From contig OZ024742.1 in assembly GCA_964016885.1 (NCBI GenBank), positions 353,710,001 through 353,774,000 of the forward strand: a stretch of DNA of 64,000 nt. Reading direction: 5' to 3'. The position numbers and the translations under genes were made by a program. Shown piece after piece: positions 1 to 64,000 of the stretch. Numbering within the stretch: the stretch's first letter is position 1; every line of letters begins with the position of its first letter. The stretch is from Eledone cirrhosa. Its lineage: Eukaryota. The notes under the pieces were generated by a model. That model did not search any database. It was given only the letters and a program-made list of their open reading frames with translations, and was not told where the DNA came from.

Positions 1-156
1 TCTTGGCTAACAAATAGAAATTTGCAGGGAATTGTGTTCTATGTGTTAATGTTAACCCAAGTAAACCATCGTACGATGGGAAATATTACATTGTGACTCC
101 ACAATTGTGTACATGCATGACTACCATGGTTTGATCGAAACAAGAAAGTTTATGGA

Positions 157-199
157 AAGAAGAAGAAGAAGAAGAAGAAGAAGAAGAAGAAGAAGAAGA
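157..199. repeat. (GAA)n microsatellite
   Basis: Perfect GAA run; explains the poly-Ser ORF 86..277. Confidence 0.95.
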
Positions 200-519
200 A
201 ATCAATATATTTCGGAGAGATTGTAAACATATATTACGGCGAAACGTTAAATAAGCTGAAAGACATTTCCTTTTCAAATTAATTTCATAATATATTCATA
301 TGTTTGTCTGATTTTCAATTATTGCCTAAGAGCGCATTCACTTTCATTAGTACGATGTAGTGAAACTCTTAGTATCAAATATAGACATTTCTCATTCTAC
401 ATTACTATCATTGTACCGTGTCTCACTGGCCATCATCTGCGGAAATTCCATTGAGTTTTATCCGAGGATGTCATCGAAGCCCCGCTTCGACTTAAGAACT
501 GAGTAAGTAACCCTCTCTA

Positions 520-521
<2 letters not shown>

Positions 522-564
<43 letters not shown>
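522..564. repeat. (CT)n microsatellite
   Basis: Direct CT run. Confidence 0.95.
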
Positions 565-569
<5 letters not shown>

Positions 570-672
570 AACATTTCTCTCTCTCAATATATATCTCTCT
601 CTATGCCGCTGTCATTCTATTTCCTTCCTTTTCTTCACATTTATGGCATTTTATAGTCTTTTCCAATTCCGT

Positions 673-990
673 GAAGGTGTGAGGCTTTCTGGTTAGGCAA
701 TTCGCCTCACAATCGTAAGGTCGTGAGTTCCATTCCCGGCTACGCGTTAGGTCCGTGAGCAAGATTATGTATTTAATGTTGCTTTAGTCCACTCAACTGG
801 CAAAACATGATGTGCAGTTGAAGGGCCAGCCTTGTCATATCCTCTGTCCCGCAGAACCTACCTGAGAACTAAGTTAAGCATATGCGTTTCTATGGATTGC
901 ACCCGTCCACCTGTACGCTAATTTCACAAGCAGGCCCTTCCTTTGATAATATCAATTGGAGCGCTCATCGTCCTAACCGACGGAGTGTCA
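673..990 (+). mobile_element. tRNA-derived SINE with CORE-like central domain (family S2)
   Basis: tRNA-like head (TGGTTAGG A-box-like, GAGTTCCATTCC B-box-like) followed by GTCCGTGAGCAAGA...GTTGCTTTAGTCCACTCAACTG. The 3' part matches 52542-52780 in reverse. Confidence 0.7.
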
Positions 991-1829
991 GTTTTTAGTC
1001 CGCTCATATACAGCCAGATCTACCATTCTTTACTATTTTCCGCTAATTTTCCGTTACTTAAATTCGTTTTTATATGTTTATATATTTCCACCAGTGTATA
1101 ATATATGTTTGTAAAATATAGTTGACTTATTAAAACCATAGCTAAATATATATGCGTTCCAATATGTTAGACATTGAAATAACCTAAAATTCACATTATC
1201 TTCCAATATAATATGTTACAATATATATAAAACTGCTTTCCCAAGAAACAGTTTTAAAACTTTTGTTTTAGCCGTAAGCAGCATAATTACTCTTTAACTA
1301 ACTGATCGTATATCAGGATCATTTTTACATATTCATTTAATTGTAAACATATTATTACTCCTCTCTAGTTAGGTGGTGCCAACACTGCCATTGGTCAAAT
1401 CCATTAATCTATTTAGGTGAATACATTACTGATGGGGCCTCATTATATATATAATTATATTACACATTCAGAAACTAATATAATGATATGGTGCAACATC
1501 TGTATAGTATTATTATTACTTTCGGCATAAACAACAATTTTGCAATTTAATTCTTAGAAGAATATTATCTCTTTAACACAAAATTTATTCGCTATTTCCA
1601 TCTCTTTTAATGGAGTACGGTATCGGTAAACGTTTCCAAAAGGCTTAGTTCCCGCCTTATATGCTGAGAATTGCAATTTGATCTAGAAGGCAGAACATTG
1701 GGTTCAATACACGCCTGTTTGTGATTTACAATATATATCTCTTGCATACTAATCTGGTGTATAGAAATATGTAATGAAAATCGCACACGTTACTTATGTT
1801 AAATAGACTGGTTTACCAATCTGTTTTAT

Positions 1830-2310
1830 TGAGTTCGTTAGTGAACTGCTGGAGATTCCTATGTAATTCGTTACAGTACGGTTTGAGTTTAATATTCATT
1901 GTCAGAGAGAAGAGCTCCGCTTCAAATTTAGCCAGAAGTGGATTGATCGGTGGAGTTGATGTGGATTTTTAATCCATGGAACTCTCTTTGTTTGGGGTTT
2001 TCGCACTGCTGGTTACGTTGTTTGAATAAGAATGCACACCATATAAGTCTGTTGATGAAGATTTCGGTTTCATGCAGCAGGAAATTGGGGTGTAAATTCC
2101 TTGTAGAAAAGGGTATGTCTGTGTGTGAGAGGTCAATGATCTTCTTTGCATAATGTTAGGTAGGCGGTGACCGAGAATTCTGAATTTCTAGGTGGAAGGA
2201 ATTCTTCAAGGCCATGTTTAATAACTGTGTATTGACGTCTTCTATTTCGGTTTAGATGTTCAGCAATTGTTCCAATGCTTACATCTGTTCTGTAAACACT
2301 CAAACAATTG
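1830..2310 (-). mobile_element. Decayed 5' fragment of a Penelope-like element (Hydra-type N-terminus)
   Basis: Manual translation with one frameshift gives IDLSHTDIPFSTRNL..ETEIFINRLIWCAFLF..FHG/KSTSTPPINPLLAKFEAELFSLTMNIKLKP. This aligns with IDFSTKNIPVPP..KRLRWRTFFY..FGFNTYKSPPPNAMLSPFENEHFQLVKSFKFKP of ORF 21313..21801. Confidence 0.7.
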
Positions 2311-2792
2311 TGAGAGATTTGGTTCCAGAAACACCTTCGATACACCGAATTCAGTGGAATCATATCTATGACCTTTCTTATCTTCAATAGTGAATTAGCC
2401 AAGTTTCAGTTCCTATTTAAGAAGGTCTCCATTGTAAAATGTGCAGCAAATATGCGTAAAACTGATATACACTTTGCTCCGGTTTTATACTGTTGAAACA
2501 AATGAAATCAAAACGATGTATGAATTTCGGAACAACCTACAAACATGCGTTAAATCTGTTCCCCTACAATTAATGTAGTTTATAAATATTTCATGTTTCT
2601 ATTTCATCTTAATGTAACAAAAATAGGATAGGAGACAGATTGAAACAATCATCAGAAAGTCGGACAGGACGTTATGTGGCCTTCTTTCCGGTTTTTAGCG
2701 CTCTGAGATCAAAACTACCATTTCGATATCTATAACAAAAGTACATGTCCACTATTGTGGTTGATTTATTCTCAATATATGTTTCTCTATTA

Positions 2793-2985
2793 AGGCGGTG
2801 GACTGGCAGTATCGGTAGAAGGTGGACGCCATGCCTTGCAGCATAGTCTTATGCTCATTTACGGTCTAATTTCAAATCAAGCCGCGGTTAACTTTGCCTT
2901 TCATCCTTACGGGGTCGATAAAATAAAGTACCAGTAATGCACTGGGGTAATTGCTGGCCTTGTGCCAAAAGTAGAAACAATTATT
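2793..2985 (+). mobile_element. SINE family S1 (Nin/Deu-type domain)
   Basis: Contains GCCTTTCATCCTTACGGGGTCGATAAAATAAAGTACCAG and the 3' end GGCCTTGTGCCAAAAGTAGAAACAATTATT; more than 10 copies in the window. Confidence 0.85.
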
Positions 2986-3374
2986 GCTAGTGTCTCGTAT
3001 GATGTTTATGTTTTGTTATATTAAATATTTGAATGATACATGTGTTGTGTATTATATCTGTTTCTTGATGTACTTAGCTCATTAAATCTTTGTTTCATAT
3101 ACAGATGATACAGTAGGGGATGTTGTATCGTTGATGGTGTCAAGGGTGCAGTGCCTGTCCTTGTTATCTTATTTTAATTTATTTGTTGTTTTCTAGCACT
3201 GTTCTAGAATTCTATCATTATACTACGTGTTCCAGCCGAGGAGCTGAGCCCATGCTTGGGCCCCAGCATATTGTATTATAATTGATGTTTCGTTGATCCA
3301 ATGAAGCAGGAAATTTTAATCATTTATTTCATTATATTTTGTCTTTTTGGTCTTCTTTATCCTTAGTCACTTGT

Positions 3375-4354
3375 AAGACCGTCATCTACCACCTACACGT
3401 GTATCTGACTTTTAATTTATCCGACAGGTAACGATGACAGGGCAAAGTTAACCTCAGAGGGACATGAGCTGGTGTAAATATATGCCGCAAATCCTGTTCG
3501 ACGCTCTGCTGATATTATCATTCCATCGCCGTTACCTACAAAAATAATTGTTTCTACGTTTAGGCACAAGGCCAGCAATTATACCAGTGTATTACTGGTA
3601 CTTTATTTTATCGACCCTGTAAGGATGAAAGGCAAAGTCAACCTCGGCGGGATTAGAACTCAGATCGTAAAGGGACGTAACTATGCTGGAAAGCATGGCG
3701 TCCGACCCTCTACCGATACTGCCAATCCACCGCCCTTACCTACAAAAATAAGGGTTTCTGATTTATGCAGGAGGCCAGGAATGGCGGTGTAGGGAACGTC
3801 AATTAAACTGTCCCAGTGATTTACTGGATCGTTATTTTGTCGACCGCGTAATGCCGAAATGTAAATCTAATCTCAGCGGGACTATAATTCAGAACGTAAA
3901 GGGCCGAAACTCGATGTCGTAGACCATGTTGTCCAGCGCTCTAACTGATTCTCCCAACCCACCACTCGTATGTAGACAAATAGTGGTTTCTTATATAGAC
4001 ACAAGGCCAGCACTTTTTGGGGGAGTAGGAATCTATTAAATCGACCTTATGCGTGACTGGTGCTTTATTTTATGGACCCCGTAAAGATGAAATATAATAC
4101 ACAACACATGATCATACAATTATTTAATATAACAAAACATAAAAATCATACGAGACACCATCAATAATGTTTTCTACTTTTGGCACAAGGCCAGCAATTA
4201 CCCAGTGCATTGCTGGTACTTTATTTTATCGACCCCGTAAGGATGAAAGGCAAAGTTAACCTCGGTGGGATTTGAATTCACCCCATGACGGGTCATAACT
4301 CGAAGCTAGAAAGCATGGCGTCTGACTTTCTACTGATACAGCCAATTCCCCGCC
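3375..4354 (-). mobile_element. Cluster of about five S1 SINE copies (3375-3530, 3548-3735, 3752-3965, 3983-4093, 4167-4354)
   Basis: Reverse-complement S1 motifs repeated. Copy 3548-3735 has a 16-bp TSD TTACCTACAAAAATAA (3532-3547 and 3736-3751). Confidence 0.8.
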
Positions 4355-4669
4355 CTATAACCAATAATAATAATATATCAACTCGCCTGAATTGGAGATT
4401 TCTGATGCTGTATGATTGAAAGAATAAAAAAAAAAATAAATGAATGTAACTCCCAAAATTAGAGGGTAGAGTGGATCCCCCATCCTTCCACAGTGATAAG
4501 TAAAGCGATACTTTTATGATGAAAAAAAAAACATCTTACAGATGATATGAGTTAGTTTGCAGCCACTCCGATGTGTGTCTCATTACTACGATATCGTAAA
4601 TAACAATTATCATAATAATAATGTAAATATATTTGTTAACATCTACAGAGGTTTCACTTTTTACACAAT

Positions 4670-5012
4670 CAAGAAACAATAAAATATCATTAGGACAACA
4701 ATATATGTTCTGGAATGTTCCAAAGAAAAACAACAAGAGTTCGTCAAGGGACTAATATATGATCTGGAGTGTTCAAATGGTAAAAAACAAGCCATCGTCA
4801 GGACACCAATATATGTTCTGGTGAGTTCCAAAGATAAACAACAAGACATCATCGGGACACCAATATATGATAAGGAGTGTTCCAGAGATAAACAACAAGC
4901 TATCATCAGGACTCCAATATAAGATCTGGAAAGTTACAAAGATAAACAACAAGCCATCATCAAGGCACCACTATAAGATCTGGAATGTTCCAAAGATAAA
5001 CAAGCCATCATC
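4670..5012. repeat. 54-bp minisatellite, about 6.3 copies
   Basis: Unit resembling CAATATATGTTCTGGAATGTTCCAAAGATAAACAACAAGCCATCATCAGGACAC starts at 4699, 4807 and 4861 (period 54). Confidence 0.9.
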
Positions 5013-5496
5013 AATGAAGCGAAGATGTTAAATGACTGAATGAATATAAAATAATTAGAAACAATACCACAATATTTAAATGCGGAAAAGAAAGGAAAAG
5101 CATGTTCTCTTGAGCCACAGAAGAGATGAATCGGGGGGGGGGGGGGGGGGTTAATATATTCTGGGCCAAGGCCGCTGGTGTGTTGGGGCTGCGCCGGGTG
5201 GACAATCTATTGAGTTAAATACTGTTAACGTAAATACTACTTCTATACTTCGTTCAATTGCTTCTTTTTCTTTTCTAAAGATTTCCTTTCATTGTTGCTG
5301 AAGTAAATATTTAAATTTGTTGGATCCAAAATATTCCACAACTTTAAAGATTAACAATTCCTAAGAATTCTACAATCAGAACCATCTTTGTTAGTGTATT
5401 ACTCCTAAACCATTGTGTTGGCCTTATAACCAGCACCAGCCTAGTCTTCAATAACTATAGCATCATTTTGCCATCCAAGTATTCTTCCCACTCACA

Positions 5497-5531
5497 ATCA
5501 TCATCATCATCATCATAATCACCACCAACAC

Positions 5532-5583
<52 letters not shown>
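5497..5583. repeat. (ATC)n microsatellite
   Basis: Interrupted ATC run; explains the poly-Asp ORF 5455..5652. Confidence 0.9.
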
Positions 5584-5584
<1 letters not shown>

Positions 5585-6781
5585 ACGTTATTATTATTGT
5601 TACCATAGCCATTTCCAGCATCATGTTCATTATTATATCGTATATTGCTCATTCATGTACATATGTTGCACATCTCTACAAAAATCAGCTTAATGAACAG
5701 CTTTCGTGCCGTTTTATAATTTTCATTATGAGCGTAAATAAAGTTTCTATAATATGAAGCTTAGAATTGGAGATTCGTGATTAAGATATGTGATGGATTT
5801 GTGGCGGCCATTATATTGCTTCCATCTTTGCAACCTGATTAAATAAACCTGATTGTTAGGACATGGAATAGGTTATCCATTCACCTTGCTGTAATTGTTG
5901 AGTTGAGGTGGTATAGTCTATATATTTCAAGGCATTTCTTATGTTTCCTAAACCTCATACAGCCGAGTGTAACAGAATGTAACTTGTGTTCAAGATGTGG
6001 TGGTTCTCTAAGAAGCACTATTCAAACTTGATACCATTTATATTACATAAAATAATATTAATACTTGAAATCTAAAATATTATTTTCTCGCTTTAAATTT
6101 ATTTTAAACGTATAATATAATTATAACTATTATATAGATCTGAATTCATAACTATTTTCTAATGAACCAATCTAAGAAATAGATATAAATGATGTTTACA
6201 TATGTGAAATATTAATTAAATTGAACGGTTTTATTTTCGTTTCTAAAACTCCACCGACATGCAATATAGTACGATTTAAAGGCATCATCACCATTAATGC
6301 TATGAAACTCTTCACTTGTGATCAGCAAATATTTGATCTGCAATTTAATTATAGAATTATACTATATTATGTTGAACATGTTTACTCATTACGATGTTAA
6401 TGATACACCAGAACATCAAAAAATATGTCGCGCGACAATTTCTGAATAATTCTGAAGATTAATGATTATTATATCATGTGACACATTTAAATAACCCATT
6501 TAAATAACTCATTTCTATAAACAGTGAAGTGATTTCAAATAATTCAGAATATGGCAGAATGAAAGTTATGATTCTGTGATAAACCATAAATAGCAGATTG
6601 CTTTCAGAGGGAAGATATGTCCAGATTATATAACAAAGCTTCATGGAATCTGAGGCCAAACCCATAGCTAGCCAGCACGCTGGCGAATGAAGTAAAAACA
6701 GCCATTCATATCTCACATATTGTATAGTCCCTTCCAAATTGAGCAATGTATTATTCCCAACTACGGATAATGCTCTCCCTC

Positions 6782-6812
<31 letters not shown>

Positions 6813-6995
6813 CGCTCTCTCTCTCTCTCACTCTCTCTCCCCTCTCTCTCTATTTATCTATCTATCTCTCTCTCTATATATATATATAAGGGATAACAAA
6901 ATATCGTTATAGGTAATCCAGTTAGAGGTTGTGAATACTTTGTATTATGGATAGTTTTAGCGAACGGCGTTGTTTTTCTCTGTCTATCTTTATTA

Positions 6996-7174
6996 TGGCA
7001 GTATCGGTAGAGGGTTGGACGCCATGTTTTCTAGCATAGTTACGTCCCTTTACTTTTTGAGTTCAAATCCCGCAGAGGTTAACTTTACCTTTCATCCTTA
7101 CGGGGTCGATAAAATAAAGTACCATTAATGTACTGGGTAATTGCTGGCCTTGTGTCTAACGTAGAAACAATTAT
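6996..7174 (+). mobile_element. SINE family S1
   Basis: Near-complete S1 sequence. Confidence 0.85.
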
Positions 7175-7381
7175 TAATAATGTTGTAATTTGAATTCGTG
7201 AAAACTGAACCTATTTTAACATTTTCTCCGATGATCTGGTTAAGCTAACAACCTATGTAAAATTGAGTGGCACAGCTCCAAGTGTTCAGCTACTTTTACA
7301 CAACTTGATTAGTGAAACAATAGTTATACTGTAAATAAAACGCTTTTTTTGTACTGTTGACCATGTTATTCTTCACTCTTT

Positions 7382-7410
<29 letters not shown>

Positions 7411-7416
<6 letters not shown>

Positions 7417-7712
7417 ATTAAATAAATGGAAACTATATTTATAAAACCATATCTATTTCATTATATATATTTCAGGGATATCATATTAACAATATGCTAT
7501 GCCTTCCTTAGACAAAATACAATATAAACAGTTTTATAGATAAATAGATTCGACATACCGTAACAACATCGACTTGTATTTGAAAAGGTTGATTTGGTAG
7601 ATATAGTTTCCATTTATTTAATATTGTAAATATACTCCAAATATTTGTCGAGTGCTTTTATATCAGTTATAAATATTTACTAGTTGTAACCCAACAATTT
7701 AAATATAACTTT

Positions 7713-7716
<4 letters not shown>
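7411..7716. mobile_element. Truncated inverted PLE insertion, family A pLTR, in (TA)n
   Basis: 7411-7600 resembles 12379-12568 and 7601-7716 is the reverse complement of 12288-12406. Flanked by (TA)n; the hammerhead core is decayed. Confidence 0.8.
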
Positions 7717-8078
<362 letters not shown>

Positions 8079-8641
8079 TACAGCATTGACGAAGCTTTAG
8101 AATACGGCCAAGCTAGCATATATGTATAATCGGTCCGTAGCTTGAGCACTCAGATGAGGAAAGACTCCAGAGTAATAACATTACGTTCAGACAGCTTACC
8201 AAATCAGATACAGCGGTCGGCAGTCCAGCCGCATCACTAGAGCAACGAAAATACAGGACCCAGGAAAAGAAATTATACTGACCCGGACATACGGTGAAGA
8301 TGAGTGCAAAATATATAACTTACATATGTAGCATCCAAAATCAGCGCTAAGTTCCTGCAAATCCAAGATCGACAAATTCCTATTGCAGGAGTCTGCAACA
8401 TGATGGCTTAGGCGGTGAATTCTAATTTGAGATAAAGGAATGAATCCCTTTAGACAAACCGAATAAAGCACTCAACCAGAAGTTATGAAATAAACTTAAA
8501 CAATTAATCAATCAATAGAATCATCTAATTAAATTAATCAGTTAATCGTTAATTCTGGCAGTAAATATAAATGTTAGTACATGTATATATATAAACATAT
8601 ATATGTGTGGATATATATGTATATATATATATATATGTGTA

Positions 8642-8738
<97 letters not shown>

Positions 8739-9360
8739 GTATATATATATATATATATGAAAGACGTAAAATAAGAAATTTTTAAAAATTAAAAATTAAC
8801 TTACTAAAATTTTCACTCCAACTAATTAGTTCCTGTAAGGGAGTAAATATAGTTACGTAATGTAACTACAGAGAATTCCTTACGTCAGCAGGAGTCTATT
8901 CTCAGCTAAGTTCCCAGGCAATGCGCGGACACTAAGAACTCATATAAAAATAATAATTCAGTGGTTCGAATAAAGCTAGCGGGGACTAAATTCCAGAGCA
9001 CTGAATGAAATTCACTGCCTCCTGTGTCAGTGGCAAATTTTAAAGAATCAATCACCTGACACTGAGGTCAATCAGTGAGGAGTGGGGTGGTATTATGACA
9101 AGTGCCTACTACTACTACCATGAACCATGGCAGTAAATGTTAACAAATACTAATCAACAAATCATTTGGAGATAAATATAGACAATTATTATATCTACCA
9201 ACATATGTATACAGATGTTACCCATGCTAGCAAATAAATATGTTATGTCTTAGTACCTTTGTGGTTCTATATAGGGGGATGCAGAACAATTATGAGAAAG
9301 ACGTAATTTTATATGGGTTCCTAGTGTCCGCGCATTGCCTGGGAACTTAGCTGAGAATAG

Positions 9361-9442
9361 ACTCCCTGATGACTTAAGGAATTCTCTGTAGTTACATTAC
9401 GTAACTATATTTACTCCCTTACAGAAACTAATTAGTTGGAGT
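9361..9442 (+). ncRNA. Type I hammerhead ribozyme
   Basis: Stem I ACTCC/GGAGT; core CTGATGA (9366-9372); long stem II (TAAGG/CCTTA plus inner TAGTTAC/GTAACTA); GAAA (9424-9427); palindromic stem III CTAATTAG; GUU cleavage triplet. Confidence 0.8.
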
Positions 9443-10446
9443 GAACATTTTAGTAAGTAAGTTCATTTTTAATTTTTTAAATTTTCTTATTTTACGTCTT
9501 TCATATAATTGTTCTGCATCCCCCTATATAGAACCACAAAGGTACTAAGACATAACATATATATTTGCTAGCATGGGTATACATCTGTATACATATGTTG
9601 GTAGATATACTAATTCTCTATATTTATCTCCAAATTATTTGTTGAGTAAAACTTGCCAAAATTTACTGCCATGGTTCATGGTAGTAGTACTAGGCACTTG
9701 TCATAATACCACCCCACTCCTCACTGATTGACCTCAGTGTCACGTGATAGATTCTTTAAAATGTTCCACTGACCCAGGAGGCAGTGAATTTTTTTCAGTG
9801 CTCTGGAATTTAGTCCCCGCTAGCTTTATTCCATCCACTGAATTATTATTTTTATATGGGTTCCTAGTGTCCGCGCATTGCCTGGGAACTTAGCTGAGAA
9901 TAGACTCCCAGATGACGTAAGGAATTCTCTGTAAATACATTACGTAACTATATTTACTCCCTTACAGAAACTAATTAGTTGGAGTGAAAATTTTAGTAAG
10001 TAACTTAATTTTTAATTTTTAAAATTTTCTTATTTTACGTCTTTCATATAATTGTTCTGCATCCCCCTGCATATAACAACAAAGCTACTAAGACATAACA
10101 TATATATTTGCTAGTATGGATATACATCTGTATACATATGTTGGTAGATATACTAATTCTCTATATTTATCTCCAAATTATTTATGGAGTAAAACTTGCC
10201 AAAATTTACTGCCATGGTTCATAGTAATAGTAGTAGGCACTTGTCATAATACCACACCACTCCTCACTGATTGACCTCAGCGTCACGTTATTGATTCTTT
10301 AGAATTTGCCACTTGCCCAGTAGGCAGTGCATTTTTTTCAGTGCCCTGGAATTTAGTCACTGCTAGCTTTATTCCATCCGCTGAATTATTATTTTTATAT
10401 GGGTTGCTAGTGTCCGCGCATTGCCTGGGAACTTAGCTCAGAATAG

Positions 10447-10528
10447 TCTCCCTGATGACGTAAGGAATTATATGTAGTTACATTACGTAACTATATTTAC
10501 TCCCTTACAGAAACTAATTAGTTGGAGT
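10447..10528 (+). ncRNA. Type I hammerhead ribozyme (third unit)
   Basis: Same fold with intact CTGATGA and GAAA. The copies at 9904-9985 (CAGATGA) and 8815-8895 minus (CTGCTGA, GGAA) have core mutations. Confidence 0.78.
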
Positions 10529-10694
10529 GAATATTTTAGTAAGTTAATTTTTAATTTTTAAAATTTTCTTATGTTACGTCTTTCATATAATTGTTCTGCA
10601 TCCCCCTGCATAGAACCACAAAGGTACTAAGACATAACATATATATTTGCTAGCATGGGTATACATCTGTATACATATGTTGGTAGATACACTA

Positions 10695-10858
<164 letters not shown>

Positions 10859-10882
10859 TGTATACATATATATATATATATA

Positions 10883-10937
<55 letters not shown>

Positions 10938-10938
<1 letters not shown>

Positions 10939-12129
10939 GATATTATAATGAAATGACAGGAGGCTGGATTTGTGTAAATCCTTGAAAGGTATATTATACT
11001 ATGATCATTTCAATGACCGGGTTCCGTATGAATCCGGTGATATCATCAGGTATTCATAATATAATACGTGAATGTAATAGGTAAAATCCATGGGGCTGAA
11101 AATCGAGACCCGAGGGCGACCGCTATTCTGTTCCTTCAACCTCAGCCGGTCGCCCTGGAGTGACGTGGCTAAATTTTATAGTATGCTACTACCGGTCAGA
11201 TGAACGAAAACAGAAAGGGATGGGAGCATAAGTTAACGTCGATCCCATGACACAAGGTAAAAGAAAGAAAGAAAGGAAGGAGAGAGAAGAAGGGGGAAGA
11301 AAGAAGAAGAGAAGCCAGGGTTAATGTCAGCTAAAAGAGGAAGGCAACTACTACTGGTCAGATATAGGCAAGCAAGAGGGGTAAGGAAGATAAGTCTGCG
11401 GGAGGAAGACAGGAGGAGGGGAGAAGAGAAGGAAGGGAAGAGGGAAGTAGAAAAGTAAGGGTTGATGGCTACAAGAAGGAAGATAGAAAGAAAGAGGAAG
11501 AAAGGTCGATATTAATGTCAGACCACAGTCAAGCCAGGAGTGGCACGAGAAAATATTCACAGGGACCCGTATCTTAGCAGAGGTGAATATATTGGGAGTC
11601 AGTGTGTTACAGCGTTTAGACTACTAGGATGAAGTTAAACAAATTAATAATCAATATTCAATATTAAAGAGGTTAGAAAATTTAAAGTTCAACAGTTTAA
11701 CATTTAATTATATAATAGTTCCGATTTGTTCTGTAATATAGAGGTACTATGTGGCGGTTAAAACACCGGCCGCGCCCCGGGCCCCATGGCGAATTAAACC
11801 ACGCCGAGTATTTTCATTTACTGAAAGAAGGGGAAATTTATTTTTCCAAGCACTCCAGGTGAGCTCGTTCGCCAGGGAGCTGGTCGAGCCGCCAATAAAA
11901 CCCACCCAACAGTCCGACAGAAAGTTGGAACTTTAAAATTTTGCTTAGAGAAGTAAAAGAGTAATGGCTGATAGCTACAAGAAGGAAGATAGAAAGAGAG
12001 AGGAAGGGAGGTCTACTACAAAAACAAAGACGGTTGAACTGCTTTACGTTGAGTACTCTCTATATTATTGCATTACGATTGACCATACGGAATAGACCAG
12101 CTCTATACAGTGGTGAACCTCAAACCTGA
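10938..12129 (-). mobile_element. Non-coding PLE-like insert (family H) in (TA)n
   Basis: TA-flanked; hammerhead near one end; purine-rich interior like the 3' regions of PLEs A and B; internal direct repeat 11464-11510 / 11969-12017. Confidence 0.5.
10996..11053 (-). ncRNA. Minimal type I hammerhead ribozyme
   Basis: Minus strand reads ATAC-CTGATGA-[TATCACCGGATTCATACGGAACCCGGTCATT]-GAAA-TGATCA-TA-GTAT. Stem III closes a palindromic GATC loop; stem I extends through TATATT/AATATA. Confidence 0.8.
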
Positions 12130-12236
12130 ATATATATATAGATATATAGATATATACATATATATATATACATATATATATATATGTATATATATATATT
12201 TATATATTAATTTATATTTTAATTACCTTCTTAATA

Positions 12237-12294
<58 letters not shown>

Positions 12295-12421
12295 AAAGTT
12301 TTATTTAAAATTGTTGGGTTACAACGAGTAAATATTTTATAACTGATATAAAGCACTCAACAAGTTTTGGAGTAGATATACGATATTAAACAAATGGAAA
12401 CTATATTTATAAAACCATATT

Positions 12422-12487
12422 TATTTCATTATATATATTTCAGGGATACCATATTAAAAATATGGCATGCCTTCTTCAGATAAAATA
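12422..12487 (-). ncRNA. Minimal type I hammerhead ribozyme in 3' pLTR of PLE A
   Basis: TATTTTAT-CTGAAGA-[AGGCATGCCATATT-TTT-AATATGGTATCCCT]-GAAA-TATATA-TA-ATGAAATA; 8-bp stem I; palindromic ATAT loop III. Confidence 0.8.
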
Positions 12488-14070
12488 CAATGTATAAGCA
12501 GTTTTATAAATAAATTTGACGTACCATAAATATTGACCAACTTCCATTTGAGAAGTTGGTTTGGTAGTGAAATGTTTATAAATATTTAGTGTTAAGCACA
12601 GTTAGAAAGAAAGACGGAGAAAAAGAAGAAATGTATGTAAAGAAAAACAAAGAGAGATAGAGAGAGATATGGGAGAGAGAAATAGTGAGGAGGTGAAAAA
12701 TGAGAGGCAGCTGAGGCAACAGATGAATAATAATAATTCATCATACAAATTGAGAGATTTAGGAGGGAGGGAGTACTGTAATTATTTATTTATTTATTTA
12801 TTTAGTTATAGTGTTAAGGAGACGGAGAGAAATAAAAGATAAATAAAGAGAAAACAGAGAGGCAGAGAGAGATAGAGGTGGGGGGAAAAAGAGGTAGACC
12901 GAATAATAATTATACATGGGGAGGTGAGAGAAAAATAGGAGAGAGGTAAGAGAGAAAACAATAGAGGTAAAGCAAAAGTAGCCGATACTTAAATTTCATC
13001 ATGTATAGAGGGAGGAGAAGAAAGAGCTATATCCAGAGAGAAGGATGACAGATTTACAACTTTACGTTATGTCTTATCAATTTGAATTATCAATTCATAT
13101 GAATTGGGTATTATAATGTAAATATCAATATTCATGAATGAGACATAGATATATAATGTGTGAAAAATAATGACCATATGTTTAGTTTAAAAATTCTTAG
13201 GTCGATATAACAAAAACTGAGATAAAACTTCAAAAAATACGGAAATACATAAGTATATATGTACTTTCCGGAAAAAGAAAGAAAGAGAAAAATAGAAGTC
13301 ATCTCAAGTTCTAGTTGACACTATAGACATGCACGTGAACTTACGTGATCAGCTCTGTAATTTCTCATTTCACATGAAAACATTTTCCCTTGCGTTATAA
13401 AAGATTTTACTATATATATATATATACATACATAGATATACATAAAACATATATATTAATATTAATATTCCTGCCCTCACATACATGATTATCGTTCATG
13501 TATAGAATATTATGCATATCTGTAACATATCCAGAACCATATCCACACATACATATATATATATATGCGTGCGCAACATGGACAGATAGAATAAACAGAT
13601 AAAATAGAATATAGTCTGTAATCATTCCATATTCATATTAATACATACGGCCTCTGCACAGAGACAACAGATATTAATATATCAAAACGCTAAGAATATT
13701 TTCATCACTCCCTAGAGTATCTAGGGCCGTAAAAAACACAGTATGCCCCGCCATATCAACCACAGAAATCTACCCTTCCAATTTATCTGACAATATATTT
13801 GCCAAGTTCATTAGAAGCAATCAGAATCAAAAAGCAAAGAAAAAACCAAAATTATTCAACAAAACTTATTTAGCAGAAATCATTTAAAAGATTTAGGAGA
13901 CCCTGTTGTTCTACAGATGCTCTTATATTTAGTATAGAAGTTTATCTAGCGTAACATTTATTCAATAGATTGGGAGCATCAACATTTTAGGGTAGTTTAA
14001 TTAAATCATTAGTATATGAAGAAGGTTTAAGAAAGATTTATCGTCAGGTTTCATAATTAATTAAATATCT

Positions 14071-16265
14071 TAACTAAATATACTACATTTTAAATTTATA
14101 TTTATATTTAAACGTTGAGTTCAATCTATGTCTGCAGCAACGAATAAATTGCTCCTTAAATTAAGGGAATTTTTAGATTTTAATATAAAGAATATCTCCT
14201 CCACGCAGAGGTCACATGTCTCAGATGAGGAATTAAAAGGAATCCCTCTTGAGACTATATTCCAAAACATCGAATATCCAACGTTATCATGTTTAAGTTG
14301 CCAGAGTAAGCCTGATAGTGAAGTTGAAGATTTTTTGTTTGGATCTGTGAAAGAATCCTTATGATTATTATAGCGAAGTTTAAATTCTGTCGAGGTGGAA
14401 CCAACATAGTTAAAAGAATTTAAGTCAGTTTTAACATTACAATTGTATATTATATTTTTAACTAAGCAATTGTTATTTAACGGACATTTAGATTTATTTC
14501 TACAGTTACAGTTGTTTAATTGAATATTGTTTAGGCTATTATCGGTATTTTGGCTAGGTTTTAGATTCCTATTATTTATTCTGTTAATACTTTGTGCTAA
14601 ATTTTTGGTGGACGAGTAAGTTAATTTTATAGTATGTCTATTAAAAATTGAGTGATATTTATGTGTTCTAGGGAAGAGTTTGTCAAGAGCATTAAAAAAC
14701 AGTTTAGCAACGTGCGTTTTAATATTTAGTGAGAAGGGGGGGGGGAAATCATATTATATTTCTAGTTCTATTTCTTTTCTGGCTTTTGGAATTATTGTAA
14801 TGCTTTCTATTATAGTTGTTAAAGTTGTTACCGTAATTAAAATTGTTGTTATTTTGGTTAGTTTGCCTATTATTATCGATATACATAATTGTATCACTAT
14901 ATCCTGCTCTAGCTAACGCTTCATTGTAATACTTCGCTTTTTCGTCGAAAATATTTTTATTATATGAAATTCTTGAGATACGTTCTTGAACAGAGTTGGG
15001 GTGATTAGAGTTAAAACTGACATAATTCAAGTTTTCATTTAGTTTGTGAAATGGATAGTGAAGACATGTGTTGAGATTTAGTGTTACATCCAGAAAATTG
15101 ACTATTCTATGGTTATTCTCTATTTCTATTTTTAGATTAAGGTAATTAAAAAAATTGTATAATTTGTTTTCTTTTTCTATTTAGTTCAGAGTTAATATTT
15201 TCAATAATTAAAAGCATGTCATCACGATATAATCCACGATATATGCAGCGAATTAATTATAAATAGGCCCACAAGGTCCGTTACCTGAGCTGAGTCAGAT
15301 GATCCCATAGTAATGTCGAAATTATTATCTCTATCTGCCCTAGTCCATAGTTGGTTATTAAATTATATCAATGTTTTCCTTGCCGATAATATAATGTACA
15401 TTGCATTGCTAGTTAGGTCTGTATGTTTGAATGCGTAATTTAGTGCCTTATTTAGTAGATTAGGGGTAATAGATGAATAGTAGTTAGCAATATCTAGTTG
15501 AATAAATTTATTATTATTGTTATATTTAATTTCTTTAAAGCACTCAATAACCTCACCAGTTCCCTTCCACAAGTTTAAGTTAGGTAAACCATGTAAGTTT
15601 TTAATTTGCTGTATCACCCTGTCTAGGATGTTTTTGCTAAGTTTACCCAGGTCAGATTTCGATGGTGCAATCAATCTGACTGGCAAATCATTTTCAAAAT
15701 TTCTTTTGTGATCTTTCATATTGATCTTGGGTTTCCTAGGCAAGAAGGGTTGTGTTTTGTTCTCAATTTCCAACTCATGCATTATACAAGATGCCTCAAC
15801 ATTCATTTTCTCCAGTTCGTCCTTATCTGCTACTTTGTACTTTTTCCTTAGTTCTTTCAGTATAAGGCCATTATACATGTCTTTTTGCACTTCATAAAGG
15901 TTGTTGGTTTTGTCCGATTTCACCAAGATCTTCTCTGTTCTCTCCAAGCTTTCAATATTATCCTTAATGATTCTTAGATATTCCTGGCCTTTGAAGTTTC
16001 TCTTGAATTTAACTCCTTGTATGATAGAAATTATATCGTTTTCAAAATCCATTAAAAGTTTGTTGGGGGGTGGATTTTTTTTAGATTTGAAAACTTTATC
16101 TAAGTCTGAGACATTTTCATTTAGATTAGATTTATCAAAGTGGAAGGCACGCCACATGATTCTTCTTATAAAAGAGTCTGATTTTTCTATTAATTGTTTA
16201 ATAAAGTCTTTGTTCTTAGGTAGAGGTATGTCTTTTAGAGAAGAAGATATCTTAAAGAATTCCAT
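14071..16265 (-). pseudogene. PLE RT-GIY-YIG polyprotein, disrupted
   Basis: SDKTNNLY; KDHK..RLIAPSKSDLG; FIQLDIANYYSSI; FDITMGSSDSAQVTDLVGL; GLYRDD (about 15215-15235); linker CNCRNKSKCPLNNNC; NIIY..YVGST..RYNNH; CDLC; terminal CRH. Contains a stop at 15363 and frameshifts. Confidence 0.9.
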
Positions 16266-16767
16266 TTTTTTCAGTTATAATATAAAGCGCTCAACAGTAT
16301 TGGAGCAAAATATATGCAAAAGTTTTATTTAAAATTGTTAGGTTACAACGAGTAAATATTTTATAACTGATATAAAGCACTCAACAACTCTAACTCTCTG
16401 TTTTCTCTTTATTTATGTTTTATTTCTCTCCGTCTCCTTAACACTATAACTAAATAAATAAATAAATAAATAATTACAGTACTCCCTCCCTCCCAAATCT
16501 CTCAATTTGTATGATGAATTATTATTATTCATCTGTTGCCTCAGCTGCCTCTCATTTTTCACATCCTCACTATTTCTCTCTCCCATATCTCTCTCTATCT
16601 CTCTTTGTTTTACTTTACATACATTTCTTCCTTTTCTCCGTCTTTCTTTCTAACTGTGCTTAACACTAAATATTTATAAACATTTCACTACCAAACCAAC
16701 TTCTCAAATGGAAGTTGATCAATATTTATGGTACGTCAAATGTATTTATAAAACTGCTTATATATTG

Positions 16768-16833
16768 TATTTTATCTGAAGAAGGCATGCCATATTTTTA
16801 ATATGGTATCCCTGAAATATGTATAATGAAATA
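16768..16833 (+). ncRNA. Hammerhead ribozyme in inverted pLTR of PLE A
   Basis: Same fold as 12422-12487 with loop III ATGT instead of ATAT. Confidence 0.75.
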
Positions 16834-16965
16834 AATATGGTTTTATAAATATAGTTTCCATTTGTTTAATATCGTATATATATATATATATATATTTATA
16901 TTTCTATATGTAAGTATGTATGTATACGTACATACATATATGTATACAGACGTACAGTAGCATGC

Positions 16966-16996
<31 letters not shown>

Positions 16997-17152
16997 TACA
17001 TAGAGGTACACATACATATATGCACGTATCAGTTTAGCGGACGCTTATTATAACGCCGCTTTGTTCGTTTGTAAACAAACTGAACAGCCTGCATTTATGC
17101 CGTACGGTGTTAAGGCAACCACGTCACCTTTTTGTCCAACACTGACACAGGA

Positions 17153-17195
17153 ACGATGTACTAGTTTCAAGCGTGTTAGCTATCATCAGCACCGT
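17153..17195 (-). ncRNA. Minimal type I hammerhead ribozyme
   Basis: ACGGTG-CTGATGA-TAGCTAACACGCTT-GAAA-CTAG-TA-CATCGT; 6-bp stem I, AGC/GCT stem II, palindromic CTAG stem III, GUA triplet. Confidence 0.85.
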
Positions 17196-17431
17196 ATACC
17201 CTTCTGCCAGATAGTTGAACGTTCGAAAGTATATACTTTCCTTATGAAAATTAACGGCTGAGCAGCCTAATTTGCATATCGAGTGAGTTAAGTCGGTCAG
17301 GCATACCGAAAACGATAAGTTGAAATAAAATGAAAACGAAATTTCATTTCTCACTCTTAGTACGGCGCTTACTTAAATGTAAGTATATATGTATACTTAC
17401 ATACATATATGTATACAGACGCACAGTAGCA

Positions 17432-17503
<72 letters not shown>

Positions 17504-17624
17504 TACATACAGGTACACATACATAAATGCAGGCTGTTCAGTTTGTTTACAAACGAACATAGCGGCGTTATAATAAGCGTCCGCTAAACTGATACGTGCA
17601 TATATGTATGTGTACCTGTATGTA

Positions 17625-17714
<90 letters not shown>

Positions 17715-17951
17715 CATGCTACTGTACGTCTGTATACATATATGTATGTACGTATACACACATACTTACATTTAAGTAAGTGCCGTACTAAGAGTGAGAA
17801 ATGAAATTTCGTTTTCATTTTATTTCAACTTATCGTTTTCGGTATGCCCGACCGACTTAACTCACTCGATATGCAAATTAGGCTGCTCAGCCGTCATTTT
17901 CAAAAGGAAAGTATATACTTTCGAACGTTCAACTATCTGGCAGAAGGGTAT

Positions 17952-17994
17952 ACGGTGTTGATGATAGCTAACAAGCTTGAAACTAGTACATCGT
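17952..17994 (+). ncRNA. Minimal hammerhead ribozyme copy with C3U change
   Basis: ACGGTG-TTGATGA-TAGCTAACAAGCTT-GAAA-CTAG-TA-CATCGT. Confidence 0.65.
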
Positions 17995-18150
17995 TCCTGT
18001 GTCAGTGTTGAACAAAAAGGGGACGTGGTTGCCTTAACACCGTACGGCATAAATTCAGGCTGTTCAGTTTGTTTACAAACGAACAAAGCGGCGTTATAAT
18101 AAGCGTCCGCTAAACTGATACGTACATATATGTATGTGTACCTGTATGTA

Positions 18151-18212
<62 letters not shown>

Positions 18213-19489
18213 TGCTACTGTACGTCTGTATACATATATGTATGTACGTATACATACATACTTACATTTAAGTAAGTGCCGTACTAAGAGTGAGAAATGA
18301 AATTTCGTTTTCATTTTATATCAACTTATATTTTTATATATATATATGTATACATATATAGTAATAATAAGAAATGTGAAGATTAAACAAACATCGGTTC
18401 TTTGTTTAAACTTTAATCTGTCATTTTAATATATATATAAATATATATATATAGGAACAAGTATGACACCGACAGCACAGCCCAAGCCGTTTCGACGGCT
18501 AATTCCGGACTAAATAATCATTTCTAGCCTAGTAAATAAATAGCTGAACTTCTCAGGGGTAATTCCTCATAGGGGAAGATAGAAATTGTCAAAAGGGTTG
18601 GACAACAATTTGTTGTAAAGACAGATGATTCTAACATGGCATTTAGTGGGAGGTAGGGGTAGCTGAACCTGCCGGTAGAAGAAAGAGGGAGTGGGGGAAA
18701 CCCAATCAAGCGTTGAAATTGAAATGTATACAGCAGATTCTAAGGATAGTGTATAGAAGGTCGAAAATAATGTACTCGAAAAGGGGAGGGGAGGTTGAAA
18801 GAATAGGTAAATCGAAAGGGAGTACACAAAAAAGGCATTATAAAAATGAGGAAATAAATATATGAAAAACAATTGCTGGTTACTAGTCCATCCCCACAAT
18901 CACCAAATCTCTCATTGGTATTGCTAAGCTATAGAAAAGTTTAATAGGTGGAGAAAAATACTAAATACGAGATTGTAGTGAAATAATTTTATGAAGCCGG
19001 CTTTACAGGGGGTCTAACACGACTGCTATAATTAGTAGTAATCAGCCAATACTATCTTACAATGACAGGGTAATAAGTTGAGAACAAACGATCTAAAATA
19101 CTACTACAAAAATACTAATACGAAATATTAATTCAGAATACTAATACTTAAATACCACTAATAAATTTAGAAATCACGGACATGGAGCAGCAACCAGAAA
19201 GAAAACAATTTACTGGGGTCTAACACATCTGCTATAAAAAGCGTAATCGGCCAATTCTATCTTAAAATTAAGGGGGTGGTGGTACTGAGGGTACAGTGGA
19301 CCGATGGGCTGCATCGGGTTGGGCGAAAAGTTTGGAAAAAAAGACAAGGAAGGAGATCTAGGGTGGAAGAACTAGAAAGGGATGGGTGAAGAAGGAAATA
19401 TAGCGGAAAAGATCAAAAAGTTACGTCTACCTTTGTAAGCAGGTTACCCCTTACAAAATCGGCAAGTGGGGTGATTCAGCCATTGTCAT

Positions 19490-21615
19490 CCCCACACCCC
19501 TGGCTCATTATAGGATTTGAGGGTGAGGTAAGTCCTACGCAATCTGTGTTTGCAGGCAGTTACCAGTTCGTCTTTCTTGTGTAGGAGTTGGTCCTTCGAA
19601 AACAGCATTGTAATGTTTCCTCCGAGCATAAGTTACACGGACGGCGTCCTCCCGTGTAACAGTTAGCTCTGGACAGTAAGCTCCAAGTAAGATTGTAGAT
19701 TATATTATCTTTGGGGTCCCAGAGGTGGCCCGAAAGTGTAGTGGCATGACGCCGGATCGGGTTTCGGAAAGTATGTCTGTGTATGTAGAGCCGGATCTTG
19801 TAGATAAAGGAAGTAAATCCTATATAAGCTTTGTTGGAGGTGTCCGTCCTCACATTGCACTGGTAGATCACATTACGATCTCGGCATCTGTAGTTGAGGG
19901 GGCAAATGTAACTACCAGGACAGTTACACCTCCTGTTAGACTCTCCACTGCTGTCTAGGTTATTTCTTCCATAGGATTTGAGTTTGTTGTTGTTAGAGGA
20001 AACGATGTTTTGTGCGAAGTTAGGTGTGGTGCTGTAGGAGAGTTTGATGGTGATTTTGTTGATTATGTTGTGGTAGTGGTGTTGTAGTGGGAAGTTTGTT
20101 TTTGATGAGCCTAAAGAAGATTTTCCCGATAGGTGTTGACACCTCGGCATTGTGGGGAGGATTGAACCACGTTACGTTGCGTGAGCGGCGGTGTCGCCTG
20201 CTGGGTCCGCTTATGGAAGCTGGATAATAGGATATTTCATCCCTGAAGCCACTCGGCTTGGGAGCCTGGTCGTCGAATATCTGTTCATTAGCGGACAAAC
20301 GAGATATACCGAAGGAGATGTTTTTAACCAGTTTATTGGTGATGTTCTAGGATGGTTCGACCGGCGGTGGATGTAATACAGGTTGTCGTTTGGTTTCCTG
20401 TATGGGTAGTACAGATCATTATCGAGGTTAAGGGTAATGTCCAGGATGTGTACACGGGTTAGGGACGTTTGTAGGGTTATTTTAAATCCCCAGTCGCGGA
20501 AGAAGCTGATTAATTGTTTATGTACACGGTCTGTACTACTGGTGTTCTACCCTTTGAGGGTAAGGAGCCCATCATCACGGTACCATCAACCGCCGAATGC
20601 AGGAAACATTTCGGTGAGTTTAAATAGTACGAATAATCCTATAAGATCTGTGACCTCAGCCGAATCCGTCGCGCCCATACTGACGTCGAAGGGGGAATCA
20701 GGAGCTCTCTTTATCCATTTGGAGTTGTCGAAAAGTAGAACTGTCTTCATGGCGTGGAGGATGATATTTATTTACTGGTCAGTGATGGGCGTGAGTGTTT
20801 CGGCAAAGTGCAAGGCGGCCGTAAGGAGCTGTAAAGTAATAGATGCATAGTAACTCTCTATGTCAAACTGGATGAATGTTGTGTCTCGTTTGTCCTCCAT
20901 ATTGCTGAACCATGAGATTATTTCCTGGGTGTTGACTTATAGGTAACATCTCGCGTTTTGCTTAACTTTTGGTATAACGCGGTCTAGGATTGTTTACTGA
21001 TTCTCTCTATATCGGACGTAGTTGGGTTTATAAGCCTGATTGATGGTTTACTGTCGAAGTCGGATGTGTGGTCCTTAAGTGTGAAGTAAGGAGTTCGTGG
21101 GTCTAGGGGTTCAGTGCGGTCGGCGACCCCGAGGCTGGAGGTAATTTGTTGTCCATCTAGATTTATGTATTCGATACTTAAATGGTTAGCCTTTTTATAG
21201 GTGGAGTTTAGGCTGCTCCTGATCAGTGTGTGGTATCTGTCGGGGTTGACGAAGTAGAGATTTCCAGTTGTGTCCGAGTGCACCATGATGTCGTTTGTAT
21301 TTTCATACTCCGTTAATTTGCTACGGAGATTTTGAGGAACCTGTTGTGTCTGGGTTTGAATTTAAAGCTCTTGACCAGTTGGAAATGTTCATTCTCGAAG
21401 GGTGAGAGCATAGCGTTTGGAGGGGGAGATTTGTAAGTATTAAATCCGAATCTCTCCTTGGTATCGAAGTCCTGATTGTCGCAATATCTGTCGTAGAAAA
21501 AAGTTCTCCATCTCAGTCTTTTCGCAAAGAGGTCGATTTTTTGCGTGAGCATCCGAAGGTAGAGTTTTCTCGGTGGGACTGGGATGTTCTTGGTGGAGAA
21601 GTCGATGTTGTGTTT
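19490..21615 (-). pseudogene. PLE RT-GIY-YIG polyprotein, disrupted
   Basis: SDTTGNLY; LKDH..IRLINPTTSDI; FIQFDIESYY; WYRDDG (about 20569-20586); VTWFNPP; CNCPGSYICPLNYRC; NVIY..AYIGFTS; CNLC. Multiple frameshifts. Confidence 0.9.
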
Positions 21616-22023
21616 TCGCCTGGTGCGGGTGAAAAAACTTGAGCTTAGCGGAAAAGTCTGGATAAGGCGTGGTAGTGTCGGAAAGTGCTCTACTACGGAA
21701 ATAGGAGCTAGATAACGAAGGAAATGTGGTAAGGAACCAGATGGACCATAACGCACCAAAGTACTAAATACATAGGGTAGTAGAGTGGGTAATAGGAACA
21801 AATATGACCGCGACGGCAGAGTTCAAGCCGTTTCGACGGCTAATTCTGGACTAAATAAGTATTTTTAGCCTAGTAAATAAATAGCCGAACTTCTCCCTCT
21901 TTGTTCTACCAGCAAGTTCAGCTACACCTACCTCCCACTAAATGCCATGATAGAATCATCTGTCTTTACAACAAATGTTTGACCAATCCTTTTGACAATT
22001 ACTATCTTCCCATATAAGGAATT

Positions 22024-22119
22024 ACCCCCTGAGAAATTCGGCTATTTATTTACTAGGCTAAACATTCTTATTTAGTCCAGAATTAGCCGTCGAAACGGCT
22101 TGAGCTCTGCCGTCGGGGT
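22024..22119 (+). ncRNA. Hammerhead-like ribozyme with variant core (CUGAGAA)
   Basis: ACCCC-CTGAGAA-..CGGCTA..TAGCCGTC-GAAA-CGGC(TTGAGCTCT)GCCG-TC-GGGGT. All three stems and a GUC triplet are present; position 8 is A. A decayed copy lies at 18466-18560 (minus). Confidence 0.6.
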
Positions 22120-23752
22120 CATACTTGTTCATATTACCCACTCTACTACCCTAAGTATTGAGTACTTTGGTGCGTTATGGTCCATCTGGTTCCTTACCAC
22201 ATTTCCGTCGTTATATATATATGTATATATATATATATATATATCTTTGTGTGTATGTGTGTGTGTAATTTCCTTAAGCCAGCAAAGACCACCTCGTCAG
22301 CCATTTAGAAATTAATAATTAGATTATACTCCATCCACACACTCTTTATTTTCGTTTTTCTCATCATTTCTCTCTTTCTCTCTTTGTATCTCTCTTTCTA
22401 TTTCTTGTTTCCTGTATTTTACCGCTTCTGTCCTTACCATTTTTATTCTCACATTTATTATATATCATATTGCAAGACAGTTCGCTGTAGACATACTTTC
22501 TGCTTTACTTTAACAGGACTATCATCCATAATATTTAATAATATTTCACTCAATTCCTTATGGCGAAGTTATTGCAAACGCCACTTTGTTATCATTGCTT
22601 CTAATGGTTTTAGTGTGAAACACAATGCTTTGTATATGCATCCATTATCATACTTATGTGAACTTATTGGGTCCTCGTTGTTTTGTGTCATCCATGGTGC
22701 ATTGGAGAACATAAACATGCTGCCTTTAAATGTACGCCAATGTTGTGATCTCTAGAGGACAGCTGAGACAACATTCCTGTTGAAAATCCATATGTTCAGT
22801 TAATTCTTGAAAATATATAAAAAATATTAATGTCTCAAATATCTCCATGAATGTAGAAATGTAGAAAAATGTAATGATAAGAAGGATTATAACATTCTTC
22901 CAACAGCGTTTCAAATAGTTAGTTTATTATCTGTCATAGTCACGAGAAATATTGGCTTTGTTCTCCGGTCTCGCTGGTCTTGCCGGCGTTACTCTTGCCG
23001 CATCCTCATCAACAGGTTTCCCTAAAACACAATGGATACCACTGAGTTCGAGTTACGTGACGCAACCTTTGAGACTAGAAACCTGTTCGTACTTAGCCCA
23101 GTAGACATTCCTTCTCTTTTCCATTCTACTGTCGTCAAATATGGCTATATCATATTGGATAGCATCCAATGAAACATGGCCTGTTTTTGTTTGTACAATT
23201 TTATGAACTAATAAACATTGCGGTTTTAAAATTGTCAGCTAACGTACAGCAATTTTATGATATTTCATATATCTCTCAGTTGATGCACACACACACACCC
23301 GCAGACACGCACAAACACACGTACCCCCCCCCCCCCACATATATATATATAGAGAGATAGATAGGTAGATAGGTAGATATACATATTCGTTTTATTAAGA
23401 ATAAATATCGGGTTTTGTTTCTCTGGAGATCCGCTTGGGTATCACGGGGTCATGTTGACCCTCTGATAAACAGGCGAAACTCTGGAGTAACAAGTTTGCC
23501 CTTCCTCAAAATGTGATGATCACAATGAGAAATAAAGATCTTATCAGTAATATTCTATTTAATTTTACGATTTTGGTGTAATGATTTTACTATGAATTAA
23601 CATGGAATATGTAATTATTTAGCTATTAATAATAAAAATTTAAAAACGATCGTAATAGTTGACACTGAATATTTACATCGGTATTGTGAACGTTACTTCT
23701 ACGGAAACACTTAAGTCTACACATAATAACAATGTTTGATATGGATGCTAAA

Positions 23753-23928
23753 ATTGTTTCTACCATTGGCACAAGGCCAGCAATTAAATCAGTGTATTAC
23801 TGGTACTTTATTTTACCGACCAAGCAAGGACGAAAGGCAAATTAACCTCGGCGGGATTTGAAGTCAGAATGGCAAGGGCCGTAACTATGCGTCAAAGCAT
23901 GGCATCCAACCGTCTACCGATACTGGCA
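23753..23928 (-). mobile_element. SINE family S1
   Basis: Reverse-complement S1. Confidence 0.8.
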
Positions 23929-24104
23929 CTGATTTTAAAATGTGGATAAACTAAGAAATATTAGAATAATTAACACCTTCATTTTCTTCAGTTTTATTAG
24001 AAAAAGAAAAAAAAAGAAAATTTAGATTGAGAAGAAAGAATGGAATGTAAAATAAGAAAGTATAAAGAAAACGGGAAAAGTAAGGAATGTCAATGACTGA
24101 TATG

Positions 24105-24245
24105 AAGGTAGCGAATTGACGGAACCAATGTCAGATATAATTCGTTACGGTATTCGTTCCGGCTCTATGCTCTCTGATTTCAAATCCTGCCATTCATCCA
24201 TTTGAGCTCGATAAAATGTACTAGTCTTGTACTGCAGTTGATTCT
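24105..24245 (+). mobile_element. Degenerate S1-like SINE
   Basis: TTCAAATCCTGCC..TTCATCCATTTGAGCTCGATAAAATGTACTAG resembles S1. Confidence 0.5.
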
Positions 24246-24477
24246 TCCTCTATATATCTTTCTCAATTCCATTCTGTTGCTCTTTGTATCCTGCGCCGTA
24301 TTCAGATCTGGAGAGGAGCTGGGCTCCGTTAGGCTTTTATAATGTCCTGAAAATGCCCTGAGTTAATATGGGACCCCTACAACTATCTCGGAATTTACGG
24401 GTCCATACGTGCATTCTTAAGGTGATATTCTGTGATGAGTCAAATATTCCTGTATAGATAGTCATGCTGTAGATAAT

Positions 24478-24657
24478 TGTTTCTACTTTGGCACAAGGCC
24501 AGCAATTACCCAGTACATTACTGGTAATTTATTTTATCGACCCCGTGAGGATGAAAAGCAAAGTTAACCTAGACGGGGTTTGAACTCAGACAGTAAAGAG
24601 ACGTAACTATGCTAGAAAGCATGGCGTCCAGCCCTCTACCGATACTGCCAATTCACC
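24478..24657 (-). mobile_element. SINE family S1 with TSD
   Basis: Full S1; 12-bp TSD GCTGTAGATAAT at 24466-24477 and 24658-24669. Confidence 0.9.
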
Positions 24658-24811
24658 GCTGTAGATAATACCATTTCTTTCATTTCCACGTCAGGTTTAT
24701 TAGTTAGTTCTTCAGTGATTATTTATATGTATCTCTGTTTCATCTTACTTCTAGTATTATGTTGTTGCTTCGTCTTTTCCTTTTCTCAGAACAGAACGTG
24801 TCATATTTATT

Positions 24812-24992
24812 GGCACGGTGGATTGGCAGTATCGGTAGAGGGACGGACGCCATGCTTTGCAGCAAAGAGCCACGGCCCTTTATACCGCCGAGGTTAACTT
24901 TTCTTTTCATTCTTACAGGGTCGATAAAATAATGTACCAGTGATACACTGAAATAATTGCTGGCCTTGTGCCAAAAGTAGAAACAATTATTA
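24812..24992 (+). mobile_element. SINE family S1
   Basis: S1 motifs with an internal deletion. Confidence 0.8.
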
Positions 24993-25114
24993 ATAACATG
25001 ACATCCACCAATATAACAGTATTAGAATAACTTTAACCTATAAAATATAAATATATATACAAATGCGTTTAAATGAACTTACCTTCTGATATGATATTAT
25101 AAGTGCAATGAATT

Positions 25115-25350
25115 TGGTGGGTGGAGTGACAGTATCAGTAGAGCGATCTAAACATGCTTAAGGGCATAGACTTAGGGCTCTTGACGTTTTGAGTTCAAGG
25201 TTAGCTTTTCCTTTCCAGGTCGAGGTTAGCTTTGCCTTTCAACCTTATGGGGTCGATAAAATAAAGTATCAGTTACGCACTGGGGTCAATTTAATTAACT
25301 TCCGCTCTCCTCAAATTGCTGGCTTTGTGCCTAAAGTAGAAACCATTATC
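25115..25350 (+). mobile_element. SINE family S1 (longer variant)
   Basis: GCCTTTCAACCTTATGGGGTCGATAAAATAAAGTATCAG..CAAATTGCTGGCTTTGTGCCTAAAGTAGAAACC. Confidence 0.8.
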
Positions 25351-26031
25351 ACTGCATGATAACACCTTCACCAATAATCAAACGTTATAACCCAAGGGTT
25401 GGTAATGGATTTTAAATTCAAGAACATTTGATTCATATAATATTCGTTAGTAATTGACTATGGATAATGAAATGTCATGCATTTCTGTTGCGAATTCTAA
25501 ATCAATATCTAAATATTCGAAAAGAACATCGCTCCCCAATTTGTCTCTTTCTTATGTCGTTCTAATCTACATATGGTCTTCAACTAAGTTCATCCTCTTC
25601 AATAACACTTTTGATATTTATATCTGGAAATGTCAACCTCTTGATTACTTGCTTTGGATGCCACAGCTCTAGCATTGAACTCTCGATCTTCAATAGGTAA
25701 GTAAATAAATTAATTTATATACCCGGAAAAAACGCTTTCGATCGTTGATGCGCACATAATGAAAGTAGAAACGCGGAATTTCTACTTTGACGTAGGTATT
25801 TTGTAAGACAGTTAATATAAATTATGGCTGAGATGCATGTCCACTTACAGTAAGTGTTCCTTTCATTTCATGGTCGACTATTTAATAACATTTGACAGAT
25901 AACATACAATTTTACACGCACTGGTATATCTAGGCTAAATTGAACCCACTTCAATTAAATACAACATTGCACTAAGATTAAAACCTTTGTTCATTACGCT
26001 TATCAAATAATACGGATAAACAACATTGGCT

Positions 26032-26274
26032 ATATGTGAAGCCAATAGTACAAGCAAATACCGGCGTTTATCCGGCCGCTTCCTTTTCGTACCAGTCACC
26101 GACAAGATGTCAGGCGTCCTCGCAACCCACACTGCCGAGTTCCTCCGCAACATTTGATCGTCGGCAGCCTGTTTAAGGAAGTACCCACGCGAGGTAGAGT
26201 GGCTTTTGTAGCAGGCGTCGCTGGCCATAATCGACAAAAGTTCCTTCGCAGTTCAGGCACAGCGTTCAACCTAA
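26032..26274 (+). mobile_element. CRE-like non-LTR retrotransposon, C-terminal RLE fragment
   Basis: Manual translation ICEANSTSKYRRLSGRFLFVPVTDKMSGVLATHTAEFLRNI*..PREVEWLL*QASLAII matches the KY..L..F.FVPV..E..G..FL..QR.SLAI tail of CRE-type elements. Confidence 0.6.
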
Positions 26275-26409
26275 ACACCGCCCCGCCCAAAGACTAGAGC
26301 TCATCAATCACTCCACTTCCCTTGCCTTCCCTTCCTCCTCAAGCCCAAGTCTCCTTTCTTTTTTCCTCGTTTTCCTCTCATTTACGTCATTTATAGCCAT
26401 TTCCCCTAG

Positions 26410-26608
26410 TTATCCATACAGCTAGGGTGGTCATCTGGCAGGTGCTTATCCCGGTTTCCTGGCATGAACCAATTTAGAGTACAGGTCTCCGCCCTGTACC
26501 ACACGCCATTTCATTGCACGATTAAACCCTCAACTATTTATGGCAGTCATTTTCAGCCGAGTAAATGGAGCAACGTGAAATAAAGTGTTTTGCTCAAGAA
26601 CACAAGCT
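26410..26608 (-). mobile_element. CORE-like SINE fragment
   Basis: Reverse complement reads TTGTGTTCTTGAGCAAAACACTTTATTTCACGTTGCTCC, the same domain as in 673-990. Confidence 0.6.
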
Positions 26609-26918
26609 CGTTATATTTAGAAGTTATGATCGTTATATTTATTACCAGATATAAATGGAGATTCAAGTTGATTTCGGCTCCAAATCTCCATAAAATTATA
26701 TTATCTTTAACTTTATGTTTTACATAATTTGAATTACATGACACATCTTCATTCACATACTGTAATTCTCCATCAAGATGTTATGGCGATTACAATGATT
26801 TCACTCGGGCAATAATAACAAACATAAGATTAAAACAAATGGGTAATATATATATATAGATCGTTATTACATAAGAGTTTCTCCTTCTTTACTCCTCTTT
26901 CTCCTCCCCTCTCCTCCT

Positions 26919-27435
26919 TTAGCCGGGAAGGGCAGGCAGTTTTTATCTGTCTGGTGGCCATGGCGAAAGAGATAGTATGGTGGACACGTTTGAAAGGGCT
27001 GAAGACGAGCACTTACCTCTTCGGTGATGCTCTGATTGACTTTTTCAAATTTCATTTGAAAAGGAAAATCAGAGTAGAGAAGGAAGTGCTCTCTTCCCAG
27101 CATTTTGTTGAAAGATGGGTGAGAGAAGCAAGAATGGCCCGAGTGAATGGGCCGACTCTGAGTATATATCTGTAAACTAAAGGTGGAAAACTGGGAGAGG
27201 GCACTTGCCTTGGTGGTCAGGGTCATTGTGGCTTTTTACTGGGCTTTCTCCACAAATGTCCCTCCGAAGTCTCCCCCCTATTGGGGAATTTTTCATTGTT
27301 ATTTTCATTGTTATTTTTGTTACATCCTCTGTTTTTGTTTTTTTACACGCAGAAATGCCCATTTGTACCGTCCTGCATTGTCCTGCACTGTCCTTAATGT
27401 CTACTTTATGTAAACCCTTGTGGTTAATAAAGAAA

Positions 27436-27437
<2 letters not shown>
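26919..27437 (+). mobile_element. 5'-truncated L1/Tx1-like copy (ORF2 end plus 3' UTR)
   Basis: Highly similar to 42943-43449 (MAKEIVWWTRLK..VNGPTLS); ends AATAAAGAAATC followed by (ATT)n. Confidence 0.9.

Positions 27438-27507
<70 letters not shown>
27438..27507. repeat. (ATT)n microsatellite
   Basis: Pure run between the Tx1 and R4 3' ends. Further runs at 27674-27708, 32587-32645 and 37556-37606. Confidence 0.95.
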
Positions 27508-27508
<1 letters not shown>

Positions 27509-27510
27509 AG

Positions 27511-27673
27511 TTGCATTTATCTTGCTTTATGTTCATACGAGTTATCACCAAGTCACAACCAGTGACCTCAAGAGACAACAAGGTCCGCCATGTTCAAGAA
27601 AGAACATACATACTCACACATGCATCTTTAGTGTTTAGACTTGTGATGTACTTATTATGTACTTATATTGACA
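27511..27673 (-). mobile_element. 3'-UTR-only copy of the intact R4/Dong element
   Basis: Nearly identical to 32646-32797 apart from a short duplication; flanked by (TAT)n. Confidence 0.9.
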
Positions 27674-27709
27674 TATTATTATTATTATTATTATTATTAT
27701 TGTTATTAC

Positions 27710-30700
27710 TCTTTGAGTCTCAGTCATTGATGTTAGTTAACTGGAAAGTATGTTGAGATGAATATCAAGCCACTACCTGCAGCCTCAGATATTCAGGACA
27801 TATCGGAAGGTTCTTTCTGTTCCCAGCAAGCATGCGTTTTGAAGCGTTCCAAAAAGCGTGAAGGGGCCAATTTTCTTTAACCATCCCTGGAAACTTTTGG
27901 AGATAGTCCCTAGTGCGCCTATGACAATCGGGATCACTCTGACTTCATGGCAGTTCCAAATCCTTTTTACCTCCCACTTTAAGTCTTGGTATCGGTTAAC
28001 TTTCTCCCTCTCCCTCTCTTGCACTCTCGTTTTGAATGGGCAGGCCACATCCACAATCAGGCACGATCTTTTTTCTTTGTCCAAAATCACCAGGTCAGGT
28101 CTATTGTGTTCCAGTTTCTTGTCCGTCTGTATCCTAAAATCCCACAGCACCTTCACCTGATCGTTTTCTATCACCGTATCTGGCTTATGCTCATACCACT
28201 TCTCAGAATGTGGTAAATTGTTTACTTGGCATAGGTGCCAGTGGATCACCCTACTCATCACATCGTGTATCCAACCCTTATAGTTAGTCTGGGCTAGGTA
28301 TATTCACTAGGATACAATGTGAGCCACAGTCTCCTCTCTCTCTCCACAGATCCTGCAAAGTGAGCTAGCCTCTTCCTTGTAAATATGGTGTTTCAACCAC
28401 TTCGATTTGAGGGCCTGCTCCTGCGCAGCCATTAACATTCCTTCTGTAGCCTTTTTAAGGTCTCCTCGTTTCAACCAGTTCTATGTCTGTGGATCTCTAA
28501 ATTCAGTTTTCCCAAAGAAGGTACCATGAAGGGATTTTTCCTGAAGGCTGCTCTTTCTCCTTGATGTTATTTCCTCCTTGGACATCCCCTGGTCTGTTGT
28601 CCCCTCCTTCAGTACAGTTCTGAGCATTGGCTCCTTACTATCAGTCACGTATTTGTGTAGGTTGTTTTTCTCCATCTGAACACAGTCCTCTTAGCTGATA
28701 AGACCTCTTCCACCTTCAGATCTCCTTAAGTAGAGTCTATCGACATCACTCCTCGTGGAACATGTTGTAGATAGTCAATAGTTTCCTAGTCTTCCTATCC
28801 ATTTCTTTTTGTTCAGCAACATTCCATCTCAGAATTCCCGCACTGTACCTAATAATAGACATAGCTCGGGAATTTACTGCACTTATGGCATTCCTACTGT
28901 TCAGATGTGACTTTAATACGCTCCGTACTCTCCGAATGTATTCAGTTCTTATCAATTCCTTCATTTTTTTGTTCTTGATGTCATCAGCCTCCAGAACACC
29001 CAAATACTTGTATCCTTCTTCAGAGACAATTTCCTTTATCATCTCACCTGTTGGTACCTGGATACCGTTACTTCTGCTCAATTTACCCCTATTCATCACA
29101 AGGACTCCACACTTACTAATACCAAATTGCATACATATATCATTGCTGAAAATACGGACAGTGTCAACAAGCACATCCAACTCTTTCTCACTCTTCTCGA
29201 AGAGCTTAAGATCGTACCTGAAGAGGAGGTGATTGATAGTAAGCCCTCCCTTTCCCAACCTGTATCCTGCCCTCACTTTTCGCAGTACACTGGTCAGGGG
29301 CATCAGGGCAAGGACAAACAACAGAGGGGACAGACTATCTCTCTGGAAGATACCTATCTTGATCTTCACGCTTCCCAAGGATTCTCCAGTTGGTGTTAAC
29401 TCTGTTTCCCAGAACTTCATACGTTTGCCCAACAACTGTCTGATGTTATCTGCCACCTTGAAGATCTCCAGGCTTTTGGTGATCCAAGAATGAGGCACCA
29501 TGTCAAATGCCTTTTTGTAGTCTATCCATCCCATGGCAAGCCCAGTGTTTCTCCTCTTGCAATTCCTCATTACCATCTTATCAATAAGTAACCGGTCATT
29601 TGTACCACGTGATTTCTTTCGGCAACCTTTCTGTTCGTCCGGTAACAAGTTGTTTGTGTGGAGGTGAAAGTAGATTTCCTCAGACATAATGCCTGTCAAC
29701 AGTTTCCACATTACGGACAGACATGTGATAGGTCTATAGTTGGTAACATCATTATACTTGATTCGGTCTTTCATTATCAGGACTATGGTACCTTTTGTCA
29801 ACCACTCTGGTACCTCCCCTATCAGCAAGCAGTCATTGAACATGGTTGTAGTTTCGGGTGGAGGGATGTTATATGTTTAATTCAATACCCCTGCACACCA
29901 TCTGGGCCTGGTGATTTTCAGTTGGTTAGTCTTTTGGCCTGCCCCTTAAGAGTTTCAACTGTGATAATCAAATCTGTTTGTTGGTGTGCCTGTTCACTAA
30001 TCTCCTTCTGTACTGTCTCAATCCACACTGCCTGGTCATTATGTTTAACATCCTGCTCCCATATTCCTCTCCAGAATGTTTTAGTTTGTTCCGTCTCAGG
30101 AATCAAGTCGTTGCCTCTTTCTTTCCCTCCCAGCTGTCCAAAAGCATCTTCTGGTTGTGTTGTTGTAGAACATGCGGTTCTCTCTATACTGACTGACTCT
30201 GTTCTCGTAGCGCCTGATTTTTGCACTCTTTGCTACAATGCGTTGCTTCAGTTCCTCTATGATAATATTTAGCTTTTTCCTCCTAGTTTTGTACTTTATT
30301 TCCAATGTATTTTTAGTGTCTATATTTTTTAGTGTCCCATTCAGTAGGGACTCAAGCTTTCCAATGTCAGTTCTCATTTCCCTGATTTGACCATTCAGTC
30401 GTCTCTTCTACCAAGGTTGTTTGTTGTTTCCTCTCGCTTTTATGCCAAGTAATTTCCTTACCGCATGTGATGTTGCTTTGAGGATATTGTTGCACCGGTG
30501 AAGGCTCCTCGCCTCAACGTATGGGATGACTTTGTTTACCTTAGCTGTTGTTTCTTATAACCTTTTCCTGTCTACAAATCTTAGGTTCATAGGTTTCCCA
30601 CTATCATTGTTCAATTCATCTACCACTAAGTTTAGGATATCAACCAAATCGTGTCCTAGCCCGTCAGCATTCATCTCCTCAATGGCCGTATCTTTGTTCC

Positions 30701-31310
30701 AGGTATTATTTATTTCAGCATTCAGATCATTGTCTGCTTCGGATGGTTCCTCCGTTTTCTCAACCTCTTCACCTTCATTTCCCACTGCTTTGTTTGCCTG
30801 GCATATTCCACTCTCCATTTCCAAGCTAATCTCTCTGCTCAGTTCTTCCAGTTCCAGCTCGCTTATCCACCCATTAGTTCTTATTACCCGAGCCTGTCCG
30901 GCCAATTTTTGTTCATCTAATTTAAATAGACCAATCCCGTTCCAGATGTTATGCATCCGTTTCCTATAGCCTTTCTCCTTGGGGTTACTCTTCAGGTAAC
31001 ATTGCATAACAGTTCTATACAATTCTTTCGTTCAGTCGGTTCTGGCCCCTTTCCTTCTTCTTCCTCCGACACCAGCGGTATTTGGTTGACAGCCAGGTCC
31101 CTGCTGCTGAGCCAGGGAGCACCTGTTGGGTGAGAGTCTGTCACATGACATTCTAGTCTCCATTTTAGCGTTATTCGAACTGTTTAGGTTCGACATTTAA
31201 ACACTCTTATCGAGGATTGGCGAATGTATCGTTACATAACCACCGGTGATTTCATCACCTCTGGTGATTTCGTCACTCCCGGTGATTTCTGTGTGGTATT
31301 ATCACGCTGT
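27710..31310 (-). mobile_element. R4/Dong-like RLE non-LTR retrotransposon, decayed (coding about 27785-31196)
   Basis: NYRPITCL; WIDYKKAFDMVPHSW; GIFQRDSLSPLLF; YKYLGV; CRIC..ETVAH knuckle; RPDLVILD..IVDVACP..EKVNRYQDL RLE. Fragmented ORFs; (TAA)n downstream. Confidence 0.85.
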
Positions 31311-31329
31311 AGACGAACATAAATAAACA

Positions 31330-32586
31330 AACAAACAAACAGGCCCCCCCCCCCAAAAAAAAAAATGAATTAGCAGAAGTTTCATTGTAATGTAATGTTT
31401 GAAAGTCTGACTTAGTTTTTCCCTTCCCTTCTCTGTCCTTCTGTTTGTTCTTCTCTTCATTTTTCTTTTCTTTACGTTTTTCGTTGTTGCTGTGCTGCTT
31501 TGATTTTCATTTTTGTTTTTTTTTATTTTGACCGGGTCATCAATTCAGTCTATTTATATATTTTGATGCCTTCCTCTTTTAGTGGGGACACTACGATGTA
31601 GCAGGAGGTAGCGGGAGAAAATAGTGGCGGTAGTGATAATGGGGCAGTGGTGTTGGTGGTGGTGGCGGTGCTGTGCTAGTAGTACCTAGCAGGAGGTAGT
31701 GGGAGAGAATAGCGGCGGAAGCGATAATGAGGCAGTGGTGGTGGTGATGTGATAGTAGTACTCTAGTGATGGTGTTGAAGTTGGAGTAGAAATAGCGGTT
31801 GAGGCAACTTGACCAGAGTTTTAAGCGTGGTAGTGGTGGTGGTGTTGGTGGTGAAATTATCTTTAGCTATTTAGCTATTTTGTCATTTTGCCATTTTTCT
31901 CCTTTTCGACTCTAACATTCCTGAATCAAAATTAAATTTTAATCTTGTTTATTAATATTGTCTAGTTATACCGCCACATTCCCCTTTCGTAAGTTAACAG
32001 AAGGTAATGGGGGAATAGCGGTGGTAGCAATGAAGGAGTGGTGGCGGCGGTGATGGGATAGTTGTAGTAATGATGGATGGGTGGTGGCGGCGGTTACTGT
32101 AGTGATGGCGTTGTGATTACTAAGTTTTGCTGAATAGACTATATTTTTCTTTGATCGGAGACTCTATGCGGTTAGTCGCGTATATGTGTTGACATATTTT
32201 TCTTAATATTGGAATTAAACATTTTGTGAAAACTTGAGACAATAATAATAGTAATTATAATTATTATGCTGGGATTAGTGGTGGTGGTGGTGAAATTGCC
32301 GTTATCTGGCTGTTGCATTTAGTGTACACAGAGGAGTGATGGGGTAGGTGGTGTATCTAGTTTGTGGTGTTGGTGAAATTGCTATTATTTGGCTGTTCTA
32401 TATAGTGTAGACAGAGGGGTTTTCTTCCATTTATAACAATTTTCTTTTTTGAATGTAAAATGTATATTACAACATTGAATATTTGAGCGATATAACAATA
32501 TATTATGAGGCTTGAGTCTGGTGCTTTATGCATCATTTCTACTAAGAATTGTTATTTCACAGTTGATTTAAATATGTTAAAAATCA
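31330..32586 (-). mobile_element. Possible decayed 5' part (UTR and low-complexity ORF1) of a Tx1-like LINE
   Basis: C/A-rich low complexity on the minus strand like the ORF1 regions at 37.8 and 43.7 kb; 31970-32586 is a diverged copy of 36940-37496. Confidence 0.35.
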
Positions 32587-32605
32587 ATTATTATTATTAT
32601 TATTA

Positions 32606-32646
<41 letters not shown>

Positions 32647-32786
32647 TGCATTTATCTTGCTTTATGTTTATACGAGTTATCACCAAGTCACAACCAGTGA
32701 CCTCAAGAGACAACAAGGTCCGCCATGTTCAAGAAAGAACACACATATTCACACATGCATCCTTAGTGTTTAGACTTGTGATGTAC

Positions 32787-35700
32787 TTATATTGACAGGA
32801 TCTTCCTTAGTATATGGGCAGTTCCCATTAGTACTATCTTTTGTATTTCTCCTATACGCGGGTTTCCTGGGATTTGCGATAAGTAGTCGTTAGACCCCTT
32901 AGGTATCATTCCCAGAGCGCCTACAACCACTGGTATTGTTTTAGTTCTCAATTTCCACATTTTTCCAATTTCTATCTCCAGGTCCTTATACTTGCTCAAT
33001 TTTTCAAATGTTTTTATAGATACATTCTTGTCTATTGGAACAGACATATCAATTAGCAGGCATACCCTCCTTTGAAAGTCCTTCAATATTATATCAGGTC
33101 TATTTGCATCTATTTTTCGGTCTGTTTGGATTCTAAAGTTCCACAAGATTGAGATGTGATCTTTTTCAAGTATGGGAGGTGGTTGATGCTCCCACCAATT
33201 CTTTTGATGGGGCAGGTCAAAATGCTTACACATTATCCAATGTATGTATTGTGCAGCTCTGTCATGCCTGTTTAGGTATTCGGTTGGAGCTATAGGACTG
33301 CACATTGAAATTATATGGTCAATGGTCTCTGGTTGTTTTTTGCATACACGGCATAGTGGGCTGCACCCATTTTTTATTATGTTGGCTTGGTAATTTTTTG
33401 TTGGCAGACACTGATCTTGTGCGGATATAATCAGTCCTTCAGTCTCCGATTTCAGTCCAGAGGATGCCAACCACTGATGGGTTAAAGTTTTGTCAACATC
33501 AGGATTGTTAGCTCGCTCTGGGTATTTTCCATACAGAGGCTTTTCTTGCCATTTCTTAGCCAGTTTCTGTAGCAGTTCTTTCTTTGCAGTTACTTTTACC
33601 TGCTTTGCTTTTTCTGTGTTTTCCATTTCAGCAGTAAATGGGACTTCTGAAATTTGTAGTCCATTACTGTATCTTTGTGCATCTTTTGTAATGGAATATG
33701 ATCTTTTGGTGCTTTCGTGTTTCAAAACGAGTTTGATCATCCAATCATGTGATTCCCTTAGATATGTGGATAATCCAATTGTTGCAGTTTTCAACGCAAT
33801 GTCTAACTGGATTAACCCACGTCCTCCTTCTTTCCTAGGGAGATATATTCTATCTATGTCTGCCTTAGGGTGATGCATTCTGTGCATGGTTAAGAATTTT
33901 CGGATTTTTGTATCGAGCCTATGGATCTCTGTGCTTGACCAGTTGATGACATTGTAACTGTAGGTTACTACTGGTATGGCAAGCGTGTTTATGGCATCGA
34001 TCCTATTCCTTGCATTCAATTCCGTTCTTAAGATTGCTCTGACTCTGCGGTAACATTCCTTCCTTATCCTTTCCCTCATTGTCGAGTGCTTGATTCCGTC
34101 TCCTTCACAAACACCTAGATATTTGTAAGTTTGTTCTTGATCAAGCTCTCTTATCACGTTCCCCCGATCAAGATTAATGTCTGAACTCTTCAGCAGCTTT
34201 CCTCTGGTGAACGTTGCTTTGGCGCATTTATCCAGTCCAAACTCCATTTTAATGTCATCACTGAACTGCTTCACAGTGGATAATAGCCCTTGCAATTGTT
34301 CATCATTTTTTGCAAATAGTTTCAGGTCATCCATGTAGAACAGGTGATTAATGGTTTTGTCATAGACTCTATATCCATGTTTTGTTTCATTGAGCATTTT
34401 ACTTAATGGTATAAGTGCGATGCAGAATAAAAGCGGTGATAAAGAGTCACCCTGAAAAATTCCACAATTAATGTTAACTTCTCCAGCTTCCAGTGATTTT
34501 GTTTCACTATTCAAAAGGAGTGTCGTTCTCCATGTCCTCATACTGAATGACAAAAACCTCCTGACAACGGGGGATATTTTGAAAATCTCTAAACATTTTT
34601 CAATCCAACTGTGTGGCAAACTATCAAATGCTTTTTTATAATCTATCCAAGCAATCGATAGATTTTTGTGTCTATTATGACAATCTTCCAGTATCATTTT
34701 GTTAACCAGAAGCTGATCCTTACAGCCATATGAGCCTCGTTTACACCCTTTCTGCTCAATGGGAAATAGGTCATTTGTTATCAGGTGGTCATATGTGTAT
34801 TCAGTTAGGACTGATGTTAAAATTTTATACATTGTGGTCAAGCAGGTTATCGGTCTGTAATTTTTGGGATTGTTTGTCTCATCATTCTTCGGTAGCAGGA
34901 ATGTAATGCCGTTAACTAGCCATGATGGTATCTTTTCTGGCTCCTTAACTATTTCATTGTAAAGTTGGGCTAACAGCTCATGAGACTCTGTGAAGGCATT
35001 TATCCAAAAGTTTTGTATTTTGTCTTTTCCTGGGGATTTCCATTTGCTGGTTTTTCTTAGAGCCAAGCGCAGCTGTTCAACTGTTATATTTTCCCATGTT
35101 TGTTCTTCAAGGTGAGCTGTTTCTTTCATTTGTCTGTCTATCCATGGGGCATGTATGTTATGAACTTTTTCTTCGGCCCAGATCTTTTCCCAGAATTCTT
35201 GTACTTCCTCCTTGGGTGGTATTGATTTAGCAGTTATTGTTGACTTACCAATTTTTCTGTAGAAGTTTCTTTGGTTGTTTTTGAACATATTATTGTCCTT
35301 ATAGAATCTAGATCGTTTTTCAAAGCGCCTTATACGAGCAGCTTTGGCCGACACTTTTTGCTTGATTGTTTCTATCAGCATGTCTATGTCACATGTTGAT
35401 CTTATACTGTACTTTTTTTTTAATTTTCTAAGTTTAGTTTGTTTAACATGTTCACCTACTTTATAGTTTGTTAAAATGTCTATGTCAGATCGGAGAAGGT
35501 TTATTTGGCGATTGATGTTATCTTGCCAAGTAGATTTCTTGTGGGAATTCTTTTGTTTTTTCATCTTCACTCCACATAAGTGAGTGGTGACTTTAGCCGA
35601 TGCATAATAGAGATGATTTAAGTCAGTAATGTTTATTTTGTTTGTGATGATAATGTTTTTGAGAATTATGTTAGTCTTGTGTATTATCTTTTGGTTCTGT

Positions 35701-36437
35701 TTGGAGTTCTGGATCTTAGGGAGGGTGTCTCGTTCCCCCATGTCAGATTCTTTCATTTTCATCCATTCGATCATAATTTCATCCTTCAAGTTGGCAAGTT
35801 CATTCTCATTCATTTCTTTATCATTTACGATCTCATTATTTTCATTTGGAGTTTCATCCTGAGCATGCACTCCCTCCACTTTTTCGCTCCTTTCTTTAAT
35901 TTGTTCTGTTGCCAGTGATTCCGCCCCAACTCTGGGATTCGAAGTGTTACAGTTTACCTCGTTTTCACTGACACATGCTTCATTTTCCCTTCGCTGACTT
36001 TGTGCTACTAGCTTGATCTGATCAATTTCTATATCAGTTAGTAACTTTTTTCTTACAATATTTCTTCGTATATTGGCTAGTTTGTTACTGTCAATATAGC
36101 CTCTGTTTTCGGGATGTTTCTTTTTCCAGTTGATATATGTTTGCTCTGTATTCGATGTATTTGATGGGTAGTACATGGCAGTGTAGAAAGCCTCAAGGAC
36201 TTCTTTATTATCTTCCCTTGACCATTTTTCTCTCTTTTTCTTTGGATTTCTTGGTGGTGAGCATGGAGGGCCAACAGTAGGAGTATTCCGGTTATGGGAG
36301 GTCTCCAGCTCCGAAGTGATGGGAAGGTTTGAACCATTAGCTGATTTTTCGACCCCAGTCTGGTTCCTCTCTGAGGGACGCGGCCCTTTTTTACCCGGGT
36401 GACGGCCGATCCGGTATGAGATTTCATCATTAGACAT
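32787..36437 (-). CDS. 1216-aa reverse transcriptase / CCHC knuckle / restriction-like endonuclease protein
   Basis: N-terminal REKWSREDN (Myb-like); KSPGKD; NYRPITCL; WIDYKKAFDS; GIFQGDSLSPLLF; YMDD; YKYLG; CRVCKKQPETIDHIISMC; RPDIILKD..LIDMSVP..EKLSKY. Confidence 0.93.
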   Translation of the reverse strand: MSNDEISYRIGRHPGKKGPRPSERNQTGVEKSANGSNLPITSELETSHNRNTPTVGPPCSPPRNPKKKREKWSREDNKEVLEAFYTAMYYPSNTSNTEQTYINWKKKHPENRGYIDSNKLANIRRNIVRKKLLTDIEIDQIKLVAQSQRRENEACVSENEVNCNTSNPRVGAESLATEQIKERSEKVEGVHAQDETPNENNEIVNDKEMNENELANLKDEIMIEWMKMKESDMGERDTLPKIQNSKQNQKIIHKTNIILKNIIITNKINITDLNHLYYASAKVTTHLCGVKMKKQKNSHKKSTWQDNINRQINLLRSDIDILTNYKVGEHVKQTKLRKLKKKYSIRSTCDIDMLIETIKQKVSAKAARIRRFEKRSRFYKDNNMFKNNQRNFYRKIGKSTITAKSIPPKEEVQEFWEKIWAEEKVHNIHAPWIDRQMKETAHLEEQTWENITVEQLRLALRKTSKWKSPGKDKIQNFWINAFTESHELLAQLYNEIVKEPEKIPSWLVNGITFLLPKNDETNNPKNYRPITCLTTMYKILTSVLTEYTYDHLITNDLFPIEQKGCKRGSYGCKDQLLVNKMILEDCHNRHKNLSIAWIDYKKAFDSLPHSWIEKCLEIFKISPVVRRFLSFSMRTWRTTLLLNSETKSLEAGEVNINCGIFQGDSLSPLLFCIALIPLSKMLNETKHGYRVYDKTINHLFYMDDLKLFAKNDEQLQGLLSTVKQFSDDIKMEFGLDKCAKATFTRGKLLKSSDINLDRGNVIRELDQEQTYKYLGVCEGDGIKHSTMRERIRKECYRRVRAILRTELNARNRIDAINTLAIPVVTYSYNVINWSSTEIHRLDTKIRKFLTMHRMHHPKADIDRIYLPRKEGGRGLIQLDIALKTATIGLSTYLRESHDWMIKLVLKHESTKRSYSITKDAQRYSNGLQISEVPFTAEMENTEKAKQVKVTAKKELLQKLAKKWQEKPLYGKYPERANNPDVDKTLTHQWLASSGLKSETEGLIISAQDQCLPTKNYQANIIKNGCSPLCRVCKKQPETIDHIISMCSPIAPTEYLNRHDRAAQYIHWIMCKHFDLPHQKNWWEHQPPPILEKDHISILWNFRIQTDRKIDANRPDIILKDFQRRVCLLIDMSVPIDKNVSIKTFEKLSKYKDLEIEIGKMWKLRTKTIPVVVGALGMIPKGSNDYLSQIPGNPRIGEIQKIVLMGTAHILRKILSI

Positions 36438-36461
36438 CTACCTTATTTTGTCGCGTTTTAT

Positions 36462-36597
36462 CCTTAACCGCCAAGGGGTAATCTTTTCGTGTTACCACTT
36501 CTAGAACGAGTGTCAACCAAGACTAGAGGGGTCGTTCTCCCCTAGAGACATGGCTATTCCCCGCCGGCCGCCATCCCGGTATTTCTTGGTCACGGGG
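36462..36597 (-). ncRNA. Multi-pseudoknot structured RNA in R4 5' UTR, function unknown
   Basis: Nine complementary segment pairs in 136 nt, three of them crossing (listed in findings). Confidence 0.55.
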
Positions 36598-36683
36598 TTT
36601 TCTTTTTGTTGTTTTTTTTAAATTGTTATTATCATGAGTGGTACCTTAATGTGAGCATTGCGTGGCTTAAGAATGAAATTATT

Positions 36684-36735
36684 AATAATTGTCTCCACTC
36701 CAGGGACAAGGCCAGCAATCACCCAGTGCATTACA
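36684..36735 (-). mobile_element. S1 SINE 3' fragment
   Basis: ACAAGGCCAGCAATCACCCAGTGCATTAC. Confidence 0.6.
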
Positions 36736-36739
36736 ATAA

Positions 36740-37552
36740 TATAATATACTTTTTGTTGTAGTTGGCTGTTATTGCTGCTGGCTATGTCGGTGGTGGTGCC
36801 GGGGCTTTTTATATTGTTGGTGAGGAAGGGGTGAGCCAGCAGTCCCATAATTGTTGATGTAGACGTTTGTCCGTGGCAAGGTCACCAAGTCAATCTATTT
36901 ATATCTTTTGCTAGCCTCTCTCTTGTCTAGTGCTACCACCACCTTCCCTTTCTCTCTGAAGTTAACAGGGGAATAGTGTCAGTAGCATTGAATGAGTGGT
37001 GGCGGCGATGATGGATGTGGTGGGGAGGTGGCAGCGGTGGTGTTGTGGTTACTGATATAGTATCTATGAGTTTGTGTTCGTATGTTTAATATATATTTTC
37101 ATTATATTTTGTGTTGACATATTCCCGTAAAATTTGAATTAAACATTTTTTTAAATTTGAGACAATAATAATAGTAATTATTATTATGATGCCGGTGAAG
37201 TTGCCGTTATCTAGCTGTTATATTTAGTGTGATGGGATAGGTAGTGTATCAAGTTTCTGGTGTTGGTGAAATTGAAATTGCCGCTGTTCTATATAGTGTA
37301 GACAGAGGGTGTTTTGTTCCATTTATAACCATTTTCTTTTTTTGAATACAAAATATATAATACAAAATTGAATATTTGAGCGATACAACAATATAATATG
37401 GATCCGAAACTTTATGGGACCTCATTCGGTGCCTTTATGCAACATTTGTGCTAAGAATTGTTCTTTCACAATTGATTTAAATATGTTAAAAATCAAAAAA
37501 CTTACGGGAGCAATTTCGTGACGTTCAACCACCTCGTGCGTCTTCTTCCCTT

Positions 37553-37555
<3 letters not shown>
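36740..37555 (-). mobile_element. Possible decayed 5' part of a Tx1-like LINE
   Basis: Starts beside (TAA)n; carries GCTCCCGTAAGTT (37499-37511, minus), also present near the 5' end of the Tx1 copy at 43468. Confidence 0.35.
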
Positions 37556-37606
<51 letters not shown>

Positions 37607-40600
37607 GCGGCCTAGGTAGTAAATCGTATTATCGTGAGCTCCGCAAAGGTTTGTTATTTTCAGTTGATTAAAATTGCCATTTATGGAAAATGTTTATTGT
37701 TAACTGTATATAAGTGCACATACATTGTTTTCTGAAAAGGACATTCAAAAAAGATTGGGGCCTTGTGCCCAAAATTTAAACTTTTATAATTATCAAAAGA
37801 TTTCTTTGAAAACATCATGGCTGACTCACAGCTGCAACAAGCGGCCGGGAGCCTTTCTCACAAACTATCACCTCACACCGACAACACCATTGTAAATATT
37901 ACTACGTTAGCCAACACTAAAAATATATGCAGAAGCAATATTTTAAATTTGTCTCAGGTAGACATTCATTTCCCGCCATTACCAATGACTGCAGGTGTTA
38001 ATGCCATCACACCCACCACCACCACCACCACAGCGACAACAGAAACAAAAGAAAAAAAATTAACTCGTGATATCGAAATTAATTCAACCAAAATGAACTC
38101 ATCCACACCAAACACCACTGACGCAACCACCACCACAACTGAAACTAAAATTAGTAATAACAAAAATAACGATAACAACAACATTAACAATGAAATTAAG
38201 AAAACTACCATGAGTTTTGCGAGAGTAGCAAAAACGTGCAAAGCGATTCGTGTAACACAGGAGGAATTAGAAGAAGCCAAAAGAATGGTAAAGAAAGATG
38301 GGTACAGGGTCAGCCTTACCCCCACCCCCACAACTAATAAATGGAGCATCGTCGCCTATGCACCGTGTCTTATCGGACAATTAACGTAAAATCGCGCCGA
38401 GTAGAACGGGCATCCGAGTCCCAAATCCAAAAAGCTTTGGGACATCTGTGGGCGAGAAAAAACCACATCAGACTTGGGCAGAAATATGGAACCGTGGACG
38501 TGTTCTTTGAAACACCACAGGAGGCCAGAGAACACTACATGGCCCAATTAAGAAGTGACGACTTCAAACTCGTCCCAAGCTATTGTGGCCAGAGACTCTT
38601 GAAGATCAGGGTGACCCACGTTCCACGGGCCATCGAAATTCCCTGGCTAATGGCTGCCGTCCTCGCCGGCATCGAGGCCAAAACCATGATAATCGAAATA
38701 GCGAAAGATAAGCAGGAGAACTGGTCCGGATCTGGGATGGAACTCCTGATCCAAGCGGACCATAAAAGCATTGAGGAGATCCCAGAATGTAATAGACCTC
38801 ACTGACGGCAGCCACCTCACCGTAATCGTCGAGGGCAGAAGGCCTAGGTGTGTCATTTGTGGTGAAGGAACCTACCTAAATTGTTCTGCCCTCAGGCTAA
38901 AAGGTTGAGGCCACCTCTCTTATCTACCCCAGTGACTCAACCATCAATACCACCAGCAGCAGAGATGGCAGCAACAACTGTAGCAGCAACAGCAGAAGCA
39001 ATTGTAATGGCAACGACCGCAGCAACAGTAGCAAAACATACACCACCACCACCCAACGCGCCAGAACTAGCACCAGCGCCTACACCATCCACCACGCCAC
39101 AACCAAAACCAACGGCTGTGGAGGATATTCCACTACCCGGCTTATCGCAACTGGAGACAGATTGTGACGACGAGGAGTGGGAAACGGTATTAGGGAAAAA
39201 GAAAAAAAAGAAACCCCAAAAAAGAAAACATTCTCTTCCTTCCCCCTCCAAAAATAACATACAGAGGGAAACAAATAAACTATCAAACAAAAAAGTAAGG
39301 ACATATATTCCACCATCCACACCAGCATCTCCAACGCCATCACCACAAACACCAACACCATCACCATCATTAACCCCAACACCACCATCACCAACAACAC
39401 AAAAGTCACCAAAAAGCGAAACAGAAACAAACCCACAACAAACGCAAACAAAACAATACAACCAAAACGATACACACTACACATCATTAAATTTGAACAA
39501 CAACAAATTATTACACTACATCCAACACAACACCAGCATCACAGAAAGAGACTACAAAACAACCCAAAAGTTCACACCACCTCCACACATACAAATCACT
39601 CGCATCACACAGAAAATGTACACGACACTAAAACAAAAATTCCCCAAATACATCGGAGACTTCCGACAAACACTCTCAAGGAGGATTCATAAGGACATCC
39701 TTCCGGAGGAGGCCACATCAGTGAAAAGGATGGAGAAACCATCCTCAATCTACGAGAAGTAAGGTAAATGGTCTTTCCCATCTTTTCCACTCCATTTGAA
39801 CATGACCTCACTCAGAATAGGCAGCATAAATGCGCGTGGCTTGGGGTCGTCATGGAGACAGAGCCACCTGGTCAACGACCTCAGGTCGCTAAACATATAT
39901 GTAATGGCCATCGGCGAGACCAGAAGCTCCGAAGCACGGGCCTTCGCACCGATCTTCGGCGGCTACGATGTGTGCGCATCTCCCGGCAGTCCGGGATCGG
40001 GGTGTGGAGTTGATCTGCTTTTTCGGACAGGTTTGGATACGCCATACGGGCCATCTTCCTGGACCCAGAATGTAAGTTGTTGGTGCTAGACGTGACCAGC
40101 GGAGACGAGCAAACTTTCAGGCTAGTGTCCGTCTATGCTCCGATAGGAGCAGGGCGGCCTGATTTCTTCCGGCTTCTGGAAACCTTTCTTGGAAGGTCCC
40201 GCTCTTTAATGTTAGTAGGCGACTGGAACGGGATCTTAGATGCACGCTGGGACTGTGTGGGATTAGCGGATAAGGGAGGAGGGTGCAAGAGCCTCACCAA
40301 CATGCTCAGGCCTTTTGAACTGTCTGACAGGTACCGATTGGATTTCCCGAATGTGCCAATGTGGACTTGGACAAATCGCATAGGGTCAACCAGATCATAT
40401 CTAGATAGAGTATTTTGTAGGGAAATAGATAGGTCTAGCATAGGCTGTCCACAATTCAAGATAGTCAGCTACACGGGTCACAAATTCGTGATCTGTGTGC
40501 TTGAATTAGATAGGCTTCATAGACGATGACCCGGCTACTGGAAGCTAAACGCGTCCTTATCAGCGCGCAAGGCCTACAGAGACCGGATTAGCGAACTAGT

Positions 40601-43449
40601 TAAGCGGTCGTTGACGGGGGCCATCGTCAATAACAATTGGTGGTTTGCTCTGAAAAGAGCAATTAGAATAGTGTCTATTAGGTTTAATAAGGCTATAGCA
40701 ATAGAGAAAAATAGAGCAGAGGGAGAATTAGTTACAAAATTAGACGAGGCGCTTAGCAAAGGCATCGCGACCGACGTAATTGCGGCGAAATTGGCCCTTG
40801 ACCAATTCTTCAATGCAAAGCACAAAGGCTGCGTTGTTAGGTGCTCTCAGACACGAGGGGACGAAAGCCGTTCAATGGGCCCGAGTGGCGGAGGCGCGTC
40901 GTGGCAACAAAGCCACGATCCGGTCTTTGATGGACCACGTCGTTAGCAGGCTACTCGATCCCGGGCAAATGTGTGAAACTTTTCAGCGACATTTCGCACA
41001 GCTGTACGGGGGCAGGGCGGGCCGGATCGAGGGATGGACTTTAGTGTCTACCTCGACAGACTGCCGCGGCTCTCGGCCACTGAGGCGGAGTGTTGCGAAA
41101 AGCCGATAACAACCGCTGAAGTACGGGAGGCAATGACTGGCTGCACAAGGGGTAAATCGCCTGCTTTGGATGGTCTGAACTTTACGTACAGATGCCAGAC
41201 CTATTCTGAGGCCTCTTGGCGGACGTCTACTGCAACTGGCAACAGAACGGCAGAATTCCCAGCTCTGTGAGCCGAGGAGCTGTGGTGCTGCTGAGAAAGG
41301 ATCCGAAGAAGGGGGATAACATAGATAATGTTAGGCCCATAACTCTGCTAAACACAGAGTTCAAGATTTTGGCCAATGTGCTAACAAAGAGCTTGGCGCT
41401 TATCGTTGGTGGTCTGGTGGGAGAGGAGCAGACATGTACCATTCCCGACAGATCCATGCACGACAACCTCCACCTCATGCGATACATCGTCGAGAGGGTA
41501 GCTAGGGAACCTGGTACGGGTGGGTCCTTGATCAATTCAGATCAGTCGAAAGCTTTCGATAAGGTCGACCATCGTTACCTTGCGGCAATCCTGAGGGCGG
41601 CTGGCTTTGGTCCCGTTTTCAGAGGCTGGATCGCTGCCATACACAGTGACATCTGCTCTGTGGTGAGAGTGAACGGTCACCTTTCGGAACCGTTCAACAT
41701 CATGCGCTCAGTCCGGCAAGGTTATCCCCTCTCATCCCTCTTGTACGCATTGACTCTCGAGCCATTATTGCACAAACTGGAGACGTGGAGGGGGGTCCCG
41801 CGCGGACTAGGATGCGGATGATCCGTGTCAGCATATGCGGACGATGTCACCGTAATGGTGTCGAACACCAAACACATCGAGGCGATCGGCACTACACTAA
41901 GAAAATACGAAGCGGTGACAGGAGTAATGATCAACGTGGAAAAGTCAGTCGGCCTGCAGCTTGGCACCAGGAGAGGCAGGTCCATGCGGTCCAACAGCGT
42001 CTTTGGGCGTTAGACGGACGGTCCGGTTAAATTGCTCGGGGTCTGTTTCGGTCCGGATCTCCAGACGGACAAAAACTGGGACGCGTTGACGAGCAGGGTG
42101 GCTTCTCTCACCTAGAAATGGGCGGAGAGGAAGCTATCCCTGAAAGGTCGAGCTGAGGTGGCTAACGCGTACATCGCGTCCGTAATCTACTACCTCCTGA
42201 CCGTCGTACCCTCTCTTAAGCCCCGCCTGACTGCGCTGGAGCGTTTGCTCTTTCGCTTTTTGTGGAAGGGACGCGCTCTGATGGTCAGGCGGTCCATCTG
42301 CTGTCAACACACGCTACGTGGAGGGCTGGGGGTGCCGTGGCTGAAGATGCACAGACACGATCTCAGTCTACGACATCTCCACCTCTTCCTTGACGGTGAT
42401 CAGGTGTGGTCGTCGTTTGCTAGACGCGTCTTTCCCCAGCTCGTCTCCTTAACGGGGTTGCAGTCCTGGGACAAGCGAAGACCGAGTGGGAAAGCTTGGA
42501 GATTGGAATGTCTTCAGGCGCTCACAACCCTCAACCAATCCGGCATTGTGATCGTGGAAAATCCACCTTGGGGTTCTATAGAGGATTAGTGGAGGGGAGA
42601 GCGACGACGTACTTGGGGAAACTCTAGGCCTCGACGAAAATCAACTAGCCAATCTCTTCGGAAGAACTTTCGGGCCGGGGCCTATGAGCAACTTCCAGAA
42701 AAACCTGGCCTGGCAGTGCTACCGAGGAGCTTTGCCAGTTCGGGATAAACTCTACAGGCATGGAGGTGCCGTCAACCGGGCATGTCTGAGATGCAAGCAG
42801 AGCGACGAAACCGTCCTGCACGCACTCGTCCCGTGTCCGAGCATTGCTGACTTTTGGGTTTATGTCGAACACCTACTTTCTCGTGTAGGACGGATCCAGC
42901 TATCAGCTGAGTCCATCGTGAGAATTGCCCCGCCTTCTTCCGTTAGCCGGGAAGGGCAGGCAACTGTTATCTGTCTGGTGGCCATGGCGAAAGAAATAGT
43001 ATGGTGGACACGTTTGAAATGGATGAAGACGAGCATTTACCTCTTCGGTGATGCCCTGATTAACTTTTTCAAATTTCTTTTGAAAAGGAAAATCAGGGTA
43101 GAGTGGGAAGTGCTCTCTTCCCAGCATTTTGTTGAAAGATGGGTGAGAGAGGCAACAATGGCCCGAGTGAATGGGCCTACTCTGAGTATGTGTCTCTAAA
43201 TTAAATATGAAAACTGGGAGAGGGCACTTGCCCTGGAGGTCAGGGTCACTGTGGCTTTTTAATGGGCTTTCTCCACGAATATACCTCGGAAGTCTTCCCC
43301 TTTTGGGAATTCTTCATTGTTATTTTTTTTGTTACATCCACTGTTTTTTTTTTTTTACACGCAGAAATGCCCATTTGTACCGTCCTGTATTGTCCTGTAC
43401 TGTCCTTAAAGTCTACTTTATGTAAACCCTTGTGGTTAATAAAGAAAGC
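37607..43449 (+). mobile_element. L1/Tx1-like LINE no. 1, full length, decayed
   Basis: ORF1 about 37817-39762 (frameshifted, degenerate Zn knuckle CVIC). ORF2 about 39800-43199: APE (IGSINARGL, ETR, VYAP, GDWN, RSYLDR), RT (RPITLLN, DQSKAFD, VRQG, YADD), CLRC..ETVLHALVPC. AATAAA and ATT tail. Confidence 0.9.
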
Positions 43450-43467
43450 ATTATTATCATTATTATT

Positions 43468-46400
43468 GTGTCTGAACGGACGTCTTTTTGCTCGCTCCCG
43501 TAAGTTCACTTATTTACCCATTAAAACTGATTTTTTTAATTTGTGTTGTTGCTTGCGGTGTTTGCCCTGTAGAAGGGGAAAGAATAATATTTGGGCTTTT
43601 GGGCCCATATATTTGCACTTGTTTTACACTTTAAAATAATTTACGAAGGAGAAAAAACAAAAGAAACATGGCTGAGCCCCCCCCCCCCCCCTCCGATATG
43701 TCGGCTGTCGCGCGACAACGACGTAGGATTTGAGAGGATCGCTACAGCGATATTAACACACATTAATAACACAAACAGCACCACAAACAATGTAAACAAA
43801 GACACCATTGATACCAATGAGAACACTAATTTTGAAAAAAATGACAGTAACAGCGACAACGAAAATACAGATAACAAAAAAAAATGACAAATGCAACAAC
43901 AATATCAACACCACTAATCTGAAAACAAATAACGACAACACCAACAATACCAACTGCACCGAGAACAACGGTCGCAACAAAGACAACAAAGATAACAACG
44001 ACAATGTTAACAACAACACCTACAAGAACAACGACAACGACAACAACAACCCCAATGGAAACAAGAAAACACTTTCGCTGCGGCTGCAGCAAAAAAGGGG
44101 CCATGCTTCAACATGGATTTCTCAAACAAAGATGACAAGTTGGCCCAGGCATGGAAGCTCATCAAGCAAGAGCAAACCTGGGCCAACTTAACTGTCCCGG
44201 TAGAAGCTATTGAGGCAGTGGAGCGCAGAACGGTGCATTATAGATGCATCTCAGCACAAACCAAAAGGGCAGCTTTAATCCCACAAGCAGATGTCGAAGT
44301 CGCGCTGAGGTGCATCAGAGAAGACTCCGAAAACATAGAGAGGGGCAGACAGTACGGCACCAATTCGGTGTTGTTCAGGTCAGAAGCCCTCGCTATGAAA
44401 CACGCTATGACTCCTTGCAAAACCAGCAGTGTCATAATGTACCCCTCCCACACGGGAAAAACAACGGCCCGTCTCCGCATTCCCAGAATCCAACCAGAAC
44501 TTGATATGTGGTGGCTTCTGGGCTGTGTGATTGTGGAGGGGACGGATGCCGTCCCTATAGAAGTGCCAAGAACGGCCAGAGAGGACTGGCCCGGGGTTGA
44601 CCTGGAGAGCCTTCTCCAGATCAGACCCGAGAAAGTGAAGACAATCCCGGACCACATCCGCCTTCAGAATGGGACGGTCATTGACATTATGACCGAAGGC
44701 AAAAGGCTGCAGTGTTTTGTTTGTGGCAAAAAAAAACATTTGCGAGCCTTCTACACTCAACTGCTGAAAGAGGCAAGGGGTCTAGAGGCTGCACCGCTGC
44801 CGACGCCGGGGTGAGGACCACAACCAACACAAGCACCGGCAAAACCAACAAAAACAACACCAATAGAAATACCACCACCAACATTGACCACCCAGGGGGG
44901 AAACGAGGAAAGCTGTCAAATTCCCTCTGCCCCCAAAATACACAAACCAATAAAACCATAAACATACATACAGACACACTTACAGACCCATACCCCTCAT
45001 CTACCAGTAGTGAAGATGAGGGAAAACCCAAATCCCCCAAATACAAAAAGAAACACAAAAATAAAAAAATAAAAACTCAACAAAGCACAAAATCACCCAC
45101 AATAAAATACGCAGACACCACCCACGCAAACATCTCTCCAATAACACCAACATCAACACCACCATCACGATCACCAGAATCCCCCAAACGCAAACAACCT
45201 AAACAGACGCAAGAACAAATACACACACAAACATCTGAAATCACAGACACCGCACTCACAACAAACACAGATACAACTGAAACAACACCACCAAAACCAT
45301 CACCACCACAGCCACGTAAACAAATAAAATAACACCAACAAAACATACAAATCTTCGTGCTCGTCAGGAGGGCCAACAAAGAACTGATGGCCCTCGTAGC
45401 ACGAAGTGAAAATATACAAAAAGAGGGAGACATTTTTAAATCGAGCTCATTTCGTGTGCTTTGGTTCTGGTGCGAATGTCGCTCGATATATTCAAAGAAA
45501 TACGAGACAGCTTTCCTCGGGACGTAGGAACCTGGAACGTAAAACACACTTCAAGACTTTTAAAGGGGTTTCCAAAAGAAACCCCACCAACTATGGAGGT
45601 CGAACAATCCGACCTTCACAAGAGCCCGGAAGGTAAGTAAACCTTCCTCTCTCTCTTTTTAACCTGCTAACTTGGCCGTATTAAGAGTAGGATGTTTAAA
45701 TGTTCGAGGCCTGGGATCGTCCTGGAAGCATGGTCACTTGTTCAACAACCCCAGGTCTATAGAAATGGATGTAATTGCCGTCAGCGATACCAAGATTTCC
45801 GACACGCGCGCACTAGCCTCCATTTTCGACGACTGTCAGATCTTTGCATCTGTTAGCCGGCCTGGAATGGGAGGCCGGGTGGCAGTGCTGTTTAGGAAAG
45901 GCCTAGATCTCGAGGTAAGGTCGATCTTCCGGGATCCGGACGGGAAGTTTGTGGTCCTGGACGTGAACAATAACGAAGGTGGTGCCTTTAGACTGGTGGC
46001 CGTCTATGCTCCAACTGGGGAAGGACGGCCGGACTTCTTTAGACGCCTGGAAGCCTTTCTGGGCATGTCTCGCCCTTTACTGTTAGCGGGGTACTGGAAC
46101 GGCATCTTAGACGCACGCTGGAACTGTGTGGGAGTATCCGATAGGTGCAAGGGGTGAAAAAGCCTCAAGAACCTGATCAGCCAGTTCCAACTGTCTGACA
46201 GGGACCGACTAGATTTCCCTTATGCGCCAGTGTGGACTTGGGCTAACCACATAGGATCATCTAGATCGTATATAGACAGGATATTCATTAGGAAAATAGA
46301 CAGAAATAGTGTAAGCTGTCCACGTTTTGAAACGGTCGCCTATTCAGATCAGAAGTTTGTGATCTGTATGGTCGACCTAGATAAGATGCGTAGGTTAGGA

Positions 46401-49391
46401 CTTGGTAACTGGAAGCTAAACATGTCATTTCCGGCACGTAATGCTTACAGGGACCAGGTCAAAAATTTAATTAAGAAAAGGTCGACAGGGGGAGTCAACA
46501 ATAGATGGTGGGGGGCTTCTCAAAAGAGAGATTAGAGTAATGTCGATAGAGTTTAGCAATGAAGTAGCGTTAGAGATTGATAGAAAGGAGAGGGAGTTGG
46601 TAGATAAGTTTGACGAGGCTATTGGTAGTGGCATGGCAACTTCGGTGCTAGAGGCAGTAATGCCATTAGACAAATTCTTCAATTCGAAACACGAAGGTTG
46701 CATTGTCAGAGCTAAGGCGCGTGCTATGAGAAACGGGGGAACCAAAGCTGTTCGATGGACCCGCGTAGAAGCGGCACGGCGTGGTAATAAAACCACGAAT
46801 CGGTCTTTGGCGGACCGAGACGGGTACGAGCTGAGCGATTCCAAGAGGATGTGAGAGGCCTTTCGCCAGCTTTTGCTCAGTTGTTCGGGGGAAGTGGCGG
46901 GTCAGATATGGTGGCGGACTTAAGTCCCTACCTCGATGGCTTGCCGCAACTCTCGACGGCTGACGCTGGGCGTTGTGAAAGGCCAATTACTTAAGCCGAG
47001 ATTCAGGATGCCCTTGTCGGCTGCATGAGGCGCAAGTCACCCGGTTTTGATGGTCTGCCCTACGAGCTTTACGTAAATATGCCAGACATGTTCTCCAATC
47101 TCCTCGAAGCCCTCTACTGCAACTGGCAGCAAAACGGGAGTATTCCCAGTTCTGTGAGCCGGGGCGTAGTTACGCTGATAAGGAAAGACGAGAACAAGAG
47201 GGACACATTAGACAAGTTCAGGCCCATAACTCTGCTCAACACAGAGTTTAAGATTTTGGCCAGGATGTTAGCGAAGAGGTTGGCGCTTGTCGTCGGGGAT
47301 TGGGTTGGGGAGTCGCAAACTTGCAAAATCCCAACCAGGTCCATAGACGACAACCTCCAGCTAATGCGATACATCATAGAGAGGGTAGAGTGTAAACCTG
47401 GCTTCGGTGGGACTCTGATCAATAGAGATCAATCGAAAGCATTCGATAGGGTCGACCATCGGTACCTGGAGGCTGTCCTCAAGGCGGCTGGCTTCGACCC
47501 CGTCTTCAGAAGCTGGATCGCTGCAATGCACAGCGGCACCTGCACGATGGTCGAAATTAATGGCCACCTCTCGGTACCGTTTCAGGTCTCCCTATCGGTT
47601 CGTCAAGGGTGCCTTCTCTCTTCCCTTCTGTACGGATTGAATCTTGAGCATTTACTGCGGAAGCTGGAGCTGTTGCAGGGCATCCCGCTGGAACCGGGAC
47701 GCGGAAAGGCTGTGTCGGCCTATGCGGACGACATCACTCTGATGGTGTCGGATTCCTCAGAAATCGAGGTGGTCGGCAACTTATTGGAGGAATATGAAAG
47801 GTTGACGGGAGCAAAGCTTATCACGGAAAAGTCGGTGAGCTTGCAACTCGGCACCTGAAGAGGCAAGACCATGCCGACCAACAGCGCCGTCAGGCGCTGG
47901 ACGGACGGACCGGTAGAGTTGCTAGGGGTTTGGTTCGGGCCAGACCTCCAGGTGGATATGGATTGGGACGAGTTGACGGGCAGGTTAGCCAGTCTCACCC
48001 AGAAATGTGCTGGGATGAAGCTATCACCGAAAGGTTAGGCGGAGGTGGCGAACGCGTACATCGCGTCCCTCATCTACTACCGTCTGACCGTCGTCCCTTG
48101 ACCCCGTTCACGCCTCGCCATCTTGGAGTGGTCCCCTTCAAATTCTTGTGGAGGGTCAGATTCCGCTGGTGATGCGGTCCATCTGCTGCCAGCCCTCTCT
48201 ACGTGGATTGCTGGGCATGCCGTGGCTAATGATGCGCAGGAACGCGCTGAGGCTGCGGCATCTCCAGATATTCTGCCTAAACGGTGAACAGGTGTGGTCG
48301 CCGTTTGTCAGAGTGGCCTTTCCGCAGCACGTTTATTTGACTGAGCAGCAATCCTGGGTCGAGAAGACTGGGTCAAGAAGACTGGGTCAAGAAGACTGGG
48401 TCAAGAATCCTGGGTCAAGAAGACTGGGTGACTGGTATCTGGAATGTTGCCAGGCACCCACTGACCTCTACCAGGCGGGCAATGCGGTAAGTGGAACTTC
48501 TACTCTCGAGGTCTATAGAGGATTGGTGGAGATGCTCTGGGAATCGTCGAATTCGACCATACCAGTCTGTTCCGGAGGAATTTAGAGCCGGTGACGATGG
48601 ATAATTTCCAAAAATCCTTCGCGTGGTAGTGCTACCGGGGGGGCACTGCCGGTTCGAGATGAACTCTACAGGCACGGAAGTGCTGTCAGACGCACCTGTC
48701 CGAGATGCACGCAGAGCGACGAAACCGTTCTCAACGCACTCGTCCAGTGTCCGTGCATTACTGACTTGTGGAGTTATGTTGAACAGCTGTTGTCGCATGT
48801 AGAACGGATCCGGCTATCGGCCGAGTCCATAGTGAAGATCGACCCGCCGCCTTCATTTAGACAGGAAGGGCAGGCAATTTTCCTCTGTCTGGTGGCAGTA
48901 GCGAAAGAGGTTGTATGGTGGACGAGGTTGAAAGGACTGAAGACAGACACTTTTCACTTCGGCCAATCCCTCATCAACTTTTTCAAGTTTCACTTGGAAA
49001 AGAAGGTGAGGGTGGAGAGAGAAGTGCTGCCCCCAGTACATTTGCTGAAAGGTGGGTGAACGTGGCGAGAATTGCCCGTGTGAGTGGGCCTACTCTGGTC
49101 ATGCGGCTGTAGGTAGGCAAATTTGAAGAGGAGAGGGGGTGCCCTCCCAAGGTGCTCTCGAAGCGTTGGGTCGTTCAGGACTGGTGGGGAACCTGAGCCA
49201 ACCCTAGGTGGTCTTCCCCCCTATTGGGGAATGTTTTCTTGTTGTCATTTTCTTGTTACTTTATTGTTACTTTGTTATTGTTACTTTGTTTATTCATATT
49301 GTTTACTCGATTTTTCTGTAAAACCCCACTGTCCCAGTCTTTTGTATTGTCCCCTATATGTCGGCCCTTGTCGCCAATAAATGAAATCATT
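43468..49391 (+). mobile_element. L1/Tx1-like LINE no. 2, full length, decayed
   Basis: ORF1 about 43668-45636 (CFVCGKKKH). ORF2 about 45672-49112 (LNVRGL, VYAP, KSPGFDG, DQSKAFD, VRQG, YADD). AATAAA at 49376. Confidence 0.9.
48354..48429. repeat. 14-bp tandem repeat inside Tx1 ORF2
   Basis: CTGGGTCAAGAAGA unit at 48354, 48368, 48382, 48396, 48410 and 48424. Confidence 0.9.
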
Positions 49392-49575
49392 GGATTGGCA
49401 GTATCAGTAGAGGGTCGGACGCCATGCTTTCCAGCATAGTTACGTCCCTTTACGATCTGAGTTCAAATCCCGCCGAGGTTGACTTTGCCTTTCATCCTTA
49501 CGGGGTCGATAAAATAAAGTACCAGTAATGCACTGGGTAATTGCTGGCCTTGTGCCTAAAGTAGAAACACTTATT
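49392..49575 (+). mobile_element. SINE family S1 followed by (AGT)n (49576-49687)
   Basis: Well-preserved S1 directly after the Tx1 3' end. Confidence 0.9.
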
Positions 49576-51159
49576 AGTAGTAGCAGTAGTAGTGGTAGTT
49601 GCAGTAGTGGTAGTAGTAGTAGTGGTAGTAGTAGTAGTGGTAGTAGTAGTAGTAGTAGTGGTAGTAGTAGTAGTAGTAGTAGTAGTAATATTGTTCTCCT
49701 CTATTTACGTTTATAAATACGCTCCAATAGATATTACTCTCTATGCCAGACTCCAACGTTCAGTTAAGTATATATATTCTTTGGAAGCAGTTTCTCAGCG
49801 TCTGTTATCACATGATAAGTGTTCGAATTAACTGTATTAAACGAGAACCTTTAGTTTCTGTTTTATTGTTTATCTTAATGATATAAGTATTTGTTTTCAT
49901 TTGCAAGTATTCAAATTACATGCAATATTTATCATTATAGGCCAAGAAGATGGTAAAACTTCTCAAATGTATATGCTTAATATATTCCGTTTTTCTGTTG
50001 GTGGTTTGGATTGCAATTAAACCGGAATTAAATTTGTAAAAAGGGTGTTTTATTCAAAGATTTTATACAATGATTAAAGGATTTGAAAATAACGAATCAT
50101 GGTTTTTATTTTATGGTTTTTATTTTATATTCTTCATGCATTATGTTCAGTTTCTTGTGAAAGTTTGTAAGAGATTATCTTTCATCCATTGGGTGTGGAG
50201 ATTCAGAAGAATAGATAGGAAGAAAAATAAAATATATATCAATAACTATAGAAATTTTGTAAAACAGTTTCTTTATGAAACAGTACGAACACGGAATAAA
50301 TCATGTAAACTGTTGTCTTTTCCTCCATATTTTAGATTTAAATATATCCGTGGATTACTTTGCATTAATATATTTGTATGCAATACAATACCTATCAATA
50401 GTATGCTGTTGATTAATAGCATCTCATCCAGGAAGGGTAATGTGTAGACGTAATTCTGCATGAGAAGAATACGTCTCAGATTTTAAATATCTATTAGGAA
50501 GAAGTGGATTTCCGTGACATTCTAATTCGATGTCACCATGGATTGCATTTGAAGCTCAAATATTATAACAAAACAGAAACGTTGTAATATTTCAACACGT
50601 AGATGTGAAATACTTTCTCAGGCAAACATATAAACCAACTATAGATATGCATCTATTCTAGAGCAAAACATTATACATATATTAAGTTTATACATAATAG
50701 GCAGATGTTCATTTTGTCTCTAGAATGTGTCTCTAGAATTTAGTAGGCTAGCATATCATTTAAAAATTGTTTTAATCCGCTGGAGATGAAACCATATATT
50801 AGAAAGACAATTCATACAGGCTGACTTCGTCATATGTAATTTAATATACATATGTAAAACGACATATAGATATTCTGTTGTATGAGTAAATCAAACATTG
50901 ATCCACCTCTTTAATCTCATCAACAAGTGTCATAGATAATATAAATAATGTCATCTTAATCTTAACTGGTAAAATAAGAATGTAATTGCTTGCTGTACTA
51001 TACCGTAGTGGCCAATTCTAACGTGTTAATTAAAGTATTCGAATTACAACAAACTAGAGAGGAACTACAGTCAAGTTATTCATGAAAAGGATCACAGTTC
51101 ACACAATTACGTGGGACTGATTGCTGGAATTACCTTTGTAGAATTATGCTTTGTGGATT

Positions 51160-51600
51160 GAATCAGGCTTGGACCAACACCGCCACACCTTCCTCCGCTC
51201 TGCTTCTCAGCCCAATTCGGTGCGCGGCTGAATTCAGTGCCCTCCTCATCAGCCGATACTCTTCTTGATGACGATTACAATCGCACCGAAGTAGCCCAAT
51301 GCCTCGGCCTCCTGGTGAGTAAGCCACTTAAATGCAGTTGCAGGGCAGTTGTTGACAAGTTCATCCTGCGCACACTGTATTGCCGCCAGAGCGCAGGCCG
51401 GTACCTACAACATTCCGCTTTCAATGTCATATTGAGAAGGATCCTGGACGCAGCCGACTTCTTATCACAACTAGGGCCAGCAGGTCTTGTCTGCGAAGAT
51501 GGAAAGCGTCCCGTTAGAATCACCTTCTTCCCATTCGAAGGAAATAGATCCCTCATCAAGGACATCACATTTTGTGAGACGTACTCCGCATCCCACTCAA
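51160..51600 (+). mobile_element. CRE-like non-LTR retrotransposon fragment (knuckle plus RLE), decayed
   Basis: GARLNSVPSSSADTLLDD..CSC..C..SAGR..HSAFN..DGKRP..DITFCETYSASH matches the CRE-type C-terminal pattern. Confidence 0.7.
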
Positions 51601-52541
51601 TCACCCCCCCCCCCCTCTCCATTATTCTATGGCACTATACGTGCCTCCATTTTCCGTTGTTATTCTTGTTTTCTGTTTCTTTTAAACTCTATTTACATGA
51701 TATATTTGTCAGATAAAATAAATCATTATATTAATGATAAGTATATTATTAATGTATGGATAAACGTGTGGTAGACATACGAAAAAAGATTTACACATAT
51801 GATAATCATGTGAGAGATACTATCCTACGAGGCAACTGTGAAATAATTAGGTTTAACAGATAAGGGACCGATGATTCTCTACACAATTCTCAAGTTCGAC
51901 ATGTAAAGTGCCACATTTCAGTTTGAAGAGATTCAATGCTATACATATATTATTTGTTTATACATGTTGAATGTATATGTAAGATACAAGAATAGTTATG
52001 AGAATAGAAGCCTAATGAACATATCAGGGATGTTTTGCTTTCTGGGGTGAGAAGTAGCCATAAATACCATGAATATTCTTCAAATATGTAAACCTGCCAA
52101 CATATTCAATACTGACCATACACTCTCATACATCATAAATGTTATATTTAGATTATGTTCACTGACTTATATTTAAATCATTGAGAATTTTGTTGAAACG
52201 CGTTGGAGTTGTTATTTGTCTTGTACATTAGCGGTTAGTTAATATGTTCGTTAAACAACATATTGTGGAATAAGATACACATATATGTATCATCTTTCAG
52301 ACAATTATATTCTCTTATAGAGAATACTGTGTATGGACATGTCTTCATGTTTCATGTTAATTAATCTCCATTATTCTGTACATGTGTTTCTGTTTATAAT
52401 AAAGATATCATTTAGGTTCAATTTTGGAACACTACGTTTATATTAGTTTTCATTAAAAGAAAACGATCACAGCATTTTTCCTGTTTTCGTAGGAATGAGT
52501 TTTATTCCTCCATCACAATTATCGTATATGTTAACTGAGGT

Positions 52542-52780
52542 ACTCCGTCCGTTACGAGGATGAGTGTTTCAGTCGATCTGATCAACGGAACACGCTGCTC
52601 ATGAAATTAATGTGTCCGTGACTGTGCATTCCACATGCATGAGTACCCTTAACATAATTGTCAGTGAGATTCATTGTGACACAGTATGTGATAACCTGGC
52701 GATCGAATTACAGGTAAAACTCCTTATTGCTAGTTCCGGGCATTGGAGCGGCGTGAATCGAACTTACAACCTTACGATAT
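52542..52780 (-). mobile_element. SINE family S2
   Basis: Reverse complement of the family at 673-990, internally deleted. Confidence 0.65.
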
Positions 52781-52805
52781 CAAACCCTATGCACAAAACC
52801 ACGTA

Positions 52806-52990
52806 CCTTCTACTTTGGACACAAGGCCAGTAACTATACCAGTACATTACTGGTACTTTATTTAATCGACCCCGTAAGGATGAAAGGCAAAGTTAACCTC
52901 GGCGGCATTTGAACTCAGAATGGAAAGAGCCGTAACTCTTTGCGTCAATGCATGGCGCCCGACACTCTACATATATTGCCAATCCACCGG
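52806..52990 (-). mobile_element. SINE family S1
   Basis: Reverse-complement S1. Confidence 0.85.
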
Positions 52991-53689
52991 TAAATATTAA
53001 GCATAAATACTGTGAGATCAGCGTATCTTGTGCATTTCAATGTTATAACCAAACACAATATCTTACTACAGTAAATGCTGTCATAATACTTTGTATAAAT
53101 ATATAAACTGAAAATTAGACGCGGAAACATCCCCAATAAACATGATTATATGTATTTAACATTGTTCTCTCTCTATTAAAATAACTGGATTACGAATCTA
53201 TTTCAACATGTCACGTTTAATATACATTCTATTTTACTACCTTATGTTACATAATGAATATAATTGTTCTCCAGAAACATTGCATGTCAAGCTCGTTTGT
53301 ACTTATTTCCTATGTTGGAAGCATATTTCACCGAACAGTTTATACAGTCGTTTCGATTCGTCACCGAAAGAAACCGCAGGGACATTACCACGAATTACAT
53401 CCTCCGAAACTCCCCATTCAAGTGCGAATCAATGCTATATAGAGATGATGGTTTCCAAATGATGCAAGGATGTAATGCTCCATATAGCTCATATATGACC
53501 TCGGTATATATCTGTTTGATCATAGAGAACATTATATTACCGAATTATTCGACACATGTATTAAACTTGGTAAACATCTTGATGATACTGTAACAGTATA
53601 GAGACAATTATCTACGACTTCATTTCAAACAAATGAAGAAATAAAGTACAGCTTAAGTTTGTTAGAAACTGTCATTATCACTGCGGCTG

Positions 53690-54730
53690 CAAGCTTTCTC
53701 ATGTACAGCAGCATCAGGTGTCTTAGACAGATGCAAAGCCTATACGTTTTCAACATTTCTTATCCAGATAACATGCCTGTAAGAACATAGGCCTCTTAAA
53801 CTGAGTAACGTGTCTCTAGTGGCACTCCGATCGGAATATACATGCTTCTCAAATTTCCTGAAGACACCAGTCACACTCGCAATCCTGTGATATATTTCAG
53901 CATCGATGGGGCCATCTCTCATAATTGTATGTCCCAGATAATCAAAACTGTCTACCACCTCATATAATAGCCCTCTCACCTAAGTGTCTGCCTTCAAATA
54001 TTCTTCCGCAACAGGGAGAATATACACACATTTTGCCTTCATTTTACCAATATTTATCCAAAACATAATGCATTAGAAACGTCCAATATCAACACCATGT
54101 CTTCTACTGTGTGTGCCACAACATTTCTTTATTATCAGCATACATGAAGACCCTAACAGAAGTGCCAAATGTTTGGGACTTGATGTTAAACCGTTTTAGA
54201 TTAAAGACCGTGTCAGTGTTACTAATTCCCATGAATTCACCGATGTCCTTGTATTGGAAGGTACATGACAGCAGCACAGTGAAATAGATGGAGAACAGTG
54301 GGTTCAAGTATGTAGACTTCCATGACACTGTTTGTCAATGACATTGTCTGTGAAAGACAATCTTAAACCTATGAAGAATAGTATAACTGAGACATATTTG
54401 CTGATGTTCAAACAACTTGGAGAATGATCAGCAGGGCATAGCTGTGAAAAACATTCACTCAGTAAGAGGCACATGAGTGCAGTGCCTGCAGAAATGCTGG
54501 AGGAATTGAAATACAATTTTTTCTATCAAGAGCGGGATTCTTCAGCCATCTAAAAACACATGAATCAGAGGGAATCGAGCGTCGTGGGAGATGCGTCTAT
54601 CATCACGCACTCCACGTTACATTTGCAATGAGTGTGGCTTAATTTGAAAGTCAGCGTTTGGCCGGACCAGACATGATAGAATGCATGGACATACCCATGT
54701 GGCATTGCCAGGAGACAAGCAGTTCAAGTG
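53690..54730 (-). mobile_element. RTE(BovB)-like LINE RT remnant
   Basis: LNPLFSIYF..VFNLKRF..FMYADN and VDSFDYLGHTIMRDGPIDAEIYHRIAS..VFRKF in ORFs 54104..54328 and 53740..53979. Confidence 0.7.
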
Positions 54731-54992
54731 TCACCTCTGTTAACGTGATCCAAAACAGTGTGTCTGATAATTCACCTGCGTGCACATAATAGTGCAATGC
54801 TCTTGTGACTTGGGGTAGCAATACATATGTATGTACGTATGTATATATCTATTCATGTATGTCTGGATATATATGTATGCGTGCATGTATATATGTATGA
54901 ATCTATATTTGTACGTATTTTTTATGTATGCTATAATATATATATCCAGCAGTGAAAACCAACCAAACTGAGTGTGTTCAGTCATTATTTCT

Positions 54993-55147
54993 CGGACGCC
55001 AGCCTTTCCAGCATATATACGTCTCTTTACGGTCTGAGTTCAACTCCCGCCGAGGTTAACTTTGCCTTTCATCCTTACGGGGTCGATAAAATAAAGTACC
55101 AGTAATGTACTGTGTAATTGGAGGCCTTGTGCCAAAAAGGCGAAACA
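54993..55147 (+). mobile_element. 5'-truncated S1 SINE inserted in a family E remnant
   Basis: TSD ATTATTTCT at 54984-54992 and 55148-55156; the flanks together match 58293-58372. Confidence 0.8.
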
Positions 55148-55246
55148 ATTATTTCTGGAAATATTATTACACCAATATAACCCTCCCCAAATATATATAT
55201 ATATATATATATAAGTATATATACTTATAAATAAGTATATTTATAT

Positions 55247-55305
55247 TTAGGTAACAGCCGTACGAAGAGTGAGAAATGAAATTTCGTTTCATTTTTTTCC
55301 GTTTA
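55247..55305 (+). mobile_element. Terminal remnant of family C
   Basis: GCCGTACGAAGAGTGAGAAATGAAATTTCGTTTCATTTT matches 18278-18318; followed by (TA)n. Confidence 0.7.
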
Positions 55306-55326
55306 TATATATATATATATATATAG

Positions 55327-55518
55327 GTACGTTATTCCGGTTTGAATCTGAGGTAACAACAGTAAGTAAGGTACTCAATACATAGCTACATAGCAGAGTA
55401 TAACAGTTTTAATATAGATGAGATTCTACAGGACTATAACTGTTCATTCTTTAGAAATCATCAGATGATTTCTAAAGAATGAAACAGTTTTAGTCCTGTA
55501 GAATATCATCTATATTAA

Positions 55519-55522
<4 letters not shown>
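55327..55522 (-). mobile_element. Palindromic mini-PLE insertion (family P)
   Basis: Reverse-orientation relative of 57518-57712; inverted arms centred near 55463; TA-flanked. Confidence 0.85.
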
Positions 55523-55599
<77 letters not shown>

Positions 55600-55652
55600 T
55601 TAATAAAATAATGAATAAACAAAGAAACAGTTCCTTATATTAAAAAAAATTC

Positions 55653-55790
55653 ATCATTTTACGATCGTTTCTAGGATATATATGTGTTAGAGTTGGTATG
55701 CATATTCTATAGATCTATGTACAATATTTATACACACTATCAGAGGGAATATACATACCTACACATATATATGCTGTCTTCAGAAATAAT
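55653..55790 (-). ncRNA. Type I hammerhead ribozyme with very long stem II
   Basis: ATTATTT-CTGAAGA-[105 nt including ATATATATGTGT/ACACATATATAT and GGTATGTATATT/AATATGCATACC]-GAAA-CGATCG-TA-AAATGAT. Confidence 0.75.
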
Positions 55791-56419
55791 ATTTGTTTAT
55801 TGAAAAAAACAAAGATTCAATACAATAGGTCTGTTCGGGAACAGGTTTTGAATTGACCAATAGAGTGATAGTGAGGGTCAGGATAGTAATATAGTAGTAG
55901 AAGAACCTTAAATTATGGGTAGAGGAAGGGAGATTTCAGTTTTGGATGGAAAAGAATATTATGAATGAAGGATTATTTTAGGGAAGAAATAGGTCATATG
56001 CTGACCTCAGAAATAATTGTATTTGTTCATTGAATAAAACCAACAAAGATCTAATATATTCTGTCTGTTTGGTAAGAGGTTTAGAATTAACCAATAGAAA
56101 GTTAATAATTGGCCAAAGGGTAAAATAGTAGTAATTGAAGCTTATTTTAGGGGTGAAAATAGGTCAGGTGGTCAATAAAAGGTATACAAGCAGTTGCTGT
56201 TATAAAATAGTAATGCCAATACAAATATCTAAGGTGACTAAAGTTTTAAGATAAGAATGTTAGTGAAAAAATACATCTATGAAAAGAATATAAATTAATT
56301 TATTTGATGGGTATATTTATATTGATAAAATTATACTAATACATATAGATATGATAACTAAGAGTTAGATGCAGTTGAAAAGTGCTGTTAAAGATGAGGG
56401 GAAATTAAAATAATATAAA

Positions 56420-56461
<42 letters not shown>

Positions 56462-56503
56462 TTATACATATATATATATATACATATATATACACATACA
56501 CAC

Positions 56504-56553
<50 letters not shown>

Positions 56554-56644
56554 TTACATATATACATATACATACATATATATACACATACACACACACA
56601 CATACACACATAAATATATATATATATATATATGCATATATATA

Positions 56645-56675
<31 letters not shown>

Positions 56676-56899
56676 AGATATATACATGCACATATACATA
56701 CATACACATATATATACACACACATATACACTTATATATACATATAATTATTGGGGGGGGGGATTAAATTTATTAGTGAGAAATAGTAAATATATATAGT
56801 TTTCAAGGAACATAGAGTCATAACCTGAAGTTAAAGCATTATATATGTTTACTTAATGGTATCAGTTTTAGGAAATGATATTTGTAAGAAGGAAAGCAA

Positions 56900-57122
56900 A
56901 ATTATGGAGTTCATCAGTAGTAGAATATTAATTATAGGTTAACTAAATTAAAAATAGTTTATATATTAATTTCTAAAGTGTATATTAATTAGGTTTATAA
57001 TGTTTAAAGCAGAATTATGTAGTTCATCAGTAGTAGAATATTAATTATAGGTTAACTAAATTAAAAATAATTTATAAATTAATTTCTAAAGTGTATATTA
57101 ATTAGGTTTATAATATTTAAAG
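56900..57122. repeat. 113-bp tandem duplication
   Basis: TTCATCAGTAG at 56910 and 57023; near-identical units. Confidence 0.9.
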
Positions 57123-57472
57123 GTTTTTCTCAGTTTATGATTACACGATATTATTAATTCCTGTCGCTTATTTAATAGGATATCCTTAGATTTCATTATT
57201 TCAAAAAGTTCTTCTACATAGATCTATAGAATATGCATACCAACTCTAACACATATATATCCTAGAAACGATGGTAAAATGATGAATTTTTTTTAATATA
57301 AGGTACTGTTTCTTTGTTAATTCATTATTTTATTAATTTATCTTGACTCTGTTTTCCGTTTATTTTTCACCGAAAGTAGTTTTTGAATGCATCTTCTCTT
57401 TTCATGATATCCGGATTACATTGAGTCCTTCATACGGATTGGACACTACCGTAAACTTTTGGTAGATTTATC

Positions 57473-57517
<45 letters not shown>

Positions 57518-57521
<4 letters not shown>

Positions 57522-57711
57522 TTAATATAGATGAGATTCTACAGGACTAGAACTGTTTCATTCATTAGAAATCATCAGGAATCTCTGATGATTTCTAATG
57601 AATGAAACAGTTCTAGTCCTGTAGAATCTCATCTATATTAAAACTGTTATACTCTGCTATGTATTGAGTACCTTACTTACTGTGGTTACCTCCGATTCAA
57701 CCCGGAATAAC

Positions 57712-57712
<1 letters not shown>
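57518..57712 (+). mobile_element. Palindromic mini-PLE insertion (family P)
   Basis: Perfect 61-bp inverted arms 57518-57578 and 57585-57645 plus a 67-bp tail; TA-flanked. Confidence 0.9.
57533..57585 (-). ncRNA. Type I hammerhead ribozyme
   Basis: GAGATTC-CTGATGA-TTTCTAATGAAT-GAAA-CAG(TTCTAGTC)CTG-TA-GAATCTC; perfect 7-bp stem I; GUA triplet. Confidence 0.85.
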
Positions 57713-57732
<20 letters not shown>

Positions 57733-57757
<25 letters not shown>

Positions 57758-58439
57758 AAACTTGGGGAGGGTCATATTTGTGCAATAATATTGCCAGAAT
57801 TAATAACAGAACACACTCACTGTTTGGTGGCTTTTCGCTTCTGTGTCTTTTATATCGGTTAATTTAATTTTTTTATTCGGTCCTTAATGTTCCATTGACT
57901 GAACAACGGTCAAAAATACAAATATAATATAGACACAAACACATATTTATAGTCTAACAAAGTTCTTTCGTTGCACATCTGCAACATCGTCAGTGGTGTT
58001 ATTGTATTTCCTCCTGTTGTATTGTATGCCTAAGCCATCTTTATTTAGCCTGTTCATTTATTTATTTATTTATTTATTTATTTTTTTTTTTTTAACTTCT
58101 CTGTGCCTGCGTTTGCGTGGGAGGAAACATAATAGCACCACCGACGATGTTACAGATGTGCAACGAAAGAACTTTGTTAGACTATATATATGTGTTTGTG
58201 TCTATATTACATCTGTATTTTTGACCGTTGGTCAGTCAATGGTAACATTGAGGACCGAATACAAAAATTAAATTAACCGATATAAAAGACACAGAAGCGA
58301 AAACCAACCAGACAGTGAGTGTGTTCTGTTATTAATTCTGGCAATATTATTACACATGTATGACCCTCCCCATGTATAACAATATTTGTTTCGACACACG
58401 ATTTCATATATAAAACCTGGCAAAACTAAATCATCGCCG

Positions 58440-58441
<2 letters not shown>
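57733..58441. mobile_element. Inverted PLE-like insertion (family E)
   Basis: About 280-bp diverged inverted arms (57733-58014 and 58120-58384) plus a tail to (TA)n; hammerhead-like motif at 57955-58001 (minus). Confidence 0.7.
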
Positions 58442-58535
<94 letters not shown>

Positions 58536-59990
58536 GTATATATTCATATATACACATTATATACAGACACACACAGGCACACGCATCTGGTTTTCTGAAT
58601 ACACACCTGTTCCCACTTTTGTTCTTATCTTTCTCCAGTTCCTTCGGCTTCTCCCTTTATATCCTTGTATTTTCTCTATTATTTCTAACTCTTATGAATG
58701 TCTAATTTTAGCAATGTTAAAACTCTCTTTCTGCTATTTCAAGCATTAAACTAATATATTTCTTAAATGTACCGCATCGTTTGCTTTGTAATTATTGTTT
58801 ACTTTGTATATATACATATTTGTTTACTTTGTACATTTATATTTGTTTATAATGTACATATATATTTCTTCATATTAGTCACATTTCGGACTTAGTATAG
58901 TACACACTGCAGGAACCTATCACTTCTATACCCAATTGCCGTTTAATAAGAGATATAGATGTCACGACTTAACTCATAGTATAAGCGTTACATAGCGGAA
59001 ACATCGCACCCCCTATATATCTCTTGCTCTATCTCTCTCTCTATTTCTATTGTTCACTCTTGTCTTCTTCTTTTTCCTCATCTCCTTCTTTCTCTACTGT
59101 GTCGTAATTAACATTATGAAATTTTAAATAATTAATTGTTATTCCTCAATGTTATCATCCATAACGAGAATAATCTCCTACATAACACTTTACATAAAAA
59201 GACAAGTGTCATATAATATGTTTAAAATACCAAATCTTCTTTCAATGTTATACATTAGAACCTCACTTTTTGTTTTAATTCCTGTCACTTTTAACCTTTA
59301 GTTATTTCTAAAATGATTAATTCTCCTCTAATATGCATTGGATTAATATCAAATATATTTTCTTCCTAATGTCAGTAAATTCTTCCAAGCCGTGCCCAAC
59401 GAAACAAAATGAACAAATAACACAACGTATTTAGATTCTTTTAGCTCTCAAACATATTGTTTCCCTTCAATATTTTCAGAATAATGGATATAAATATACT
59501 TTCTATTTGAAAAACAGTCATATTTCCTGATAGTGTTCTTAATTTCTCTTCCAAATAGAAAGTAGAATGACAAAGTACATTATAAATAACGAAATTATTG
59601 AACAGTAAAATATTGTTCTTTTAAATTAATCCATATTTCTGTTTGTACACATAAATAAATGATATATATATGCTCCTATGACATATGTGTATTTCAGAAC
59701 AAGCATAACAAAGATGACATTAAATAAATAATTTTGATCACGAGCCTTTAAATAATTTTCTCTTATAAAGATATGAGAAGATATGCACTGTTATAGTAAA
59801 TGTTTTAAACATTATGCATTTTCAAAATTTAACCAAATGCTATTGTATTTTAAATATACTACTACATGTGAAATATATCACGTAAACATGTATTAAGTTG
59901 TTATCAACGTTCCTCTCCCTGCAAAATTGCGACCTCTCTTCCTATGTGAAAAACAACAACTATATCAATACAATATATCATTTCCAAAAC

Positions 59991-60085
<95 letters not shown>

Positions 60086-60086
60086 C

Positions 60087-61859
60087 TTATTAAAATAACA
60101 GATTAAAGTTTAAGCAAAGAATCGCTGCTTTCGCCCTTAACGGGATCTTTTGAAAATAAAAAAGGCAATCTGTGAACGCAGATGTAAATATTTCGAAAAA
60201 CGTTGCAACTGAAGGAAGACAGGAAGACGATACTTTGGTTCGTGGAAACGTTCCCTGGCAAAGAACGGAAAAAACGAAGAAAATACGTCATTATTCGGAC
60301 CGGTGAAAACAATTACACGCAAAGACAAAACCACATTTACAGTATAAATGAAGTCGTAGACTAAATTTCTATTTAGGAAACCGAATGATTGTCGGCTTCA
60401 GAGTTAAGTATAATGTAAATACATTACAGAGGTAATTGAAATCAACAAAAGTTAATATATACATGCACTCATCCATATATGCACATACTGATGCATACGC
60501 GAAATCATGGGTAAGCAAATACAAGCATGTACACAAAAAAAACACGCACGCACATACACGACCCACGCAACGCCTGTTGCCGCACACATACGAATGTATC
60601 CACCAAATACACATAAAAATATATATAAAAAAGAAATATATATATATATATATATGTGTATACACATATGTTCGCTAAAATACGTCAACCAAAACACAAA
60701 CTACGCATATTCACACACGTTACATACGTACGAAGCCGCATACTCACACAAACGCAAAACTCACGTATACACATAACCATATGCACATGTACCAGTATAT
60801 ATAATATAATATATACGCCTATAACCTAGACAAGCAAATATACGTACGAGAAAGTAGACGTACCTTCACAAAACATTCAGGTAAAATATACTTACCTAGA
60901 CAAATAAGTAATGGTATAAACATGACATATACTGAGCTACCACATCAAGACGTAAAATATCCGTGTATAGTTTGTACTATCCGTTAGGGTATAAGGTGGA
61001 GCTGTAATACAGGAAAGTTGTGTGCAATTTATTTTTACAAGCCGAATTTGCCTCAGATTTTTTTTGTTTAAAGATGTGGTCTTTGGCTTAGAGTATTTCC
61101 AAGGCTTCAGCGGCGCCGAGCTCTCATGGTCTTATATTTCCGTTATACGATCTAGCTCTAGCTAGGATCTCCCAGAGTAATTTATATTTGATGTGGTTGT
61201 CTTTTAGACTCCAGATATAAGCTGAAAGTGACGTCATATTCCTTCTTAAAGGGTTAAGAAAAGAATGGGTATGCATGTAGAGACGCTGCTTGAATGTATT
61301 GGTGGTTAACCCTATGTAGGCCCTACGGGACGTCGGTGTTTCAACCTTACATTTATAGACAAAGTTACTAGAGGGACATTTCCCGGATATCAACCCGATT
61401 CCTACAATTACAGTTAGTACTAGTTGTAATTTATTTACATTTTTCCGTTCATTTCCAGAGATCGTCTCCACGAACCACTTAATAGAATTTTTGTCTACGA
61501 CTTCATTTATACCATAAACGTGCTTTTGTCTTTGCGTATAACTGTTTTCACCGATCCGAATAATGACGTATTATCTTCGTGTTTTTTCCGTTCTTTGCCA
61601 GGGAACGTTTCCACGGCCAAAGTGTCGTCTTCCTGCCTTCCTTAGATTGCAACGTTTTACGAAAGATTTACTTCTGCGTTCACAGATTGATTTTTTTAGT
61701 TTCAGAAGATCCCGTTAAGGGCGAAAACAGCTATTCTTTGCTTAAAATTTAAACTGTTATTTTAATAAATATTTGCTATACGATTCTTATATATTTGATA
61801 TATATTTATCCGTATCGAGCCCTCTTTGGATTTTAGTCTTCAAATTTATTATTATTACT
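60087..61859 (-). mobile_element. 5'-truncated PLE (family F) with GIY-YIG remnant and inverted pLTR
   Basis: About 61030-61430 encodes NFVYKCKV..AYIGLTTNTFKQRLYMH..TSLSAYIWSLKD. 60087-60375 is inverted at 61480-61767. TA-flanked. Confidence 0.85.
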
Positions 61860-62110
61860 ATATATATGGACAAGAGTCATAGAGACCCCAGAAAACCCTG
61901 ATGAATTCATGACAATGATCGTATATATAATGTATATGTGTTGTATATATTATATGTGTAGTATATGTGTATTATATATATTATATGTATAATATATATA
62001 TAAGGGTGAAGGCAGCGATGCTTTGCTTAAAATTTAAACTGTTATTTTAATAAATATTTGCTATACGATTCTTATATATTTGATATATATTTATCCGTAT
62101 CGAGCCCTCT

Positions 62111-62812
62111 TTGGGGACCATTATAAAACTAACCATTATGGAGCAAATGCTCAAATATAATGGAAAAACCTATGACCAAGAGGAGGCCGCAGCCATTGGC
62201 ATTCGCAATACAGGTAACATAGCTAACCTCTTTATAGTAGGGTAGGAAAGATGACTTAAGGATCAGCTAGACGACAATTATATAACCCTGACTATGTCCT
62301 CCCACTACTCAGATAACATAAAGTTCGTAATAAAGACACCCCCACAGGAGAACAGTCACGAATTAAAGAAGAACCCCATGGAAAGCATCCAACAAATAGT
62401 TAACTTAATCCACCAGGGTATTAACATTACTATGGATTACACAACTAAACACCCCAACCATATATTACCCGTACTAGACAGAACTCTGGTTGGAAACTAT
62501 TAATAATGAAACTCAAATCCTCCATTCGCCTTATGCCAAACCCATGACCTATAAATACCTGGGCTACCAAAAATCAGCTCCTTCGGATCCCATGAAAATT
62601 AACATACAGATTGCGGGGTTAGTAAGAGTGATGAGGAATCTGTCTCGCATGTACAAACCCAAATAATTAGACACACATACACAACACTTCATCAACCGCA
62701 TGCAGTTCTTTGGCTACATGCAGAGAGACAAGATCAGGGTATATAAAGGAGCCAGAAACAAATGAACAAGGATTGTAGAAGATTATGCAAGTGGAAGTTG
62801 CCGCATACATAT
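62111..62812 (+). mobile_element. Decayed RT fragment of a different PLE lineage
   Basis: YNGKTYDQEEAAAIG..GNIANLFI; degenerate HYSDN; NLIHQGINITMD..HP..LPVLD; YAKPM..KSA; RVMRN; RMQFFGY. Confidence 0.65.
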
Positions 62813-62961
62813 ATGGTAAGTTCTTGCCTCAATAATGATTTAATTCACCATAATTCCCTGTCAGATCCACGTGCTTCTTTCACTGGTACTACTACCTTTG
62901 TATAGGTGACAGCTCTACAATTTCACGATCCAAAATTCAGAGAACATTTAAGACCCCATAT

Positions 62962-63017
<56 letters not shown>

Positions 63018-63067
63018 TATATGTGTGTATAATATATATGTATAATATATATATATATATATATATA

Positions 63068-63182
63068 GGTAAGTTATTCCGGGTTGAATCAGAGGTAACC
63101 ACAGTAAGTAAGGTACTCAATACATAGCAGAGTAAAATGTTTTAATATAAATGAGATTCTACAGGACTAGAACTGTTTCATT
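63068..63182 (-). mobile_element. Family P terminal fragment
   Basis: Matches the reverse complement of about 57601-57712; truncated inside the hammerhead; preceded by (TA)n. Confidence 0.85.
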
Positions 63183-64000
63183 TTTTATAAATGTGCTTTT
63201 TATGTCTGTTCAGGTGGTAGCAGAGTGTGGGGAGTGGGATGGGTGGAGGTCATTGTTTGAAAGAAAAGGGAATTCATTAAAAGCTAATTCTTTAAGGCTA
63301 TCGTTTATATTTAGTGTGACAAAGGCAGAAATAATTCTATAAACAATTCATATTAGGGTGGCATTCCTTACCTTTAAGTTTCTCTTAAGTTAACAATGCC
63401 TATATTTAAGGTGTATATAAGATGGTTGAGGGTCGGTCAGGGTTGATGGATTTAAAGGAAAGGAATTTGTTTCTCTTTGTTGAATATAAGTCACCAATTT
63501 GGTTGAGGTATATAAGTACTAATTTAACAGAGAGGTTATATTTAGAGTGATGTAATGTTGCCACGAGGAACCTGGTTTGGTAGAAAGATATGATGGGAAT
63601 ATCGAAAACGACTTTTACTTGGTTTTACATTATTTATTAACAGAGGTTGAGCTGGCATGCCAAGAGAAATAAAATAATTCAATTAAGATTACAAGAGAAA
63701 ATACGGTCGACCGGCTGAAGGCGTTTAGCCAGCTCCGTAGGAATGTTTTGTCGTTACATACTATTTGTGCTGCCGGAGCAAAAGAACAAGCGGTGTTTAC
63801 TTAGCATGGTCAAACCTGGAAGTCATCTAGCCTGGAAGTGGTGGCGTCCTCAAATCTTTGCGGGCTATTTCTCCATCAGAACGCGTAGGGATACATCCTC
63901 TTCTACTGGCGCTGATTGGCTGAGCTGAGCCAAATCACGCACAGAGAATGTATGTGAGCCCGCGGAATGTAGGTCACTACATCACCTCCGAGCAGATTTT

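What the first reader, a model, noticed from the sequence alone, without database searches (positions are those of the whole stretch)
16895..18335. Second hammerhead array whose unit contains its own (TA)n target
Seen: units of about 470-500 bp, roughly 1.3 on one strand and 1.6 on the other, diverging from a junction at 17524/17525. Each has a 43-nt minimal hammerhead (GAAA-CTAG-TA) and an internal (TA)n of variable length. A terminal remnant recurs at 55247-55305, so the family is dispersed. Inference: a second retrozyme-like element that has captured the microsatellite into which it inserts and could seed new target sites.
Basis: partly seen in the sequence, partly recalled or inferred. Interest (0 to 1): 0.72.

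Follow-up and report, generated by a model that had tools for sequence, protein, structure and literature searches.

The report
Retrozyme with built-in TA landing pad
This is one copy of a non-coding jumping repeat, with over ten thousand hammerhead-ribozyme motifs in this genome, that sits in TA repeats as two back-to-back arms and is likely moved by a Penelope-type enzyme; the TA run inside each unit likely grew in place rather than being captured, and other jumping genes sometimes land in it.

Summary
Real, and a known kind. 16908-18329 is one head-to-head insertion of a young non-coding family: a 436-nt unit plus an internal (TA)n, with 10,672 exact hammerhead matches genome-wide. It has the Penelope-like footprint: (TA)n targets, 5'-truncated inverted arms and two fixed 3' ends 59 nt apart. 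44 of 45 scorable two-armed copies pair one short end with one long end, and both arms share subfamily variants. I infer that both cut DNA strands prime on the element's RNA. The internal (TA)n sits at the same place in every unit junction seen, and 8 of 264 tracts hold later insertions, so seeding happens, but it is minor. Capture is not supported: a 60%-identical relative with no TA run (7,819 matches) targets TA with the same geometry, and the run lengthens only in this lineage. Corrections: this copy has only two hammerheads, on opposite strands, one with a core mutation, so it cannot release a circle itself; the 55247 remnant belongs to a sister subfamily. Cleavage, circles and the helper element are untested. 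This scan noted the same two-end rule before on other DNA.

The parts
16875..16907 (.). Left target (TA)n (pure run 16875-16895) abutting the short end
16908..16965 (-). Terminal piece of the minus arm (unit positions 1-58), ending at the short 3' end (site A)
16966..16998 (-). Internal (TA)n spacer 1 (33 bp, pure run 23)
16999..17434 (-). Full 436-nt non-coding unit, minus arm
17153..17195 (-). Type I minimal hammerhead; core intact, one helix II mismatch; predicted GUA cut between 17159 and 17158
17435..17505 (-). Internal (TA)n spacer 2 (71 bp, pure run 61)
17506..17531 (-). 5'-truncated inner start of the minus arm (unit 411-436)
17522..17531 (.). Head-to-head junction, 10-nt imperfect microhomology
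17522..17622 (+). 5'-truncated inner start of the plus arm (unit 336-436)
17623..17713 (+). Internal (TA)n spacer 3 (91 bp, pure run 77)
17714..18148 (+). Full unit, plus arm
17952..17994 (+). Hammerhead with core change C3 to U at 17958 (likely impaired)
18149..18209 (+). Internal (TA)n spacer 4 (61 bp, pure run 49)
18210..18329 (+). Terminal piece of the plus arm (unit 1-120), including the 59-nt tail 18268-18326 and the long 3' end (site B)
18330..18347 (.). Right target (TA)n
55247..55305 (+). Long-end remnant of the sister subfamily between TA tracts
12292..16874 (-). Context: decayed Hydra-type Penelope-like element with its own hammerhead; short end shares the left TA tract
18454..22211 (-). 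Context: second decayed Hydra-type element (family X), short end left, long end right; the family found nested in internal TA tracts elsewhere

Best explanation
This is a head-to-head insertion of a non-coding, hammerhead-bearing tandem repeat (a non-LTR retrozyme) that is likely copied by a Penelope-like retroelement enzyme working in trans. Inferred steps: tandem loci are transcribed; the template is an uncut multimer or a circle, not a cut linear monomer; the enzyme nicks both strands of a (TA)n; each new 3' end starts reverse transcription at one of two fixed internal sites 59 nt apart (A on one side, B on the other); the two cDNAs run for different lengths and are joined through a few bases of microhomology. 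The internal (TA)n is shown to be a fixed part of the unit. It most likely lengthened by slippage inside an older purine-pyrimidine hairpin, is not needed for targeting, and passively serves as a landing site for later TA-seeking elements. This particular copy is a dead end for circle formation.
For: Of 153 outer 3' ends, 133 are A or B abutting TA. 44 of 45 scorable two-armed copies pair A with B (p=1.3e-12 against 50:50); by my reading the same holds in 10 of 11 sister copies and 15 of 15 copies of relative V. Arms agree at 74 of 74 diagnostic variants in 20 informative of 53 two-armed elements, against 14% when shuffled. 8 of 44 cannot arise by one cDNA folding back on itself (one doubtful). 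31 of 62 junctions overlap by 1-5 nt. No arm starts at the ribozyme cut site (0 of 152) and 122 of 152 read through it. A purified Penelope-like enzyme cleaves and extends both strands, starting at two internal RNA sites that bound the tail (PMC11167929). Hammerhead helices I and II covary across four related families. TA run medians: V 4, old 6, sister 13, this family 30 nt; V has 7,819 hammerhead matches and the same TA targeting. Hydra-type, TA-targeting coding elements flank this copy.
Against: No coding parent with a homologous terminal repeat was found, so the helper is inferred from the footprint only. Five arm chimeras with coding families split 3 complementary to 2 not, and later deletions explain them equally well. 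One B/B copy in this family and one in the sister family break the rule. In vitro, the two strands showed no difference in start site, so strict pairing is not predicted by that work. Helix II starts with a U-U mismatch instead of the conserved G-C pair, so cleavage may be weak. Long arrays also grow locally as DNA (period-6 higher-order repeat), so arrays alone do not prove a circle. The direction of TA change rests on one distant outgroup and a weakly supported tree. Loci came from best hits and the start of one contig, not from a random sample.
Confidence: 0.78

Rival explanations
1. One reading: the element captured its (TA)n target, and the captured tract matters for targeting or spread.
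For: The tract is in every unit junction, the hairpin around it looks like decayed microsatellite, and later insertions use it. 11 of 153 arm ends stop in the tract.
Against: Relative V lacks the run (5-6 nt at most) yet targets TA, has the same two ends and 7,819 matches. The tract is perfectly complementary to the target but 133 of 153 ends use A or B instead. An ancient capture of the whole degenerate hairpin cannot be excluded.
Confidence: 0.12
2. The inverted arm comes from self-priming (fold-back) of one nucleic-acid strand, as proposed for rotifer Penelope elements (PMC3846280).
For: 36 of 44 two-armed copies are geometrically compatible with fold-back; arms share variants; a few junctions are palindromic. 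In this copy one rare variant is shared by both arms near the junction.
Against: 8 of 44 are incompatible with a single fold-back, and fold-back gives no reason for the second arm to stop exactly at the other fixed site. Outside one old array, cross-arm sharing of rare variants is at chance level (2 seen, about 1.7 expected).
Confidence: 0.15
3. The units are only truncated terminal repeats of a coding Penelope-like element and local satellite growth, with no independent RNA cycle.
For: Local duplication is evident in long arrays; truncated ends of coding families make similar short head-to-head stubs.
Against: None of the family loci examined showed the unit continuing into a cognate reading frame; the end of the unit runs straight into its own start; multi-unit arms occur on both sides of fresh junctions with array-wide variants.
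Confidence: 0.07
4. Assembly artefact (chimeric fold-back reads or collapsed repeats).
For: Inverted repeats with long TA runs are hard to assemble; no read-level check was obtained.
Against: The arms differ at 15 of 435 aligned sites, end at different conserved sites, and the same form with distinct junctions recurs in 62 of 92 elements, always diverging. TA lengths themselves may be imprecise.
Confidence: 0.03

Closest known systems
Metazoan non-LTR retrozymes (PMC7229834, passages; bioRxiv 10.64898/2026.07.22.740005, parts 1-3 of 5)
   Same: Non-coding tandem units with a type I hammerhead, GC 38%, thousands of dispersed copies, monomers to long arrays, strongly self-paired RNA (z -4.9), co-occurring with coding Penelope-like elements.
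   Different: Unit about 480 nt (above the 170-400 nt RNAs and 150-450 bp repeats quoted there, within the 51-972 bp range of the preprint); minimal rather than canonical hammerhead with no G10.1-C11.1 pair; an unstable internal (TA)n; head-to-head arms and two fixed ends, which the passages I read do not describe for retrozymes; expression and circles untested.
Insertions of endonuclease-bearing Penelope-like elements, especially the (TA)n-targeting Hydra clade (PMC8557442, passages and section 11; PMC3846280, passages; PMC11167929, parts 1-3 of 4)
   Same: Partial tandems, inverted 5'-truncated copy, tail on one end only, (TA)n targets, internal start sites unrelated to the ribozyme cut.
   Different: No reading frame; tail 59 nt instead of 30-40; no homology found to the terminal repeats of the coding families seen here; the one-short-one-long pairing is counted here as near strict, whereas those papers call the tail optional or often on one end.
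Minimal hammerheads of Penelope-like elements (PMC4209133, parts 1-2 of 4)
   Same: Short helix I, tiny palindromic helix III that can only close as a dimer, pairs of motifs 100-700 bp apart on opposite strands.
   Different: Helix II is 4 bp with a U-U mismatch at its base, not 7-8 bp with the conserved G-C pair.
Non-autonomous Chlamys elements such as MRC1 (PMC8557442, passage)
   Same: Non-coding Penelope-like elements forming multicopy head-to-tail insertions.
   Different: Those resemble their coding partners at the 3' end and belong to a group lacking canonical hammerheads.

Membership tests
Non-LTR retrozyme | Type I hammerhead in each tandem unit | tested here: met
   Core positions conserved in about 180-190 pieces; helices covary across families; 41 of 92 elements have two or more same-strand motifs. 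This copy has one per strand.
Non-LTR retrozyme | Short non-coding unit, low GC, no LTR-type structure | tested here: met
   436 nt plus TA, GC 0.38; only frames running through the TA repeat.
Non-LTR retrozyme | Dispersed multicopy family | tested here: met
   10,672 exact core matches; hits on many contigs.
Non-LTR retrozyme | Self-cleavage of the RNA | not testable with these tools
   Needs a bench assay; U-U at the helix II base may lower activity.
Non-LTR retrozyme | Expressed linear and circular monomer RNA | not testable with these tools
   No RNA data could be laid; indirect only: no arm starts at the cut site.
Penelope-like element footprint | Inverted 5'-truncated copy next to a direct copy | tested here: met
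   62 of 92 elements.
Penelope-like element footprint | Tail at one end only (two start sites) | tested here: met
   44 of 45.
Penelope-like element footprint | (TA)n target preference | tested here: met
   Nearly all outer ends abut TA.
Autonomous Penelope-like element | Reading frame with RT and GIY-YIG endonuclease | tested here: not met
   None in the unit.
Non-autonomous derivative of a specific PLE family | Terminal repeat homologous to a coding partner | tested here: inconclusive
   No homology to the window's two coding elements or to 25 loci of a young Hydra-type family; other coding families were not surveyed.
Minimal PLE hammerhead | Conserved G10.1-C11.1 pair | tested here: not met
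   U-U in this and the sister family, C-A in the old one, G-C only in V.
Minimal PLE hammerhead | Palindromic helix III / loop 3 requiring a dimer | tested here: met
   2 bp with a 2-nt loop cannot be scored as a monomer; the 6-nt palindrome pairs with a second copy at -4.8 kcal/mol.

The most novel reading that the evidence does not exclude
A retrozyme lineage turned an internal hairpin into an expanding (TA)n and so plants about ten thousand new landing sites for TA-targeting Penelope-like elements, including its probable helper, while its copies record one enzyme dimer priming both cut strands on a single circular RNA, one strand at each of the two start sites.
Probability: 0.35. Interest if true: 0.62.

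Novelty: new member of a known kind. Interest (0 to 1): 0.4.

Why it matters
How Penelope-like elements make their inverted ends and one-sided tail is still open, and retrozyme mobilisation by these enzymes is suspected but unproven. A short, non-coding, high-copy template with two mapped start sites and a near-strict end pairing gives a simple substrate for testing both. The four related families are a natural experiment on the internal microsatellite: absent, short, medium and long, with the same targeting. The seeding effect is real but likely small: this window alone has about 20 TA arrays in 64 kb, so some ten thousand added tracts would be roughly 1% of the genome's supply (rough extrapolation from one window).

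Tried and rejected
Rfam scan: no hit. Sequencing runs: no RNA holder listed; this is no evidence on expression. No read-level check of the junction was obtained. Pfam and solved-structure searches of the flanking and related coding frames found nothing useful; the Hydra assignment rests on motifs read against PMC8557442 section 11. Search for a coding parent through the sister remnant, a chimeric partner end, relative V (empty) and other helix II variants: only non-coding relatives. Arm chimeras as proof of a helper: rejected as ambiguous (3 of 5 complementary). TA length as a marker of a shared template: rejected, lengths within arrays are no more alike than between arrays (p=0.21). Inherited unit-specific variants as a sign of a linear multimer template: not found (1 pair sharing two, 0.6 expected). 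One row of the alignment was in the wrong orientation and was redone. Paper searches listed no paper describing a retrozyme with an internal (TA)n used as a target, or twin priming for these elements; the library lacks most subscription journals and I read no supplements, which may hold such cases.

Full report
Observation. The window holds a minus arm at 16908-17531 and a plus arm at 17522-18329 of the same repeat, with 5'-truncated ends meeting in a 10-nt imperfect overlap and 3' ends facing outward into (TA)n. The unit is 436 nt plus a TA spacer (33, 71, 91 and 61 bp here). Each arm has one full unit and so one hammerhead, at 17153-17195 (-) and 17952-17994 (+); the right one has C3 changed to U. 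With one motif per strand, no transcript of this locus can be cut twice. The two full units differ at 15 sites. The remnant at 55247-55305 belongs to a sister subfamily about 85% identical to this one.

Family. The 32-nt ribozyme core occurs 10,672 times in the 3.0-Gb genome against 0 for the control. I annotated 92 elements from best hits and from the first listed places on one contig; elements whose best piece was under 93% identical were dropped as sister-family copies, except one long array. Three relatives exist: a sister family (8,080 matches), an older one (most listed rows of 1,673 matches) and family V, about 60% identical and collinear (7,819 matches). None showed a cognate reading frame. 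The unit core folds far better than shuffles (z -4.9, 60 shuffles).

Ribozyme. It is a type I minimal hammerhead: 5-bp helix I, CUGAUGA, 4-bp helix II, GAAA, and a 2-bp palindromic helix III that cannot close as a monomer but pairs with a second copy, as described for Penelope-like elements (PMC4209133, parts 1-2 of 4). Helices I and II change in compensating ways between the four families. The base of helix II is U-U here, not the conserved G-C, which only V has. Cleavage is untested.

Insertion footprint. Of 153 outer 3' ends, 59 stop at site A (unit position about 58) and 74 at site B (about 117), each against TA; 11 stop in the internal TA and 9 are irregular. 62 of 92 elements are two-armed. 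In 45 both ends are scorable, and 44 pair A with B, 1 is B/B (p=1.3e-12). By my reading of the tables the sister family gives 10 of 11 (30 loci) and V 15 of 15 (28 loci). This matches the published Penelope-like pattern of partial tandems, an inverted truncated copy and a tail on one end (PMC8557442, passages; PMC3846280, passages). A purified enzyme of this class cleaves and extends both DNA strands, starts at two internal RNA sites that bound the tail, and does not need ribozyme cleavage (PMC11167929, parts 1-3 of 4).

Mechanism tests. The arms of one insertion agree at 74 of 74 diagnostic variants (20 informative of 53; shuffled mean 14%, maximum 32%); a looser set gives 87 of 117 against 10%. 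So both arms come from the same template type. Simple fold-back needs one arm to lie within the other; 8 of 44 fail this, one doubtfully. 31 of 62 junctions overlap by 1-5 nt. No arm begins at the ribozyme cut (0 of 152) and 122 of 152 cross it, so the template is not a cut linear monomer. Circle versus uncut multimer stays open: shared variants are mostly array-wide (184 of 234 for variants seen in three or more other loci) and unit-specific variants are not inherited between loci, which fits a circle, but very long arrays show local duplication with a six-unit period. I infer paired priming: both cut strands start on the element's RNA, one at A and one at B, and the cDNAs are joined by microhomology.

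Helper. The copy sits between two decayed coding elements with Hydra-clade motifs (DKT, CxCx5C, no CCHH seen), each with one short and one long end. A young Hydra-type family shows the same end pairing in about 15 of 25 loci chosen for the long end. None shares sequence with the unit. Five chimeric joins with coding families are ambiguous. A TA-targeting Penelope-like helper is therefore inferred, not identified.

The internal (TA)n. It lies at the same place in all 214 unit junctions of the first set (211 with a pure run of at least 10 nt; spacer median 46 bp, range 11-253), so it is part of the unit. It is used as a target: 8 of 264 spacers hold clear foreign insertions (3 of Hydra-type family X, 2 each of two other families, 1 of a LINE-like element with a trinucleotide tail, that label being recalled), 3 more hold small oddities, and one may be a self-insertion; 107 kb of non-TA unit sequence held 1 insertion. 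Selection of loci on intact cores biases that contrast. It is not needed for targeting: V has no TA run above 6 nt at the homologous hairpin yet inserts in TA with the same two ends. Pure-run medians are 4 (V, n=39), 6 (old, n=8), 13 (sister, n=14) and 30 nt (this family, n=114); with V as outgroup this family branches apart from the two short-run families, with weak support and one mislabelled row. Growth in place by slippage is the simpler reading than capture, although the whole hairpin could be an ancient decayed microsatellite. That retrotransposons give birth to microsatellites is known (PMC3812793, listing and start of abstract only).

Comparison and verdict. It works like, and by the testable features is, a non-LTR retrozyme (PMC7229834, passages; bioRxiv 10.64898/2026.07.22.740005, parts 1-3 of 5), with cleavage and circles untested. 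The internal landing pad and the V control are the details specific to this finding; my paper searches listed no description of them, within a limited library and without supplements. Earlier notes of this scan report the same short/long rule and retrozyme reading in this genome and others; I had measured it before that look-up and they are not independent support. New member of a known kind; interest 0.40.

Noticed in passing
window 12292-22211: A pile-up of TA-targeting elements: Hydra-type element (12292-16874), this insertion, a short stub (about 18350-18430) and Hydra-type family X (18454-22211), separated only by TA runs.
   Followed up: partly
window 55321-57712: A different hammerhead-bearing family with back-to-back cores (about 55420-55520 and 57519-57640), also with U at both sides of the helix II base.
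   Followed up: no
L019:31-495; G000:C1:5738000-5753000: Family V: 465-nt TA-free relative with canonical G-C pair, 7,819 matches, arms of up to about 31 units.
   Followed up: yes
L165, L166 (G000:C4:212913000-212962300): Arrays of at least 18 and 12 full units; L165 has a six-unit higher-order period, so some insertions have become satellites.
   Followed up: partly
L063:2438-3850: A unit joined in the same sense to the endonuclease part of a young Hydra-type frame, with that family's long end inverted outside; template switch or later deletion.
   Followed up: partly
L162 (G000:C1:43086000-43093500): One minus-arm unit and one plus-arm unit share five rare variants, suggesting conversion between inverted copies.
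   Followed up: no
L006:2140-2300; L009:2430-2520: Another TA-targeting coding family whose two ends appear to lie about 59 nt apart, the same spacing as this family's; a helper candidate.
   Followed up: no
window 32787-36437 (-): Open 1,216-aa reverse-transcriptase frame of a LINE-like element (type recalled, not tested).
   Followed up: no
spacers of L061, L065, L095, L096: A subfamily with an interrupted internal TA keeps a near-constant 37-bp spacer, whereas pure tracts vary widely.
   Followed up: partly

What the first reader, a model, noticed from the sequence alone, without database searches (positions are those of the whole stretch)
36462..36597. Compact triple-pseudoknot RNA at the 5' end of the R4 element
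Seen (plus coordinates, RNA on minus strand): nested stems 36593-97/36559-63 (CCCCG/CGGGG), 36576-79/36564-67 (CCGG), 36539-43/36527-31 (AGGGG/CCCCU), 36521-23/36512-14 (GUC/GAC), 36492-96/36477-81 (GGUAA/UUACC) and 36473-76/36462-65 (CCUU/AAGG). Three crossing pairings start from loops: AUGGC/GCCAU (36570-74/36550-54), AGAACGA/UCGUUCU (36532-38/36503-09) and ACCAAGA/UCUUGGU (36584-90/36516-22, partly competing with GUC/GAC). The structure starts right after an A-rich flank and ends 24 nt before the AUG. Established: R2 and related LINEs use 5' HDV-like ribozymes. I could not fit this fold to HDV, hammerhead or twister. Inference: an uncharacterised self-cleaving ribozyme or IRES-like translation element.
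Basis: partly seen in the sequence, partly recalled or inferred. Interest (0 to 1): 0.75.

Follow-up and report, generated by a model that had tools for sequence, protein, structure and literature searches.

The report
Pseudoknot cassette before retrotransposon start codon
A jumping gene carries, just before its start codon, three small RNA modules whose base pairing is preserved in distant relatives and in unrelated jumping-gene groups, and they likely help the RNA engage ribosomes rather than cut itself.

Summary
All nine stems are present. Singly they are no more than chance (fold z 0.36), but relatives keep most of them with compensatory changes, so the fold is real. The context was misread: the fold is not at the element's 5' end. 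It lies 960 nt inside a 1,118-nt leader of a young Dong/R4 LINE; 42 of 48 copies keep DNA upstream of it, which argues against self-cleavage. The HDV P3 helix pairs in only 47% of cells. The middle module is the conserved RTE 5' UTR/Ceph-SINE domain, published as sequence (Kojima 2018, also in a coral R4) but, in my searches, not as an RNA fold. The last pseudoknot ends 13-15 nt before AUG in 4 of 4 families, behind 14 upstream AUGs here. Best reading: a host-ribosome-engaging translation-start element (0.45), untested. This scan noted similar RTE-leader pseudoknots before on other DNA (e1-10330631, e1-10326085).

The parts
32646..37555 (-). Full-length young Dong/R4-type LINE (family A) inserted in (AAT)n
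   Evidence: 5' end shared by copies; 3' (AAT)n; 1510 candidates, 40 scored, 99-100% identical
36598..37555 (-). About 960-nt leader upstream of the structure; 12 of the 14 upstream AUGs lie here; GT donor-like site at 37505
36550..36597 (-). Module 1: stem P1 (36597-93/36563-59), 13-nt one-sided bulge, stem P2 (36579-76/36567-64), loop pairing with 36554-50 (H-type pseudoknot)
   Evidence: P1 types CCCCG/CGGGG, CCACG/CGUGG, CCGCG/CGCGG in window, L068, L069, L070; P2 plus 3 pseudoknot pairs 95% paired, 4 of 7 pairs with double changes, 6 sequences
36503..36543 (-). Module 2: H-type pseudoknot S1 (36542-39/36531-28) and S2 (36538-32/36509-03) with hairpin GUC/GAC (36523-21/36514-12) in the long loop; core of the RTE 5' UTR / Ceph domain
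   Evidence: 17 sequences, 92.7% of 234 cells paired, 11 of 14 pairs with double changes, 0 of 500 shuffles; published sequences read by eye
36514..36592 (-). Optional cross-pair of the module 1 bulge (36592-84) with the module 2 hairpin (36522-14), up to 9 bp with G.U; competes with GUC/GAC
   Evidence: 9 bp here, 6 bp in L068, 5 bp in L069, in different registers
36477..36496 (-). Hairpin GGUAA/UUACC
   Evidence: no shared variant (4 or more of 82 copies) falls in its stem; no cross-family pair count
36453..36476 (-).
   Evidence: 35 of 35 cells paired in 5 sequences, one double change in each stem
36438..36452 (-). 15-nt unstructured, variable linker to the AUG
   Evidence: 6 of the 14 shared variant positions lie here; spacing
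32787..36437 (-). Single ORF, 1216 aa: RT (RVT_1 516-776), C-x2-C-x8-H-x4-C knuckle and RPD motif of a restriction-like endonuclease

Best explanation
The stretch is a three-module, covarying pseudoknot cassette that sits about 960 nt inside the leader of a Dong/R4 LINE and ends 15 nt before the AUG, and it likely engages the host ribosome so that the ORF can be translated despite many upstream AUGs. Shown: helices, covariation, internal position, spacing, and sharing of module 2 with RTE LINEs and a non-coding repeat. Inferred: the last pseudoknot would sit at the mRNA exit side of a 40S subunit with the AUG in the P site, as the HCV IRES pseudoknot is reported to position the start codon. 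Also inferred: module 2 binds a host factor, probably the ribosome, since it is used by elements whose proteins are unrelated; non-coding elements would keep it to stay near ribosomes making LINE protein.
For: Module 3 ends 15, 13, 13 and 14 nt before the ORF AUG in 4 of 4 families that have it there (window, L068, L074, L065), with different linker sequences. Other families, with ends picked by eye: 13 (L070, L072), 13 and 17 (L058, L061, L062), 15 (L069), 11 (family B). 14 upstream AUGs lie in the 1,118-nt leader, and the main AUG has a weak context, U at -3 and +4. Among 82 family copies, 3 of 94 paired positions versus 11 of 66 unpaired ones carry shared variants, and all three keep the pair; A-U and G-C at 36536/36505 are linked 54:23, with one G.U and no A.C. 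Module 2 occurs in R4 relatives, up to three copies per leader, in an RTE LINE of this genome (L176) and in a roughly 600-nt non-coding repeat (23,949 exact hits of a 16-mer). Kojima 2018 reports it in RTE, Ingi-3_AC, R4-1_ADi and SINE bodies.
Against: No translation, ribosome-binding or RNA data. In RTE L176, module 2 lies over 400 nt upstream of the endonuclease-coding frame, so it is not itself a start-codon positioner. Two families miss the spacing (L083 21 nt, L079 9 nt, ends picked by eye). An unstructured stretch before an AUG is also expected under ordinary scanning. 14 upstream AUGs is about chance for this composition (17 expected), and an intron in the leader could remove some. The excess of variants at unpaired positions is not significant without the linker (3/94 versus 5/51, p = 0.13). 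Non-coding repeats keep module 2, which a pure IRES does not explain.
Confidence: 0.45

Rival explanations
1. The cassette is a handle bound by the element's own RT/endonuclease protein during RNP assembly or second-strand steps, like the 5' RNA of R2Bm.
For: R2 5' RNA holds a conserved pseudoknot and regulates integration (PMC12203849 passages; PMC6765202 passages). Non-coding repeats and SINEs keep module 2, and tandem copies occur.
Against: The same module serves RLE-type R4, APE-type RTE and Ingi elements with unrelated N-termini. Some close R4 relatives lack it (L058, L070, L074). This reading does not predict a fixed distance to the AUG.
Confidence: 0.22
2. Module 1 is a 5'-protective knot that stalls 5'-to-3' exonucleases and so stabilises or defines the element RNA, xrRNA-like.
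For: Module 1 begins within a few nt of (AAT)n in L068, L074 and L321/L178. A stable 5' fold raises R2 insertion, suggesting protection from 5' degradation (PMC11331408 abstract).
Against: Those are single copies. In family A only 1 of 48 copies truly begins just upstream of module 1. It is internal in the L069 and L070 families too. No Rfam match.
Confidence: 0.13
3. It is a self-cleaving ribozyme, HDV-like or of a new class.
For: Dong and R4 have tested or reported 5' HDV-like ribozymes (PMC3774820 passages). The window alone can be drawn HDV-like (GACCAA/UUGGUU with a first G.U, AGAAC/GUUCU, GAC/GUC), and P4-less R2 ribozymes exist. Two copies start at the same base, 36535.
Against: The HDV P3 pairs in 47% of cells, against 92% for the competing hairpin. 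No L3 consensus or CUGANGA in the region. 42 of 48 copies keep upstream leader and 15 reach the true 5' end. Module 2 is kept behind tRNA heads in SINEs.
Confidence: 0.08
4. The conserved sequence works as DNA (a binding site for a transcriptional regulator), as Kojima speculated, and the pairing is incidental.
For: Kojima 2018 discussion.
Against: Compensatory changes in most helices. The five pattern-free positions plus AG pair 7/7 with the downstream strand in 12 of 29 distinct own-genome hits versus 1 of 79 chance prokaryote hits.
Confidence: 0.04

Closest known systems
Conserved RTE 5' UTR domain / 3' half of the Ceph-SINE domain (Kojima 2018, PMC5786205; abstract, Results sections 15-21, Discussion, supplement parts 12-13 and passages read)
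   Same: Module 2 aligns without core gaps with an RTE copy of this domain (L176) and, by eye, with OegopSINE, RTE-1_NV, Ingi-3_AC and AviRTE. It is internal to the UTR and already reported in a coral R4 (R4-1_ADi).
   Different: The paper gives sequence only and speculates on a transcriptional role. The window copy lacks the domain's downstream GAG/CUC hairpin and AAACC tail, and adds modules 1 and 3 next to the AUG.
[quoted passage not shown]
   Same: Compact pseudoknotted RNA in a LINE 5' UTR; these ribozymes are also proposed to act as IRESes.
   Different: Not at the 5' end, P3 does not covary, no L3 consensus, upstream RNA retained.
R2Bm 5' RNA pseudoknot (PMC12203849, passages read)
   Same: Conserved pseudoknot near the ORF start of an RLE-type LINE, proposed for translation initiation and protein binding.
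   Different: That element lies at the 5' end of the R2 ORF and is known from some insects; no sequence or Rfam match here.
HCV-type and dicistrovirus IGR IRES (PMC8986297 and PMC3894237, passages read)
   Same: A pseudoknot at a set distance before the start codon (HCV); several pseudoknots in a compact RNA (IGR).
   Different: No Rfam match, no large domains II/III, and an AUG start 15 nt after the last knot rather than a non-AUG start right after a tRNA-like knot.

Membership tests
HDV-like ribozyme | Fold begins at the RNA 5' end, set by self-cleavage | tested here: not met
   About 960 nt inside the element; 42 of 48 copies keep upstream leader
HDV-like ribozyme | P3 helix conserved across homologues | tested here: not met
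   47.1% of cells paired in 17 sequences
HDV-like ribozyme | L3 consensus with conserved G, and GG of P1.1 | tested here: not met
   Candidate L3 is CCCUCUA, followed by GA rather than GG; a recalled L3 pattern hits only at 37510; importance of the G from PMC3774820
HDV-like ribozyme | P1 with a first G.U pair and P2 | tested here: inconclusive
   Can be drawn in the window; the P1 equivalent is not in one register in L068 and L069
HDV-like ribozyme | Self-cleavage dependent on the catalytic C | not testable with these tools
   needs an in vitro assay
Hammerhead ribozyme | CUGANGA core | tested here: not met
   0 hits in 36400-37560, RNA strand (motif recalled)
Any Rfam family | Covariance-model score at or above gathering | tested here: not met
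   0 hits in window, best E 10 locally, none at gathering in 10 + 5 related loci
Conserved RTE 5' UTR / Ceph domain | Core GGGN-AG-N5-NCUC...RYC-loop-GRC-..N5-CU-AG | tested here: met
   alignment A3 and pair counts; published sequences by eye
Conserved RTE 5' UTR / Ceph domain | Downstream GAG/CUC hairpin and AAACC tail | tested here: not met
   replaced by GGUAA/UUACC and module 3
Dicistrovirus IGR IRES | Non-AUG start directly after a tRNA-like pseudoknot | tested here: not met
   Relatives share an AUG 13-15 nt after the last knot; an in-frame stop precedes the AUG here
IRES (functional class) | Cap-independent initiation or direct ribosome binding | not testable with these tools
   needs reporters and toeprinting
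xrRNA | Blocks Xrn1 at a defined site | not testable with these tools
   needs an exonuclease assay; no Rfam match
Dong/R4 LINE (host element) | Single ORF with RT, C-terminal knuckle and RLE motif; (TAA)n target | tested here: met
   the clade name rests on established knowledge, no tree was built

The most novel reading that the evidence does not exclude
A new class of compact, modular multi-pseudoknot ribosome-binding RNA is shared by unrelated LINE clades (R4, RTE, Ingi). It works as an IRES for the LINE ORF and has been captured by SINEs and non-autonomous repeats as a ribosome hook, which would explain why the Ceph/RTE SINE body is conserved across animals.
Probability: 0.25. Interest if true: 0.8.

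Novelty: new variant of a known kind. Interest (0 to 1): 0.5.

Why it matters
How single-ORF LINEs translate RNAs with long or uncapped leaders, and why some SINE bodies are conserved across phyla, are both open questions. A pair-by-pair fold for the RTE/Ceph domain and a start-codon-spaced pseudoknot turn both into direct tests with compensatory mutants. A 145-nt animal-derived translation element would also be useful for RNA engineering. If the fold is only a protein handle or stabiliser, it is still an RNA family absent from Rfam.

Tried and rejected
Rfam: nothing. Single-sequence folding does not recover the structure. The search for homologous proteins on residues 60-160 found nothing. 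Protein scans of viral contigs and genome contigs found no relatives. The genome contigs pattern scan gave chance hits, used only as a control. Sequencing runs: no RNA holder listed; contigs showed no GT..AG joint, which says nothing on splicing or expression. Stop-start reinitiation from the UAG before the AUG: rejected, since older subfamilies have no stop there. 'Old subfamily starts at module 1': rejected; L044 and L046 keep leader beyond an insertion. The coral-type module 3 pattern has 0 hits in the own genome; a Ceph module 1 pattern has 2, not followed up. A Tx1 origin of the leader was not confirmed: blastn of the leader against this window found no match in the + strand LINE at 37790-42000. 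Ruminski 2011 and Berry 2010 are not held, so both are known to me only through reviews; their supplements may bear on novelty. Figure 2 and supplementary figure S4 of Kojima 2018, with R4-1_ADi, were not available as text. No covariance model was built and R-scape is not available.

Full report
Element. The minus strand carries an intact 1216-aa ORF (36437-32787) with an RT domain, a C-x2-C-x8-H-x4-C knuckle and an RPD motif, flanked by (AAT)n. This is a Dong/R4-type LINE by established knowledge; no tree was built. A search of the own genome gave 1510 candidates, of which 40 were scored, at 99-100% identity. Earlier scan notes call the host an octopus; I did not test that.

Position. Copies share sequence far upstream of the finding, up to 37555. 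The structure is therefore about 960 nt inside a 1,118-nt leader, and the A-rich stretch belongs to the element. I tallied 5' ends for copies chosen without upstream DNA (49 rows, 48 after dropping one duplicate locus). Forty extend 90 nt or more upstream, and 15 of these reach the element end (37538 or beyond). Three alignments stop 13-23 nt upstream, but two of those (L044, L046) resume beyond an insertion. Four are truncated inside the structure and one (L053) looks like an internal deletion. So 42 of 48 keep upstream leader and 1 of 48 begins at the structure's edge. Efficient cleavage at or inside the fold would predict the opposite.

Observation. All nine helices are exact. Alone they are unremarkable: z = 0.36, and 76 of 1000 shuffles have two helices of 7 bp or more. 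Rfam has no match.

Relatives. A profile of the N-terminus gave 31 loci from 79 pattern matches in metagenome contigs, mostly 35-47% identical in protein; I read the upstream DNA of 26. Three modules recur in different combinations.

Module 1 (36597-36550). P1 reads CCCCG/CGGGG, CCACG/CGUGG and CCGCG/CGCGG in different families; a strict descriptor recovered it in 5 of 14 sources tried. P2 and three pseudoknot pairs are 95% paired in 6 sequences, with 4 of 7 pairs changed on both sides (2 of 500 shuffles). The pseudoknot register shifts somewhat between families.

Module 2 (36543-36503). In 17 sequences, 92.7% of 234 cells pair, 11 of 14 pairs show double changes, 0 of 500 shuffles reach this, and slid controls give 33-49%. 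Seven of the 17 were found with a pattern that fixes S1, so S1 is partly biased, and the sequences are related. As a freer test, the five open positions plus AG of that pattern pair 7/7 downstream in 12 of 29 distinct own-genome hits versus 1 of 79 prokaryote chance hits (6 or more: 21 versus 14). The own hits fall into a few families, so the nominal p overstates this. The HDV alternative, P3 = GAC/GUC, pairs in only 47% of cells. AviRTE sequences close the hairpin with 4-nt loops such as UUCG (by eye), so the hairpin is real and pairing of its loop is optional.

Module 3 (36476-36453). This is thin but consistent.

Within the family. Among 82 copies, 14 positions carry a variant in 4 or more copies. 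Three are paired positions and all keep the pair; A-U and G-C at 36536/36505 are linked 54:23, with one G.U and no A.C (54:8 without the pattern-selected copies). Paired versus unpaired is 3/94 versus 11/66 (p = 0.004), but 3/94 versus 5/51 (p = 0.13) without the linker.

What module 2 is. Scan notes pointed me to Kojima 2018 (PMC5786205). [quoted passage not shown] The supplement sequences match module 2 by eye. In this genome the module occurs in an APE-bearing RTE LINE (L176) and in a roughly 600-nt non-coding repeat. Nine searches of the held library showed no paper describing an RNA fold for this domain; most subscription papers, and Ruminski 2011, were out of reach.

How it likely works. 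The leader has 14 upstream AUGs (17 expected by composition) and the main AUG has a weak context. Where module 3 defines the end of the structure, the AUG follows after 15, 13, 13 and 14 nt (4 of 4 families). Ends picked by eye in other families give 13, 13/17, 15 and 11, with misses at 21 and 9. That is about the length of mRNA held upstream of the P site (own knowledge), and it recalls the HCV pseudoknot that positions the ORF on the 40S (PMC8986297 passages). IRES-like roles are already proposed for R2 and L1Tc 5' structures. Use of module 2 by elements with unrelated proteins points to a host partner. I infer ribosome engagement (0.45). Against it: no functional data, module 2 lies far from the ORF in RTE, non-coding repeats keep it, and an open stretch before an AUG also suits scanning. 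Rivals are an ORF-protein handle (0.22), 5' protection (0.13), a ribozyme (0.08) and a DNA-level site (0.04).

Verdict. A real structured RNA, probably not a ribozyme, built partly from a sequence domain already in print. The pair-level fold and the three-module arrangement before R4 start codons are not in Rfam or in the papers I could search. The scan noted similar RTE-leader pseudoknots before on other DNA. New variant of a known kind; interest 0.5.

Noticed in passing
window 32590-31535 versus 37496-36880 (minus): A second, distant R4 family (ORF start near 31150) carries a leader 75-82% alike to family A's leader, so leaders are shared between families.
   Followed up: partly
window 31240-31140 (minus): Family B has its own structured stretch before the AUG: a module 1-like CCGG/CCGG stem holding two GAAA hairpins, and a final hairpin ending 11 nt before the AUG.
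   Followed up: partly
window 37505 (minus): GTAAGT donor-like site 50 nt from the element's 5' end; no spliced copy was noticed among those aligned.
   Followed up: partly
L058, L059, L061, L062, L064, L071, L083 (5' ends): Metagenome R4 families start with G a few bases after (AAT)n and carry a different GC-rich fold with a possible first G.U pair; it may be the real 5' ribozyme. Several have module 2 downstream of it.
   Followed up: no
L065-L067, L069, L073, L080, L085: Module 2 is repeated two or three times in one R4 leader.
   Followed up: partly
L121, L134, L140, L146: A roughly 600-nt non-coding repeat in (TA)n/(TG)n carries module 2, and its hairpin loop matches an upstream CAAAGG; 23,949 exact hits of a 16-mer in the genome, control 2.
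   Followed up: partly
L094, L101 (window-equivalent 36535): Two independent copies are 5'-truncated at the same base inside S2; 4 of 48 truncations fall inside the 145-nt structure.
   Followed up: no
L321, L322, L324, L325: Old decayed R4 families of this genome show the same module 1, 2, 3, hairpin, AUG order as metagenome family L069.
   Followed up: partly
window 36440-36438: An in-frame stop (UAG or UAA) directly precedes the AUG in young subfamilies but not in older ones.
   Followed up: yes
window 37790-42000 (+): Fragmented ORFs of an endonuclease/RT LINE on the opposite strand; Tx1/L1-like by recall, not tested.
   Followed up: no
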